Assembly: GCA_963758635.1 (NCBI GenBank)
Contig: CAVWWD010000005.1
Span: 160,001-224,000, forward strand
Reading direction: 5' to 3'
Source of the DNA: an uncultured Candidatus Rokubacteria bacterium
Lineage (GTDB): Bacteria; Methylomirabilota; Methylomirabilia; Rokubacteriales; CSP1-6
Length of the DNA stretch: 64,000 nucleotides
Numbering within the stretch: the first letter of the stretch is position 1; each line of letters begins with the position of its first letter. Positions 1 to 64,000 of the stretch are shown here, piece after piece. The position numbers were made by a program, and so were the translations under genes. The notes beneath the pieces are model-generated. The model saw only the letters and a program-made list of their open reading frames with translations, was not told where the DNA came from and did no database searches.

Positions 1-2366
<2,366 letters not shown>

Positions 2367-2481
2367 TCCGCTCCCGTCCCTAGTGCCTCGGGGGTCGCCG
2401 TCCCCCCATCGCTGGTGTTTTTCGCTTGGCGGTCCTCCGGGTCGTGTGGTACGTGTGAGAAGCCCGCAGCGGGCGGTACCC

Positions 2482-6115
<3,634 letters not shown>

Positions 6116-6128
6116 CCTCGCTCGGTAG

Positions 6129-6157
6129 TTGCCTCTTCCGGCGCCCGAGATTACACT
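6129..6157 (+). promoter_or_regulatory. Candidate sigma70 promoter upstream of the rodZ-like gene
   Basis: TTGCCT (6129-6134), 17-bp spacer, TACACT (6152-6157) in the intergenic gap. Confidence 0.55.
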
Positions 6158-6241
6158 CCGGCAGGGAAGGCACATGCGCACGGGATCCCGAAGGAGCGTT
6201 GCTGGACCGCCCCCTCGCCGGGTCCAGCCAGCGAAAGGCAC

Positions 6242-7331
6242 TTGCCCGTGGTGAGCCGCACGGACCAGGAAGCCCCAAGGACTTCGGGTCCGAGCGCCGC
6301 CTCCGGCCCGGTCGGCGTCCGACTCCGGCAGCTCCGGGAGAGCCGCGGCGTCTCTCTCGACGAGATCGCCCGCGCCACCCGGGTCGGCCGCCCCATCTGG
6401 AGGCCCTCGAGGCGGGCGAGACCGCCGAGCTTCCCGCGCCGGTGTTCGTGAAGGGATTCATCCGCGCGTACTGCGAGTTCCTCGGAGCCGGCCCCGAGGA
6501 CGTGCTGGCGCGGTATCACGAGATCGTGCGCGCGCCACCGACGATCGGCGCGTCGCGCACCGCGCTGGGAAGCCGGGCCCGGCCGTCGCGTCTCGGGAGC
6601 CCGATCGCGGTGAGCCTGCTCTTGCTGCTGGTCCTGGCCGGCGCGCTGCTGGCCGTGAACCTCGGGCTGCGGACGCGGCACGTCCACTCCGGCATCGACC
6701 CCGTCGCCGCGAAGGGTGGCGGAGCCGCCGGCGGCCGCTCCGACCGAGCTCACCGCGGCAGACCGTGGCGCCACGGGCGCCCCCGTGGCGGCTCCCGCTC
6801 CGTCGGCAGCGACGGCGGGCGCCGCGCCGACCACGCCCGCGGCGTCGCCGGCCGCCGGATCGGCCACGCCGCCCGTGACGCCCGCAAGTCCGCCGACGCC
6901 GCGCGCCGCTCAGGGCACTGCGCCTGCGGCAACCGGCGCGCCGCCGACGCCTCAGACGGCGGCCCCGCCTGCCGTCGGCTCCGTAACGTCCGCCGCCCCG
7001 CGCCCGGAGACGCCGGCGACGCCCCCGGCCACGACGGCCCCGGCCGCGCCGGCGACGACGCCCGCCGTCGGCGGTCAGAAGCTAGTCGTCCGCGCGATCG
7101 AGCGCACCTGGATCCGCGTCCAGCGCGACCGCGGCGCTCCATGGAGGAGGTCCTCGAGGCGGGAGCGGTGCGCGAGTGGACGCGCGGAGCGCGTGTTCGT
7201 GCTCTCCGTCGGCAACGCCGGCGGCCTCGAGCTCACGCTGAACGGCGAGCGGCCTGCCGCCGCTGGGCGGGCGCGGAGCGGTCATCCGTCAGCTCGTGCT
7301 GCCCCCCGGCGCGACCCCACCGCAATCGTGA
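6242..7331 (+). CDS. rodZ: RodZ-like protein: N-terminal HTH, transmembrane helix, Pro/Ala/Thr linker, DUF4115-like C-terminal domain (frameshifted)
   Basis: GVRLRQLRESRGVSLDEIARATR; LEALEAGE..LPAPVFVKGFIRAYCEFLG; hydrophobic IAVSLLLLLVLAGALLAV; C-terminal LVVRAIERTWIRV and LSVGNAGGLELTLNG. Start and frames uncertain. Confidence 0.8.
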
Positions 7332-8259
7332 GCTTCTTCCGCTCGCTCGCCGACCGCGTCAAGCAAGGCCTGCAGCGGACGCAGCGAACTCCTCGACACT
7401 GACATCACCGAGCTGTTCAGCTTCGGCCGTCCGATCGACGAGGCCCTGCTGGAGGAGCTCGAGGAGCGCCTCGTCGCTGTCCGACCTCGGCGCGCCCGTG
7501 GCCGCCGCGTTCGTGGGCCGGGTGCGCGAGGAGGCCAAGCGCGGGCGGATCACCGCCGCGGAGGACGTCCGCGCGCTCCTGCGCCGGTTCCTCGAGGAGA
7601 CCCTCGCGACCCGCCGAGGCGCCGCTGGACCTCTCGGGGCGGCCGTCGGTGATCCTCATGCTCGGCGTGAACGGCTCGGGGAAGACGACCAGCACGCGGG
7701 AAGCTGGCCGCGGCGCTGTCCAGCCAGGGCAAGCGCGTCTCGTCGCCGCCGCGGACACCTTCCGCGCCGCGGCCATCGAGCAGCTCCAGGTGTGGGGCGA
7801 GCGCGCCGGCGTCGAGGTCATCCATCAGGCGGCGGGCGCCGATCCCGCCGCGGTGGTCTTCGACGCGGTCAAGGCGGCGACCGCGCGCGCGGCCGACGTG
7901 CTCATCGTGGACACCGCCGGGCGCCTGCACACCAAGTCCAACCTCATGGACGAGCTGACCAAGCTCAAGCGCGTGGTCGTCGCGCCAGGTCCCCGGGGCG
8001 CCGCACGAGTCGCTCATGGTGCTGGAAGCGCCCACGGGCCAGAACGGCCTCGCCCAGGCGCGGATGTTCCACGAGGCGGTGGGGCTCACCGGACTCGTCC
8101 TGACCAAGCTCGACGGCACCGCGAAGGGCGGCATCGTCGTGGCCATCCACCAGCAGCTCGGCCTGCCCATCAAGCTCGTGGGCGTCGGCGAGCAGATCGA
8201 GCGACCTCCAGCCCTTCGACGCCAAGACCTTCGCCGCCGCGCTCGTCCCCGCGGCATGA
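7328..8259 (+). CDS. ftsY: Signal recognition particle receptor FtsY (NG domain only; frameshifted)
   Basis: [55 protein letters not shown] start overlaps the upstream TGA. Confidence 0.93.
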
Positions 8260-9416
8260 GCCCCATCGGGACCGGCGGCGATGCGCCGTCCGACGACGCG
8301 CGCTGGATGCGGCGCGCCCTCGAGCTCGCCGAGGGCGGGCGCGGGCCGCACCTCGCCCAATCCGATGGTGGGCGCGGTCGTGGTGGCGGAGGCCGGACGG
8401 TCGGCGAGGGATTCCACGCGCGCGCGGGCGGGCCCCACGCCGAGGTCGACGCGCTCGCGAGCGCCGGCGCGGGCGCGCGGGGCGCCACCCTGTACGTGAC
8501 GCTCGAGCCCTGCAACCATCACGGCCGCACCGGCCCCTGCGTGGACGCCATCGTGGGCGGCGGCATCCGGCGCGTGGTGGCCGCGGTGGCTGACCCGAAC
8601 CCGCGTGTCGAGGGCGGCGGGTCCCGCGCGCTCCGCGCTGCCGGCATCGCGGTGCGCATGGGCTGCCTCGCCGACGAGGCGCGGCGGCAGAACCGCGTGT
8701 TCTTCGGCGCGGTCGCGCGGGGGCGGCCGCACGTCACGCTCAAGTGCGCGATGACGCTCGACGGGAAGATCGCCGCCGCGGACGGCTCGTCGCGCTGGAT
8801 CACCGGCGAAGCTGCGCGGCGGGAGGCGCACCGGCTGCGCAGCGAGGCCGACGCGGTCGCCGTGGGCATCGGCACCGCGCTCGCCGACGACCCGTTGCTC
8901 GACGTGCGCCTGCACCGAGCCCTGGCCGCGAGAGCCGTACCGCGTGGTCGTCGACAGCGGCGCGCGGCTCGCCGTCAGCGCGCGCGTCCTCGCCGGCGGG
9001 ACGGCCCGAGCGGACGCTGGTCGCCGTGGCGGACACGGCGCCCCCCGATCGCGTGGCCGCGCATCGCCGCGCGCGGCGCCACCGTGCTGACCTGCCGGTC
9101 GCGCGACGGTCGGGTCGACTCGAGGATCTGTGCCGCCGGCTCTTCGGCCTCGAGGTGATGGGCCTGCTCGTCGAGGGCGGCAGCGTGCTCGCCGCCGCGT
9201 TCGTCGACGCGGGGCTCGTGGACCGGGTCGCGTTCTTCATCGCCCCGAAGCTCCTGGGCGGCGCCGGGGCGCCCACCGCGGTCGGCGGGCCCGGGGCGGC
9301 CGCTCGATGCGGCGGCGCGGCTCGCCGGACGGCCGAGGTGCGGCAGGTCGGCGACGACTGGCTCTTCGAGGCCGACGTGCGCCGCGACGACGGCGGGCGA
9401 CGCGGACGGAGCCTGA
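8256..9416 (+). CDS. ribD: Bifunctional riboflavin deaminase/reductase RibD (frameshifted)
   Basis: [60 protein letters not shown]. Confidence 0.93.
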
Positions 9417-9419
9417 GCG

Positions 9420-10018
9420 GTGTTCACCGGGACTCGTCGAGGAGATCGGGCAGGTGATCGCGCGCGACGGCGCCCGCCTCGTCGTGTCGGCGCCGGCCTC
9501 ACGCTCGACGGCAGCGCGGTGGGCGCCAGCGTGGCGGTCAACGGCGCGTGCCTCACCGTCGTCACGCGCGGGACCGATCGACTTCGGCTTCGACCTGGGC
9601 CCGGAGACGCTCGCCGTGACCGGCCTCGGCGAGCCTCGCCGCCGGCGACGCCGTGAACCTCGAGCGGCCGCTGCGCCTCGGCGAGCTTCGTGGGCGGCCA
9701 TCTCGTGCAGGGCCACGTCGACGGGGTGGGCATGGTGGCGGCCCTGGAGCGCCACGACGAACCGCGCGGCTCAGGATAGAATGGCAGGCATCGACGCTGG
9801 CCCGCTGCTGATCCCCAGGGGCTCGGTAGCGGTGGACGGCGTGAGCCTCACCGTGGCAGCGCTCGACGAGCGGGCGTTCGAGATCATGCTCATCCCGCAC
9901 ACGCTGGCCCTGACGACGCTGGGCCGGCTGCGCGCCGGGCCGGCGGGTAAATCTTGAGATGGACATGATCGGCAAGTACGTGGCGCGGGTCTTGAGCCAG
10001 AGAGGAAACGGTCCGTGA
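9420..10018 (+). CDS. ribE: Riboflavin synthase alpha chain (frameshifted)
   Basis: MFTG start, [52 protein letters not shown]. Confidence 0.92.
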
Positions 10019-11244
10019 TCGACGAGTCCGCGCGAGAATTCGCCACCATCGACGAGGCGATCGAGGAGATCCGCGCCGGCCGCATGCTCGTGGTCGTCGA
10101 CGACGAGGACCGCGAGAACGAGGGCGACCTTGTCATGGCCGCCGATCTCGCCACCCCCGAGGCGGTCAACTTCATGGCGAAGTACGGCCGGGGGCTGATC
10201 TGCGTGCCCCTGCCCGGAGAGCGCCTCGACGAGCTGCAGATCTCGATGATGGTGCGCGACAACACGGCGCCGCTCGGCACCGCGTTCACGACCACCGTCG
10301 ACGCCCGGCGCGGCGTCACCACCGGCACGTCGGCCTACGACCGCGCCGTCACCATCCGCGCCCTGGTGGACCCGGCGAGCCAGCCGCAGGACCTCACGCG
10401 CCCCGGTCACATCTTCCCGCTGCGCGCGCTGCCCGGCGGCGTGCTCCGGCGCGCCGGGCACACCGAGGCCGCGGTGGATCTGGCGCGGCTGGCCGGCTGC
10501 TCGCCGGCCGGGGTCATCTGCGAGGTGCTCGACGACGACGGCGGCATGGCGCGCCTGCCCGACCTCGTCAAGCTCGCCCGCACCCACGGGCTCAAGCTCA
10601 TCACGATCCGGGACCTGATCGAGTACCGCATCCAGAAGGAGAAGCTCGTGCGGCGGGCCGCGGAGACCCGCCTCCCCACGGACTACGGCGACTTCAAGGT
10701 CATCGCCTACGAGACCACGGTGGACGACCGCGTCACCCTGGCCCTCGTCCTCGGCGACGTGTCGGGCGACGAGCCCGTCCTCATGCGCGTGCACTCGGAG
10801 TGCCTGCCCGGGGACGTCTTCGGCTGCCGCCGGTGCGACTGCGGCTCGCAGCTGCACAAGGCGCTGACGATCATCGCCGCGCGAGGGGCGGGGCGTGCTC
10901 GTCTACATGCGGCAGGAGGGGCGGGGGATCGGGCTCCTCAACAAGCTCAAGGCCTACGAGCTGCAGGACCAGGGGCAAGGACACGGTGGAGGCCAACCAC
11001 GCCCTCGGCTTCGGCGCCGACCTCCGCCACTACGGCCTCGGCGCGCAGATCCTCGTGGACCTCGGCGTGAAGAACCTCCGGTACCTGACCAACAACCCGA
11101 AGAAGATCGTCGGCATCGAGCGGCTACGGCCTCCGCGTCGTCGAGCGCGTGCCGCTCGAGATCCCGCCCACCGAGGAGAACCGCCGCTACCTCATCACCA
11201 AGCGCGAGAAGATGGGGCACCTCTTCTCGTTCTTCCCGGACTGA
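10015..11244 (+). CDS. ribBA: Bifunctional DHBP synthase / GTP cyclohydrolase II (frameshifted)
   Basis: [66 protein letters not shown]. Confidence 0.95.
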
Positions 11245-11247
11245 GCC

Positions 11248-11781
11248 GTGGCCGGACGCGCCCCCCGACCCGCGACCGGGCGCCGCCGCCGGCCTGCCGC
11301 CGGCGGCGCGCTTCGCGATCGTCGCCGCGCGCTTCAACGAGCCCATCTCGAAGAAGCTGGTCGACGGCGCCCTCGCCGCGCCTCGCCGAGCAGGGCGTCC
11401 GGGCCGACGCCGCCGACGTGCACTGGGTGCCCGGCTCCTTCGAGCTCCCACTGGCCGCCCGCGCGCTCGCGCGCACGGGGCGCTACGCCGGCGTGGTGTG
11501 CGTCGGCGTCGTGATCACGCGGCGGGACGCCGCACTTCGAGCACGTCTCGCGCGAGGCGGCGACAGGCATCCGTCAGGTCGGCGCTCGACGACCGGGGTC
11601 CCGGTGACCTTCGGGCTGATCACCGCGCTCACCGAGGAGCAGGCGTGGGAGCGGGCGGGCGGCTCGGTGGGCAACCGCGGTCACGAGGCGGCGCTCGCCG
11701 CCGTCGAGATGGCGGGCTGGCTCCGGCGCCTCGGCCGTCGGGGCCGGGGACACCGGCGCGCCGGAGCGCGCCGATGGGTAG
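11248..11781 (+). CDS. ribH: 6,7-dimethyl-8-ribityllumazine synthase (frameshifted; ends approximate)
   Basis: [56 protein letters not shown]. Confidence 0.9.
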
Positions 11782-12190
11782 GCGCCGCAAGTCGCGCGAG
11801 CTGGCGCTCCAGCTCCTCTACCAGCTCGACGTGCAGGGCGTGGGCGATCCGGGCCCCGCGTTCGCCGAGTTCTGGATGCGGCACCCCGTGGACGACGAGG
11901 TGCGCGAGTTCGCCGAGTCCCTCGTCCGCGGCGCCAAGCTCCACCAGGGCAAGATCGACGAGCTGATCGCCCAGTACGCCGAGAACTGGGAGCTCGAGCG
12001 CATGGCGGTGGTGGACCGCAACATCCTGCGCGGCGGGATCTTCGAGCTCCTGTGGGAGAGCGACGTCCCGCCCAAGGTCGCGATCAACGAGGCTCTCGAG
12101 GTCGCCAAGAAGTTCAGCACGCAGGAGTCGAGCCGCTTCATCAACGGCATCCTCGACCGCATGCACAAAGAGCTCTCGCCTTCCGGCTAA
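11774..12190 (+). CDS. nusB: Transcription antitermination factor NusB
   Basis: [51 protein letters not shown]; follows ribH as usual. Confidence 0.96.
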
Positions 12191-12221
12191 ATTAGCCCGA
12201 CAGCCCTGGCCGGCCCACGCA

Positions 12222-12965
12222 ATGCGCTACGCGATCCTCTCGGACGTCCACGCGAACCTCGAAGCCCTGACCGCGGTGCTCGCCGACGCGGACCGGGAGG
12301 GCGCCACCGCCATCTTCGGCCTTGGCGACCTCGTCGGCTACGGCGCGGATCCCGGGGCGTGCGTGGACGCGGTGGGCGACCGCGGCGCCGCGGCTGGTGG
12401 CCGGCAACCACGAGTGGGGCGCGGTCGGGCTGATCGACGTGGCGTGGTTCAATCCCGCGGCGCGCGCGGCCGATCCTCTGGACCCGCGAACGGCTCGCCC
12501 GCGACGCGAGCCGCTACCTGGCCGCGCTGCCCCTCACGGCGACGGTCGAGGACGCGACGCTCGTCCACGCCAGCCCCCGGAATCCCGAGGAGTGGGACTA
12601 TCTCACCTCGGCGGAGGAGGGGTTCGACGTGTTCGAGGCGTTCGACACGCGGCTCTGCTTCGTCGGCCACTCGCACCGGCCCGCGGTGTGGTCGCTCGGC
12701 TCCGGCAGGCCCGGACCACGCCGCCGCCTTCCGGGCCTGGCCGGTGCGCATCGCGCTCGAGCACGGCCGCCGCTACGTCATCAACGTGGGCAGCGTGGGG
12801 CAGCCGCGCGATCGAGACCCGCGCGCCGCCTACGCTATCTGGGACGTCGACCGGCGCGAGGTCGAGATCCGCCGGGTGACGTACGACCACCGCGCGACCG
12901 CCGCCAAGATCCTCGGCGCCGGCCTGCCGCGTCTGCTCGCCGACCGTCTGGCGCGGGGCTTTTGA
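12222..12965 (+). CDS. Metallophosphoesterase (calcineurin-like family; frameshifted)
   Basis: SDVHANLEAL, LGDLVGYG, GNHE, VHASP, FVGHSH, NVGSVGQPRDRDPRAAY. Confidence 0.88.
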   Translation: MRYAILSDVHANLEALTAVLADADREGATAIFGLGDLVGYGADPGACVDAVGDRGAAAGGRQPRVGRGRADRRGVVQSRGARGRSSGPANGSPATRAATWPRCPSRRRSRTRRSSTPAPGIPRSGTISPRRRRGSTCSRRSTRGSASSATRTGPRCGRSAPAGPDHAAAFRAWPVRIALEHGRRYVINVGSVGQPRDRDPRAAYAIWDVDRREVEIRRVTYDHRATAAKILGAGLPRLLADRLARGF

Positions 12966-14531
12966 CCGGGTCCGGGGCGGCCGAGCGCCTCCACGCGCTG
13001 GCCGCGGGGCGGGTCCGCGTGCCCGTCCTCGTCGCTGTCCGGCGTGCTCGGCGCGCTCGCGTATCCACGGCTGGGATGGTGGCTGCTCGCGTGGGTGTTC
13101 CTCGCGCCCGCGTTCGCGCTGGCGCTGGCGCGCCCGCCGCGGGCGGCGCTCCGCGACGGCTGGCTCGCCGGCACCGCGTTCTTCGTCGTGCTGCTCTCGT
13201 GGCTCGACCATACCTTCACGCACTACAGCGCGATCCCGTGGCCGGTGTCCTGGCTGCCCATCGCCGCGCTCGCCGCGTACTGCGGCCTCTACGTGGGCCT
13301 CGTGTGCCTCGGGCTGTCACTGGCTGGCGCCCGGCTCTCGGCGGCCGGGCGCTGGCCATGGCGCCCGTCTCTCTGGGTGGCGGGGGAGTGGATCCGCGGA
13401 TGGCTGATGGACGGCTTTCCGTGGGGGCTCGTCGGCTACTCGCAGCACTCGGCGCTCGCCGTCATCCAGATCGCGGACCTGGCCGGCGTCTACGGCGTCT
13501 CCTTCGTGGTCGTCGCGGCAAACGCCGCGCTCGCCGCGGTCCTGGCCCTCGCCGTGGCGCCGGGCCGCTCCGGGCGTCGCGGGCGCCCTCGTGCTCCTGG
13601 GCGCCTCGATCGCGTATCGGCGTGCTCGCGCTCCGGTCGGCTGACGCCGCCGCGTCCGTGCCGGTGGCCGTGATCCAGCCCGCGGTCGAGCAATCGATCA
13701 AGTGGGATCCGGCGAGCCGCGCGGAGATCCTCGACCGCTACGAGCGCCTGACCCGCGAGGCCGCGCGCTCAGCGTCCGGTGCTCGTGGTCTGGCCGGAGA
13801 CGGCGGCGCCGATCTTCCTCAGGGGCGAGCCAGAGCTGCGTGCGCCGCCTCACGCGCCTCGCGGGGGAGGTCGGGACACCGCTCCTGGTCGGCTCGGTGG
13901 ATCGTCAGCCGGGGCCCGGCGGGGCCCTCCTGAACAGCGCGTTTCTCCTGACGGGACAGGGAATTACGGCCAAGTATGATAAGATGCACCTCGTTCCGTT
14001 CGGCGAGTACGTGCCGCTCTCGGGCCTGATCGGCTTCGTCCGGAGCTGGGCGGAGTTCATCTCGGACTTCGCGGCGGGCGAGCAGGCGACGGTGTTCCCG
14101 CTGCGAGGCCGGCCGCTTCGGCACGGTCATCTGCTACGAGGTGATCTTCCCCGAGCTGTTCCGGCGGGTCGGTGGCCGGCGGCGCGGCGTTCATGACGAA
14201 CATCACGAACGACGCGTGGTTCGGGGAGACCAGCGGTCCGTGGCAGCACCTGGCCACGCTGCCGCTGCGGGCGGTGGAGCACCGGGTCGGCATCGCCCGC
14301 GCGGCGAACACGGGCATCTCGGCGTTCGTCGAACCGAGCGGGCGCATCACGTCCTGGCTGCCGCTCGGCGCGCGCGGCGTGCTCGAGCGGCGGGTGACGC
14401 TCCGGCGCGGGCCGACGATGTACACGCGATACGGTGACTGGCTGCCGTGGGGCTGCTGCCTCGCGGCGGCGGCAACGCTCATGGGCTCTGCACTCTCGAG
14501 GAGGTCTCCACGGTCATGCTCGGCGAGCTGA
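12962..14531 (+). CDS. lnt: Apolipoprotein N-acyltransferase (frameshifted)
   Basis: Multiple TM segments, EWIRG..GFPWGLVGYSQ, VVWPETA, YDKMHLVPFGEYVP, ICYEVIFP, NITNDAWFG, RAANTGIS. Confidence 0.93.
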
Positions 14532-15637
14532 AGCGGGACATCGCGGACGTTGAGCGCCGCCTGGACGACCTCCGGAGCCATCTTTGACCTCCCGGGAAAG
14601 CAGGCCCGCCTCGCCCTGATCGACGGGGAGATGGCCAGGCCCACCTTCTGGGACGATTCCCGGAAGGCCCAGGGCGTGGTGCAGGAGCGCGCCGCCCTCG
14701 CCCGGCTCGTCACCGCGGTTCGACGAGATCAGCACGCAGGCCGGCGAGGCCCGCCTCCTCTGGGAGATGGCGACCGAGGCGGGCGACGAGAGCCTCGCCG
14801 CCGAGATCGAGCAGGGGCTCGGGCGCGTGCGCGAGGCCCTCGAGGCCTTCCAGCTCAAGGTCACGCTCTCCGGGCCGCAGGACGCCAAGGACGCCATCGT
14901 CTCCATCCACCCGGGCGCCGGGGGCACCGAGTCCCAGGACTGGGCGCAGATGCTCCTGCGCATGTACCTGCGCTGGGCGGAGCGCGCGGGCTTCAAGGCC
15001 GAGGTGGTCGACCTGCTGCCCGGCGAGGAAGCCGGGATCAAGTCCGCCACCATCGACGATCAACGGCGAGTACGCGTACGGCTACCTCAAGAGCGAGGTC
15101 GGCGTGCACCGCCTGATCCGCATCTCACCGTTCGACGCCTCCAAGCGGCGGCACACCTCGTTCGCCTCCGTGGCCGTGATCCCCGAGGTCGAGGACGTCG
15201 AGGTCGTGATCAAGGACGAGGAGCTCCGCGTGGACGTGTACCGCTCCTCCGGCCCCGGCGGGCAGGGGGTCAACACCGCGGACTCCGCGGTGCGCATCAC
15301 GCACCTGCCGACCGGCATCGTGGTGGCCTGCCAGAACGAGCGCTCGCAGCTCCGGAACCGCGACACCGCGATGCGCATCCTGCGGGCGCGGCTCTACCAG
15401 GTCTACGAGAAGAAGCAGACGCGAGGAGCTCGCCGAGCTGACGGGCGAGAAGAAGGAGATCGCCTTCGGGAGCCAGATCCGCACCTACACGTTCCATCCG
15501 TACCAGATCATCAAGGACCACCGCACCGGCGTGGAGGTCGGCAACGTCGACGCGGTGATGGACGGGGACGTGGAGCCCTTCATCCGGGCCTTCCTGACCC
15601 AGGCGCGCCCTGACGGGGGCCGGACGGAGGGACGGGC

Positions 15638-15641
<4 letters not shown>
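14516..15641 (+). CDS. prfB: Peptide chain release factor 2 with programmed +1 frameshift (plus extra apparent indels)
   Basis: 23-codon first ORF ends CTT TGA C (14582-14588); [14 protein letters not shown] motif (RISPFD), GGQ motif (GPGGQGVN). Confidence 0.95.
14574..14588 (+). promoter_or_regulatory. RF2 autoregulatory +1 frameshift site
   Basis: Internal SD-like GGAG (14574-14577) just upstream of CTT-TGA-C; the +1 frame continues DLPGKQARL. Confidence 0.9.
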
Positions 15642-17170
<1,529 letters not shown>

Positions 17171-17174
<4 letters not shown>

Positions 17175-18409
17175 AGCGCGGGCTCCCCGTCGAGCTCTTC
17201 CTGGGCCTGCGGTACCTCCGCGCGCGCGGCCAGCGCAGCAACCTCTCGTTGTTCGTCTGGATCGGGATCGGCGGGGTGTTCCTGGGCGTGAGCGCGCTCA
17301 TCGTGGTGCTCGCGGTGATGACCGGCTTCCAGGACGGCATCAAGGACAAGATCATCGCGGCCAACCCGCACATCCTCGTGCTGGAGTCGGGCGGCCGGGG
17401 CGTGGCCGACTGGACCGCCCTCGCCGGCCGCGTGCGGCCGATCCCGGGGGTGCGCTCCGCCACGCCGTTCGTGCTCCAGCAGGCGCTCTTCACCGCCCAG
17501 GGCGGCGGAGCCACCGGCGGCCTGCTGCGCGGCGTGGACCTCGCCTCGCCCGAGGTGCGAAAGACCCTGGCCACCCACATCAAGATGGGCGACCTCGAGG
17601 CCCTCGACCGCGCCGCGGAGCCCGCGGTCCTGCTGGGCCGGGAGCTCGCCCGGCTCCTCGGCGCCCTGCCCGGCGACCACGTGACGGTGATCTCCCCGCA
17701 GGGCGCCATCACCGCGGTCGGCCTCGTGCCGAAGATGCGCCGCTTCAAGGTGGCCGGCTTCTTCGAGGTCGGCATGCACGAGTACGACTCGTCGCTCGCC
17801 TACACCACCATCGCCGCGGCCCAGGAGTTCGCGGGGCTGGGCGACCGCGTCTCCGGCGTCGAGGTGAAGCTCGACGATCCCTTCGAGGCCAAGGTGGTGG
17901 GCCGGAAGATCGCGGCGGCGGCGGTCGGGCCCTTCTGGATCCGGGACTGGATGGAGATGAACCGGAACCTCTTCGCCGCGCTCCAGCTCGAGAAGCTGGC
18001 GCTGTTCGTGATCGTCACCATCATCGTGCTCGTGGCCGGCTTCGCCATCATCGGCCATCTCGTGCTCCTCGTCGCCGAGAAGCGAAAGGAGATCGGCATC
18101 CTCAAGGCCATGGGCGCGACGTCGACGAGCATCGCCTCGATCTTCCTCGCCGCCGGCATGCTGATCGGCCTCGTCGGGACCGCGGCGGGGAGCGCCTTCG
18201 GCCTGCTCCTCATCTGGGTGCAGAACACCTACCGGATCATCCGCCTCGCCGGCGACGTGTACCAGATCAGCCACCTCCCGATGAAGCTCACCGGATCGGA
18301 CTTCGCCCTCGTCGTCGGCGCCACCCTCGTCATCTCCTTCCTCGCGACGCTCTCGCCGGCCCGCCGCGCCGCCGGGCTCGATCCCGTCGACGTGCTGCGC
18401 TATGAGTGA
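17171..18409 (+). CDS. lolE: Lipoprotein-releasing ABC transporter permease, LolC/E family
   Basis: [15 protein letters not shown], periplasmic domain, [31 protein letters not shown]. Confidence 0.92.
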
Positions 18410-18433
18410 CGGGGGCCACGCGGACCGCCCGGC

Positions 18434-19123
18434 ATGACCGAGCGCCCGCCGCTGCTGCTGGCCGAGGAGCTCGAGAAGGAATACCGCGCGGGCCCGGAGC
18501 CGGTGCGCGTGCTGCGCGGGGTGTCCCTCACGGTCAACGCCGGCGAGTCGGTGGCGGTCATCGGCGCGTCCGGGGTGGGGAAGTCGACCCTCCTCCATCT
18601 GCTGGGCGCGCTCGACCATCCGTCGGCCGGGCGCCTGGCCTTCGACGGCGAGGACGTGTTCTCGCGCTCGGAGAGCCAGCTCGCGAGGCTCCGGCGCACC
18701 CAGGTCGGGTTCGTCTTCCAGTTCGGCAACCTCCTCGGCGAGATGACCGCGGTGGAGAACGCCATGCTCCCCGCCATGCTCCAGCGGCTGCCCCCCGTCG
18801 AGGCGCGCGAGCGGGCGGAGGCGCTCCTGGTCGAGGTGGGCCTGGCAGAGCGCATGGGGCATCGCCCGGGCGAGCTGTCGGGAGGCGAGCAGCAGCGGGT
18901 CGCCATTGCGCGCGCCCTCTGCGGCCGGCCCCGCGTGATCATCGCCGACGAGCCCACCGGCAACCTGGATCCGAAGACCAGCGAGGTCATCTGGGACCTG
19001 TTCCTCCGTCTGCAGGCCGAGCGGGGCCTCGCCATCGTCGTCGCCACCCACAACCACGATCTCGCGCGCCGCGCCGACCGCGCCTACCAGCTTGTCGAGG
19101 GTCGCGCGCTGCCGTGGCCGTGA
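18434..19123 (+). CDS. lolD: Lipoprotein-releasing ABC transporter ATPase
   Basis: GASGVGKST, LSGGEQQRVAIARAL, ADEPTGNLD; directly follows lolC/E. Confidence 0.92.
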   Translation: MTERPPLLLAEELEKEYRAGPEPVRVLRGVSLTVNAGESVAVIGASGVGKSTLLHLLGALDHPSAGRLAFDGEDVFSRSESQLARLRRTQVGFVFQFGNLLGEMTAVENAMLPAMLQRLPPVEARERAEALLVEVGLAERMGHRPGELSGGEQQRVAIARALCGRPRVIIADEPTGNLDPKTSEVIWDLFLRLQAERGLAIVVATHNHDLARRADRAYQLVEGRALPWP

Positions 19124-19278
19124 GGCCGGGGGACACCGGATCAAGCAGATAGGCGTGTTCGGCGCGTCCGATAGCAGATTCCGCTAGGAGAGGTCCGGCG
19201 GCGGGAGGTATACTCGGGTCAGGTTCGTGGGGCGGAGCCCTCACACTACCTAAACCCCTACTGGAGCGAGGGAGACAC

Positions 19279-21726
19279 GTGTTCGAACGGTTCACTGAGC
19301 GAGCGCGTCGGGTCATCATTCTGGCGAGGGAGGAGGCTGGGCGGTTCCGCCACGACTTCGTCGGGACGGAGCACATCCTCCTTGGTCTCATCCGCGACGG
19401 GGAGGGCATCGCCACCGCCGTCCTGCAGCGCCTGGGCCTCCGGCTGGAGACAGTCAAGGCCGAGGTCGAGCGCGCGCTCGCCGGGTTCCCGAAGACCCTC
19501 ACGTTCGGCGAGGTGCCGTTCACCCCGCAGGCCAAGCGCGTCCTCGAGCTCTCCATCGAGGAGGCTCGCCAGCTCGGGCACAACTACATCGGGACCGAGC
19601 ACCTCCTCCTGGGCCTGATGAAGGAAGCCCAGTCGATCGCGGCCAAGATCCTCGAGTCGCTCGGCGCGCGGCTCGACGAGGTCCGCCAGGAGACCCTGGC
19701 CCTGCTCGGCGATCAGTACTACCCGCGGCCCAAGAAGCGCTCCCAGACCCCCGTCCTCGACGAGTTCGCCCGTGACCTCACGCAGCTCGCCCGCGAGAAC
19801 AAGCTGGACCCCGTGATCGGCCGCGAGACCGAGATCGAGCGGGTCATCCAGATCCTCGCCCGCCGGACCAAGAACAACCCCGTCCTCATCGGGGAGCCCG
19901 GCGTCGGCAAGACCGCCATCGTCGAAGGGCTGGCCCAGCGCATCGTCAGCCACGAGGTCCCGGACGTCCTCGCCCAGAAGCGCCTCCTCCAGCTCGACCT
20001 CGGCGCGCTCGTGGCCGGCACCAAGTACCGCGGGCAGTTCGAGGAACGGCTCAAAGCGGTCATGAAGGAGATCCGCCAGTCGGAGAACGTCGTCCTCTTC
20101 CTGGACGAGCTCCACACGCTGATCGGAGCGGGGGCGGCGGAGGGCGCGATCGACGCGTCCAACATGCTCAAGCCCGCGCTCTCCCGCGGCGAGATCCAGA
20201 CCATCGGGGCGACCACCCTCGACGAGTACCGGAAGTACATCGAGAAGGACGGGGCCCTGGAGCGCCGCTTCCAGCCCGTGATCGTGCGCGCCCCCTCGGT
20301 GACCGAGTCGGTGGAGATCATCAAGGGCCTCCGGCACAAGTACGAGGCCCACCACCGGGTGAAGATCACCGACCAGGCCATCGACGCCGCGGTCAAGCTC
20401 GCCGACCGCTACATCACCGACCGCCAGCTCCCGGACAAGGCCATCGACGTCATCGACGAGGCCTCGTCGCGCACGCGGCTGATGGCCCTCATGCCGCCGC
20501 CGGAGATCAAGGAGCTCGGCAAGGAAGTCGAACGGGTGGTCCGCGAGAAGGACATGTACCTCGAGGCCCAGGAGTTCGAGAAGGCCGCCTCCCTGCGCGA
20601 GAAGGAGAAGCTCCTGCGCGGGCGGGACGAGGAGCTCAAGCGGGAGTGGGACAAGCGCAAGAACAAGGGCCCGCAGACGGTGAGCGAGGAGGACATCGAG
20701 TACATCGTCTCGCGGTGGACGGGCATCCCACTCTCCAAGCTCGAGGAGAAGGAGTCGGCCAAGCTCGCGCGGATGGAGGAAGCCCTCCACGCGCGCATCG
20801 TGGGCCAGCGCGACGCCGTCGTCGCCATCGCGCGCGCCATCCGGCGCTCCCGCGCCGGGCTCAAGGACAGCAAGCGTCCCGTGGGCTCGTTCATCTTCCT
20901 GGGCCCGACCGGCGTGGGGAAGACGGAGCTGGCCCGGGCCCTCGCCGAGTACCTCTTCGGCGACGAGAACGCGCTGATCCGCGTCGACATGTCCGAGTAC
21001 ATGGAGAAGTTCTCGGTGTCCCGGCTGCTCGGCGCCCCTCCCGGCTACGTCGGCTACGAAGAGGGCGGCTTCCTCACCGAGAAGGTCCGGCGGCGGCCGT
21101 ACTCCGTGGTGCTGTTCGACGAGATCGAGAAGGCTCATCCCGACGTGTTCAACATGCTTCTCCAGGTGCTCGACGACGGGCGGCTGTCGGACTCCGTGGG
21201 GCACGTGGTCGATTTCAAGAACACCATCCTCATCATGACCTCGAACCTCGGCACGAGCTTCCTGGGCAAGCGGACCAGCCCGGGCTTCCTCCCCGAGGGG
21301 GACGACGCGTCCTACGAGAAGATGAAGGGGCGGGTGCTCGAGGAGCTCAAGCGGGCGTTTCGCCCCGAGTTCCTGAACCGGATCGACGACACGATCGTCT
21401 TCCACGCGCTCAGCAAGGACGACATCACGGGCATCGTGCGTCTGATGCTGGCGCGCATCAACGCCCAGCTCGGCGACAAGGGCATCCACATCGAGCCGAC
21501 CGCAGCTGCGCTCGAGCTGCTCGTGGAGAAGGGCTACGACGCCACCTACGGGGCTCGCCAGCTGCGCCGGACCATCCAGAAGCACGTCGAGGACCCACTC
21601 GCCGAGGCCATCGTCCGCGGACAGGTCACTGAAGGCTCGCGGCTCGAATTGGACGTGGAGGGGGAGAATTTCGTCTTCCGGGAAGCCCAGGTTCCCGAGC
21701 CGCCGCTCGCTCTGGCGGAGCACTGA
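19279..21726 (+). CDS. clpC: ATP-dependent Clp protease ATPase subunit ClpC
   Basis: [13 protein letters not shown]-domain repeats, GEPGVGKT, short UVR-type middle domain, GPTGVGKT; 815 aa. Confidence 0.96.
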
Positions 21727-21775
21727 TCGGCGGCTCGCGCCGCCTCGGCCCGACGGCTCGACGGTCCGCACGATC

Positions 21776-24049
21776 GTGATGGGGAGAGTCTCTCTCCCGA
21801 TTTTTTTTGCCCTTCTGTCTCTGCTCACCCCCCTCGTCACCCTCGCCCAGGCCCCGCCCTCCGCGCAGCCCCCCATCGCGGTCAAGGAGCTGGCTCTCCA
21901 GGGGAACCGCCGCGTCCAGGAGGCGATCATCCTGGGGCGCATCTCCACCAGGGTGGGCACGGCGTTCTCGCCGACCCGGCTTGCCGAGGACATCCGCGCC
22001 GTCTTCGCGCTGGGCTTCTTCGATGACGTCCAGACCCGGGTGGAGGACTTCGAGGGCGGGTTGAAGGTCACCTTCATCCTCGTGGAGCGGCCGTTCATCC
22101 GCGACATCCAGTTCTCGGGCAACAAGAAGCTCGACGCCACCGCGCTCACCGAGAAGATCACGCTCAAGCTCGGGAGCGTGTACAACCCCGTCGAGGTGAA
22201 CCGCGCCGCCGAGAGGATCAAGGAGGCCTACGAGGAGGAGGGCTACTTCGAGGTCGCGGTCACCCCCGACGCCGAGCGCCTCCCCGACGGCGACGTGACC
22301 GTCGTGTTCCGGGTCGCCGAGGGGCGCCGCATGACGATCGACCAGATCGTCATCGAGGGGGCGAGCGGGCTCACCCCCAAGCAGGTGAAGGAGATCATGC
22401 TGACGCAGGAGCGCCAGTACTTCATCCTGCGCGGCACCGTGCAGCGGCAGAAGCTCGACGAGGACGTGGACCGCATCGTCCAGCTCTACGGCGACCACGG
22501 CTACATCCAGGCGCGGGTGGAGTCGGCGACCATCGAGCCGGATCGGGAGCGGGCGCGGGTCGTGGTCCGCATCGTCGTGGTGGAGGGGCCGCAGTTCCGC
22601 GTGGGCGGGATGGACATCACCGGCAACAGCGTCCTGCCCGTGGAGGAGATCCGCCGCCGGCTCCAGCTGTCCACCGGCGACGTCTTCTCCCGCGGGAAGC
22701 TCCGCGACAGCGTGAGGGGCATCCAGGACCTCTACGGGGTCATCGGGCGGGCGTCGGCCGACATCAACCCCGTCACCGTGCAGGACAACGCGAACCGGCG
22801 CATCAACATCACCATCGAGATCGCGGAAGGGCCGGAGACCTTCGTCGAGCGCATCAACATCTCGGGCAACACGCGCAGCGAGGAGAAGATCCTACGGCGC
22901 GAGATCCCCATGCACGAGGGCGACCTCTTCACGACGGCCAAGCTCGTGCGCGCCCGCCAGAAGCTCAACAACCTTGGCTACTTCGAGTCGGTCAAGGCGA
23001 CCACCTCGCCGGGGAGCAGCAAGGACAAGATCGTCGTCCACATCGAGGTCACCGAGAAGCCCACCGGCCTCTTCTCGATCGGCGGCGGTTACAGCTCCGC
23101 CGACGGGCTCCTCGGCAGCGTCGACCTGTCCCAGCGCAACTTCCTGGGCCGCGGCTGGGAGGTCTTCCTGCGCATCCGCGCCGGCGCCGAGACCCAGCAG
23201 GGGACGATCGGCTTCACCGAGCCGTGGCTCTTCGACCGGCCCCTCGCCGCCGGCTTCGACCTCTACAACAACCGCCGCGAGTACACCGAGTACACGGTCA
23301 ACTCCCTCGGCGGCGACCTCCGCCTCGGCCATCCCCTCGGGGACTTCGCCCGGTGGAACCTGTTCTACCGCCTCAGCGAGGACGAGATCTCCGACGTGCC
23401 CGACAACGCCAGCACGAGCCTGCTCGAGGAGGAGGGCACGCGGATCACCTCTCTCATCGGGGGCAGCATCACGTGGGACAGCCGCGACAACGTGTTCGAG
23501 CCGACGCGTGGGGTGTCCGCGTCCATCGGCGTCGACTTCGCCGGCCTCTTCTTCGGCGACTCGAAGTTCGTCCGCGCCATCGCGACCGTCGCGTACTTCC
23601 GGCCGCTGTGGTTCGGGCACGTCCTGGGCATGCGCGGAACGGTCGGCTACGCCGTGGGCTGGAGCGAGGAGTCCGTGCCCCTGTTCGAGCGCTTCTATCT
23701 GGGCGGCCCCAACTCGATCCGCAGCCGCAAGCTGCGTCAGGTGTCCCCGGTGGACTCGAGCGGCACGCGCATCGGCGGCAACAGCGAGGTGCTCGCCAAC
23801 GTCGAGTACGTGATACCGCTCTTCTTCGGCATCCGGGGCGCGGTGTTCTACGACGTGGGCAACGTCTTCGGACCCGACATCACGGGGGGGGACCCCGTCG
23901 ACCTCACCAAGGTGCGCCACGCCTTCGGTGTGGGCTTCCGCTGGGCCTCGCCTTTCGGGCCCCTCCGGGTCGACTACGGCGTGAACGTGGACCGGAAGAA
24001 GGGGGAGAGCTTCGGGGAGTTCCACTTCTCGGTGGGCGCGCCGTTTTGA
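21776..24049 (+). CDS. bamA: Outer membrane protein assembly factor BamA
   Basis: Signal peptide, POTRA repeats (GNRRV, GNKK, GNTRS..ILRRE), barrel with FTEPW, FYLGGPNSIR, terminal aromatic F. Confidence 0.95.
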   Translation: MMGRVSLPIFFALLSLLTPLVTLAQAPPSAQPPIAVKELALQGNRRVQEAIILGRISTRVGTAFSPTRLAEDIRAVFALGFFDDVQTRVEDFEGGLKVTFILVERPFIRDIQFSGNKKLDATALTEKITLKLGSVYNPVEVNRAAERIKEAYEEEGYFEVAVTPDAERLPDGDVTVVFRVAEGRRMTIDQIVIEGASGLTPKQVKEIMLTQERQYFILRGTVQRQKLDEDVDRIVQLYGDHGYIQARVESATIEPDRERARVVVRIVVVEGPQFRVGGMDITGNSVLPVEEIRRRLQLSTGDVFSRGKLRDSVRGIQDLYGVIGRASADINPVTVQDNANRRINITIEIAEGPETFVERINISGNTRSEEKILRREIPMHEGDLFTTAKLVRARQKLNNLGYFESVKATTSPGSSKDKIVVHIEVTEKPTGLFSIGGGYSSADGLLGSVDLSQRNFLGRGWEVFLRIRAGAETQQGTIGFTEPWLFDRPLAAGFDLYNNRREYTEYTVNSLGGDLRLGHPLGDFARWNLFYRLSEDEISDVPDNASTSLLEEEGTRITSLIGGSITWDSRDNVFEPTRGVSASIGVDFAGLFFGDSKFVRAIATVAYFRPLWFGHVLGMRGTVGYAVGWSEESVPLFERFYLGGPNSIRSRKLRQVSPVDSSGTRIGGNSEVLANVEYVIPLFFGIRGAVFYDVGNVFGPDITGGDPVDLTKVRHAFGVGFRWASPFGPLRVDYGVNVDRKKGESFGEFHFSVGAPF

Positions 24050-24053
24050 GCCA

Positions 24054-24128
24054 TCGGAGGGGCCTCGATGGCCCCCTCCGAAGCCTCCCCCGAGAAGCAA
24101 AGGGGGCGCGGGCTTCGTCCGCGCTCGA
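24054..24128. repeat. GC-rich multi-hairpin palindromic element (REP-like)
   Basis: TCGGAGGGGCC-tcgat-GGCCCCCTCCGA (24054-24081), CCCCC..GGGGG (24087-24106), GCGCGGGC-ttc-GTCCGCGC (24106-24124); no U-tract. Confidence 0.55.
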
Positions 24129-24251
24129 ACGTGAAACGATCGAGCGGCCCACGAACATGTAACACCGGGTGCCGGGTCCTGGGGGCGTCGCCATTCCCGG
24201 CGGTGTACTCTTGGGGCGGCTGGGACAACGAGAGGTCAGGAGGACGCGAGG

Positions 24252-24812
24252 ATGAGGAGAGCAGTCCTGCAGATTCTGGGCGCGGCGGTCGCCGTCGTGA
24301 CCTTGGCCGCAGGCGGCTGGTGGACGCTGCGAGCGGAGGCCCAGGGGCCCGCGCTCAAGCTGGGCGTCGTGGACGTTCAGCGCGTGCTCGCCCGGTCGTC
24401 GGCCGGCGTGGCCGCCCGGGAGAACCTCGAGCGCGACAAGGCCGTCATGCAGAAGCAGGTCGACGGGCAGCGCGTGGAGGCCGAGAAGCTCCGCGACGAG
24501 CTCGAGAAGAAGGGGCAGCTCCTGTCCGCCGACGCCCGGCGCGAGAAGCAGGAGAACCTCGAGCGCAAGGTCCGTGACGTCCGCCGGCTCGTCGACGACC
24601 TCCAGAAGGAGCTGCAGAAGAAGGAGCAGGAGGCGCTCGCCCGCGTCCTCAACGACATCTCCGGCGTCGTCCAGAAGATCGGCAAGGACCGGGGCTACAC
24701 GATGATCGTCGAGCGGCGCGGTGGCGCGGTGATCTGGGGCGCGCCGGAGATCGACATCACCGACGAGGTCGTCCGGGTCTTCGACGACGACGCCAAGAAG
24801 GGCAAGAAGTAG
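24252..24812 (+). CDS. skp: Periplasmic chaperone Skp/OmpH
   Basis: Signal peptide, [11 protein letters not shown], coiled coil, DITDEVV; sits between bamA and lpxD. Confidence 0.93.
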
Positions 24813-24820
24813 GCACGGGC

Positions 24821-25852
24821 GTGTCCCGCCCCACCACTCTGGGCGAGGTGGCGTCGGCCCTCGGCGCGACGCTGGACGGTGACGCGAGCCGCCCCGTGCG
24901 CGGGGTCGCGCCGCTCGAGACGGCGGGCCCCGACGACGTGTCGTTCCTCGTCAGCGAGCGCTACCAGCGTGCGGCCGAGCGAACACGCGCCGCCGCGGTG
25001 GTGGCGCCCGCCGACGCCCAGCGCTTGCCCTGCGCCGTGCTGCGCGTGGCCGCCCCGCGCGCCGCGATGATCGCGCTGCTCCGGCTCTTCCATCCCGAGC
25101 CCGTCACGAGCCCGGGCGTCCACCCGCTGGCCCACGTGGCGCCGGGAGCCGTCGTCGATCCCACCGCGGCCATCGGGCCCTTCGCGGTGATCGAGGCCGG
25201 CGCGCGGGTGGGCCGGAACGCCCGCGTCGGGGCGCTGGCCTACGTGGGCGTGGGCGCCGAGGTGGGGGAGGACACGACGCTGCATCCGCACGTCGTCGTG
25301 CAGGACGGTGTCCGCGTCGGCCGGCGCGTCATCGTCCACCCGGGCGCGGTCCTGGGCGCCGACGGGTTCGGCTACGCGTTCGAGGACGGCGCCCACCGCA
25401 AGATCCCGCAGGTGGGGGGAGTGCGGATCGAGGACGACGTTGAGATCGGCGCCAACACCACCGTGGACCGCGGCATGCTGGGCGACACGGTGATCGGGCG
25501 CGGCAGCAAGCTCGACAACCTGATCCAGGTGGGACACAACTGCCAGGTCGGCGCGGACGTGATCCTCGTCGCCCAGGTGGGCCTGTCGGGATCGTGCCGC
25601 GTCGGCGACCGCGCGGTCCTCGCCGGCCAGGTCGGCGTGGCCGACCACGTGTCGATCGGGGCCGGCGCCACCCTGGTCGGCCAGGCCGGAGTGACGAGCG
25701 ACGTCCCCGCCGGACAGGTGCGGGGCGGCACGCCCGCCCGCCCGTTCGCGGAGATGCGCCGGATGTGGGCGGCGGAGCGCATGCTCCCCGACCTCCTGCG
25801 CAAGGTGCGCGCCCTGGAGCAGCGCGTCCGCGAGCTCGAGTCGACACGATGA
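24821..25852 (+). CDS. lpxD: UDP-3-O-acyl-glucosamine N-acyltransferase LpxD
   Basis: Hexapeptide repeats, [42 protein letters not shown]. Confidence 0.96.
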
Positions 25853-26691
25853 CGACAACCGCCGGGGGGATCCATCCCACCGCGATCGTGGACCCGCGCG
25901 CGCGGCTCGGCGCCGGCGTATCGGTGGGGCCGGGCAGCATCGTCGGTCCGGACGTGGAGCTGGGCGACGGCGTCACGATCGGCGCCCACGCCATCCTGGA
26001 GGGACGCGTGACGGTGGGCGCGCGCTGCCGGGTCGGCCATGGCACGATCGTGGGCGCGCCGCCCCAGGACTTGAGGTTCCGCGCGGGCACGCCGGCGGGC
26101 GTGCGGATCGGCGAGGACACCGTGATCCGCGAGTACGTCACGATCCACCACGCGACCCGCGAGGGCGGCGACACCACGGTGGGCCGCCACTGCCTGCTCA
26201 TGACCGCGACCCACATCGCCCACGACTGCGTGGTCGGCGATGACGTCATCATGATCAACAACGCCGCCCTCACCGGTCACGTCCTCGTCGAGGACCGGGC
26301 CACGGTGGGCGGGATGAGCGGCCTCCACCCGTTCACGCGCCTGGGCTTCCTCGGCTACATCGGGGGCCATTCCAAGGTGACGCAGGACGTGCCGCCGTTC
26401 GTCATCGCCGACGGCGTGCCGGCCCACGGGCACTCCGTCAACGTCATCGGCATGCGGCGCGCCGGCATCGACGGGGCGTCGCGGCGGCAGGTTCAGGAGG
26501 CGTTTCGGATCCTCTACCGGTCGGGGCTCGCCGCGGGCGCGGCGGTGGCACGCCTGCGCGCGGAGATGGGCGGGACGCCGCTCGTGGCCCGCATGGCCGA
26601 CTTCGTCGCGAGCTCCAAGCGAGGCATCGTGCCGGCCGCCCGCGGCGCATCGGAGGCCGAGGACGCTCGCGCCGAGGAGACGGTCTCGTGA
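25849..26691 (+). CDS. lpxA: UDP-N-acetylglucosamine acyltransferase LpxA
   Basis: [41 protein letters not shown]. Confidence 0.94.
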
Positions 26692-27719
26692 GGCGGAACG
26701 GAGAGCCGCGGATCCGGGCGGGGGTGGTCGGCGCCGGCCACATGGGGCAGTATCACATCCTCGCCCTCATGGAGCTGTGGGACATCGAGCTCGTCGGCAT
26801 CGTCGACACCAACGTCAAGAAGGCGGAGGAGGTGGCGGGCACCTATGGCATCCGCGCCTTCTCCGACCACCGGGAGATCGCCGGCCGCGTGGACGTGGTG
26901 ACGGTGGCCGTGCCCACCGACCTGCACTTCCCGGTGGCGCGCGACTTCCTCGAGGCGGGCGTCCACGTCCTCGTCGAGAAGCCGATGACGCCGACCCTCG
27001 AGGAAGCCAAGGAGCTGTTCCGCATCGCGCGGCAGCGCAACCGCGTGCTCCACGTGGGTCACGTCGAGCGGTTCAACGGCGCGGTGCAGGAGCTCCGGAA
27101 GATCGTCGAGCGCCCCATCCTCATCGAGTCGCGGCGCCTCGGGCCCTTCGCCCCCCGCGTCCAGAACGACTCGGTGGTGATGGACCTCATGATCCACGAC
27201 ATCGACATCGTGCTGGGGCTGGTCGACGGCGAGCCGCGGAGGATCACCGCGGTGGGCTCCTCCGTCCACAGTGGGGTCTGCGACGTGGCCACCGTGCAGA
27301 TCCTCTTCGACACCGGCGCCATGGCCACGATCACGGCGAGCCGCGCCACCGAGGAGAAGATCCGCACCCTCGCCATCACCCAGCCCGACGCCTACATCCA
27401 GCTCGACTACCAGGACCAGGACATCCAGATCCACCGCCGCGCCGCCCAGGAGTACACGGTCAACCGGGAGTCGATCCGCTACCGGCAGGCGTCGTTCGTC
27501 GAGCATCTGTTCGTGCACAAGGACAACCCCCTCAAGCTGGAGATCCGCCACCTCATCTCGGCGGCGCGCGCCGCCCAGGCGACGGGACGCGTCGAGCTGC
27601 CGGAGGCCGAGGACCTCCGCTCGCTGGCCGTCGCGCTGGAGATCGAGCGGATGGTCCGTGAGGGCCGGGGCGAGACGGCCTGGCCCGAAGATCTTCCGTG
27701 GAGCGCCAGCTCGGCCTGA
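26688..27719 (+). CDS. Gfo/Idh/MocA NAD-dependent oxidoreductase, GnnA-like
   Basis: GVVGAGHMGQYH Rossmann motif, HVLVEKP, VGHVERFN, DLMIHDIDI; lies between lpxA and lpxI/lpxB. Confidence 0.85.
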   Translation: MRRNGEPRIRAGVVGAGHMGQYHILALMELWDIELVGIVDTNVKKAEEVAGTYGIRAFSDHREIAGRVDVVTVAVPTDLHFPVARDFLEAGVHVLVEKPMTPTLEEAKELFRIARQRNRVLHVGHVERFNGAVQELRKIVERPILIESRRLGPFAPRVQNDSVVMDLMIHDIDIVLGLVDGEPRRITAVGSSVHSGVCDVATVQILFDTGAMATITASRATEEKIRTLAITQPDAYIQLDYQDQDIQIHRRAAQEYTVNRESIRYRQASFVEHLFVHKDNPLKLEIRHLISAARAAQATGRVELPEAEDLRSLAVALEIERMVREGRGETAWPEDLPWSASSA

Positions 27720-28540
27720 TGGCCGGAGCCGGGACGCTTCCGGCCCGCGCCGCCGCCGAGGCCCGCCGCCAGGGATGGCGCGTCCTCGCCTTCGCATTCG
27801 ACCACGCGCCCACGCTGGACGGCGAGGCCGACACGGTGATCCCGTCGAGCCTCACCGATGTGCAGGCCGTGCTGTCCGTGCTGCAGGAACGCCGCGTCGA
27901 GGCCGTCCTCTTCGCGGGCAAGCTCGCCGCGCAGAGCATCCTCGACCGGGCCGACGCGCTCGACGAGGCCGGCCATCGCATCGCCGCCGGCGGGCTCTCC
28001 GACTCCGCGCTCACCCAGATGGTCCTCGCCACGTTCGGCGCCATGGGCATCGAGGTCCTGGACCAGCGGCGCTTCCTCGGGCCCCATCTCTTCTCCGAGC
28101 GCTCCCTCGCCGCCCGCGGCCTGACCTCGCGCCCGCCCACCGAGAGCGAGTGGGAGGAGGTCCGCGCGGGCGTCATGCTGGCACGCACGATGGCCAGCCA
28201 GGGCATCGGTCAGACGGTGGTGCGCGCCCGCGGGGTGACGGTGGCGGTGGAGGCCGCCGAGGGCACCGACGACACGATCCGCCGCGGGACGCGCCTGGCC
28301 GGGCCCGGCGCGGTGGTCGTGAAGGCGGTGGCTCCGGCCCACGACTTCCGCTTCGACGTGCCCGCGGTGGGGCCGGCCACCCTCCAGGTGATGGCGGCGG
28401 GACGCGCCCGCGTGCTCGCGGTCGAGCGCGGCAACGTGCTCCTCGCCGACCCGGCCGAGGTCGTCCGCATCGCGGCGGATGCCGACATCGCCGTGGTCGG
28501 CGTGGGCGCGGACCTCGTTGTGGAGGAACGCGGATCGTGA
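27698..28540 (+). CDS. lpxI: UDP-2,3-diacylglucosamine diphosphatase LpxI family
   Basis: LGLMAGAGTLP, IGQTVVV, AVEAAEGTD..IRRG, DFRFDVPAVG. Confidence 0.88.
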   Translation: MERQLGLMAGAGTLPARAAAEARRQGWRVLAFAFDHAPTLDGEADTVIPSSLTDVQAVLSVLQERRVEAVLFAGKLAAQSILDRADALDEAGHRIAAGGLSDSALTQMVLATFGAMGIEVLDQRRFLGPHLFSERSLAARGLTSRPPTESEWEEVRAGVMLARTMASQGIGQTVVRARGVTVAVEAAEGTDDTIRRGTRLAGPGAVVVKAVAPAHDFRFDVPAVGPATLQVMAAGRARVLAVERGNVLLADPAEVVRIAADADIAVVGVGADLVVEERGS

Positions 28541-28618
28541 CATCGGCGAGCGGGCGAACACCGCGCTCCTTCGTACACGCGGAGTGCCTGCTCGTCGATT
28601 CCCTCCGCGACGGGGAGC

Positions 28619-29266
28619 GTGGCTGACCGCGGACCCGGCGCCTCCGCCGGCGCGATCATGCTCTCCGCCGGCGAAGCCTCGGGTGTCCCCGTGATCGGAC
28701 TGTTTCCGGGGAGCCGGCGGCAGGAGATCGAGCGCCTCGTGCCCGCCATGGCGGACGCGGCGGCGCGGCTTCGCCGCGAGCGCCCCGCCGCGCGCATCGT
28801 GCTCGGGCGCGCGCCCACCGTCGACGCCGCGCGCGTGGACGCGCTCCTCGCCTCGGCGGGTGACGCGCGGGTCGAGGTCCGCCTTGGCAGCCACGAGCTG
28901 ATGGCCGCGGCCGACCTCCTGCTCATCGCCTCGGGCACGGCGACGCTCGAGGCGGCGCTGCTCGGCACGCCCATGGTCGTCTGCTATCGCGTGTCGCGCA
29001 CCACCGAGATGACCGTGCGCCTGCTCGCGCGCGTGCCCCGCTCCAGCCTGCCGAACATCCTCGGCGGCCGGGAGGTCGTGCGCGAGGTGCTGCAGGACGA
29101 CGTGACGGGCGCGCGGCTGGCCGACGAGGCGCGACGGCTCCTCGCGCCGTCGGGGCCCGCGGACGAGCAGCGCCGCGCCTTCGCCGAGATCCGCGACGGG
29201 CTCGGCAAGGAGGTCGTGGCCGCCCGCGCCGCCGCCGCCGTGCTCCGCGCCGCGCGCGCGTCATGA
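28619..29266 (+). pseudogene. lpxB: Lipid-A-disaccharide synthase LpxB, internally deleted (215 aa, frame intact)
   Basis: N-terminal motif MLSAGEASG is fused directly to the C-domain motif PVIGLFPGSRRQEI, followed by ASGTATLEAAL..PMVVCY and SLPNIL. Pseudogene status is not proven. Confidence 0.8.
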
Positions 29267-29917
29267 GAGTGCCCGAACGTCGTCATGCACGCTCTGGCCC
29301 CCGCGGTGGCGCGTCCCGCCCTCGGCCTGCTCGGCTGGACCCTCCGCGTCCGGCGCGACGAGCGCGCGGTGAGCCCGCTCTGGGCCTCGGGCGCGCCCGT
29401 GATCTACGCCACGTGGCACTCGCGCGTGCTCCTCCTGCCCTGGCTCTACCGGGGCCGCCGCCTCCGGGTGCTCACGAGCCGCTCGCGCCACGGCGAGATG
29501 GTCGCGCGGGTGGTGCAGAGCTTCGGGCTCGACGTGGTGCGCGGCTCGTCAAGCCGGGGCGGCGCCGACGCGCTCCGCCGGCTCCTCCGGGCTCTCCGCG
29601 ACGGCGCGGACGTGGTCGTCGTGCCCGACGGCCCGCGCGGGCCACGGGAGGTGGCCAAGCCCGGCGTCGTCGCGCTGGCCGCCGCGAGCGGCGCGGCCAT
29701 CGTGCCCGTCGCCGTGGGCGCCTCGCGGGAGTGGCGCCTGCACTCCTGGGACGGCTTCCGCATCCCGCAGCCGGGAGCGCGTCTGGTGGTGGGCTTCGCC
29801 GAGCCCCTGCGGGTGCCGGCGCGGGCCGACCACGCGGCGAGGGAGGCCGCGCGCAAGGACCTCGAGGCGAGCCTCGGCGCGCTCGCCGAGCGGATCGACG
29901 CGGAGGCCGCGCGATGA
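29263..29917 (+). CDS. DUF374 / LpxJ-like lysophospholipid acyltransferase
   Basis: IYATWH, LTSRSRHGE, VRGSSSRGG, VPDGPRGP, SWDGFRIPQP. Open ORF from 29285; the coupled ATG at 29263 joins it if one A at ~29276 is removed. Confidence 0.85.
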
Positions 29918-31212
29918 TCCACGCCATCTACTCCGCCGGCCTCACCGCGGCCCTGCTCGCGTACGTCCCGGTGGTGCTCGCCCGGCGGCTGCGCGGAGGC
30001 GGCGCCGGGGCGAACCTGCGGGAACGGCTGGGCCGGGGCGGCGACACGCTGCCCGCGGAGCCGCGCTGCTGGATCCACGCCGTGTCCGTGGGCGAGACGA
30101 TCACCGCGGTGCCCCTCGTCGACGCGATCCGGCAGCGCTGGCCCGAGCTGTCGATCGTGCTCAGCACGGTGACGCCCACCGGCGCGCAGGTCGCGCGCGA
30201 GCGGCTCGCGGGGCGGGCCGTCCACCGCTACTTCCCGCTCGACCTGCCGGGGCCGGTCGGCCGCGTGGTGGACGCCGTGCGGCCCCGCTTCTTCATCGCG
30301 ATGGAGACGGAGCTCTGGCCGAACTTCATCCGCGCCCTCGCCGCGCGCGGCGTGCCGTGCATGATCGCCAACGGCCGCGTCTCCGATCGCTCGTACCGGC
30401 GCTACCGGCTCGTGCGCAGGCTGCTGGCCGGCGTGCTCCGGCGCATCTCCGCGTTCGGGATGCAGTCGGACGAGGACGCGCGCCGCATCCTCGCGCTCGG
30501 CGCGCCGCCCGAGCGGGTGGTGGTGACGGGAAGCTTGAAAGCCGATGCGGTGGCCGACCCGGCGGGGGTCGACTGGGAGCAGCTCCTCGGGCTGGCCCCG
30601 GACGAGACCCTGTGGATCGCGGGCAGCACCCACCGCGGCGAGGACGAGGTCGTGCTCGACGCGTTCGTGCGCCTGCGCGCGCGCCGTCCCCGCCTCGTCC
30701 TGCTCCTCGCGCCGCGCCACCCTGAGCGCGCGGGGGACGTGGAGCGGCTGGCGCGCGAGCGCGGGCTCGACGGGGTCCGGCGCACCGCGCTGCCCGGCGC
30801 GGGCCGCCGGCGCGCCGTGGTCGTGCTGGACACGGTGGGCGAGCTCGCCCAGCTCTACCGCCTCGCCACGGTCGTCTTCATCGGGGGCAGCCTCACGGAC
30901 AACGGCGGCCACAACATGCTCGAGCCGGCGCTCTGGGCCCGGCCCGTCCTGTTCGGCCCGCACACCGAGAACTTCCGCGACAGCGCCGCGCTCCTGCTCG
31001 AGGCCGGCGCGGCGTGGCGAGTCCAGGACGGGGAGGCGCTGGAGCGCGCGGTGGGGGGCCTGCTCGACGACCCGGACGGCGCGCGCGCGATGGGCGAGCG
31101 GGGGCGCGCGGCGGTGGCCAGCCGCCAGGGCGCGCTCCGGGCCACCATGGACCTGCTCGAGCAGATGCTGGCGCGGGGCGACGGCCCCCGGGGCCAGGCC
31201 GGCCTGCGGTGA
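29914..31212 (+). CDS. waaA: Kdo transferase WaaA
   Basis: WIHAVSVGE, FPLDLP, METELWPN, IAGSTH.GE, APRHPER, GGHNMLEP. Confidence 0.96.
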   Translation: MIHAIYSAGLTAALLAYVPVVLARRLRGGGAGANLRERLGRGGDTLPAEPRCWIHAVSVGETITAVPLVDAIRQRWPELSIVLSTVTPTGAQVARERLAGRAVHRYFPLDLPGPVGRVVDAVRPRFFIAMETELWPNFIRALAARGVPCMIANGRVSDRSYRRYRLVRRLLAGVLRRISAFGMQSDEDARRILALGAPPERVVVTGSLKADAVADPAGVDWEQLLGLAPDETLWIAGSTHRGEDEVVLDAFVRLRARRPRLVLLLAPRHPERAGDVERLARERGLDGVRRTALPGAGRRRAVVVLDTVGELAQLYRLATVVFIGGSLTDNGGHNMLEPALWARPVLFGPHTENFRDSAALLLEAGAAWRVQDGEALERAVGGLLDDPDGARAMGERGRAAVASRQGALRATMDLLEQMLARGDGPRGQAGLR

Positions 31213-31269
31213 CCGGGCGCCGCGCTCACCGCCGAGCGCCCGCTTGCCTGTCGCGCTAAGCTACGCAGG

Positions 31270-32385
31270 ATGGATCAGCGACCTCGCGACCCCGGGAGCT
31301 GGCTCGAGCGCGTCTGGAGCGAGGGCGGCTCGGGCCCGGTGACGGCCGCGCTGTCCGCGCTGAGCCTGGGCTATCGGGCCGGGCTCGTGGCACGGCGCCA
31401 TCTCTACGGCCTGGGGCTCCTGCGCACGGGACGGCTTCCGTGCCCGGTCGTCTCCATCGGCAACCTCACGCTCGGCGGCAGTGGCAAGACGCCGATGGTC
31501 GAGCTGGCCGTGCGCACGCTGGTGGCCCTTGGCGCCGCTCCCGCGGTCGTGAGCCGCGGATACCGGCGCGACACCCGCGGCGTGCAGGTGGTGGCCGACC
31601 GCGACGGCGTGCGGCTCGCCGCGCGCGCGGCCGGCGACGAGCCCGTCCTGCTGGCCGAGCGCCTCTCGCGCATCCCGGTGGTGGTCGGAGAGAACCGCTA
31701 CGAGGCGGCGCGCGTCGCCGTCGACCGCTTCCAGGCCACCGTGGTCGTCCTCGACGACGGCTTCCAGAACCGCACGATCGAGAAGGACCTCGAGGTGCTC
31801 GTGGTGAACGGCCGGGCGCCCTGGGGGACGCGCCGGATCTTCCCGCGCGGCACGCTCCGGGAGCCGCTGTCCGCGGTGAAGCGCGCGCACCTGATCGTGA
31901 TCACCAACCCGCCCACCGTCGCCGACGCCGAGGCCATCGAACTCACCCTCCGCCAGCACCGCGCGACCGCGCCGGTGCTGAGCGCGGTGTACCAGCCCGT
32001 CGAGGCGCGGCGGATCGACGATCCCGTGCCGCAGCCGCCCACCGCGCTCGCGGGCCGGCGGCTCCTCGCCTTCGCGGGGCTCGGCTCGCCGCGCGGGTTC
32101 CCCGAGACGCTCGCCGGCGCGGGCGTGGCCGTGGCCGACTTCGTGACGTTCCCCGACCACCACTGGTACGAGGCGGGTGACCTCGAGCAGCTTGCCGTCC
32201 GCGCCCGCGCCGTGGGAGCCGAAGGGCTGGTCACCACGGAGAAGGACTGGGTGCGGCTGCGCGATCTCCCGCCGCCCGCCGTGCCGCTCTGGGTGCTCGC
32301 GGTGAAGATGTCGCTCGACTGGAATCGCGAGGCCTGGGTGCGCGTCCTGCGCGGCGTCCCGTCGGCGTCCCTCGCCGAGCGGTGA
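31270..32385 (+). CDS. lpxK: Tetraacyldisaccharide 4'-kinase LpxK
   Basis: SIGNLTLGGSGKTP, SRGY, GDEP, LDDGFQ, FPDHH, TTEKD. Confidence 0.96.
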   Translation: MDQRPRDPGSWLERVWSEGGSGPVTAALSALSLGYRAGLVARRHLYGLGLLRTGRLPCPVVSIGNLTLGGSGKTPMVELAVRTLVALGAAPAVVSRGYRRDTRGVQVVADRDGVRLAARAAGDEPVLLAERLSRIPVVVGENRYEAARVAVDRFQATVVVLDDGFQNRTIEKDLEVLVVNGRAPWGTRRIFPRGTLREPLSAVKRAHLIVITNPPTVADAEAIELTLRQHRATAPVLSAVYQPVEARRIDDPVPQPPTALAGRRLLAFAGLGSPRGFPETLAGAGVAVADFVTFPDHHWYEAGDLEQLAVRARAVGAEGLVTTEKDWVRLRDLPPPAVPLWVLAVKMSLDWNREAWVRVLRGVPSASLAER

Positions 32386-32412
32386 CGCGCGGATGAGGGC
32401 ATCGCCGCGGGC

Positions 32413-33414
32413 GTGACCTCCACGGTGGTCGTCCGCGCCCCCAACTGGCTGGGCGACACGGTCATGGCCATGCCGGCGCTCGTGGCGTTGCGCGCGGCTC
32501 ATGCCGATGCCCGGATCGTGGTGGTGGGACGCTGGGCCGAGGTCCTCCGCGGCCAGGCCGTGGCCGATGTCCTCGTCGCGTACCCGCGGGACGGCGCGCG
32601 CCGAAGGCGCGTGGCGCGCGCCCTGGCCGCCGATCCCGCCGACGTCGCGATCGTGCTCGCCGGGTCCTTCGAGGCCGCGCTCGCCGCCCGGCGGTGGCGG
32701 GCGCGCCGGCGCATCGGGTTCGACACGGATGCGCGCGGCGCGCTCCTGACCGACGCCCTCCCGCTGCCCGCTCCCCGCCCGCATCAGGTGGACGAGTACC
32801 GCGCGCTCGTCCAGGCCCTGGGCGTCCACGCGGAGGACAGCCGACCCGCGCTCACGCCTGTTCACGACGCCGCGGCGGAGGCCGAGGTCGCAGCGCTCCT
32901 CGTGGCCGCCGGCCTTCCGACCGGCGCGCGCGCGGTCGGCCTGCACATCGGGGCCTCGGGCGGACCAGCGAAGCTCTGGCCGGCCGACCGGTTCGCACGG
33001 GTCGCCGACGGCCTGGCGCGCTCCGGCCTCCGCGTCCTCGTCCTGGGCGCTCCCGAGGACGCGGCGCGCGCGGCATCCGTGGGTTCCGCGGCGGCGACCA
33101 AGCCGGTCTCGCTGGTGGGACGGGACCGTCCCGCGCTCCTCCCGCATCTGCTCGCGCGCCTGGCCTGCCTGGTCAGCGGGGACACCGGTGTCGCGCATCT
33201 GGCCGCCGCCCTCGGCGTGCCCACGGTGACGCTGTTCGGACCGACGGACCCGCGGCTCAGCGCGCCGCGCGGGCGAGCCGCCTCGCGGGTCCTGACCGGG
33301 CCGGCGCCGTGCGCGCCGTGCTTTCGCTCCACGTGCCCGATCGAGCACGTGTGCATGCGCGCGATCGACGCCGACGCGGTGGCCGCGTCCGCGCGGGCGA
33401 TCGTGCCCGCATGA
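32413..33414 (+). CDS. waaF: LPS heptosyltransferase II (GT9)
   Basis: RAPNWLGDTVM, AKLWPADRF, SGDTGVAHLAAALGVPTVTLFGPT, C-terminal Cys cluster PCAPC..CP..CM. Confidence 0.9.
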   Translation: MTSTVVVRAPNWLGDTVMAMPALVALRAAHADARIVVVGRWAEVLRGQAVADVLVAYPRDGARRRRVARALAADPADVAIVLAGSFEAALAARRWRARRRIGFDTDARGALLTDALPLPAPRPHQVDEYRALVQALGVHAEDSRPALTPVHDAAAEAEVAALLVAAGLPTGARAVGLHIGASGGPAKLWPADRFARVADGLARSGLRVLVLGAPEDAARAASVGSAAATKPVSLVGRDRPALLPHLLARLACLVSGDTGVAHLAAALGVPTVTLFGPTDPRLSAPRGRAASRVLTGPAPCAPCFRSTCPIEHVCMRAIDADAVAASARAIVPA

Positions 33415-34517
33415 GGGCGGTGCTCCACACCGAGTCCTCGACCGGGCTCGGGGGGCAGGAGATCCGCACCCTCGACGAGGCGCGGTGGACCGCGGAGCGC
33501 GGCTGGCGCGTCATCCTCGCCGTGCAGGCGGGAGGCGCGCTCGGCCCGCGCGCGCGCGCCGCGGGCGTCGAGGCGGTGGACGTCGCCATGCGGGGGCCGT
33601 GGGACGTGACGGCGGTCGGGCGGCTCGTCTCCCTGATCCGCCGCGAGCACGTGTCGATCGTGCACACCCACAGCTCGATCGACGGCTGGGTGGCCGGCGT
33701 GGCCGCCCGCGTCGCCCGGGTCCCGGTGGTGCGCACCCGTCACGTCTCGATCCCGATCCGCGCGGGGTGGAATCCCGTCTACACGCGTCTGGCCGATCGC
33801 GTCGTCACGAGCGGCGAGGCCATTCGCTCGCTCGTGGTCGCGGCGGGCGTGCGCCCCGAGCGCGTGGTCGCCATCCCGGCGGGCGTCAGCCTGACCGACT
33901 TCACGGCCGAGCAGGCGGCCGCGCGCGCCGGCGCGCGCGGCCCCCTGATGCGGTCGCTCGGCCTCGTCCCGCCCGTCATCGGCTCGGTGGCCATGTTCCG
34001 CGGCTCCAAGGGCCACGACCACCTCCTTGAAGCGTTCCGCCTGCTCCGCGCCGCGGTACCATCGGCCCGGCTGCTGCTGGTCGGCGACGGCATCCGCAGG
34101 CAGTGGGCCGAGGACGTGGCGCGCGACAAGGGGGTGGCGGACGCGGTGACCTTCGCGGGGTTCCGGAGCGACGTGCCGGCCCTCCTCGGCACGATGGACT
34201 GCTTCGTGCTCGCCTCCACGCGCACGGAGGGCGTGCCGCAGTCGCTCCTGCAGGCCTTCGCCGCCGGTGTGCCCGTGGTCGCCAGCCGCATCGGCGGTAT
34301 CCCCGAGGTGGTGACGGACGGGGTCACCGGGCTCCTCGTGCCCCCCGGCGAGCCGACCGCGCTCGCCGGGGCTCTGCGCTCCGTCCTCGACGATCCGGCC
34401 GCCGCCCGGAGCCGTGCCGATCGCGCCCGCGGCATGGCCGAGGAGCGCTTCTCCCACCGCGCCTCGGTGGGGCGGCTGCTCGCGCTCTACGAGGAGCTCC
34501 TGGACGGAGAGCCATGA
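33411..34517 (+). CDS. Glycosyltransferase family 4 (LPS core)
   Basis: HTESSTGLGGQE, VHTHSS.D, KGHDHL, EGVPQSLLQA, GGIPEVV. Confidence 0.9.
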   Translation: MRAVLHTESSTGLGGQEIRTLDEARWTAERGWRVILAVQAGGALGPRARAAGVEAVDVAMRGPWDVTAVGRLVSLIRREHVSIVHTHSSIDGWVAGVAARVARVPVVRTRHVSIPIRAGWNPVYTRLADRVVTSGEAIRSLVVAAGVRPERVVAIPAGVSLTDFTAEQAAARAGARGPLMRSLGLVPPVIGSVAMFRGSKGHDHLLEAFRLLRAAVPSARLLLVGDGIRRQWAEDVARDKGVADAVTFAGFRSDVPALLGTMDCFVLASTRTEGVPQSLLQAFAAGVPVVASRIGGIPEVVTDGVTGLLVPPGEPTALAGALRSVLDDPAAARSRADRARGMAEERFSHRASVGRLLALYEELLDGEP

Positions 34518-35680
34518 CACGCCCCCTGAGCGTGCTCCACCTCGTGGCCAATCGGTGGTGGACGGGCAGCGCCGATCCGGTGATCCGGCTGGTCCAGGGA
34601 CTGCGCGCGCGCGGGCACCGCGTCGAGCTGGGCCTGATCCCCGGCGACCGCTTCGAGGACAAGGCGCGCGAGGCGGGCATCGCGCCGGTCGCCGGGCTCT
34701 CGCTCGAGCCGCGGTTCGACCCCGTGGGCCTGGCCCGCGACGTGGCCCGCGTCCGGCGCCTCGTACGCGTGGCCGCGGTGGACGTCGTCCACGTCCACCA
34801 TTCCCACGACCACTGGCTGGGCGCGCTCGGCCACGGCGGCGCCGCCCTCGTGCGCACGTTCCACAACCAGCGCTCCGTGCGCCTGGGATGGGCCTCGCGC
34901 GCGCTCTACCGCCGGGCCGACGCCGTGGTCGCGGTCAGCGAGCCGATCGAGGCGCGCTGCCGTCGCGCGGGCGTCGCATCCTCGCGCGTGAGGCGCGTGG
35001 GAGGCGTGGTGGACGTCGACCGTTTCGTCTCGGACGCGGGCGCGGCCGACGTGCGCCGCGAGGTCGGCGCCGGCGCCGGCCCGGTGATCGGCTGCGTCGC
35101 GCGGCTCGCCCACGATCGCGGCCACGACGCGCTCATCCGCGGCTTCCAGCAATTCCTCGGCGCGGCGCCCGGCGCGCGGCTCCTCCTGGTGGGAAAAGGG
35201 GAGGCGCGCGAGCGTCTCCAGGGGCTGGTGACCTCGCTCGGGCTCTCGGGGCGCGCGATCTTCACCGGCTATCGCGACGCCGACCTGCCCGCCGTGCTCC
35301 ACGCGCTCGACGCCTTCGTCCTCATGGGCGCGGGGTCGGACGAGTCGTGCCGGGCCGCGCTGGAAGCGATGGCGGCAGGGCGCCCCGTCATCGCCCGGCG
35401 CGTCGGCGCGCTCCCCGACGCCGTCGAGGCCGGCGTGACCGGCCTGCTGCTCGACGACGACCGGCCGGAGACGGTGGCCGCCGCGCTCGGCGCCGTGCTC
35501 GCCGATCCCGCGCGGGCCCGCGCGATGGGCGCGGCCGGCCGGGCGCGCGCTCGTCGCGAGTTCTCTCCGGAGCGCCATGCCGCCGACGTGGAGGCCATCT
35601 ACCTCGGCGCGACCGGCGGCACGGCCGCCGAGGCGCCCGAGCGGGCGGGCACGGCCCGGGCCTCCCGGGGCGACGCGTGA
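34514..35680 (+). CDS. Glycosyltransferase family 4
   Basis: HVHHSHDHW, VARL...RGH, DESCRAALEAMAAGRPVI. Confidence 0.88.
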   Translation: MTRPLSVLHLVANRWWTGSADPVIRLVQGLRARGHRVELGLIPGDRFEDKAREAGIAPVAGLSLEPRFDPVGLARDVARVRRLVRVAAVDVVHVHHSHDHWLGALGHGGAALVRTFHNQRSVRLGWASRALYRRADAVVAVSEPIEARCRRAGVASSRVRRVGGVVDVDRFVSDAGAADVRREVGAGAGPVIGCVARLAHDRGHDALIRGFQQFLGAAPGARLLLVGKGEARERLQGLVTSLGLSGRAIFTGYRDADLPAVLHALDAFVLMGAGSDESCRAALEAMAAGRPVIARRVGALPDAVEAGVTGLLLDDDRPETVAAALGAVLADPARARAMGAAGRARARREFSPERHAADVEAIYLGATGGTAAEAPERAGTARASRGDA

Positions 35681-36801
35681 CGATCCGCCATCTGATGTCG
35701 TGTCAGGGCTGGTCGTCGGACGCGTACTGGGCCGCGCGCATCTCCGCCGAGCTCGAGCGGGCCGGCCACCGCGTGTCTCTCGTGTGCAAGCGGGGCAGCG
35801 AAGCGCGCGTCATCGAGCGCGCCCGCGCGATGGGCGCGCCGGCGCAGGAGACGCTGGCCTTCGCGAGCGGGTTTCACCCGGCGAACGACACCGTCGACCT
35901 GCGGCGGCTCATGGGCTGGCTCCGCTCGACCGACGTGGTGCACGTGCACCGGGGCAAGGAGCACTGGCTCGCCGCCCTCGCCAACCGGCTGTCGCCGACC
36001 CCGCGGCCCCTCTTCCGCACGCGGCACATCGTGCAGCCGATTCGCCCGCACGCCCTCAATCGCTGGCTCTACCAGCGCGCCACCTCGATGGTGATCACGG
36101 TGACGGAGGCGATCCGCCGCCAGTACGTGGCCGCCGAGCTGGTCGACCCGGCGCGCGTGGTCGCGCTCCCGGGGGGCGTGGACCTCGCGCGCTTCCACCC
36201 CGCAGTCGACGCCCGGCCGTTCCGCGCGAGCCTCGCCGCGCCGGACGGCGTGCCCGTCGTCGGCCTGGTGGCCGGCTTCCGGGTGATGAAGGGCCACGCC
36301 GTGACCATCCGGGCGGCGACGGAGCTGGCGCGGCGCGGCCGCCGTTTCCATCTGGCCTTCGTGGGACGGGGCCGCATGGAGGGCGAGGTCCGCGACGCGG
36401 TGGCGGCGGCGGGCCTCGGCGATCGCGTCTCGCTGGCCGGGTTCGTCGACGACATCCCGGGCGCGATCGCCGCGTTCGACGTGGCGCTCTACCCGGCGCT
36501 GGAGTCCGAAGGCATGTCACGCGTCCTCTTCGAGTACCTGGCGATGGCGCGGCCCGTCGTGGCGAGCCGGGTCGGGGTGGTGTCGGAGGTGCTCCGCGAC
36601 GGGGCGAACGCGCTGCTGGTGCCGGCGGGCGAGCCGTCCGCCCTCGCCGACGCGATCGATCGCCTCCTCGTGGACGCGGCTCTCCGCCGGCGCCTCGGCG
36701 CGGCCGCGGCCGCCCTCTGCGCCCGGGATGTCTCCGGCTCGCAGGTCGCCGAGCGCCTCGCCGGCCTCTACGCCCGCGCGCTCGCCCGGCCCGTGCCATG
36801 A
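35677..36801 (+). CDS. Glycosyltransferase family 4
   Basis: HVHRGKEHW, RTRH, MKGH, EGMSRVLFEYLAMARPVVAS. Confidence 0.88.
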   Translation: MTIRHLMSCQGWSSDAYWAARISAELERAGHRVSLVCKRGSEARVIERARAMGAPAQETLAFASGFHPANDTVDLRRLMGWLRSTDVVHVHRGKEHWLAALANRLSPTPRPLFRTRHIVQPIRPHALNRWLYQRATSMVITVTEAIRRQYVAAELVDPARVVALPGGVDLARFHPAVDARPFRASLAAPDGVPVVGLVAGFRVMKGHAVTIRAATELARRGRRFHLAFVGRGRMEGEVRDAVAAAGLGDRVSLAGFVDDIPGAIAAFDVALYPALESEGMSRVLFEYLAMARPVVASRVGVVSEVLRDGANALLVPAGEPSALADAIDRLLVDAALRRRLGAAAAALCARDVSGSQVAERLAGLYARALARPVP

Positions 36802-36841
36802 CGATCTCGACGTGCCGCGCCGCGTACGCCGTCCGCCCGGC

Positions 36842-37969
36842 ATGAAGATCTCCGTCCTCTGCTTCGATCTCTCCGACAACGCGGCGGGCCGCGCCGACCT
36901 CCTGGCCCGGCTCGTGTCGCCGCTCGGCGAGGTGGAGGTGCTCGGCCCCCAGGCCGGACCGGTCTGGGCGCCCGTGGCCACGGAGGGGGTGCGCTACGTC
37001 GGCGTGCCCGGACGCCGCTGGCCGGGCTTCGTCGCGACGCTGCGGGCCCTGCTGGATCGCGCCGACGGCGACCTCATCTACGCCTCCAAGCCGCGGCTGG
37101 CGAGCGCGGGGACCGGGTACCTCAAGCGTCTCCGCGCGCGGCGTCCGCTCGTGCTCGACATCGACGACTGGGAGGTCGGCTTCTTCCTCCGTGGCGGCTT
37201 CTGGGGAACGGTGGGTCGCGCCGCCAACCTCGGCAACCCCGCGGGGCTGCCGTGGACGTGGCTGATGGAGCGTCTGGCTCACACCGCGGACGCGATCACC
37301 GTGGCCTCCCGCTTTCTGGAAGAGCGCTTCGGCGGCCTCCTCGTCCCGCACGTGCGGGACACCGACGCGTGGCAGCCCGGCGCCGCCGACCCCGCGCCGG
37401 CCCGGAAGCGCCTCGGCATCCAGGACGAGCGCCTGGTGCTCTTCCTCGGCACGCCGCGCGGCTACAAGGGTGTGGAGGACCTTTGCCGCGCGGTGTCGTC
37501 GATCGGGCGGAAGGACGTGGTGCTGGGCGTCGTCGGCGCCGACCCCGACGGCGCCACCGCGCGGCGGCTCCGTTCGATCGATCCCGGGGTCCGCGTGATC
37601 GAGCCGGTGCCGTTGCACGAGGTGCCGGCCTTCCTCGAGGCGGCGAGCGTGGTCGCCGCGCCCCAGCGCGACACCAGCGACACGCGCGGCCAGGTGCCGG
37701 CGAAGATCTTCGACGCGATGGCGCTCGGACGGCCGATCGTGTCCACGCGGGTGTCGATGATTCCGGAGATCCTCGAGGGGTGCGGCGCGCTGGTCGCCCC
37801 GGGCGATGCGGCCGCGCTGGCCGCGGCCGTGACGCGCCTGGTTGACGACGCCGCGGAGGCCCGGGCGCTCGGCGCGCGGGCGCGCGCCCGGTGCGTCGAG
37901 CGCTACAGCTTCGCCACCGCGCGCCGCACGCTGCTCCCCCTGCTGCAGGGCCTCGCCGGCGCGCGGTGA
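36842..37969 (+). CDS. Glycosyltransferase family 4
   Basis: VLDIDDWE, FLGTPRGYKGVEDL, PAKIFDAMALGRPIVST. Confidence 0.88.
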   Translation: MKISVLCFDLSDNAAGRADLLARLVSPLGEVEVLGPQAGPVWAPVATEGVRYVGVPGRRWPGFVATLRALLDRADGDLIYASKPRLASAGTGYLKRLRARRPLVLDIDDWEVGFFLRGGFWGTVGRAANLGNPAGLPWTWLMERLAHTADAITVASRFLEERFGGLLVPHVRDTDAWQPGAADPAPARKRLGIQDERLVLFLGTPRGYKGVEDLCRAVSSIGRKDVVLGVVGADPDGATARRLRSIDPGVRVIEPVPLHEVPAFLEAASVVAAPQRDTSDTRGQVPAKIFDAMALGRPIVSTRVSMIPEILEGCGALVAPGDAAALAAAVTRLVDDAAEARALGARARARCVERYSFATARRTLLPLLQGLAGAR

Positions 37970-39070
37970 GGATCGGGCTCGTCTGCCGGCCGTTCTCGTT
38001 CCACGGCGGCGTCGAGACCGCCACGGCCGGGCTCATGACGGAGATGGTCCGGCGCGGATACCAGGTCGAGCTCCTCACGACCGCCGCGCAGGGCCCGGTC
38101 CCCGGCGTCTCGATCCGACGGCTCCCGGTCCTTGAGGGCCCTCGCCTGGCTCGTCTGCTCTCGTTCTCCTTCGCCGCGCTCCGGGCGGGACGCGCCGGGA
38201 CGTACGACGTCCTCCAGAGCCACGAGCGCGGCCTCGCCCAGGAACGTCTACCGGGCGGGGGAGGGGACGCATCGCGGATACCTCGAGGCCACCGGCCGCC
38301 GCGGGGCTCGTGCGAGTCCGTATCACCGGACAGTCATCTGGCTGGAAAGGCGTATCTTCAGCCTCCGGTCGGCGCGACACGTCGTGGCGATCTCCCAGGC
38401 CGGCCTCCGCGAGATGGCGCGGCTCTACGGAACACCCCGCGACGGCGCGACCCTCGTGTACAACGGCGTGGACCTCGAGCGCTTCCACCCCGACACCCGC
38501 GCGCGCCTCGGCGGCGAGGTGCGCGCGTCCCTCGGCCTGCCGTCGGGCGCGTGGGTGGTGCTCTTCGTCGGCTCCGGCTTCGAGCGGAAGGGGCTCGGCC
38601 CGCTGGTGGAGGCGATGGCGCGGATCGGTGATGCGCGCGCATGGCTCGCCGTGGCCGGGAAGGGCCACGCGGAGCCGTACCAGCGCGACGCCGAGCGTCT
38701 CGGCCTCGGCGGGCGTGTCGTGTGGCTCGGCGCTCGGCCGGACGTCGAGCGGCTCTACGCCGCCGCCGACGTCGTCGCGCTCCCGGCCCGGTACGAGCCG
38801 TTCGGCAACGTGCACCTCGAGGCGTTGGCCTCCGGCGTGCCCGTGCTGTCGAGCGCGCGAGCCGGCGGATCGGAGCTGATCAGGACGGGCGACAACGGCT
38901 GGGTCGTCGGGGAGGTGACTCCCGCCCTGATCGCGGACGGCCTCGACCGGCTCCGCGAGAGCGATCCCACCCGGCTCTCGGCGGCGGCGCGGCGATCCGC
39001 CGAGCCCTTCACCTACGCGGCCCAGGTGGACGCCTTCACGACGATCCATCGCCGGCTCGTTCGTCCGTGA
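37966..39070 (+). CDS. Glycosyltransferase family 4, WaaG-like (one +1 indel at ~38243)
   Basis: FSFHGGVE, (D)VYRAGEG, YNGVDLERF, FVGSGFERKG, YEPFGNVHLEALASG. Confidence 0.88.
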
Positions 39071-39115
39071 GCCCTCGGGGACGTTTCGAGAGGATCGCAG
39101 AAGCATGGATTTTCA

Positions 39116-39144
39116 TTGATCAATCTGGTGGCTGGCATTACACT
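39116..39144 (+). promoter_or_regulatory. Candidate sigma70 promoter for gmhB
   Basis: TTGATC (39116-39121), 17-bp spacer, TACACT (39139-39144), with an AT-rich stretch upstream. Confidence 0.6.
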
Positions 39145-39152
39145 GCCTCACG

Positions 39153-39738
39153 ATGCCCGGACGACCCGCGGTGTTCATCGACCGTGACGGCTGCCTCACC
39201 GAGGAAGTGGGATACGTCAATCACGTCAGCCGGATCCGGCTCCTGCCGCGGAGCGCCGAGGCGGTCCGGAGGCTGAACGAGGCTGGCCTCCCGGCGGTGG
39301 TGGTGACGAACCAGGCAGGAATCGCCAAGTCGTACTTCAGCGAGGCCGTGCTCGAGGCGGTGAACGAGGAGGCTCGCCGGCAGCTCGGGAAGGGCCGCGC
39401 GCGGCTCGACGGGCTCTACGTGTGCACGCACCATCCCGACGAAGGCGAGCCGCCCTTCCGCGCCGACTGCGATTGCCGGAAGCCGCGGCCCGGCCTCTTG
39501 CTTCGCGCCGCGCGGGACCTCGATCTCGACCTGGGCGCGTCCGTGGTCATCGGAGACAAGATGTCGGAACGTCGCCACCGCGCGCGCGGTGGGCGCGGCG
39601 GGCGTCCTCGTGCTCACCGGGTACGGCCGCGGCGAGTGGGAGCACCGGCGCCACCTCTGGACCGACAAGCCGGACCACGTCGCCGACGATCTGCTCGAGG
39701 CCGTCGAGTGGGTCCTGGCCCGGCGGGCTCACCAATGA
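39153..39738 (+). CDS. gmhB: D,D-heptose 1,7-bisphosphate phosphatase GmhB (one +1 indel at ~39568)
   Basis: AVFIDRDG, VTNQAGI, CTHHP..CDCRKPRPG, IGDKMS(D)V, VLTGYG. Confidence 0.92.
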
Positions 39739-39822
39739 GCCCCGCGCATCAGACTAACGCCGAGCGGTGGGACTGTAGAGGCCCGTGGCGGTGACCGCAT
39801 TCTGCGAGGGTCACTAGACGCC

Positions 39823-40830
39823 ATGTCGCGGGTGCCGGCGCGGGGGCTCGTCGAGCTGTCCGGGCGCGTCGCGGGGCGGCGCGTGGTCGTGGTCGGCGAC
39901 CTCATCGTCGACGAGTACCTCTACGGCAAGCCCGCGCGGATCTCCCGCGAGGCGCCGGTGCTCATCCTGCGCTTCACCGAGCGCGAGGTGAAGCTGGGCG
40001 GCGCCGCCAACGCCGCCCATAACGTGCAGGCGCTCGGCGCGGTCGCCATGCCGGTCGGCTGGGTGGGATCCGATGGCCCCGGGACCGACGTGAAGCGGCT
40101 GTTCGCCCAGGCGGGCATCGACCCGAGCGGCGTCGTCACCACCGAGGACCGCCCGACGCCAGTGAAGACGCGGATCATGGCCGGCGGCTACGAGTCCACG
40201 CGCCAGCAGGTGGTGCGGCTGGACCGCGAGCCGGAGGCCGCGCCGTCGCCCGACGCGGAGGACGCGCTGATCGAGCGGCTCCACGCGGTGGGCGTGGACG
40301 CCGACGCCTTCATCGTCTCGGACTACGGCTACGGCGCGGCGAGCCCGCGCGTCTTCGCCACCGTGCTCGAGCTGGCGCGGCGGCGCGACGCCATCGTCAC
40401 CGTGGACAGCCGCTACGACCTGCTGCGCTTCCCAGGCGTGACCGCGGCCACGCCCAACGAGCCGGAGGTGGAGGCGCTCACCGGCCAGGAGCTCGCCGAC
40501 GAGCACGACATCGAGAAGGCGGGGCGCCGGGTGCTCGGCGACCTCGGCGCGCGCTTTCTTCTGGTCACGCGCGGCAGCCGGGGCATGGCGCTCCTCGAGC
40601 GCGACGGGCCCGTCACGCTCCTGCCCATCCACGGGAGCGACCAGATCGCGGACGTGACGGGCGCCGGCGACACCGTGATCAGCGCGTTCACGGTGGCCCT
40701 CGCCTCGGGCGCGTCTCCGCTCCTGGCCGCCTGGCTGGCCAACATCGCCGGCGGCGTCGTGGTGATGAAACGCGGGACCGCGACCGTATCGCCGCACGAG
40801 CTCCGGCAGGCCCTGACCCCCCCGCGATGA
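39823..40830 (+). CDS. Heptose-7-phosphate kinase (HldE/RfaE kinase domain, stand-alone)
   Basis: [45 protein letters not shown] (PfkB family). Confidence 0.92.
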
Positions 40831-41303
40831 TCAATGTTGACGACGCCGTCCGCCTGGCCGAGTCGTGGCGCGGGCAGGGCAAGCGTGTCGTCCTCGCCAA
40901 CGGCTGCTTCGATCTCCTCCACGTGGGGCATGTCCGCTACCTCGAAGGCGCGCGGGCGCTCGGCGACGTCCTCCTCGTGGCGATCAATGACGACGCCTCG
41001 GTGCGCCGCCTGAAGGGACCGGGCCGGCCGATCATGCCCGCGGTCGAGCGGGCGGAGCTGCTCGCCGCGCTCACCGTGGTCGACGCCGTCTGCGTCTTCG
41101 AGGGCGACACGGTGGACACGCTCGTGCGCCGGCTCCGGCCCGACGTGCACGCCAAGGGCACCGACTACACGGAGGACAGCGTGCCCGAGCGGGAGACCGT
41201 CCGCGCCGCCGGCGGGCGGGTGGCGATCGCCGGCGACCCCAAGGACCACTCGACGCGCGACCTGATCGCCGACATCGTGGCGCGCTTCGGAGGCGACCGG
41301 TGA
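40827..41303 (+). CDS. Heptose-1-phosphate adenylyltransferase (HldE/RfaE domain II, stand-alone)
   Basis: [36 protein letters not shown]. Confidence 0.93.
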
Positions 41304-42325
41304 CCGCGCGCCCGCTCCCGGACCGGCCGCGGATCGCCATCGTGAAGCTCTCCGCGCTCGGCGACGTGATCCACGCGCTTCCGGTGGCCCGGGCTCTCCG
41401 CCGCCATCTCCCCGGGGCGTGGCTCACGTGGATCGTGGAGGCGCGCGAGCTCGCGCTCATCCGCGATCACCCCGACATCGATCGCGTGCTCCCGGTGGAC
41501 ACCCGGCGGTGGCGCCGGGTCCTGTGGCGGCCGGCCGGCGCGCGCGAGGTGTGGGGCAAGCTCGGGCGGCTCCGCGCCCGCGCGAGCCGCTTCGACGTCA
41601 CCATCGACCTGCAGGGCGTGCTCAAGAGCGGGCTCCTCACCGGCTACACGGGCGCGCCGCTGCGCATCGGGTTCGCCCGCTCGCACTGCCGCGACCTGAG
41701 CTGGCTCTTCACCAATCGCCACGTGACGCCGCCCGCCGACGCCGTCCACGTGGTGGACCAGTACCTCTCGCTCCTGGCCCCGCTCGGCGTGCCGCGCGCC
41801 GCGCCCGAGTTCGAGATCCCGCGACGCCCCGCCGCCGACCGGACCATCGGCGAGTTCCTCGGCGAGCGCGGCTTCAAGTCCAGCGATCGCATCGTCGCGC
41901 TCAACCCCGGCGCGGGCCGCCCGGGCAAGCGCTGGCCCGTGGCGCACTTCCGGCGGCTCGCCGAGCGGCTCGGGACGGAGGCGGAGGCGCGGGTGCTCCT
42001 CCTGTGGGGCCCGGACGAGATCCACATGGCGCGCCAGATCGGCGAGGGCCTCTCCGTGCGGCCGGTGCTCGCGCCCCCGACCGACCTCGACGAGCTCGCC
42101 GCGCTCCTCCGGCGCTGCTCGCTGATGGTGGCGGGCGACACGGGTCCGCTCCACCTGTCCGCCGCGGTGGGCACGCCCACGCTCGGCCTCTTCGGCCCCA
42201 CGCGCGCCGAGCGCAACGGCCCCTACGGCGCGCGCTGCACGGGGCTCCAGAGCGCGGACGGGACCATGAACGGTCTCGGTCCCGACGCGGTGTTCGAGGC
42301 GGCGTGCCGGCTCCTGCCCACGTGA
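41300..42325 (+). CDS. waaC: LPS heptosyltransferase I (GT9)
   Basis: [47 protein letters not shown]. Confidence 0.9.
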
Positions 42326-43089
42326 CCCGCCTGTCGGTGACCGTGGTGACGTGGAACGAGGAGTCGCGGCTGCGCGCCTGCCTCGAGAGCGCGGCGTGGG
42401 CCGACGAGATCGTCGTGGTCGACGCGGAGTCCACGGACAAGACGGTGGCGGTGGCCCGCGAGTTCACCGACCGGATCTGGGTGCGCCCGTGGCCGGGCTT
42501 CGTCGCCCAGAAGAACTTCGCGGTGGAGCACGCGGCGGGGGACTGGGTGCTGTCGCTCGACGCCGACGAGCAGGTCACGCCCGAGCTCCGCCGGCGCGTC
42601 ACGGAGATCCTCGACGCCGACGGCCCGGGCGATGGGTACTCGGTGCCGCGCCGGAACATCTTCTGGGGCGCGTGGGTGCGCCACGGCGGCCTCTATCCCG
42701 ACCACCAGCTCCGGCTCTTCCGTCGCCGGGCCGGGCGGTTCGCGGGCGACGGCGTGCACGAGTCGGTGCAGGTGGACGGCCGCGTGGAGCGCGTGTCCGA
42801 GCCGCTGCTCCACCACTCCTACCGCGGGCTCGAGGACTTCGTGGAGCGCTCGAACCGCTACTCCACGCTCGCCGCGCGCGACTGGGTCCGCCGCGGCCGG
42901 CGCGTGCGGCTCGGCCACCTCATCTTCCGGCCGCTCGGCCGCTTCCTGTCGATGTACATTATCCGCCTGGGCTTCCTGGACGGCTGGCGCGGTCTCGTGC
43001 TCGCCATCCTCTACGCCGACTACGTCTTCCTGCGCATGGCCAAGGCCTGGGAGAGTCAGAGCGCCACCATGGACACGAGCGAGCGATGA
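42322..43089 (+). CDS. Glycosyltransferase family 2 (KdtX/WaaE-like)
   Basis: WNEE, VVDAESTD.T, QKNFA, WVLSLDADE, VHE, LGFLDGWRG. Confidence 0.9.
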   Translation: MTRLSVTVVTWNEESRLRACLESAAWADEIVVVDAESTDKTVAVAREFTDRIWVRPWPGFVAQKNFAVEHAAGDWVLSLDADEQVTPELRRRVTEILDADGPGDGYSVPRRNIFWGAWVRHGGLYPDHQLRLFRRRAGRFAGDGVHESVQVDGRVERVSEPLLHHSYRGLEDFVERSNRYSTLAARDWVRRGRRVRLGHLIFRPLGRFLSMYIIRLGFLDGWRGLVLAILYADYVFLRMAKAWESQSATMDTSER

Positions 43090-44072
43090 CCAGAGAGCGC
43101 GTGCTGTCGGGGATGCGGCCGACGGGCAAGCTGCACCTGGGGAACCACCTGGGCGCGCTGGAGAACTGGGTGAAGCTCCAGACGGACTACGAGTGCTTCT
43201 ACTTCGTGGCCGACTGGCACGCGCTCACCACGGACCCGGGCAACAGCGTGCAGGCCCCCGAGGCCACGATCGAGATGGCCGCGGACTGGCTCGGCGCCGG
43301 CCTGGACCCGGAGCGCTCCACGCTGTTCATCCAGTCGCTGGTGCCGGAGCACGCCGAGCTCCACCTCCTGTTCTCGATGGCCACGCCGGTGAGCTGGCTC
43401 GAGCGCGTGCCGACGTACAAGGAGATGGTGGACGAGCTCGGGCTCGAGTCGCCGTCCTACGGTCTGCTCGGCTACCCGCTGCTCCAGTCCGCCGACATCC
43501 TCATGTACAAGGCGCAGTGGGTGCCGGTCGGCGTGGACCAGGTGCCGCACGTCGAGCTCACGCGCGAGGTGGCCCGTCGCTTCAACAGCACGTGGAAGCC
43601 GGTCTTCCCGGAGCCGCAGGCCAAGCTGACCCAGATCCCGAAGGTCCCGGGCACCGACGGCCGCAAGATGTCGAAGAGCTACGACAACGCCATCTACCTG
43701 TCCGATTCCGCGGAGGTCATCACCGCGAAGGTGCGGCCGATGATCACCGACCCCGCCCGCAAGCGGCGGAGCGATCCCGGCAACCCCGACGTGTGCCCGG
43801 TGTTCGACCTCCATCGCATCTTCACGCCGGCGGCGGCGCGGGAGAGCTGCGCGACCGGCTGTCGCACCGCGGGCATCGGCTGCCTCGACTGCAAGGGCGT
43901 GCTGCTGACCCACATGCTCCCGCCCCTCGGCGAGATCCGCGAGCGCCGCGAGCGCTTCGCCGCGCGCCCGGCCGAGCTGGTCGAGGTGCTCCACGAGGGA
44001 TCGCGGCGGGCGCGCGAGACGGCCCGCCGCACGATGCAGGAGGTCCGCGACGCGGTGAGGCTGACGCCGTGA
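43086..44072 (+). CDS. trpS: Tryptophan--tRNA ligase
   Basis: SGMRPTGKLHLGN, YPLLQSADI, VPVGVDQ.PH.E, KMSKS. Confidence 0.97.
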   Translation: MTRERVLSGMRPTGKLHLGNHLGALENWVKLQTDYECFYFVADWHALTTDPGNSVQAPEATIEMAADWLGAGLDPERSTLFIQSLVPEHAELHLLFSMATPVSWLERVPTYKEMVDELGLESPSYGLLGYPLLQSADILMYKAQWVPVGVDQVPHVELTREVARRFNSTWKPVFPEPQAKLTQIPKVPGTDGRKMSKSYDNAIYLSDSAEVITAKVRPMITDPARKRRSDPGNPDVCPVFDLHRIFTPAAARESCATGCRTAGIGCLDCKGVLLTHMLPPLGEIRERRERFAARPAELVEVLHEGSRRARETARRTMQEVRDAVRLTP

Positions 44073-44105
44073 TCGTGGCGAGGGTGACGTGGTGAGGCGG
44101 CCGTC

Positions 44106-44912
44106 GTGACGAGCGCCAGCGGCGGGGTCGTGGGGGACGTCGCCCCGCCGGGCCTCACCGTCCGCGTCGAGTCCTTCGTCGGTCCCCTCGACCTGCTCCT
44201 GCACCTCTGCCGCACCAACGAGCTGGACCTGGCGCGCCTGCCCATCCGCACCGTGACCGACCAGTACCTCTCGCACCTCGAGGCCGTGCAGTTCCAGGAC
44301 CTCGAGACGGCCGGGTCGTTCATGGTGATGGCGGCGACGCTCATCTACCTCAAGTCCAAGCTCCTGCTTCCGCCCGACGGCACGGAGACCGACGACCTCG
44401 ACGAGGAGGGCGAGCAGCTCCGCCAGGAGCTCGCCGACCGCCTCCAGGAGTACGCGCGCGTCAAGGCCCTCGGCGCGTGGCTCGGGGTGCGCGAGGCCGA
44501 GCAGGCGCTGATCTTCGGGCGCACCACGAGCGAGCTGCCGCCGCCGGAGGACGTGCCGCTCGAGGACCTGTCCGTCCACCTTCTCCAGCGCGCGATGAAC
44601 CGGCTGATCGACGACCAGCGCCGGCAGGCGCCGCGGGAAGTCGAGCCGAACCCGATCTCGGTTGTCGAGCGCATGGGGGAGATCCTCGACCTGCTGCGCA
44701 GCACGTGGTCGCTCCTGTTCGCCTCCGTCGCGGGCGCGGAGCGGGTGCGCGGGGAGTGGATCGTGACCCTGCTCGCGCTCCTCGAGCTGGTGCGCCTCGG
44801 GCAGGCGCGCGCGCGGCAGGCCGAGCTGTTCGGCGACATCGTCATCGAGCGCGGGGCCGACGAGCTGATCGGCCGCGCAGAGCTCAGGGAGCGAGGGGAC
44901 CTCGGCGCATGA
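44106..44912 (+). CDS. scpA: Segregation/condensation protein A (kleisin)
   Basis: FVGPLDLLLHL, FMVMAATLIYLKSKLLLP, TLLALLELVR..QAELFGDI. Confidence 0.95.
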   Translation: MTSASGGVVGDVAPPGLTVRVESFVGPLDLLLHLCRTNELDLARLPIRTVTDQYLSHLEAVQFQDLETAGSFMVMAATLIYLKSKLLLPPDGTETDDLDEEGEQLRQELADRLQEYARVKALGAWLGVREAEQALIFGRTTSELPPPEDVPLEDLSVHLLQRAMNRLIDDQRRQAPREVEPNPISVVERMGEILDLLRSTWSLLFASVAGAERVRGEWIVTLLALLELVRLGQARARQAELFGDIVIERGADELIGRAELRERGDLGA

Positions 44913-45688
44913 GCGTGACGTTTCCGTCGTCCGGTCCGTCGGTGAACGTCGTGGAGGCGCTCCTCTTCGCCTCCGAGGCGCCCGTGGAAGCCGAGCGCCT
45001 CCAGGAGGTCCTGGGGCTCGGCACGCCCACCGAGGCGCGTGAGCTCGTGGAGGCGCTGCGGCGGGAGCTCGAGGGCGCGGGCCGCGCGCTCCAGGTGGTG
45101 GAGGTGGGCGGCGGCTTCCGGCTCGTGACCCGCCCCGAGGTCGCGCCCTGGCTGGTCAAGCTCGCGCGGAGCCGCACGCGATCGCGCCTGTCGCGCCCGG
45201 CGCTGGAGACGCTCGCCATCATCGCGTACCGCCAGCCCGTGTCGCGGCCCGAGGTGGACGCCGTGCGCGGCGTGAACTCCGAGGGCGTCCTCGACAACCT
45301 CCTCGAGCGGCGCATGATCCGTATCAGCGGGCGCAAGGACTCGCCGGGCCGGCCGTTCCTCTACGAGACCACGCGCGAGTTCCTCGTGGCCTTCGGCCTG
45401 CGCGACATCTCCGAGCTGCCACAGGTGGACGGGGAGCTGGTCATCCCCGAGACCGCCGCGGCCGCCGCCCAGGGCGAGCTCGAGGCCGAGCCGGGCGCGG
45501 ACACGCCGGCGGGCGACGGCGCCGCGGGGGACGCGGCCGAGGACGCCCGCGCCGCCGCGCCGGAGGCTTCGCGGAGCGGGGGCGACAACGCCAGTGAAGG
45601 TCAGACGCAGCACGGCGACAATCCCCGTGAAGGTCAGACTCAGCAAGATCCTGGCTCAGGCGGGCCTGACGTCGCGGCGCGGGGCTGA
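44909..45688 (+). CDS. scpB: Segregation/condensation protein B
   Basis: VEALLFAS, LSRPALETLAIIAYRQPVSR, PGRPFLYETT..FL..FGL; acidic low-complexity tail overlaps rluB. Confidence 0.95.
   Translation: MSVTFPSSGPSVNVVEALLFASEAPVEAERLQEVLGLGTPTEARELVEALRRELEGAGRALQVVEVGGGFRLVTRPEVAPWLVKLARSRTRSRLSRPALETLAIIAYRQPVSRPEVDAVRGVNSEGVLDNLLERRMIRISGRKDSPGRPFLYETTREFLVAFGLRDISELPQVDGELVIPETAAAAAQGELEAEPGADTPAGDGAAGDAAEDARAAAPEASRSGGDNASEGQTQHGDNPREGQTQQDPGSGGPDVAARG
45581..45646 (+). repeat. 33-bp tandem duplication (2 copies, 28/33 identical)
   Basis: GGCGACAACGCCAGTGAAGGTCAGACGCAGCAC followed by GGCGACAATCCCCGTGAAGGTCAGACTCAGCAA. Confidence 0.9.
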
Positions 45689-46385
45689 GGACTTCCTCCG
45701 CGAGGGCCGGGTCACCGTCAACGGCGTGGTGCGCGTGGAGCCGGGGGCGCAGGCCGACCCCGCCTCCGACGCGATCACGGTGGACGGACGCCCGCTGGCC
45801 GCGCGCGAGCCGCTCGCCTACGTGCTCCTCCACAAGCCACGCGGCTACGTCACGAGCCTCCGCGACCCCGAGGGGCGCCCGCTGGTCGTCGACCTCCTGC
45901 CCGGCGGCCTGCCGCGGGTGTTCCCGGTCGGACGGCTCGACTACGAGACCGAGGGCCTGCTGATCCTGACCAACGACGGCGACCTCGGCAACCGCCTCCT
46001 GCATCCACGCTACGAGATCGAGCGCGAGTACGAGGCGGAGGTGGAAGGTCGCGTCGCCGCCGCCGACCTGCCGCGCTGGCGGCGCGGCGTGACGCTCGCC
46101 GACGGACCCGCCGTGCCCGTGGACGTGCGCGTGCTCCGCCCGGGCGAGCGCACGACGTGGCTGACCGTGGTGCTGACGGAGGGACGCAACCGCGAGGTCC
46201 GCCGCTACTGCCAGGCCATGGGGCATCGGGTGGTACGGCTCAAGCGGGTGAGGTTCGGGCCGATCCCGCTGGGCCGGTTGCGCGCCGGGGCGAGCCGGCC
46301 GCTGACCGGGGCGGAAGTGGCGCGCTTGAAGCGCTTGCACGGGGGGGACCGGGCTCCTATAATGCGCCAGTTACCGAACCGGTAG
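45627..46385 (+). CDS. rluB: rRNA pseudouridine synthase, RluB/RsuA family
   Basis: S4 domain VRLSKILAQAG..SRR, HKPRGYVTS, PVGRLDYETEGLL.LTNDG, EGRNREVRR. Alternative in-frame GTG at 45594. Confidence 0.92.
   Translation: MKVRLSKILAQAGLTSRRGAEDFLREGRVTVNGVVRVEPGAQADPASDAITVDGRPLAAREPLAYVLLHKPRGYVTSLRDPEGRPLVVDLLPGGLPRVFPVGRLDYETEGLLILTNDGDLGNRLLHPRYEIEREYEAEVEGRVAAADLPRWRRGVTLADGPAVPVDVRVLRPGERTTWLTVVLTEGRNREVRRYCQAMGHRVVRLKRVRFGPIPLGRLRAGASRPLTGAEVARLKRLHGGDRAPIMRQLPNR
46335..46363 (+). promoter_or_regulatory. Candidate sigma70 promoter for pheA, inside the rluB 3' end
   Basis: TTGCAC (46335-46340), 17-bp spacer, TATAAT (46358-46363); SD AGGAG precedes the pheA ATG. Confidence 0.7.
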
Positions 46386-46397
46386 GCAGGAGTCCCT

Positions 46398-47460
46398 ATG
46401 AACCTGGACGATTGGCGTTCCAGGATCAACGACCTCGACGAACAGATCCTCAACCTCCTCAATCAGCGCGCGCAGGCCGCCCTCCACATCGGCGAGCTCA
46501 AGAGGCAGCAGGACCTTCCTTACTTCGTCCCCGAGCGCGAGGCGCAGGTCTTCGCCCGCCTGGTCGCGCTCAACGCGGGGCCGCTGCCCGCCGAGGGCAT
46601 CCGCGCCATCTGGCGGGAGATCCTGTCCGCCGCGCTCGCCCTCGAGCACCCGCTGACCGTCGCGTTCCTCGGCCCGCCGGGCAGCTTCGGAAACCAGGCG
46701 GCCATGCAGCGCTTCGGCTCCTCGGCGCGCCTCGTCCCGGTCGTCACCAACGCCGCCATCTTCGACGAGGTCGAGCGCGGCCGCGCGGAGTTCGGCGTGG
46801 TCCCCGTGGAGAACTCCACCGAGGGCGCCGTCAACGTGACCCTCGACCGCCTGCTCGACTCGGACGTCCTGATCACCGGCGAGCTCACGCTCGACATCGC
46901 GCAGCACCTCATCTCGCGGGCCACGAGCCTCGACGAGATCAAGCTCGTGTGCTCGCATCCCCAGGGGCTGGCCCAGTGCCGCGAGTGGCTGGCCGCGCAC
47001 CTGCCGGACGTGCGCACCGAGGAGATGGCCTCGACGTCGGGCGCGGCCGAGCGGGCGGCCGCCGACGCCACCGTGGCGGGGATCGCCTCCGAGATGGCGG
47101 CGCGCATCCACGGCGCGCCCATCCTCCGTCACCGGATCGAGGACAACCCCTCCAACTCCACTCGTTTTCTCGTGATCGGCCGCCGGGCCATGTCGGCCAC
47201 CGGCCGGGACAAGACGTTCGATCGTGTTCTCGATGAAGAACGAGCCCGGCGTGCTCTACAGCATCCTCGCCCCCATCGCGGCGCGCCGGCTCAACCTCAC
47301 CAAGATCGAGTCGCGGCCGACGAAGCGCCGGCCCTGGGAGTACGTGAACTTCGTCGACTTCGAGGGTCATCGCGACACCGATGACGTGCGGGCCGTGCTC
47401 GAGGAGGTTCGGGAGCGCTGTCAGTTCCTGAAGATCCTCGGATCGTATCCGGCCGCCTGA
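46398..47460 (+). CDS. pheA: Chorismate mutase / prephenate dehydratase PheA (one +1 indel at ~47217)
   Basis: CM domain LDDWRSRINDLD, VPVENSTEG, SHPQGLAQC, NSTRFLVIG, ACT domain NLTKIESRP. Confidence 0.95.
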
Positions 47461-47471
47461 AGGAGCCTTCC

Positions 47472-48602
47472 ATGTCCGCGCCCTGGGAATCCCTCGCCAA
47501 CGACCACATTCTGGGGATTGCCCCCTACGAGCCGGGGAAGCCCATCGAGGAGCTGGAGCGGGAGCTGGGGATCGCCGACGCGATCAAGCTGGCCTCGAAC
47601 GAGAACCCGATGCCGCCGTCCGAGCGCGTGCAGAAGGCCATCATCGACGCGCTCCCGCACCTGAACCGCTACCCGGACGGCAGCGGCTACTACCTGCGCG
47701 ACGCCCTCGCGCGCCGGCACGGCGTCACCGCGGACCACGTCCTGCTCGGCAACGGGTCGAACGAGCTGATCGAGCTGCTCGTGCGCGCGTTCGTCAAGCC
47801 GGGCGACGAGGCGGTGGTGCCACACCCGTCGTTCGTGGTCTATCCCATGATCGTGCAGGCGGTGGGCGGCATCCGCGTGGTGGTGACGCTCAAGGACCAG
47901 CGGATCGACCTCGAGGGGATGGCGCGCGCGCTCACCCCGGACACCAAGATGGTGTTCATCGCCAACCCTAACAATCCCACCGCCACCATCGTCACCGCCG
48001 ACGAGGTCGAGCACTTCATGGCCCGCGTGCCCGACCGCGCCATCGTGGTGTTCGACGAGGCGTACTACGAGTTCGCGCAGGGGCCGGACTTCCCCGACAC
48101 GCTCCAGTACATGCGGCAGGGGCGGAAGGTCGTGGTGCTGCGCACCTTCTCGAAGGCGGCGAGCCTGGCCGGGCTGCGCGTCGGCTACGCCGTGGCCGAT
48201 CCGGACGCGGTGGCGCTGCTGAACCGGATCCGCGCCCCCTTCAACGTGAACTCGCTCGCCCAGGTCGCCGCGCTCGCCGCCCTCGAGGACGACGCGCACA
48301 CGCTGGAGTGCCTGCGCATCATCGAGGCCGGACGCCACTACCTCTACGACGAGCTCGCCTCGCTCGGGGTGAAGTACACGCCGTCGCGCGCCAACTTCAT
48401 CCTCGTCGACGTGGGGCGCAACGCCGCCGACATCTTCCAGCGGCTCCTCAAGGCAGGGGTCATCGTCCGCCCCATGACCAGCTTCGGGATGGAGAGCGCG
48501 CTACGCATCACCGTCGGCACGCCGGAGGAGAACCGCCGCCTCGTCAAGGCGCTGCGCCGCCTGCTCGCCGAGGGCGGCGCGGGCGAGGGCCGGCACCCGT
48601 GA
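47472..48602 (+). CDS. hisC: Histidinol-phosphate aminotransferase
   Basis: YEPGKP, KLASNENP, GNGSNELI, NPNNPT, DEAYYE, RTFSKA..LAGLRVG. Confidence 0.95.
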   Translation: MSAPWESLANDHILGIAPYEPGKPIEELERELGIADAIKLASNENPMPPSERVQKAIIDALPHLNRYPDGSGYYLRDALARRHGVTADHVLLGNGSNELIELLVRAFVKPGDEAVVPHPSFVVYPMIVQAVGGIRVVVTLKDQRIDLEGMARALTPDTKMVFIANPNNPTATIVTADEVEHFMARVPDRAIVVFDEAYYEFAQGPDFPDTLQYMRQGRKVVVLRTFSKAASLAGLRVGYAVADPDAVALLNRIRAPFNVNSLAQVAALAALEDDAHTLECLRIIEAGRHYLYDELASLGVKYTPSRANFILVDVGRNAADIFQRLLKAGVIVRPMTSFGMESALRITVGTPEENRRLVKALRRLLAEGGAGEGRHP

Positions 48603-49447
48603 TCGAACGCCTTGCCGTCGTCGGCCTGGGCCTCCTCGGCGGCTCGGTCGCGAAGGCCGCGCGGACGCGTGGGCTCGCGCGACGGATCGTGGGGGTGGCC
48701 CGCAACCCCGCCGCCCTCGAGGCGGCCCGCGACGACGGCACCGTGGACCTCCTGACCAGCGACCTCGGGCCGGGCCTCGCCGAGGCGGACCTCTGCGTGC
48801 TTGCGACGCCGGTGGCGGTGCTGGAGTCGATGCTCCCCGCGGTGTGGCAGGCCGCCGCGCCGCACGCGATGATCACCGACGTGGGCAGCACCAAGGCGCG
48901 CATCGTGGCGCGCGCCGACGCGCTGGCCGCCACCCGGCCGCTCCGGTTCGTCGGGTCGCACCCCATGGCGGGCTCCGAGCGCACCGGCTACGCGGTGGCG
49001 CGCGCGGACCTCTTCGAGGGCGCCACCGTGGTGCTCACGCCGAGCGCGCGAACCGACGCCGCCGCCCTCGCCCGGGTCGGCGAGTTCTGGCTGGCGACGG
49101 GCGCGCGGCTCGTCCGCCTCGATCCCGCGTCGCACGACCGGGCGGTGGCCGCGGTGAGCCATCTGCCCCACCTGGTGGCCGACGCCCTCGTGGACGCGGT
49201 GATCCGGATGGACCCCGCGTTCTTCGACATCGCCGGGCGCGGGCTCAAGGACACCACGCGCATCGCCGCGGCGAGCCCGCCGCTCTGGCGAGAGATCTTC
49301 CAGGACAACCGCGAGGCCCTGGGCGAGGCCCTCGGCGCGTTCCGCAAGGGGCTCGACCATCTCGAGGGGCTCCTCGCCGCGGGCGACGGCGCGGCGCTCG
49401 AGCAGGAGCTGGACCGCATCAAGCGCGCGCGGGAGCGGCTGGGTTGA
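48599..49447 (+). CDS. tyrA: Prephenate/arogenate dehydrogenase
   Basis: VVGLGLLGGS, TDVGSTK, HPMAGSE, HDRAVAAVSHLPH, DTTRIAA. Confidence 0.93.
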   Translation: MIERLAVVGLGLLGGSVAKAARTRGLARRIVGVARNPAALEAARDDGTVDLLTSDLGPGLAEADLCVLATPVAVLESMLPAVWQAAAPHAMITDVGSTKARIVARADALAATRPLRFVGSHPMAGSERTGYAVARADLFEGATVVLTPSARTDAAALARVGEFWLATGARLVRLDPASHDRAVAAVSHLPHLVADALVDAVIRMDPAFFDIAGRGLKDTTRIAAASPPLWREIFQDNREALGEALGAFRKGLDHLEGLLAAGDGAALEQELDRIKRARERLG

Positions 49448-49481
49448 GGCGGCCCGGCCACCGGGGGGCGGTCATTCCGGA

Positions 49482-50168
49482 ATGAGAGCGGGCGGCCGCC
49501 GCGAGCCCGTGGTGACGATCGACGGTCCGGCCGGGGCGGGCAAGTCCAGCGCGGCGCGCGAGCTGGCCCGGCGCCTCGGCTTCAAGCTCCTCGACACCGG
49601 CGCGATGTACCGCGCGCTGGCGTGGGCGGTGCGCGAGGCCGGGCTTCCCGCCGAGGAGAGCCCGCGCCTCGCCGCGTTGCTCGATCGCACGCGGGTCGAG
49701 CTGGACGGCGAGCGCGTCCTCGTCGACGGCCGCGATGTCACCCGGCTCATCCGCGCGCCCGAGATCGGTGAGCTCACCTCGGTCCTCTCCGCCTTCCGGA
49801 TGGTGCGCGAGAAGATGACGCCGCTCCAGCGGGCGCTCGCCGCGGACGGCGGGGTGGTGCTCGAGGGGCGCGACACCGGCAGCGTGGTGTGTCCGGACGC
49901 CGAGGTGAAGTTCTACCTCGACGCCGCGCCCGAGGCGCGGGCCCGCCGGCGCCAGCAGGAGCTGGCCGCGCGCGGCATCGTGCTGGACCTGGCCACGGTG
50001 CGCGACGAGGTGGCGCGGCGCGACCACCAGGACGGCGGCCGCGCGCTCGCGCCGACCACGGTGCCCGCCGGCGCGATCATCGTCGACTCGACGGCGCTGC
50101 CGGCCGCCGAGGTGGTGGAGCGGCTCGTCGAGGCCGTGGAGCGGGTGCGGTGCTGTACGCCGTCCTGA
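49482..50168 (+). CDS. cmk: Cytidylate kinase
   Basis: TIDGPAGAGKSS, LDTGAMYRA, EGRDTGSVV.PDA.VKFYL. Confidence 0.96.
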   Translation: MRAGGRREPVVTIDGPAGAGKSSAARELARRLGFKLLDTGAMYRALAWAVREAGLPAEESPRLAALLDRTRVELDGERVLVDGRDVTRLIRAPEIGELTSVLSAFRMVREKMTPLQRALAADGGVVLEGRDTGSVVCPDAEVKFYLDAAPEARARRRQQELAARGIVLDLATVRDEVARRDHQDGGRALAPTTVPAGAIIVDSTALPAAEVVERLVEAVERVRCCTPS

Positions 50169-50758
50169 AGCCGCTGGTGGTGGCGCTCATGCGCCTGTAC
50201 TTCCGCATGGAGGCGCGGGGCGCGGAGCACGTCCCCTCGTCGGGCGCGGTGCTGCTCGTGTCGAACCACTCGAGCGTGCTCGATCCGCCGATCATCGGCG
50301 GCGCCTGCCCGCGGGCCCTCTGCTTCATGGCCAAGGCCGAGCTGTTCCGGATCCCGCTGCTCGGCGCGCTCATCCACAACCTGAACGCTCGTCCGGTGCG
50401 GCGAGAGGGATCGGACTCGCGGGCCCTGAAGGACGCCCTGCGCGTCCTCCAGGGGGGCGACGCGCTGCTCGTGTTCCCCGAGGGCACGCGCGGCCCGGAG
50501 GGCGAGCTCAGGGAGGCGAAGGCGGGGGCGGGAATGCTCGCGGTGGCGAGCGGCGCCGCCGTGGTGCCGGTGTACATCCGGGGCACCGGGGGCGCGCTGC
50601 CCCGCGGCCGTATGCTGCCGCGCCCGCGAAAGGTCGAGGTGCGGTTCGGGCCGCCGCTCACGTTCCACGCCGGGCCGGCCGAGGGCCGCCGGGACCGCTA
50701 CCGGGAGGCGGCGGGAGAGATGATGCAGGCCATCGCGCGGCTGCGGGACGCGGCGTGA
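50150..50758 (+). CDS. plsC: 1-acyl-sn-glycerol-3-phosphate acyltransferase
   Basis: NHSSVLDP, FMAKAELF, VFPEGTR. Confidence 0.92.
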   Translation: MLYAVLKPLVVALMRLYFRMEARGAEHVPSSGAVLLVSNHSSVLDPPIIGGACPRALCFMAKAELFRIPLLGALIHNLNARPVRREGSDSRALKDALRVLQGGDALLVFPEGTRGPEGELREAKAGAGMLAVASGAAVVPVYIRGTGGALPRGRMLPRPRKVEVRFGPPLTFHAGPAEGRRDRYREAAGEMMQAIARLRDAA

Positions 50759-50833
50759 CGGGCGCCACCCCGGCGCGAGAGCGGACGGCCGATCGGCTGG
50801 ATGCGGATGGTCGGTGGCGGGCCGATACGCAGG

Positions 50834-50862
50834 TTGTGGATGATACGCGGTTGAGCTAGTCT
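50834..50862 (+). promoter_or_regulatory. Candidate promoter for rpsA
   Basis: TTGTGG (50834-50839), 17-bp spacer, TAGTCT (50857-50862); strong SD AAGGAGG before the ATG. Confidence 0.45.
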
Positions 50863-50907
50863 AGCCTGCCCGCGGAGAATACATCTCAAGGAGGAAGTGT
50901 ACGCCGT

Positions 50908-52611
50908 ATGGACAGGGATAACCGGTATCAGCAGACCCTCGCGGGCGCGCCCAAGGAGGTGAGCCAGGCCCCCGAGGAAAGCATGGAGGACTGGTTCACG
51001 AAGGGTGTGTCCGACATCGAGGAAGGCGAGGTCGTCCGCGGGCGCGTCGTCGAGGTGCGGGGGAGCGAGGTGCTCGTCGACATCGGCTACAAGAGCGAGG
51101 GCACGATCCCGATCGAGGAGTTCCGGCACACCGGGCTGCCGAAGGTCGGCGACGAGATCGAGGTGTATCTCGAGGCCAAGGAGGACAACGAGGGCCTCAT
51201 CGTCCTCTCCAAGGACAAGGCGGACAAGATCAAGGTGTGGGACGCCGTGTCGCGCTCGTTCGAGAGCGGCACGCCCGTCGAGGGTCGCGTGGTGGAGGTC
51301 GTGAAGGGCGGTCTCGCGGTGGACGTGGGCGTGCGCGCGTTCCTGCCCGGCTCGCAGGTGGACCTGCGCCCGGTCAAGAACCTGGCGTCGATGACCGGCC
51401 AGACCATCCGGGCCAAGGTCATCAAGCTCAACCGCCGCCGGGGCAACGTGGTGCTCTCCCGCCGCGCCGTGCTCGAGGAGGAGCGCGAGGAGAAGAAGAA
51501 GCACACGCTCTCCGTCCTCACCGAGGGCATGGTGCTCACGGGCGCGGTGAAGAACATCACCGACTACGGCGCCTTCATCGACCTGGGCGGCATCGACGGC
51601 CTCCTGCACGTGACCGACATGTCCTGGGGCCGCATCGGCCATCCCTCGGAGATCTTCCAGGTCGGCGACCAGGTCGAGGTGGTCGTGCTCCACTTCGACC
51701 GCGAGACCGGCCGGGTGTCCCTCGGCTACAAGCAGAAGTCCTCCGACCCGTGGGCCGAGGTGGACGATCGCTACCCGGTGGGCGCGAAGGTCAGCGGCCG
51801 CGTGGTGAGCCTCACCAACTACGGCGCCTTCGTCGAGCTCGAGCCGGGCGTCGAGGGCCTCGTCCACGTGTCCGAGATGTCGTGGACGCGCCGGGTCCGT
51901 CACCCGTCGAAGATCGTCAACGTGGGCGATCCCGTCGACGTGATGGTCCTGGACGTGAACAAGGCGACCAAGCGCATCTCGCTCGGCATGAAGCAGGTCG
52001 AGGCCGACCCGTGGACGACCATCGACGAGCGCTACCCCACGGGCACGCGCGTGCAGGGCAAGGTGCGGAACCTCACCGACTTCGGCGCCTTCGTGGAGCT
52101 CGAGCCCGGCGTGGACGGGCTGCTCCACATCTCCGACATGTCGTGGACGCGGAACATCGGGCACCCCTCGGAGCTGCTCAAGAAGGGTCAGCCCATCGAG
52201 ACCGTGGTCCTGAACGTGGACCGCGAGAACAAGCGCATCTCGCTCGGCCTCAAGCAGATCCAGCCCGATCCCTGGGAGCGCGTCGCCCAGCGCTTCCCGA
52301 TGGGCTCGCGCGTGACCGGCAAGGTCGTGCGCCTGACCGACTTCGGCGCCTTCGTGGAGCTGGAGCCCGGGGTGGACGGCCTGCTCCACATCTCCCAGAT
52401 GTCGTCCCGCCCCATCGCCACGCCCGCGGACATCGTCAACGTGGGCGACGAGCTGACGCTGCTCGTGATCCGCGTGGACCCGGCCGAGCGCCGCATCGGT
52501 CTGAGCCTCAAGGAGCTCGCCGCGGCCATCGAGGAGCCGGTGCCGGAGAGCCGCGGCCGCCAGAAGGGCCGCAAGCGGCGGGGTGACGACGACTACGACG
52601 ACGAGGAGTAA
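50908..52611 (+). CDS. rpsA: 30S ribosomal protein S1
   Basis: Repeated S1 domains (DYGAF.DL, GVEGLVHVSEMSW, RISLG.KQ); 567 aa. Confidence 0.98.
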   Translation: MDRDNRYQQTLAGAPKEVSQAPEESMEDWFTKGVSDIEEGEVVRGRVVEVRGSEVLVDIGYKSEGTIPIEEFRHTGLPKVGDEIEVYLEAKEDNEGLIVLSKDKADKIKVWDAVSRSFESGTPVEGRVVEVVKGGLAVDVGVRAFLPGSQVDLRPVKNLASMTGQTIRAKVIKLNRRRGNVVLSRRAVLEEEREEKKKHTLSVLTEGMVLTGAVKNITDYGAFIDLGGIDGLLHVTDMSWGRIGHPSEIFQVGDQVEVVVLHFDRETGRVSLGYKQKSSDPWAEVDDRYPVGAKVSGRVVSLTNYGAFVELEPGVEGLVHVSEMSWTRRVRHPSKIVNVGDPVDVMVLDVNKATKRISLGMKQVEADPWTTIDERYPTGTRVQGKVRNLTDFGAFVELEPGVDGLLHISDMSWTRNIGHPSELLKKGQPIETVVLNVDRENKRISLGLKQIQPDPWERVAQRFPMGSRVTGKVVRLTDFGAFVELEPGVDGLLHISQMSSRPIATPADIVNVGDELTLLVIRVDPAERRIGLSLKELAAAIEEPVPESRGRQKGRKRRGDDDYDDEE

Positions 52612-52629
52612 GGGCACGGGGGGGCGCCG

Positions 52630-53523
52630 CTGAGAGCGGGGCGCGGCCGCACCGTCCTCCTGGCCCTCGGGCTCATCGGGGGCCTGGTCGTCCTCTTCCT
52701 GGTCACCCTGTGGATCCTCGTGGCCGTCCTGGAGGACGGCAGCCTGCCCGGCGGCCCACGCATCGCCCTGGTGCCCCTCGAAGGCATCATCGTGGATGCC
52801 GACGACCTCGTCCGCGAGCTCCGCGCCCACCAGGAGAACCCCGCCGTCCGCGCCGTCGTCCTCAGGATCAACAGCCCCGGCGGGGTGGTGGCCCCAACCC
52901 AGGAGATCTTCGCCGCGGTCCAGCGCCTGCGCGCCGCGGGCAAGCCCGTCATGTCTTCGCTCGGCTCCGTCGCGGCCTCCGGCGGCTACTACGTGGCCAC
53001 GGCCACGGAGCGGATCTACGCGAACCCCGGCACGCTGACCGGCTCGATCGGCGTGGTCATGCAGATGGCCAACGTCGAGGGGCTCCTCAAGAAGGTGGGC
53101 GTCGACTACGTGGTGGTGAAGGCGGGACGCTTCAAGGACGTCGGCAACATGTCGCGCGCGATGACTCCGGAGGAACGCCAGATCCTCCAGACGCTCCTGG
53201 ACGACGTGTACGAGCAGTTCGTGGGCGCCGTCGCCTCCGGGCGCAAGCTCGACCGGGATGCCGTGCGGCGCTTCGCCGACGGGCGCATCTACTCCGGCCA
53301 GCAGGCCCTGGGCCTCAAGATGGTCGACCAGCTCGGCGGCCTCGAGGACGCCATCCTCGCCGCGGGCAAGGCCGCCGGCATCGAGGGGCGGCCCAAGGTC
53401 CTCCTGCCGCGGCGCCGCATCTCGCTCATCGACCTCGTCCGGAACGAGCTCGGTCTGGGGAAGATGACGCCGCTGCTTCCCGCGCTTCCGACGCTCCGGA
53501 CGCCGCTCTACCTGATGGACTGA
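52630..53523 (+). CDS. sppA: Signal peptide peptidase SppA (short 36K type); start probably CTG at 52630
   Basis: RINSPGG, VAASGGYY, TGSIGV, KAGRFKD, DGRIYSGQQA. The in-frame TM segment lies upstream of the first canonical start (52720). Confidence 0.92.
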   Translation: MRAGRGRTVLLALGLIGGLVVLFLVTLWILVAVLEDGSLPGGPRIALVPLEGIIVDADDLVRELRAHQENPAVRAVVLRINSPGGVVAPTQEIFAAVQRLRAAGKPVMSSLGSVAASGGYYVATATERIYANPGTLTGSIGVVMQMANVEGLLKKVGVDYVVVKAGRFKDVGNMSRAMTPEERQILQTLLDDVYEQFVGAVASGRKLDRDAVRRFADGRIYSGQQALGLKMVDQLGGLEDAILAAGKAAGIEGRPKVLLPRRRISLIDLVRNELGLGKMTPLLPALPTLRTPLYLMD

Positions 53524-53562
53524 GGGAGGGGGGGCCGGATGCCTCCTAACCCCTCAACCTTC

Positions 53563-53592
53563 TTGACAATCTCGTCGACCCCATGCTAGCGT
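53563..53592 (+). promoter_or_regulatory. Candidate sigma70 promoter for ihfB
   Basis: Consensus TTGACA (53563-53568), 18-bp spacer, TGn-extended TAGCGT (53587-53592). Confidence 0.65.
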
Positions 53593-53671
53593 TCCCCAAA
53601 ACTGGCAAGGGTCCTCGCCGAGCGGGGAGGGTCCGGCGTCGGGCCGAAGGGCCCATTGGAGGAGCCGGGTT

Positions 53672-53947
53672 ATGACGAAGGCCGATCTGATCGACGAGGT
53701 CTCGAGGCTCTCCAACCTCACCAAGAAGGAGACGGAGCTCATCGTGAACACCGTCTTCGACAACATCACCGACGCCTTGGTGAAGGGGGACAAGGTCGAG
53801 CTCCGTGGGTTCGGCAGCTTCCGGATCCGTCATCGCAACTCCCGCAAGGGCCGCAATCCCAAGACCGGCGACGCGGTCAGCGTGCCGGACAAGCGCGTGC
53901 CGTTCTTCAAGGTCGGCAAGCGCCTGCGGGAGCTGGTCAACACGTAG
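53672..53947 (+). CDS. ihfB: Integration host factor beta / HU-family DNA-binding protein
   Basis: MTKADLI, KVELRGFGSF, GRNPKTG, PFFKVGKRLRE; rpsA-sppA-ihfB gene order. Confidence 0.9.
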   Translation: MTKADLIDEVSRLSNLTKKETELIVNTVFDNITDALVKGDKVELRGFGSFRIRHRNSRKGRNPKTGDAVSVPDKRVPFFKVGKRLRELVNT

Positions 53948-53992
53948 AGCCGCTGATGCGCTGCTGCCGTCCGTTCGCTCGCCGATAACCGA

Positions 53993-54478
53993 GTGGATCG
54001 TCTCTGGGCCCCGTGGAGGATGACCTACGTGTCCACCGCGGGAACGCCCGGCCCCGCCTGCGTGTTCTGCGCCGCGCTCGAGGCGGGCGATGACCGTCGC
54101 GCCCTCATCCTCCGTCGTGGCGCGCGCGCATTCCTGATCCTGAACGCCTTCCCGTACGCGTCCGGCCACCTGATGGCGGTCGTCACCCGTCACGTCGGGA
54201 GCCTCGAGGACGCCACCCCGGACGAGCTGGCCGAGAGCATGGAGCTGGTGCAGAGAGCGGTGCGGGCCCTCCGCTCCGCCTACACGCCCGACGGGTTCAA
54301 CGTGGGGCTCAACCAGGGGCGGGTGGCGGGGGCCGGCGTGCTCGGGCACCTGCACGTGCACGTGGTGCCGCGCTGGAACGGCGACACCAACTTCATGCCG
54401 ATCATCGGCGACACGCGCGTCCTCCCGGAGGCCCTCGACACCACCTACGATCGCCTCTCCGCCGCCCTCGCGTCGTGA
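53993..54478 (+). CDS. HIT-family hydrolase (Ap4A phosphorylase-like)
   Basis: LWAPWRM.Y, CVFC, LNAFPYASGHLM, HLHVHVVPRW.GD.NFM. Confidence 0.92.
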   Translation: MDRLWAPWRMTYVSTAGTPGPACVFCAALEAGDDRRALILRRGARAFLILNAFPYASGHLMAVVTRHVGSLEDATPDELAESMELVQRAVRALRSAYTPDGFNVGLNQGRVAGAGVLGHLHVHVVPRWNGDTNFMPIIGDTRVLPEALDTTYDRLSAALAS

Positions 54479-57102
54479 CCGACGAGTCGCGCATTCCGCC
54501 CGGGCCCGGGGCGAGCACTTCGCCGGGCGCCCCGCCGAGCCCCATGATGCGGCAGTACCGCGAGCTGAAGCAGCGGTACCCGGATCACCTGCTGCTGTTC
54601 AGGCTCGGCGACTTCTACGAGCTCTTCGCGGAGGACGCGCGGGAGGGCGCGCGCCTGCTCTCGATCACGCTCACCGCGCGCCAGGGCATCCCCATGGCGG
54701 GCATCCCGCACCACGCGGCGGACACGTACATCGCGCGCCTGATCCGCGCGGGCCGGAAGGTGGCGGTGTGCGAGCAGATGGAGGCCCCGGGCCGCGGCAA
54801 GAAGCTGGTGCGGCGCGAGGTGGTCCGCGTGGTCACGCCGGGCACGGTGACGGACACGCAGTACCTCGACGGGGCCGCCAACAACTTCCTGCTCGCCGCC
54901 CACCGCGGGCCGGCAAGCCTCGGCGTGGCCCTGGCCGACGTGTCCACCGGCGAGTTCCTCGTGGGCGAGGAGCAGGGCGCGGGCGAGCGCCTCCTCGAGG
55001 CCGCGCTGCTGCGCCGTCCCGCCGAGGTCGTGCTGGGCGCAAGCGCGGATCCGGCGCTCGCCGCGCGGGTCTCGGCCGTGGGCGTCCCCGTCACGCGGGT
55101 CGACGCCGCGTGGTTCGGCGCCCGCGCCGCGCGGGACGCGCTCGCCGCGCAGTTCAGCGCCGCCCCGCTCGAGGCCTGGGGCGTCGGCGCCATGTCGTCG
55201 GGGATCCAGGCCGCGGGGGGCGCCCTCGCCTACCTGCGGGAGACCCAGGGCGACGCGCTCGGCCACCTCGCGGTCCTGGGGCGGCTCGACACCGGCGAGG
55301 CGATGCTACTCGACGAGACCGCGGTGGCGACGCTCGAGCTCTTCGAGACCGCGCAGGACCGCCGGCGCGGCAGCTCGCTCTTCGCGACCGTCGACGAGAC
55401 GTGCACGCCGATGGGCGCGCGGCTCCTGCGCCAGTGGCTCCTGCGCCCGCTGCTCGACCCCGCGGCGATCGGGCAGCGCCAGGACGCGATCGCCGAGCTC
55501 GTCGGGGCGCCGTCGCTTCGCGCCACGCTCCGCCGCCGCCTCCAGGCGATCGGCGACGTGGAGCGGCTGGCCAGCCGCGCCGCGCTCGGCGTGGCGCACG
55601 CCCGCGACCTCGTCGCCCTGCGGACGTTCTTGCGCTCACTGTCCGGCCTCGCCGACGACCTCGGCCCGGTCGCCGCCGGGCTCCTCGTGGCCGCGCGGGA
55701 GGACACGGCGGTCGACCTCGAGCTGGCGCGCCTGCTCGACGAGGCGCTCACCGACGAGCCGCCGCCGACCCTCCGGGAGGGCGGGCTGATCCGCGAGAGC
55801 TGGAGCCCGGAGCTCCGCGAGCTGCGCCACGGCATCGCCGACGCCAAGGAGTGGATCGCCTCCCTCGAGACGCGCGAGCGCGAGCGCACCGGGATCGGCA
55901 GCCTGCGCGTCCGGTTCAATCGCGTCTTCGGCTACGGGATCGAGGTGTCGAACGCCCACACCGCCCGCGTGCCGCCCGAGTACGTGCGCCGTCAGACCCT
56001 GGTGGGCGCGGAGCGCTACATCACCACCGAGCTGAAGGAGCAGGAGAGCCGCGTGCTGGGCGCGGAGGAGCGGATCGCCCGGCTCGAGCTCGAGCTGTTC
56101 GGCCAGGTGCGGGCCCAGGTGGGCGCGCACGCCCAGTCCCTGCTGCGCGCCGCGCGGGCCCTGGCCCTCCTCGACGCCGTCTGCGCCCTCGCCGAGATCG
56201 CGCACACGCGCGGCCACGTGCGGCCGGTGGTCGACGCGAGCCTGGTCATCGACATCGCCGACGGCCGGCATCCCGTGATCGAGACGCTGGGGGACGCGCC
56301 CTTCACCCCGAACGACGTCGCGCTCGATCCATCCTCGAGCCAGGTCGTCATCCTCACCGGGCCGAACATGAGCGGCAAGAGCGTGTTCATGCGGCAGACC
56401 GCGCTCCTCGTGATCCTCGCGCAGACCGGCGCCTTCGTGCCGGCGCGGAGCGCGCGCGTCGGCGTGGTGGACCGCATCCTGACCCGCGTCGGCGCCCAGG
56501 ACAACCAGGCGCGCGGGCAGAGCACGTTCCTCGTGGAGATGGTGGAGACGGCGAGCATCCTGCGCAACGCGACGGCGCGGAGCCTCGTCTTGCTGGACGA
56601 GGTGGGGCGCGGCACGTCGACCTTCGACGGCCTCGCCATCGCGTGGGCGGTGACGGAGGAGCTCCACGAGCGGGGCCGCGGCGCGAAGGTGCTGTTCGCG
56701 ACCCACTACCACGAGCTCACCGCGCTCGCCGACGGGCTGCCGCGCGTGCGGAACTTCCACGTGGCCGTGCGCGAGTGGAACGACGAGATCGTGTTCCTCC
56801 ACAAGGTGCGCCCGGGCGGGACCGACCGGTCCTACGGGATCCAGGTGGCGCGGCTGGCCGGGCTGCCGCCCGCCGTCATCCACCGGGCGCGCGAGATCCT
56901 CGCCGACCTCTCGAGCCAGCGCCGCGGCATGCCGGCGGCGGGGTCGGTATCGGCCGAGGACCCCGTCCAGCTCGGCCTGTTCCCGCCCGCCCACGACCCG
57001 ATCCTCAAGGACCTGGCCGCGCTCGAGATCTCCGGCATGACGCCGCTGGAGGCGCTCAACCTGCTCGCCGAGTGGCAGCGGCAGGTCCGGGCGCGCGCGT
57101 GA
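54475..57102 (+). CDS. mutS: DNA mismatch repair protein MutS
   Basis: PMMRQY, FRLGDFYELF, TGPNMSGKS, STFLVEM, DEVGRGTST, ATHYHEL, SYGIQVA.LAG. Confidence 0.98.
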   Translation: MTDESRIPPGPGASTSPGAPPSPMMRQYRELKQRYPDHLLLFRLGDFYELFAEDAREGARLLSITLTARQGIPMAGIPHHAADTYIARLIRAGRKVAVCEQMEAPGRGKKLVRREVVRVVTPGTVTDTQYLDGAANNFLLAAHRGPASLGVALADVSTGEFLVGEEQGAGERLLEAALLRRPAEVVLGASADPALAARVSAVGVPVTRVDAAWFGARAARDALAAQFSAAPLEAWGVGAMSSGIQAAGGALAYLRETQGDALGHLAVLGRLDTGEAMLLDETAVATLELFETAQDRRRGSSLFATVDETCTPMGARLLRQWLLRPLLDPAAIGQRQDAIAELVGAPSLRATLRRRLQAIGDVERLASRAALGVAHARDLVALRTFLRSLSGLADDLGPVAAGLLVAAREDTAVDLELARLLDEALTDEPPPTLREGGLIRESWSPELRELRHGIADAKEWIASLETRERERTGIGSLRVRFNRVFGYGIEVSNAHTARVPPEYVRRQTLVGAERYITTELKEQESRVLGAEERIARLELELFGQVRAQVGAHAQSLLRAARALALLDAVCALAEIAHTRGHVRPVVDASLVIDIADGRHPVIETLGDAPFTPNDVALDPSSSQVVILTGPNMSGKSVFMRQTALLVILAQTGAFVPARSARVGVVDRILTRVGAQDNQARGQSTFLVEMVETASILRNATARSLVLLDEVGRGTSTFDGLAIAWAVTEELHERGRGAKVLFATHYHELTALADGLPRVRNFHVAVREWNDEIVFLHKVRPGGTDRSYGIQVARLAGLPPAVIHRAREILADLSSQRRGMPAAGSVSAEDPVQLGLFPPAHDPILKDLAALEISGMTPLEALNLLAEWQRQVRARA

Positions 57103-57107
57103 CGTCG

Positions 57108-58919
57108 ATGGCGCGCATCCGCCTGCTGCCCGACACGCTCGTGAACAAGATCGCCGCCGGCGAGGTGGTGGAGCGCCCGGCCTCCGCGGTGAAGGAGCTG
57201 GTCGAGAACGCGCTCGACGCCGAGGCCACGCGCGTCACCATCGACCTGCGTCATGCCGGCACGCAGCTCGTGCGCGTGGTCGACGACGGCGTCGGGATGA
57301 CCGCGGAGGAGATCGACCTCGCCCTCACGCGCCACGCCACGTCGAAGATCGCCAGCGAGGAGGACCTCGAGGCGGTGCGGACCCTCGGCTTCCGCGGCGA
57401 GGCGCTGCCCGCGATCTGCGCGGTGACCCGCTTCTCGCTCGCCTCGTGCCCGCGCGGAGCCACGTCGGGCACGCTCGTGCGCGGCGAGGGCGGCATCGTG
57501 CGCGACCGCCTGGAGGCGCCGGGGCGGACCGGGACCACGGTCGAGGTGGAGGACCTGTTCTTCAACACGCCGGCCCGCCTCAAGTTCCTGAAGAGCGGAC
57601 GCACCGAGCTGGCGCTGATCATGCGCCTGCTGCATGGCATCGCGCTCGCCCATCCCGAGGCGCACCTGGCCGTGACCCACGACGGGCGGGCCGTGCTCAC
57701 CGCGCCGCGAGCCGGCGACCTGCGCGACCGCGCGGGAGCGCTCTACGGGTTCGACCTCGCGGGCAAGCTCCTCGCCGTGGAGCGCCGCGGCGGCGTGCTC
57801 GCGGTGAGCGGGCTCGTGGGCCCGCCGCAGCACGCCCGCGGCAACCGGGACGAGATCACGCTCGTGGTCAACGGCCGGCCCGTCCGCGACACGCTCCTGA
57901 CCCAGACGATCATGGACGCGTACCGGCCGCTGCTCGCGCGCGACCAGTTCCCGGTGGCCGTGCTCCGCATCGACCTGCCCCCGCAGGAGGTCGACGTGAA
58001 CGTGCACCCGACCAAGGCCTGGGTGCGCTTCCGGTCGCCCCGCCTCGTCCAGGAGGCGCTCTTCCTGGCCGTGCAAGCCGCACTCCGCTCGAGCGACGTG
58101 GTGCAGCGCCAGGGCGGCCTCGGCGCTGCCGCGGCCGGCGGGGGCGCGGATCCGGGCCCCGCGGGACTGGCCGCCGAGCCCTACGCCGCCTACGCCGCCG
58201 ATCCCGGCGCGGGCGACCGTCCCCAGGGGCGGCTGTTCGACGACGGGCCGTCCGGGCGCGGGCCGGACCTCTTCGGCGCGGTGGTGGGCCAGCTCCAGGA
58301 CACGTTCATCGTCTCCTCCAGCGAGGAGGAGGTGTTCTTCGTGGACCAGCACGTGGCCCACGAGCGCGTGCTGTTCGAGCGCCTCCAGCAGGACACGCGG
58401 CAGGGCGGCGTCGCGTCGCAGGAGCTCCTGTTCCCGCAGGCCCTCGACCTGCCGCGCGGCCAGGCGAGCCTCCTCGGCGAGTGGCGCGAGACGCTCGGGT
58501 CGCTCGGCTTCGTCCTGGAAGGGTTCGGCGGCGACGCCATCCTGATCCGCGCGGTGCCCGTCGTGCTCGCCGCGCGCGAGCCGCGCCGGCTCATCGAGCG
58601 GCTCCTCGACGAGGTGAGCGCGCCGCTGGCGGGCGACGCCGCGCCGCTCCTCGACCGCGCGCTCGCCTTCGTCGCCTGCCGGGCCGCGATCAAGGCGCCC
58701 GCCCCGCTCGAGCGCGAGGAGATGCGCCGCCTGCTCGCCGACCTCTCCGCCACCACGACCCCCTACTTCTGCCCCCACGGCCGCCCCATCGTCTCCCGCC
58801 TCTCCCTCCGAGAGATCAAGCGGGAATTGAGAAGGACGTGGTGCAGTGCGCAGCGAGCGAGCCGAAGGCGAGCGGAGCGCATATGGAAAATGCAGTGGAA
58901 TCAACCACCAACCAGGTAG
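57108..58919 (+). CDS. mutL: DNA mismatch repair endonuclease MutL; as assembled it reads 25 codons into a downstream element
   Basis: KIAAGEVVERP, RHATSKI, GFRGEAL, DVNVHPTK, endonuclease motifs DQHVAHERVLFE, ACRAAIK, CPHGRP. The MutL-like part appears to end at ELRRTW (58841). Confidence 0.96.
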   Translation: MARIRLLPDTLVNKIAAGEVVERPASAVKELVENALDAEATRVTIDLRHAGTQLVRVVDDGVGMTAEEIDLALTRHATSKIASEEDLEAVRTLGFRGEALPAICAVTRFSLASCPRGATSGTLVRGEGGIVRDRLEAPGRTGTTVEVEDLFFNTPARLKFLKSGRTELALIMRLLHGIALAHPEAHLAVTHDGRAVLTAPRAGDLRDRAGALYGFDLAGKLLAVERRGGVLAVSGLVGPPQHARGNRDEITLVVNGRPVRDTLLTQTIMDAYRPLLARDQFPVAVLRIDLPPQEVDVNVHPTKAWVRFRSPRLVQEALFLAVQAALRSSDVVQRQGGLGAAAAGGGADPGPAGLAAEPYAAYAADPGAGDRPQGRLFDDGPSGRGPDLFGAVVGQLQDTFIVSSSEEEVFFVDQHVAHERVLFERLQQDTRQGGVASQELLFPQALDLPRGQASLLGEWRETLGSLGFVLEGFGGDAILIRAVPVVLAAREPRRLIERLLDEVSAPLAGDAAPLLDRALAFVACRAAIKAPAPLEREEMRRLLADLSATTTPYFCPHGRPIVSRLSLREIKRELRRTWCSAQRASRRRAERIWKMQWNQPPTR

Positions 58920-59002
58920 TACGGCACTGCGAAGCGAGCCAGGCGAGCGGAGCGCACATGGAAACGCTGTGGAACCAACCACCAACCAGGTAGTACGCAC
59001 TG
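58844..59002. mobile_element. Putative MITE-like element: 159 bp, 7-bp terminal inverted repeats, two tandem units
   Basis: Ends CAGTGCG (58844-58850) and CGCACTG (58996-59002); internal direct repeats 58856-58929 and 58933-59002; visibly lower GC than its flanks. The repeat is certain; mobility is inferred. Confidence 0.6.
58958..58993 (+). CDS. Candidate micro-ORF METLWNQPPTR (11 aa)
   Basis: GGAG 5 nt upstream of the ATG; TAG stop; a paralogous copy at 58883-58919 differs by one extra A. Confidence 0.35.
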   Translation: METLWNQPPTR

Positions 59003-59026
59003 AGAGCCGAACGTACTGAGAGCCAA

Positions 59027-59962
59027 ATGACCCGCCCACCCCTCCTCGCGATCGTCGGCCCCACCGCCACGGGCAAGACCGCGCTGGCCGTCCGCCTCGC
59101 CGCGCGCCTGCCGATCGAGGCGATCAACGCCGACTCGCGCCAGGTCTACCGCGGCATGGACGTCGGCACGGGCAAGCCCACGGCGGCGGAGCGGGCGGCC
59201 CTCCGGCACCACCTGATCGACATCGTCGATCCCGACGGGACGTTCAACGTGGCCCGCCTGCGCGCCGAGGCGCTGGCCGTCATCGCCGACATCCACGCGC
59301 GCGGCCGCCTGCCCGTGCTCGTCGGCGGCACCGGCCTCTACGTGCGCGCGCTCCTCAAGGGGCTCCAGCCGGCCCCCCCGGCCGACCGCGCCCTGCGCGC
59401 GGAGCTCGAGGCGCTGGCGCGCGAGCGGGGCGCCGCCGCGCTCCACGCGCGGCTGGCCGGGGTGGCGCCGGCGGCGGCGGCGCGCCTGCACCCGAACGAC
59501 CGCGTGCGGCTGATCCGCGCCATCGAGGTGGCGGGGGCGGACGCGGGCGAGCCGGCCCCGTCGTGGGCCGACGCCACGCCGCCCTTCCGGTCGCTGGTGG
59601 TCGGGCTCACGCTGCCGCGGCCCCTCCTCGCCCGGCGCATCGCCGATCGCGTGCGGGCCATGGTGGCCGGTGGCATGATGGAAGAAGTGCAACGGCTCCG
59701 CGCCGCCGGCCATCAACCGTCGCTGCCCGCCATGAGCGGCATCGGCTACCGCCAGTTCTCGTCCGTCCTGGACGGCACGATGACGGAGGCCGAGGCCGTC
59801 CGCCAGATGATCCGCGACACCACACGCTACGCGCGCCGGCAGATGACGTGGTTCGCGCGCGATCCCGAGATCCGCTGGATCAACGTCGAGGCCGCGGGAG
59901 GGATCGAGGGCGCGGCCCAACAGGTGCTCGAGATGGTCACCAAGGAGGGGCTCACCCAGTGA
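59027..59962 (+). CDS. miaA: tRNA dimethylallyltransferase MiaA
   Basis: GPTATGKT, NADSRQVYRGMDVGTGKP, VGGTGLY, HPND..R..RAIEV, YARRQMTWF. Confidence 0.97.
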   Translation: MTRPPLLAIVGPTATGKTALAVRLAARLPIEAINADSRQVYRGMDVGTGKPTAAERAALRHHLIDIVDPDGTFNVARLRAEALAVIADIHARGRLPVLVGGTGLYVRALLKGLQPAPPADRALRAELEALARERGAAALHARLAGVAPAAAARLHPNDRVRLIRAIEVAGADAGEPAPSWADATPPFRSLVVGLTLPRPLLARRIADRVRAMVAGGMMEEVQRLRAAGHQPSLPAMSGIGYRQFSSVLDGTMTEAEAVRQMIRDTTRYARRQMTWFARDPEIRWINVEAAGGIEGAAQQVLEMVTKEGLTQ

Positions 59963-61212
59963 ATGCTCGCGAACGGGCGCTGCTGGCGGCCGTGCGGCTG
60001 CCGACCCAGAAACGGTTCGAGGTGGAGGAGTCGCTGGACGAGCTGGCGCGGCTCGCGGAGTCGGCGGGCGCCCAGGTGGTCGGGCGCGTCACCCAGGAGC
60101 GCAAGGCGCCCACGCCAGGCCTCTACTTCGGCAAGGGCAAGGTCGACGAGCTCAAGGGTTTCTCGCAGCGCGAGGGCGCCAACCTGATGATCTCCGACGA
60201 CGCGCTGTCGCCCATCCAGGAGCGCAACCTGGGCGGCTCGCTCGGCATGAAGGTGATCGACCGCACCGCGCTGATCCTCGACATCTTCGCCCAGCGCGCG
60301 CGCACGATGGAGGGCAAGCTGCAGGTGGAGCTGGCGCAGCTCTCCTATCTCCTGCCGCGGCTCGTCGGCCAGTGGCGCCACCTCGAGCGCCTCGGCGGCG
60401 GCATCGGGACCCGGGGCCCGGGCGAGACCCAGCTCGAGTCGGATCGGCGGATCATCCGGCACCGCATCCAGAAGCTCCGCGACGAGCTGGCGCGTGTGCG
60501 CGTGCACCGCCGGCTCGTGCGCGATCGGCGCAAGGCCACCGGCTACCCGGTCGTCGCGCTGGTCGGCTACACGAACGCCGGAAAGACCACGCTCCTGAAC
60601 CGCCTTACCGGCTCCGACCGGACGGCGGCGGATCGGCTGTTCGTCACGCTCGACCCCGCGGCGCGCATGGTCGCCGCCGGCCCGCACGCGCCGTTCATCC
60701 TCACCGACACCGTGGGCTTCATCCGGAAGCTGCCGACCCAGCTCGTGGCCGCGTTCAAGGCCACGCTCGAGGAGCTCACGGAGGCCGACGTGCTCGTGCA
60801 CGTGGTCGACGCGAGCCACCCCGGGCTCGACGAGCAGATGGCCGCGGTGGAGGCGCTCCTCGCCGAGCTCGGCCTCGCCGATCGGCCCACGATCATCGCG
60901 CTCAACAAGACGGACCTCACGGAAGGCGGACCCGCCCTCGAGCGGCTCGTGGACCACTGCCAGGGCGTGGCGGTGTCGGCGCGCACGGGGCAGGGGATCG
61001 AGGACCTACTCGACCGGATCGAGCACACGCTCAGGCCGCGCGTGTCGCGCGCGGCGCTGAAGATCCCGTACCAGGACGGCACCGCGCTCGCCCAGTGCTA
61101 CGAGCGCGGGCGCGTGATCTCGCGTCGCGACGAGGCCGACGGCATCCGGATCGAGGTCGAGCTGCCCCAGCGGTTCTTGAGGCCGCTCGCGCCGTACCTC
61201 GAGCCGGCGTGA
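59959..61212 (+). CDS. hflX: Ribosome-associated GTPase HflX
   Basis: GKGKVDEL, LILDIFAQRA, GIGTRGPGETQLE.DRR, VGYTNAGKTT, DTVGFI, NKTD. Confidence 0.97.
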   Translation: MNARERALLAAVRLPTQKRFEVEESLDELARLAESAGAQVVGRVTQERKAPTPGLYFGKGKVDELKGFSQREGANLMISDDALSPIQERNLGGSLGMKVIDRTALILDIFAQRARTMEGKLQVELAQLSYLLPRLVGQWRHLERLGGGIGTRGPGETQLESDRRIIRHRIQKLRDELARVRVHRRLVRDRRKATGYPVVALVGYTNAGKTTLLNRLTGSDRTAADRLFVTLDPAARMVAAGPHAPFILTDTVGFIRKLPTQLVAAFKATLEELTEADVLVHVVDASHPGLDEQMAAVEALLAELGLADRPTIIALNKTDLTEGGPALERLVDHCQGVAVSARTGQGIEDLLDRIEHTLRPRVSRAALKIPYQDGTALAQCYERGRVISRRDEADGIRIEVELPQRFLRPLAPYLEPA

Positions 61213-61279
61213 CGCGACGCCGGACCGGCGCGCGGCCGCGGCCGGTCCGGCGCTTTCGAGGGGGGCGGCCCGGCCGGGG

Positions 61280-61288
61280 TGCTACAAT
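61280..61288 (+). promoter_or_regulatory. Candidate extended -10 promoter for pgsA
   Basis: TGcTACAAT in an otherwise extremely GC-rich gap. Confidence 0.5.
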
Positions 61289-61314
61289 CCCCCCGGTCAT
61301 TGTCGCGGTCGGTC

Positions 61315-61860
61315 ATGGGACTTCCGAACTGGCTCACGATCCTTCGGATCCTGCTCATCCCCTTCTTCGTCACCCTGCTGGTGTACCGGAAGGTGGAGGC
61401 GGCGCTGGTCGTGTTCTGCCTCGCGAGCCTCACCGACATGCTCGACGGCTACATCGCGCGGAGCCACGGGCGCCAGACGCGGCTCGGCGCCTTCCTGGAC
61501 CCGGTGGCCGACAAGCTCCTGCTCACCTCCGCCTTCGTCACGCTCACGTACCTCAAGATGGTGCCGTTCTGGATCACCGCCGTGGTGGTGAGCCGTGACC
61601 TCATCCTGAGCGTGGGCGTGCTCGTGATCCACGTCTCGGGCGGCACCATCCACCCTGCGCCGAGCTGGGTCGGCAAGGCGTCCACGGCGTTCCAGATGGC
61701 CACCGTCCTCGCCGCGATGCTGTTCACCCGGCACCTCGTGGAGGTGCCGCGCGTGTTCGCGTGGATCACCGCCCTCCTCACCATCGTCTCCGGGCTGCAG
61801 TACCTGATGCTGGGCCTGAAGCAGCTCAACCCGCCCGCGGGAGTGGAGCAGCGTGGCTGA
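61315..61860 (+). CDS. pgsA: CDP-alcohol phosphatidyltransferase (PgsA-like)
   Basis: LPNWLTILRI, TDMLDGYIAR..T.LGAFLDPVADKLL. Confidence 0.9.
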   Translation: MGLPNWLTILRILLIPFFVTLLVYRKVEAALVVFCLASLTDMLDGYIARSHGRQTRLGAFLDPVADKLLLTSAFVTLTYLKMVPFWITAVVVSRDLILSVGVLVIHVSGGTIHPAPSWVGKASTAFQMATVLAAMLFTRHLVEVPRVFAWITALLTIVSGLQYLMLGLKQLNPPAGVEQRG

Positions 61861-63214
61861 GCGGACCCGCGGCAAGGAGGCCCCGGGGGTCGTCGTGGCC
61901 CCCGGGGTGGTTGTCGCCGACGTCCGCCCCGACACCCCGGCGGCGCGCGCCGGGCTCCGGCCCGGCGACCGCATCGTGGCCATCAACGGGGCGGCGCTCC
62001 GCGACGCCATCGACTTCCATTTCCACGCGGGCGACGCGCGCCTCTCATTGGCCGTGGACCGCGACGGCGCGCCGGCCGCGCGCGTCCTCGACCGCGACGG
62101 GCCCGACCTCGGCCTCGAGCTTCGGCCGCCCACGCCGTCGGACATCGCCACCTGCGGGAACAAGTGCGTGTTCTGCTTCATCCACCAGCTGCCGCGCGGC
62201 ATGCGCAAGAGCCTCTACGTCAAGGACGACGACTTCCGGCTGTCGTTCCTGCACGGCAACTACATCACGTTGACCGACCTCGCGGAAGCGGACCTCGCTC
62301 GCATCGAGGAGCAGCGCCTGTCGCCGCTGTACGTGTCGGTGCACGCCACCGACCCCGAGCTGCGGCACCGGCTGCTCGGCGAGCCGCGGACGAAGCGCGA
62401 CCTGCTCCCGATCATGGAGCGCCTGGCCCGCGCGGGCATCCGCATGCACGCGCAGATCGTGCTCTGCCCGGACTGGAACGACGGCCCGCAGCTCGAGAGG
62501 TCGGTCGAGGACCTGGCGCGGCTCCATCCGTCGGTGACGACCACCGCGGTGGTGCCGGTGGGCCTCACGCGCCACCGCGAGCGGCTGCCGCGGCTCCGCA
62601 CGCTCACCGTGCCCGAGGCGGAGGCGCTGCTCGCCGCCGTCCACGGCTGGCAGCGGCGCTTCCGGGCCGCGCTCGGCACGCGGTTCGTGTTCGCCGCCGA
62701 CGAGGTCTACCTCCAGGTGGGCGCGCCGCTGCCGCCGGCGTCGGCCTACGAAGGGTTCCCCATCGCGGAGGACGGCATCGGGCTCGTCCGGCGCTTCGAG
62801 GACGCCTTTCCCCGCGCCCTCCGCCGGCTCCCCGGGGCCCTCGCGCGGGCGCGCGCGGTGACCGTCGTGAGCGGGGAGATGTTCGCGCCGCGCCTCGAGC
62901 GGCTGCTCTCGCCGCTGGCCGTGGACGGCCTCACCACGCGCGTCGTCCCCATCGCCAACGAGTGGTTCGGCCGCGGCATCCAGGTGGCGGGACTGCTCAC
63001 CGGACAGGACATCCAGACCCAGCTCGCCGGGCGCCCGCTCGGCGACGAGGTCCTGGTGCCCGAGGTGGCGCTGCGCGACGGCGCCGGCGTCTTCCTGGAC
63101 GACCTCGCGCCCGCCGACCTCGCGCGGTCGCTCGGCGTTCCCGTCAGCCCCGTCCCGCCCGAGCCCGCCGCGCTGCTCGCCGCCATCGTCGGCGAGCGCC
63201 GCGGCTGCCGCTGA
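61853..63214 (+). CDS. DUF512 protein with N-terminal PDZ domain and radical-SAM-like CxxxCxxC motif
   Basis: PAARAGLRPGDRIVAING (PDZ), CGNKCVFCFI.Q.P.G.RKSLYVKDDDFRLSFL.GNYITLT, VAGLLTGQD. Confidence 0.88.
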   Translation: MAERTRGKEAPGVVVAPGVVVADVRPDTPAARAGLRPGDRIVAINGAALRDAIDFHFHAGDARLSLAVDRDGAPAARVLDRDGPDLGLELRPPTPSDIATCGNKCVFCFIHQLPRGMRKSLYVKDDDFRLSFLHGNYITLTDLAEADLARIEEQRLSPLYVSVHATDPELRHRLLGEPRTKRDLLPIMERLARAGIRMHAQIVLCPDWNDGPQLERSVEDLARLHPSVTTTAVVPVGLTRHRERLPRLRTLTVPEAEALLAAVHGWQRRFRAALGTRFVFAADEVYLQVGAPLPPASAYEGFPIAEDGIGLVRRFEDAFPRALRRLPGALARARAVTVVSGEMFAPRLERLLSPLAVDGLTTRVVPIANEWFGRGIQVAGLLTGQDIQTQLAGRPLGDEVLVPEVALRDGAGVFLDDLAPADLARSLGVPVSPVPPEPAALLAAIVGERRGCR

Positions 63215-63250
63215 GGCGCCGCGAGGCGCGCGGAACGGCCGAGCGCGACC

Positions 63251-64000
63251 ATGATCCGCCCGATCATCGCCATCGTCGGCCGGCCCAACGTCGGCAAGTC
63301 CACACTGTTCAACCGGCTCGTGGGCCGCCGCCAGGCCCTCGTGCGCGACGTGCCCGGCGTGACGCGCGACCGCATCTACGGCACCGTCGCCTTCGAGCGC
63401 TGGCAGGCCACGGTGGTGGACACGGGCGGCTTCGAGCCCATACCCACCTCGGACGTGATGGCCGCGGTGCGCGGCCAGGTCTTCCACGCCATCGAGGAGG
63501 CCGACCTGATCGTGCTGGTGGTGGACGCGCGCGAGGGCGTGACCCCGGTGGAGGCGGAGATCGCCGCCATCCTCCGCAAGAGCCGGTGCCCGGTGCTGGT
63601 GGCCGCCAACAAGGTGGACGGCGCCGCCCAGGAGGCCGGGCTCGGCGAGTGCTATCGCCTCGGGTTCACCCCGGTGCTGCCCGTCTCCGCCGAGCACGGG
63701 CGTGGCGTCGCCGAGCTCCTCGAGGCGGTGCGCGAGCGGGCGCCGGCGCCCGTGATCGAGCCTGCGCCCCACGGCACCCGCGTCGCCATCGTCGGGCGGC
63801 CGAACGTCGGCAAGTCGTCCCTCGTCAACGCCGTGCTCGGCCACGACCGCGTGCTCGTGCACGAGGCGCCGGGAACGACGCGGGACGCGATCGACACGCC
63901 GCTCGTGTTCCGCGACCGGTCGTACGTCCTGATCGACACCGCGGGCATCCGCCGCAAGGGCCGCGTCTCCGAGGCGCTCGAGAAGCTCTCCGTGGTCATG
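63251..64000 (+). CDS. der: Ribosome biogenesis GTPase Der/EngA (3' end outside the window)
   Basis: Two G domains: AIVGRPNVGKSTLFN..PGVTRDR..DTGG..NKVD and AIVGRPNVGKSSL..GTTRDAID..DTAG. Confidence 0.97.
   Translation, partial: MIRPIIAIVGRPNVGKSTLFNRLVGRRQALVRDVPGVTRDRIYGTVAFERWQATVVDTGGFEPIPTSDVMAAVRGQVFHAIEEADLIVLVVDAREGVTPVEAEIAAILRKSRCPVLVAANKVDGAAQEAGLGECYRLGFTPVLPVSAEHGRGVAELLEAVRERAPAPVIEPAPHGTRVAIVGRPNVGKSSLVNAVLGHDRVLVHEAPGTTRDAIDTPLVFRDRSYVLIDTAGIRRKGRVSEALEKLSVVM

Follow-up and report, generated by a model that had tools for sequence, protein, structure and literature searches.

A genome-wide, REP-like repeat of Rokubacteria with a predicted G·A-rich hairpin forms an array at the mutL/miaA junction

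The stretch of DNA analysed here, called the window, spans 64 kb (C5:160001-224000) of a Rokubacteria genome assembly of 6.17 Mb that has 71% GC and is 87% complete. It includes the genes mutS, mutL, miaA, and hflX in that order, as identified by Pfam. As assembled, mutL (57108..58919, plus strand, 603 aa; Pfam MutL_C, DNA_mis_repair, and HATPase) runs past its natural end, the Trp codon at 58839-58841, into a repeat-encoded tail of 25 residues, and is followed by miaA (59027..59962, plus strand, 311 aa; Pfam IPPT). GC content is 59% across 58844-59029 versus 74-75% in the flanks on either side. A preliminary description of the junction viewed it as a two-unit element, bounded by inverted repeats and inserted into the mutL stop codon. 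On inspection, the 7-bp inverted repeat is indeed there (CAGTGCG at 58844, CGCACTG at 58996-59002, 159 bp enclosed), as is an echo of the right junction at 58995 and 59011 (16 nt, 88%). Two direct units are likewise present, as imperfect copies, but the clean 77-bp period ascribed to them is not, equivalent landmarks lying 74, 75, 77, and 81 nt apart. Nor does the segment end at the inverted repeat: repeat-derived sequence extends to about 59029, taking in the miaA ATG, which it likely supplies. In relatives without inserts, the miaA start overlaps the mutL stop.

Read from left to right on the plus strand, the junction opens at 58839..58846 with the Trp codon and a damaged stop that doubles as the 5' tetranucleotide of the repeat family, here GCAG; a G stands at this position, four bases ahead of the hairpin, in 97 of 103 full copies, and the related loci L076 and L077 have Trp-TAG and then the repeat. 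Copy 1 (58847..58909; nhmmer 48.8 bits, with covariation in the family) consists of a hairpin (58847-58879), a conserved ATATGGAAATG-type linker, and a 3' module. Its hairpin has a GAA loop at 58864-58866, tandem G·A steps, and one additional 4-nt duplication. At 58915..58923 comes a GGTAG tag with what appears to be a 4-nt abortive copy start, a context that also opens the repeat in L084; the TAG within this tag (58917-58919) is the new mutL stop. Copy 2 (58924..58983; nhmmer 43.6 bits) has the 5' tetranucleotide GCAC and a loop short by 2 nt. The last part, 58989..59026, seems to hold a second GGTAG tag and two apex-deleted remnants (59001-59016 and 59017-59024), which lie below the profile threshold but resemble the 3' arm of family copies and the apex-deleted units of this genome's seven-unit array on C8 (C8:365757-365969). 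This part contains the right inverted repeat and the supposed right flank, whose 10-mer is not specific to the family (3 of its 46 genome matches lie near family loci). The left inverted repeat is the tag plus the opening bases of copy 1, while the right one, on inspection, appears to open a third, apex-deleted remnant. The feature first described is real but was wrongly delimited; what lies here is an array whose unit is an orphan, REP-like repeat with a G·A hairpin.

That the element might be multi-copy was confirmed. With BLASTN and an iterated nhmmer profile, a 57-nt unit was found 158 times in this genome, spread over 119 loci, and as members of this family the two units at mutL are similar to a degree far above chance. 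Ninety-one loci hold a single copy, 21 hold two, six hold three, and one holds seven; the mutL/miaA junction is the only family locus in the window. All copies at a locus share one orientation in 118 of the 119 cases. The sole mixed locus, C8:602368-602487, has two copies that form a long, near-perfect palindrome. A pattern for this genome's form of the repeat has matches in 13 of 251 genomes of the phylum, and a sister form of the hairpin occurs in 47 of 159 genomes of the taxonomic family. In three genera every genome has it (21, 8, and 4 genomes), and the reversed control pattern gave zero matches. Relatives conserve the hairpin and linker, while the 3' module varies. In a species-wide genome collection the exact pattern was found at 13 loci, with 12 records titled Rokubacteria or Methylomirabilota and one titled Nitrosocosmicus (L032). 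The latter shows the repeat in the gene context of two Rokubacteria records (L037 and L040) and is probably a misbinned contig. Searches of phage, viral, and plasmid collections returned, in turn, nothing, one partial copy, nine partial plasmid matches covering at most 42%, and nothing; phages and plasmids are practically free of the family. One viral contig (L114:2354-2382) carries a hairpin of similar build with the linker missing. The genome also contains at least four further abundant intergenic repeat families (18-mers, 34-79 copies), probably including a CTAG-targeting one, that have neither sequence nor position in common with the 57-nt family and hardly ever lie within 150 nt of it; one copy of such a family sits at about 39700-39800 of the window, on the minus strand. 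We found no published description of the 57-nt family in the literature available to us, and the REP family tables in the supplements to PMC3733652 and PMC6006769 could bear on its novelty. The 57-nt unit is a REP-like repeat family of Rokubacteria.

Relatives of mutL clarify what happened to its stop codon. Among 66 related loci, 58 (56 distinct junctions) end in Trp-stop 18 residues past the CPHGRP motif, with TAG in 32, TGA in 18, and TAA in 8; of the rest, two distant ones stop after 24 residues, five are without the motif, and one is truncated. The assembled MutL instead reaches 43 residues beyond CPHGRP, so the 25 added residues claimed for it are borne out, and such a tail is not natural to its orthologs. 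The stop is kept at all 58 orthologous ends, and in eight of them (seven TAG, one TGA) a family copy sits just behind it. The two most similar MutL C-terminal domains, from L076 (84%) and L077 (82%, with the subtype of copy 1), both have TAG and a filled site. In a tree of 59 MutL C-terminal regions, from which loci shorter than 150 residues or without the motif were excluded, the window clusters with L076, L077, and the empty site L078 (support 93/98, unstarred), so that two of its three nearest relatives carry the repeat behind the mutL stop. Filled and empty sisters alternate in this tree (L077/L078, L083/L086). Aligned to L077, the window has six additional bases, namely two within the TAG and the 4-nt duplication. 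The proposal that insertion split the stop is therefore probably wrong, since the stop is intact in all eight relatives with a repeat at the mutL end; because all eight repeats sit behind an intact stop, loss of the stop is likely secondary, a later change by a 2-nt insertion that is either real or an assembly error. The empty site that had been predicted has a repeat remnant as its right half and is seen at none of the 58 orthologous junctions, and no empty site was seen in the same species.

Whether the 2-nt insertion exists in the organism is a fairly even question, with a real change somewhat favored. The opposing reading, which we give a substantial though lesser chance, is that the 25-residue tail is a consensus error and that the gene ends Trp-stop with the array behind it; this is compatible with the explanation preferred below. 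A frameshift was found in about 10% of paralog-tested gene bins (161 of 1515, from 700 query proteins), and both reverse-transcriptase genes of the genome (L058-L061) are split, each over two frames; the universal stop at the 58 orthologous ends points the same way. However, small duplications are common at the 5' junctions of the family, 18 other predicted genes run into copies, and long-read errors do not usually take the form of a GC insertion where there is no homopolymer. As a locus the junction is minor, being a single array of a common repeat, and the MutL tail is secondary and possibly an artefact.

A different history, unlikely in our judgment, would have the whole block 58844-59029 inserted directly, in the manner of a MIRU, into the TGA of a GTGA overlap of mutL and miaA, giving mutL a new stop and miaA a new start. 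Excision of the block does restore a TGA stop together with an in-frame GTG start for miaA, the assembled junction follows the rule of G at -4, and a 4-nt overlap is seen at 13 loci from relatives, two of which repeat a junction of the same genome; L002, which has the closest MiaA, is among the 13. Yet the relatives with the overlap are only 56-72% identical in the MutL C-terminal domain, whereas the nearest ones, L076 and L077, have TAG and a repeat. We noted separately that in L003:1316-1500 and in L092 an array of the sister form is joined in frame to the 5' end of miaA; the gene upstream in L003 is not mutL, though its array matches that of L092, which follows mutL.

Genome-wide, the copies lie mostly between genes and tend to accompany gene ends. 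With gene positions taken from our own gene caller, which is imperfect on an assembly so rich in frameshifts, 101 of the 119 loci fall between genes. A same-strand stop is no more than 30 nt away at 37 loci and no more than 10 nt away at 22. TAG makes up 14 of these 22 adjacent stops versus 998 of 4617 elsewhere (p=3e-5). In gaps between co-oriented genes, 48 of 68 copies are on the sense strand (p=9e-4) and 20 are antisense; the skew of the genome is too weak for a bias in replication strand to be assessed. A copy is entered by the reading frames of 19 predicted genes, mutL among them, in some cases probably through errors, and a gene starts within a copy at five of the 119 loci. These counts agree with the view, put forward from the mutL array, of a non-autonomous, multi-copy element with a preference for gene ends that builds tandem arrays and is able to provide a new stop. 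At C5:85120-85229, two tandem copies lie in frame within a predicted gene that by eye resembles a membrane glycosyltransferase, adding about 40 residues. The last codons ahead of some copies (window 58818-58841; C3:102605-103768; C3:138246-138548) are rare for a 71% GC genome; the corresponding rise in third-position A/T beside copies is weak genome-wide (last five codons, 37/173, p=0.017). The family shows how repeats distort gene ends in annotations of Rokubacteria.

The first 33 nt of the repeat are predicted to form a symmetric hairpin around a three-base loop. Pairing was counted over the 98 distinct copies, among the 158, that hold the core pattern, which itself presets the inner five pairs. 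The pair -7/+9 is G-C in 57 copies and C-G in 36, and it is paired in 96 of 98, whereas 2000 shuffles gave 52 on average and never more than 66. At -8/+10, 72 copies have G-C and 23 have A·G; at -11/+13, 85 have C-G and 6 have T-A; and in the outer step, G·A is present in 95 copies and A·G in 85. These counts of covarying pairs reflect a few subtype founders rather than independent events. When the loop was left free, GNA triloops made up 91 of 106, with all four bases used as N, and GNNA loops five. Across the genome, a GNA loop on two tandem GA steps occurs at 74 sites, 72 of which belong to the family, while four other dinucleotide steps used as controls give 0, 0, 0, and 2 sites. Standard folding yields no signal for the hairpin (z 0.42 for DNA, -0.16 for RNA), as expected if G·A pairs carry the fold. 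The model predicts a fold of a single-stranded-DNA type, a GNA triloop on tandem G·A steps, that only the purine-rich strand can adopt. For a second hairpin in the 3' module, built on two TGGAA motifs, covariation was not clear. Tetranucleotides in that module, followed by TG, resemble the 5' tag set (GCAG 38, GAAG 10, GCCG 9, and GCCT 6 among 73 scored) and may mark a second cut site.

The same hairpin could instead be kept by selection as an mRNA element behind stops, controlling translation or stability rather than serving as a DNA substrate, which we regard as quite unlikely. Tandem G·A pairs form in RNA too. The sense-strand bias and the nearness to stops suit such a role, as does the finding, in the accessible part of PMC12306157, that a REP can reduce translation when it lies under 16 nt from a stop. 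However, the free N of the GNA triloops is a DNA signature: mini-hairpins of this kind, present at priming sites, have exceptional stability in DNA and much lower stability in RNA, according to the portion of PMC13037366 available. Moreover, 20 of the 68 copies are antisense, a search of Rfam over 58600-59300 gave no matches at E<=5, and filled and empty sites alternate between sisters.

A transposase with matching ends was sought, and no mobilizing enzyme came to light among the families and genomes searched (1-21 genomes per enzyme family, 47 loci checked for copies). Y1 transposases are absent from this 87%-complete genome. Genes for Y1 proteins occur in 12 of 21 genomes of one repeat-rich genus and in one of five others, and none of these 13 loci has flanking copies. 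In many genomes of one genus, a Y1 HUH protein is encoded once; it measures about 290-310 aa, is extended by a long stretch at its C terminus, and has no copies of the repeat nearby (L062, L064-L075). Loci for Y2, reverse transcriptase, DUF559, IS110, and TnpB, in five genomes each, lacked flanking copies as well, while a copy was found at three of 11 GIY-YIG loci, this genome's own two having none. The 220 predicted proteins encoded beside copies cluster, as judged by eye from sequence, as transporters and ordinary enzymes. An internal guide sequence that sets the target tetranucleotide, as for IS200/IS605 ends or PATEs, was also looked for in this genome, which has neither TnpB nor Y1; none of the 25 highest-ranked mutual-information pairs joined a tetranucleotide column to an internal one.

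An alternative does without a dedicated transposase, with the hairpin as a priming or protein-loading signal on single-stranded DNA that would be copied by host replication or repair machinery. In support, no transposase tracks the family among those searched, and its apex CCGAAGG is the mini-hairpin of the ssiA priming site used by the primase RepB', with related ones in phage G4 origins (as described in the accessible text of PMC13037366). We consider this distinctly improbable for a family that is practically absent from phages and plasmids.

The ends of the copies bear on how they arrive. Only the first G of the 5' tetranucleotide is conserved, the commonest among 103 copies being GCTT (25), GCAG (20), GCCT (11), GAAG (7), GATT (6), and GTAG (6), with GTGG at 0. 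The 7-bp inverted repeat was found at two of 104 loci, in a test anchored on the profile start that left the window's own locus unscored. In the flanks of 67 solo copies, inverted matches average 4.81 versus 4.68 for shuffled pairs, reached by 37 of 200 shuffles, and direct matches 4.84 versus 4.71, reached by 31 of 200; across the family, terminal inverted repeats and target-site duplications show no excess over shuffled pairs. 5'-partial copies lie upstream at 16 of 119 loci, some being of a subtype different from that of the full copy, which suggests repeated arrival at occupied sites. The model first proposed, in which a 159-bp MITE bounded by 7-bp terminal inverted repeats seeks out TGA stops and splits them, is accordingly largely refuted and very improbable: the inverted repeat exists and removal of the segment yields an in-frame TGA, but such a repeat is rare in the family, the flanks of solo copies show no excess of inverted or direct repeats, the left arm is an ordinary copy start, the right arm appears to open a remnant, and removal of the segment leaves 24 nt of repeat-like sequence absent from all relatives.

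We consider it probable, with real room for doubt, that the mutL/miaA junction holds a tandem cluster of a genome-wide 57-nt Rokubacteria repeat that in several lineages lies behind the mutL stop, that the repeat is a predicted G·A-rich hairpin of one DNA strand, and that it likely spreads in REP fashion through an enzyme acting on that strand. A nicking enzyme supplied in trans would recognize the folded, purine-rich strand and place copies directly 3' of a loose G-N-W-K tetranucleotide. The closest parallel is an HUH-type enzyme, since enzymes of this type recognize single strands in folded form, with an irregular stem preceded by a tetranucleotide (in the accessible parts of PMC8266576 and PMC6006769). 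The stop contexts GGTAG and TGA-TT would fit G-N-W-K, and copies at gene ends may have been spared by selection. Arrays and remnants would be built by slippage and by re-insertion into older copies. At mutL, the ancestor would have had Trp-TAG and then the repeat. Two nucleotides inserted later within the TAG would have let translation continue to the internal GGTAG of the array.

More broadly, the family may represent a class of transposase-orphan mobile DNAs with non-Watson-Crick single-strand folds, namely GNA triloops and tandem G·A. At gene ends, an enzyme or the priming machinery of the host would act on the non-template strand to move them, and they would rewrite protein termini again and again, here those of MutL and MiaA; this generalization is doubtful. 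The family would be a case from nature, with covariation, of a DNA-type fold otherwise familiar chiefly through oligonucleotide chemistry and priming sites. The repeat turns over at one site across lineages, and a 35-nt substrate makes the spread of REP-like repeats without a RAYT testable.

Several known repeat systems resemble the family in part. MITEs such as Correia and RUP are, like it, non-autonomous short repeats, but the 57-nt family has neither terminal inverted repeats nor target duplication. Mycobacterial MIRUs, which contain a small coupled ORF, have start codons as their insertion sites. Copies here instead lie near stops (37 of 119 loci within 30 nt, compared to five of 119 with starts inside), a third are antisense, and a structured hairpin is the defining feature. 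Shared with MIRUs are short repeats at operon junctions, direct tandem arrays, sense orientation, and the provision of stops and starts (in part from the accessible text of PMC12548453, other details being general background). CGTC-tagged REPs and the Rickettsia RPE, as far as the available text of PMC3733652 covers them, likewise have no dedicated transposase and enter coding regions in frame, as at C5:85120-85229; in contrast to them, the repeat described here has no CGTC tag and is not a Watson-Crick palindrome.

With the REP/BIME/REPIN and RAYT (TnpA-REP) system, as presented in the accessible parts of PMC6006769, PMC8266576, and PMC3733652, the family has in common short, high-copy, mostly intergenic, lineage-restricted repeats, a strand-specific irregular hairpin after a tetranucleotide, clustering, the supply of TAG stops, and occasional placement within genes. 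The GTAG termini of REPs often supply TAG stops and REPs inside genes are known, according to the same portion of PMC3733652. The differences are that the tag is loose here, with GTAG in six of 103 copies and GTGG in none rather than GT[AG]G, that clusters are direct, with one mixed locus of 119 rather than inverted doublets, and that the stem rests on tandem G·A steps and a GNA loop, with no copy-flanked RAYT found. Missing from the family are the GT[AG]G tag and the inverted doublets, two features of REPs, as well as both of the MITE features. It nevertheless works like a REP family, with many short, mainly intergenic copies and a predicted, strand-specific stem-loop.
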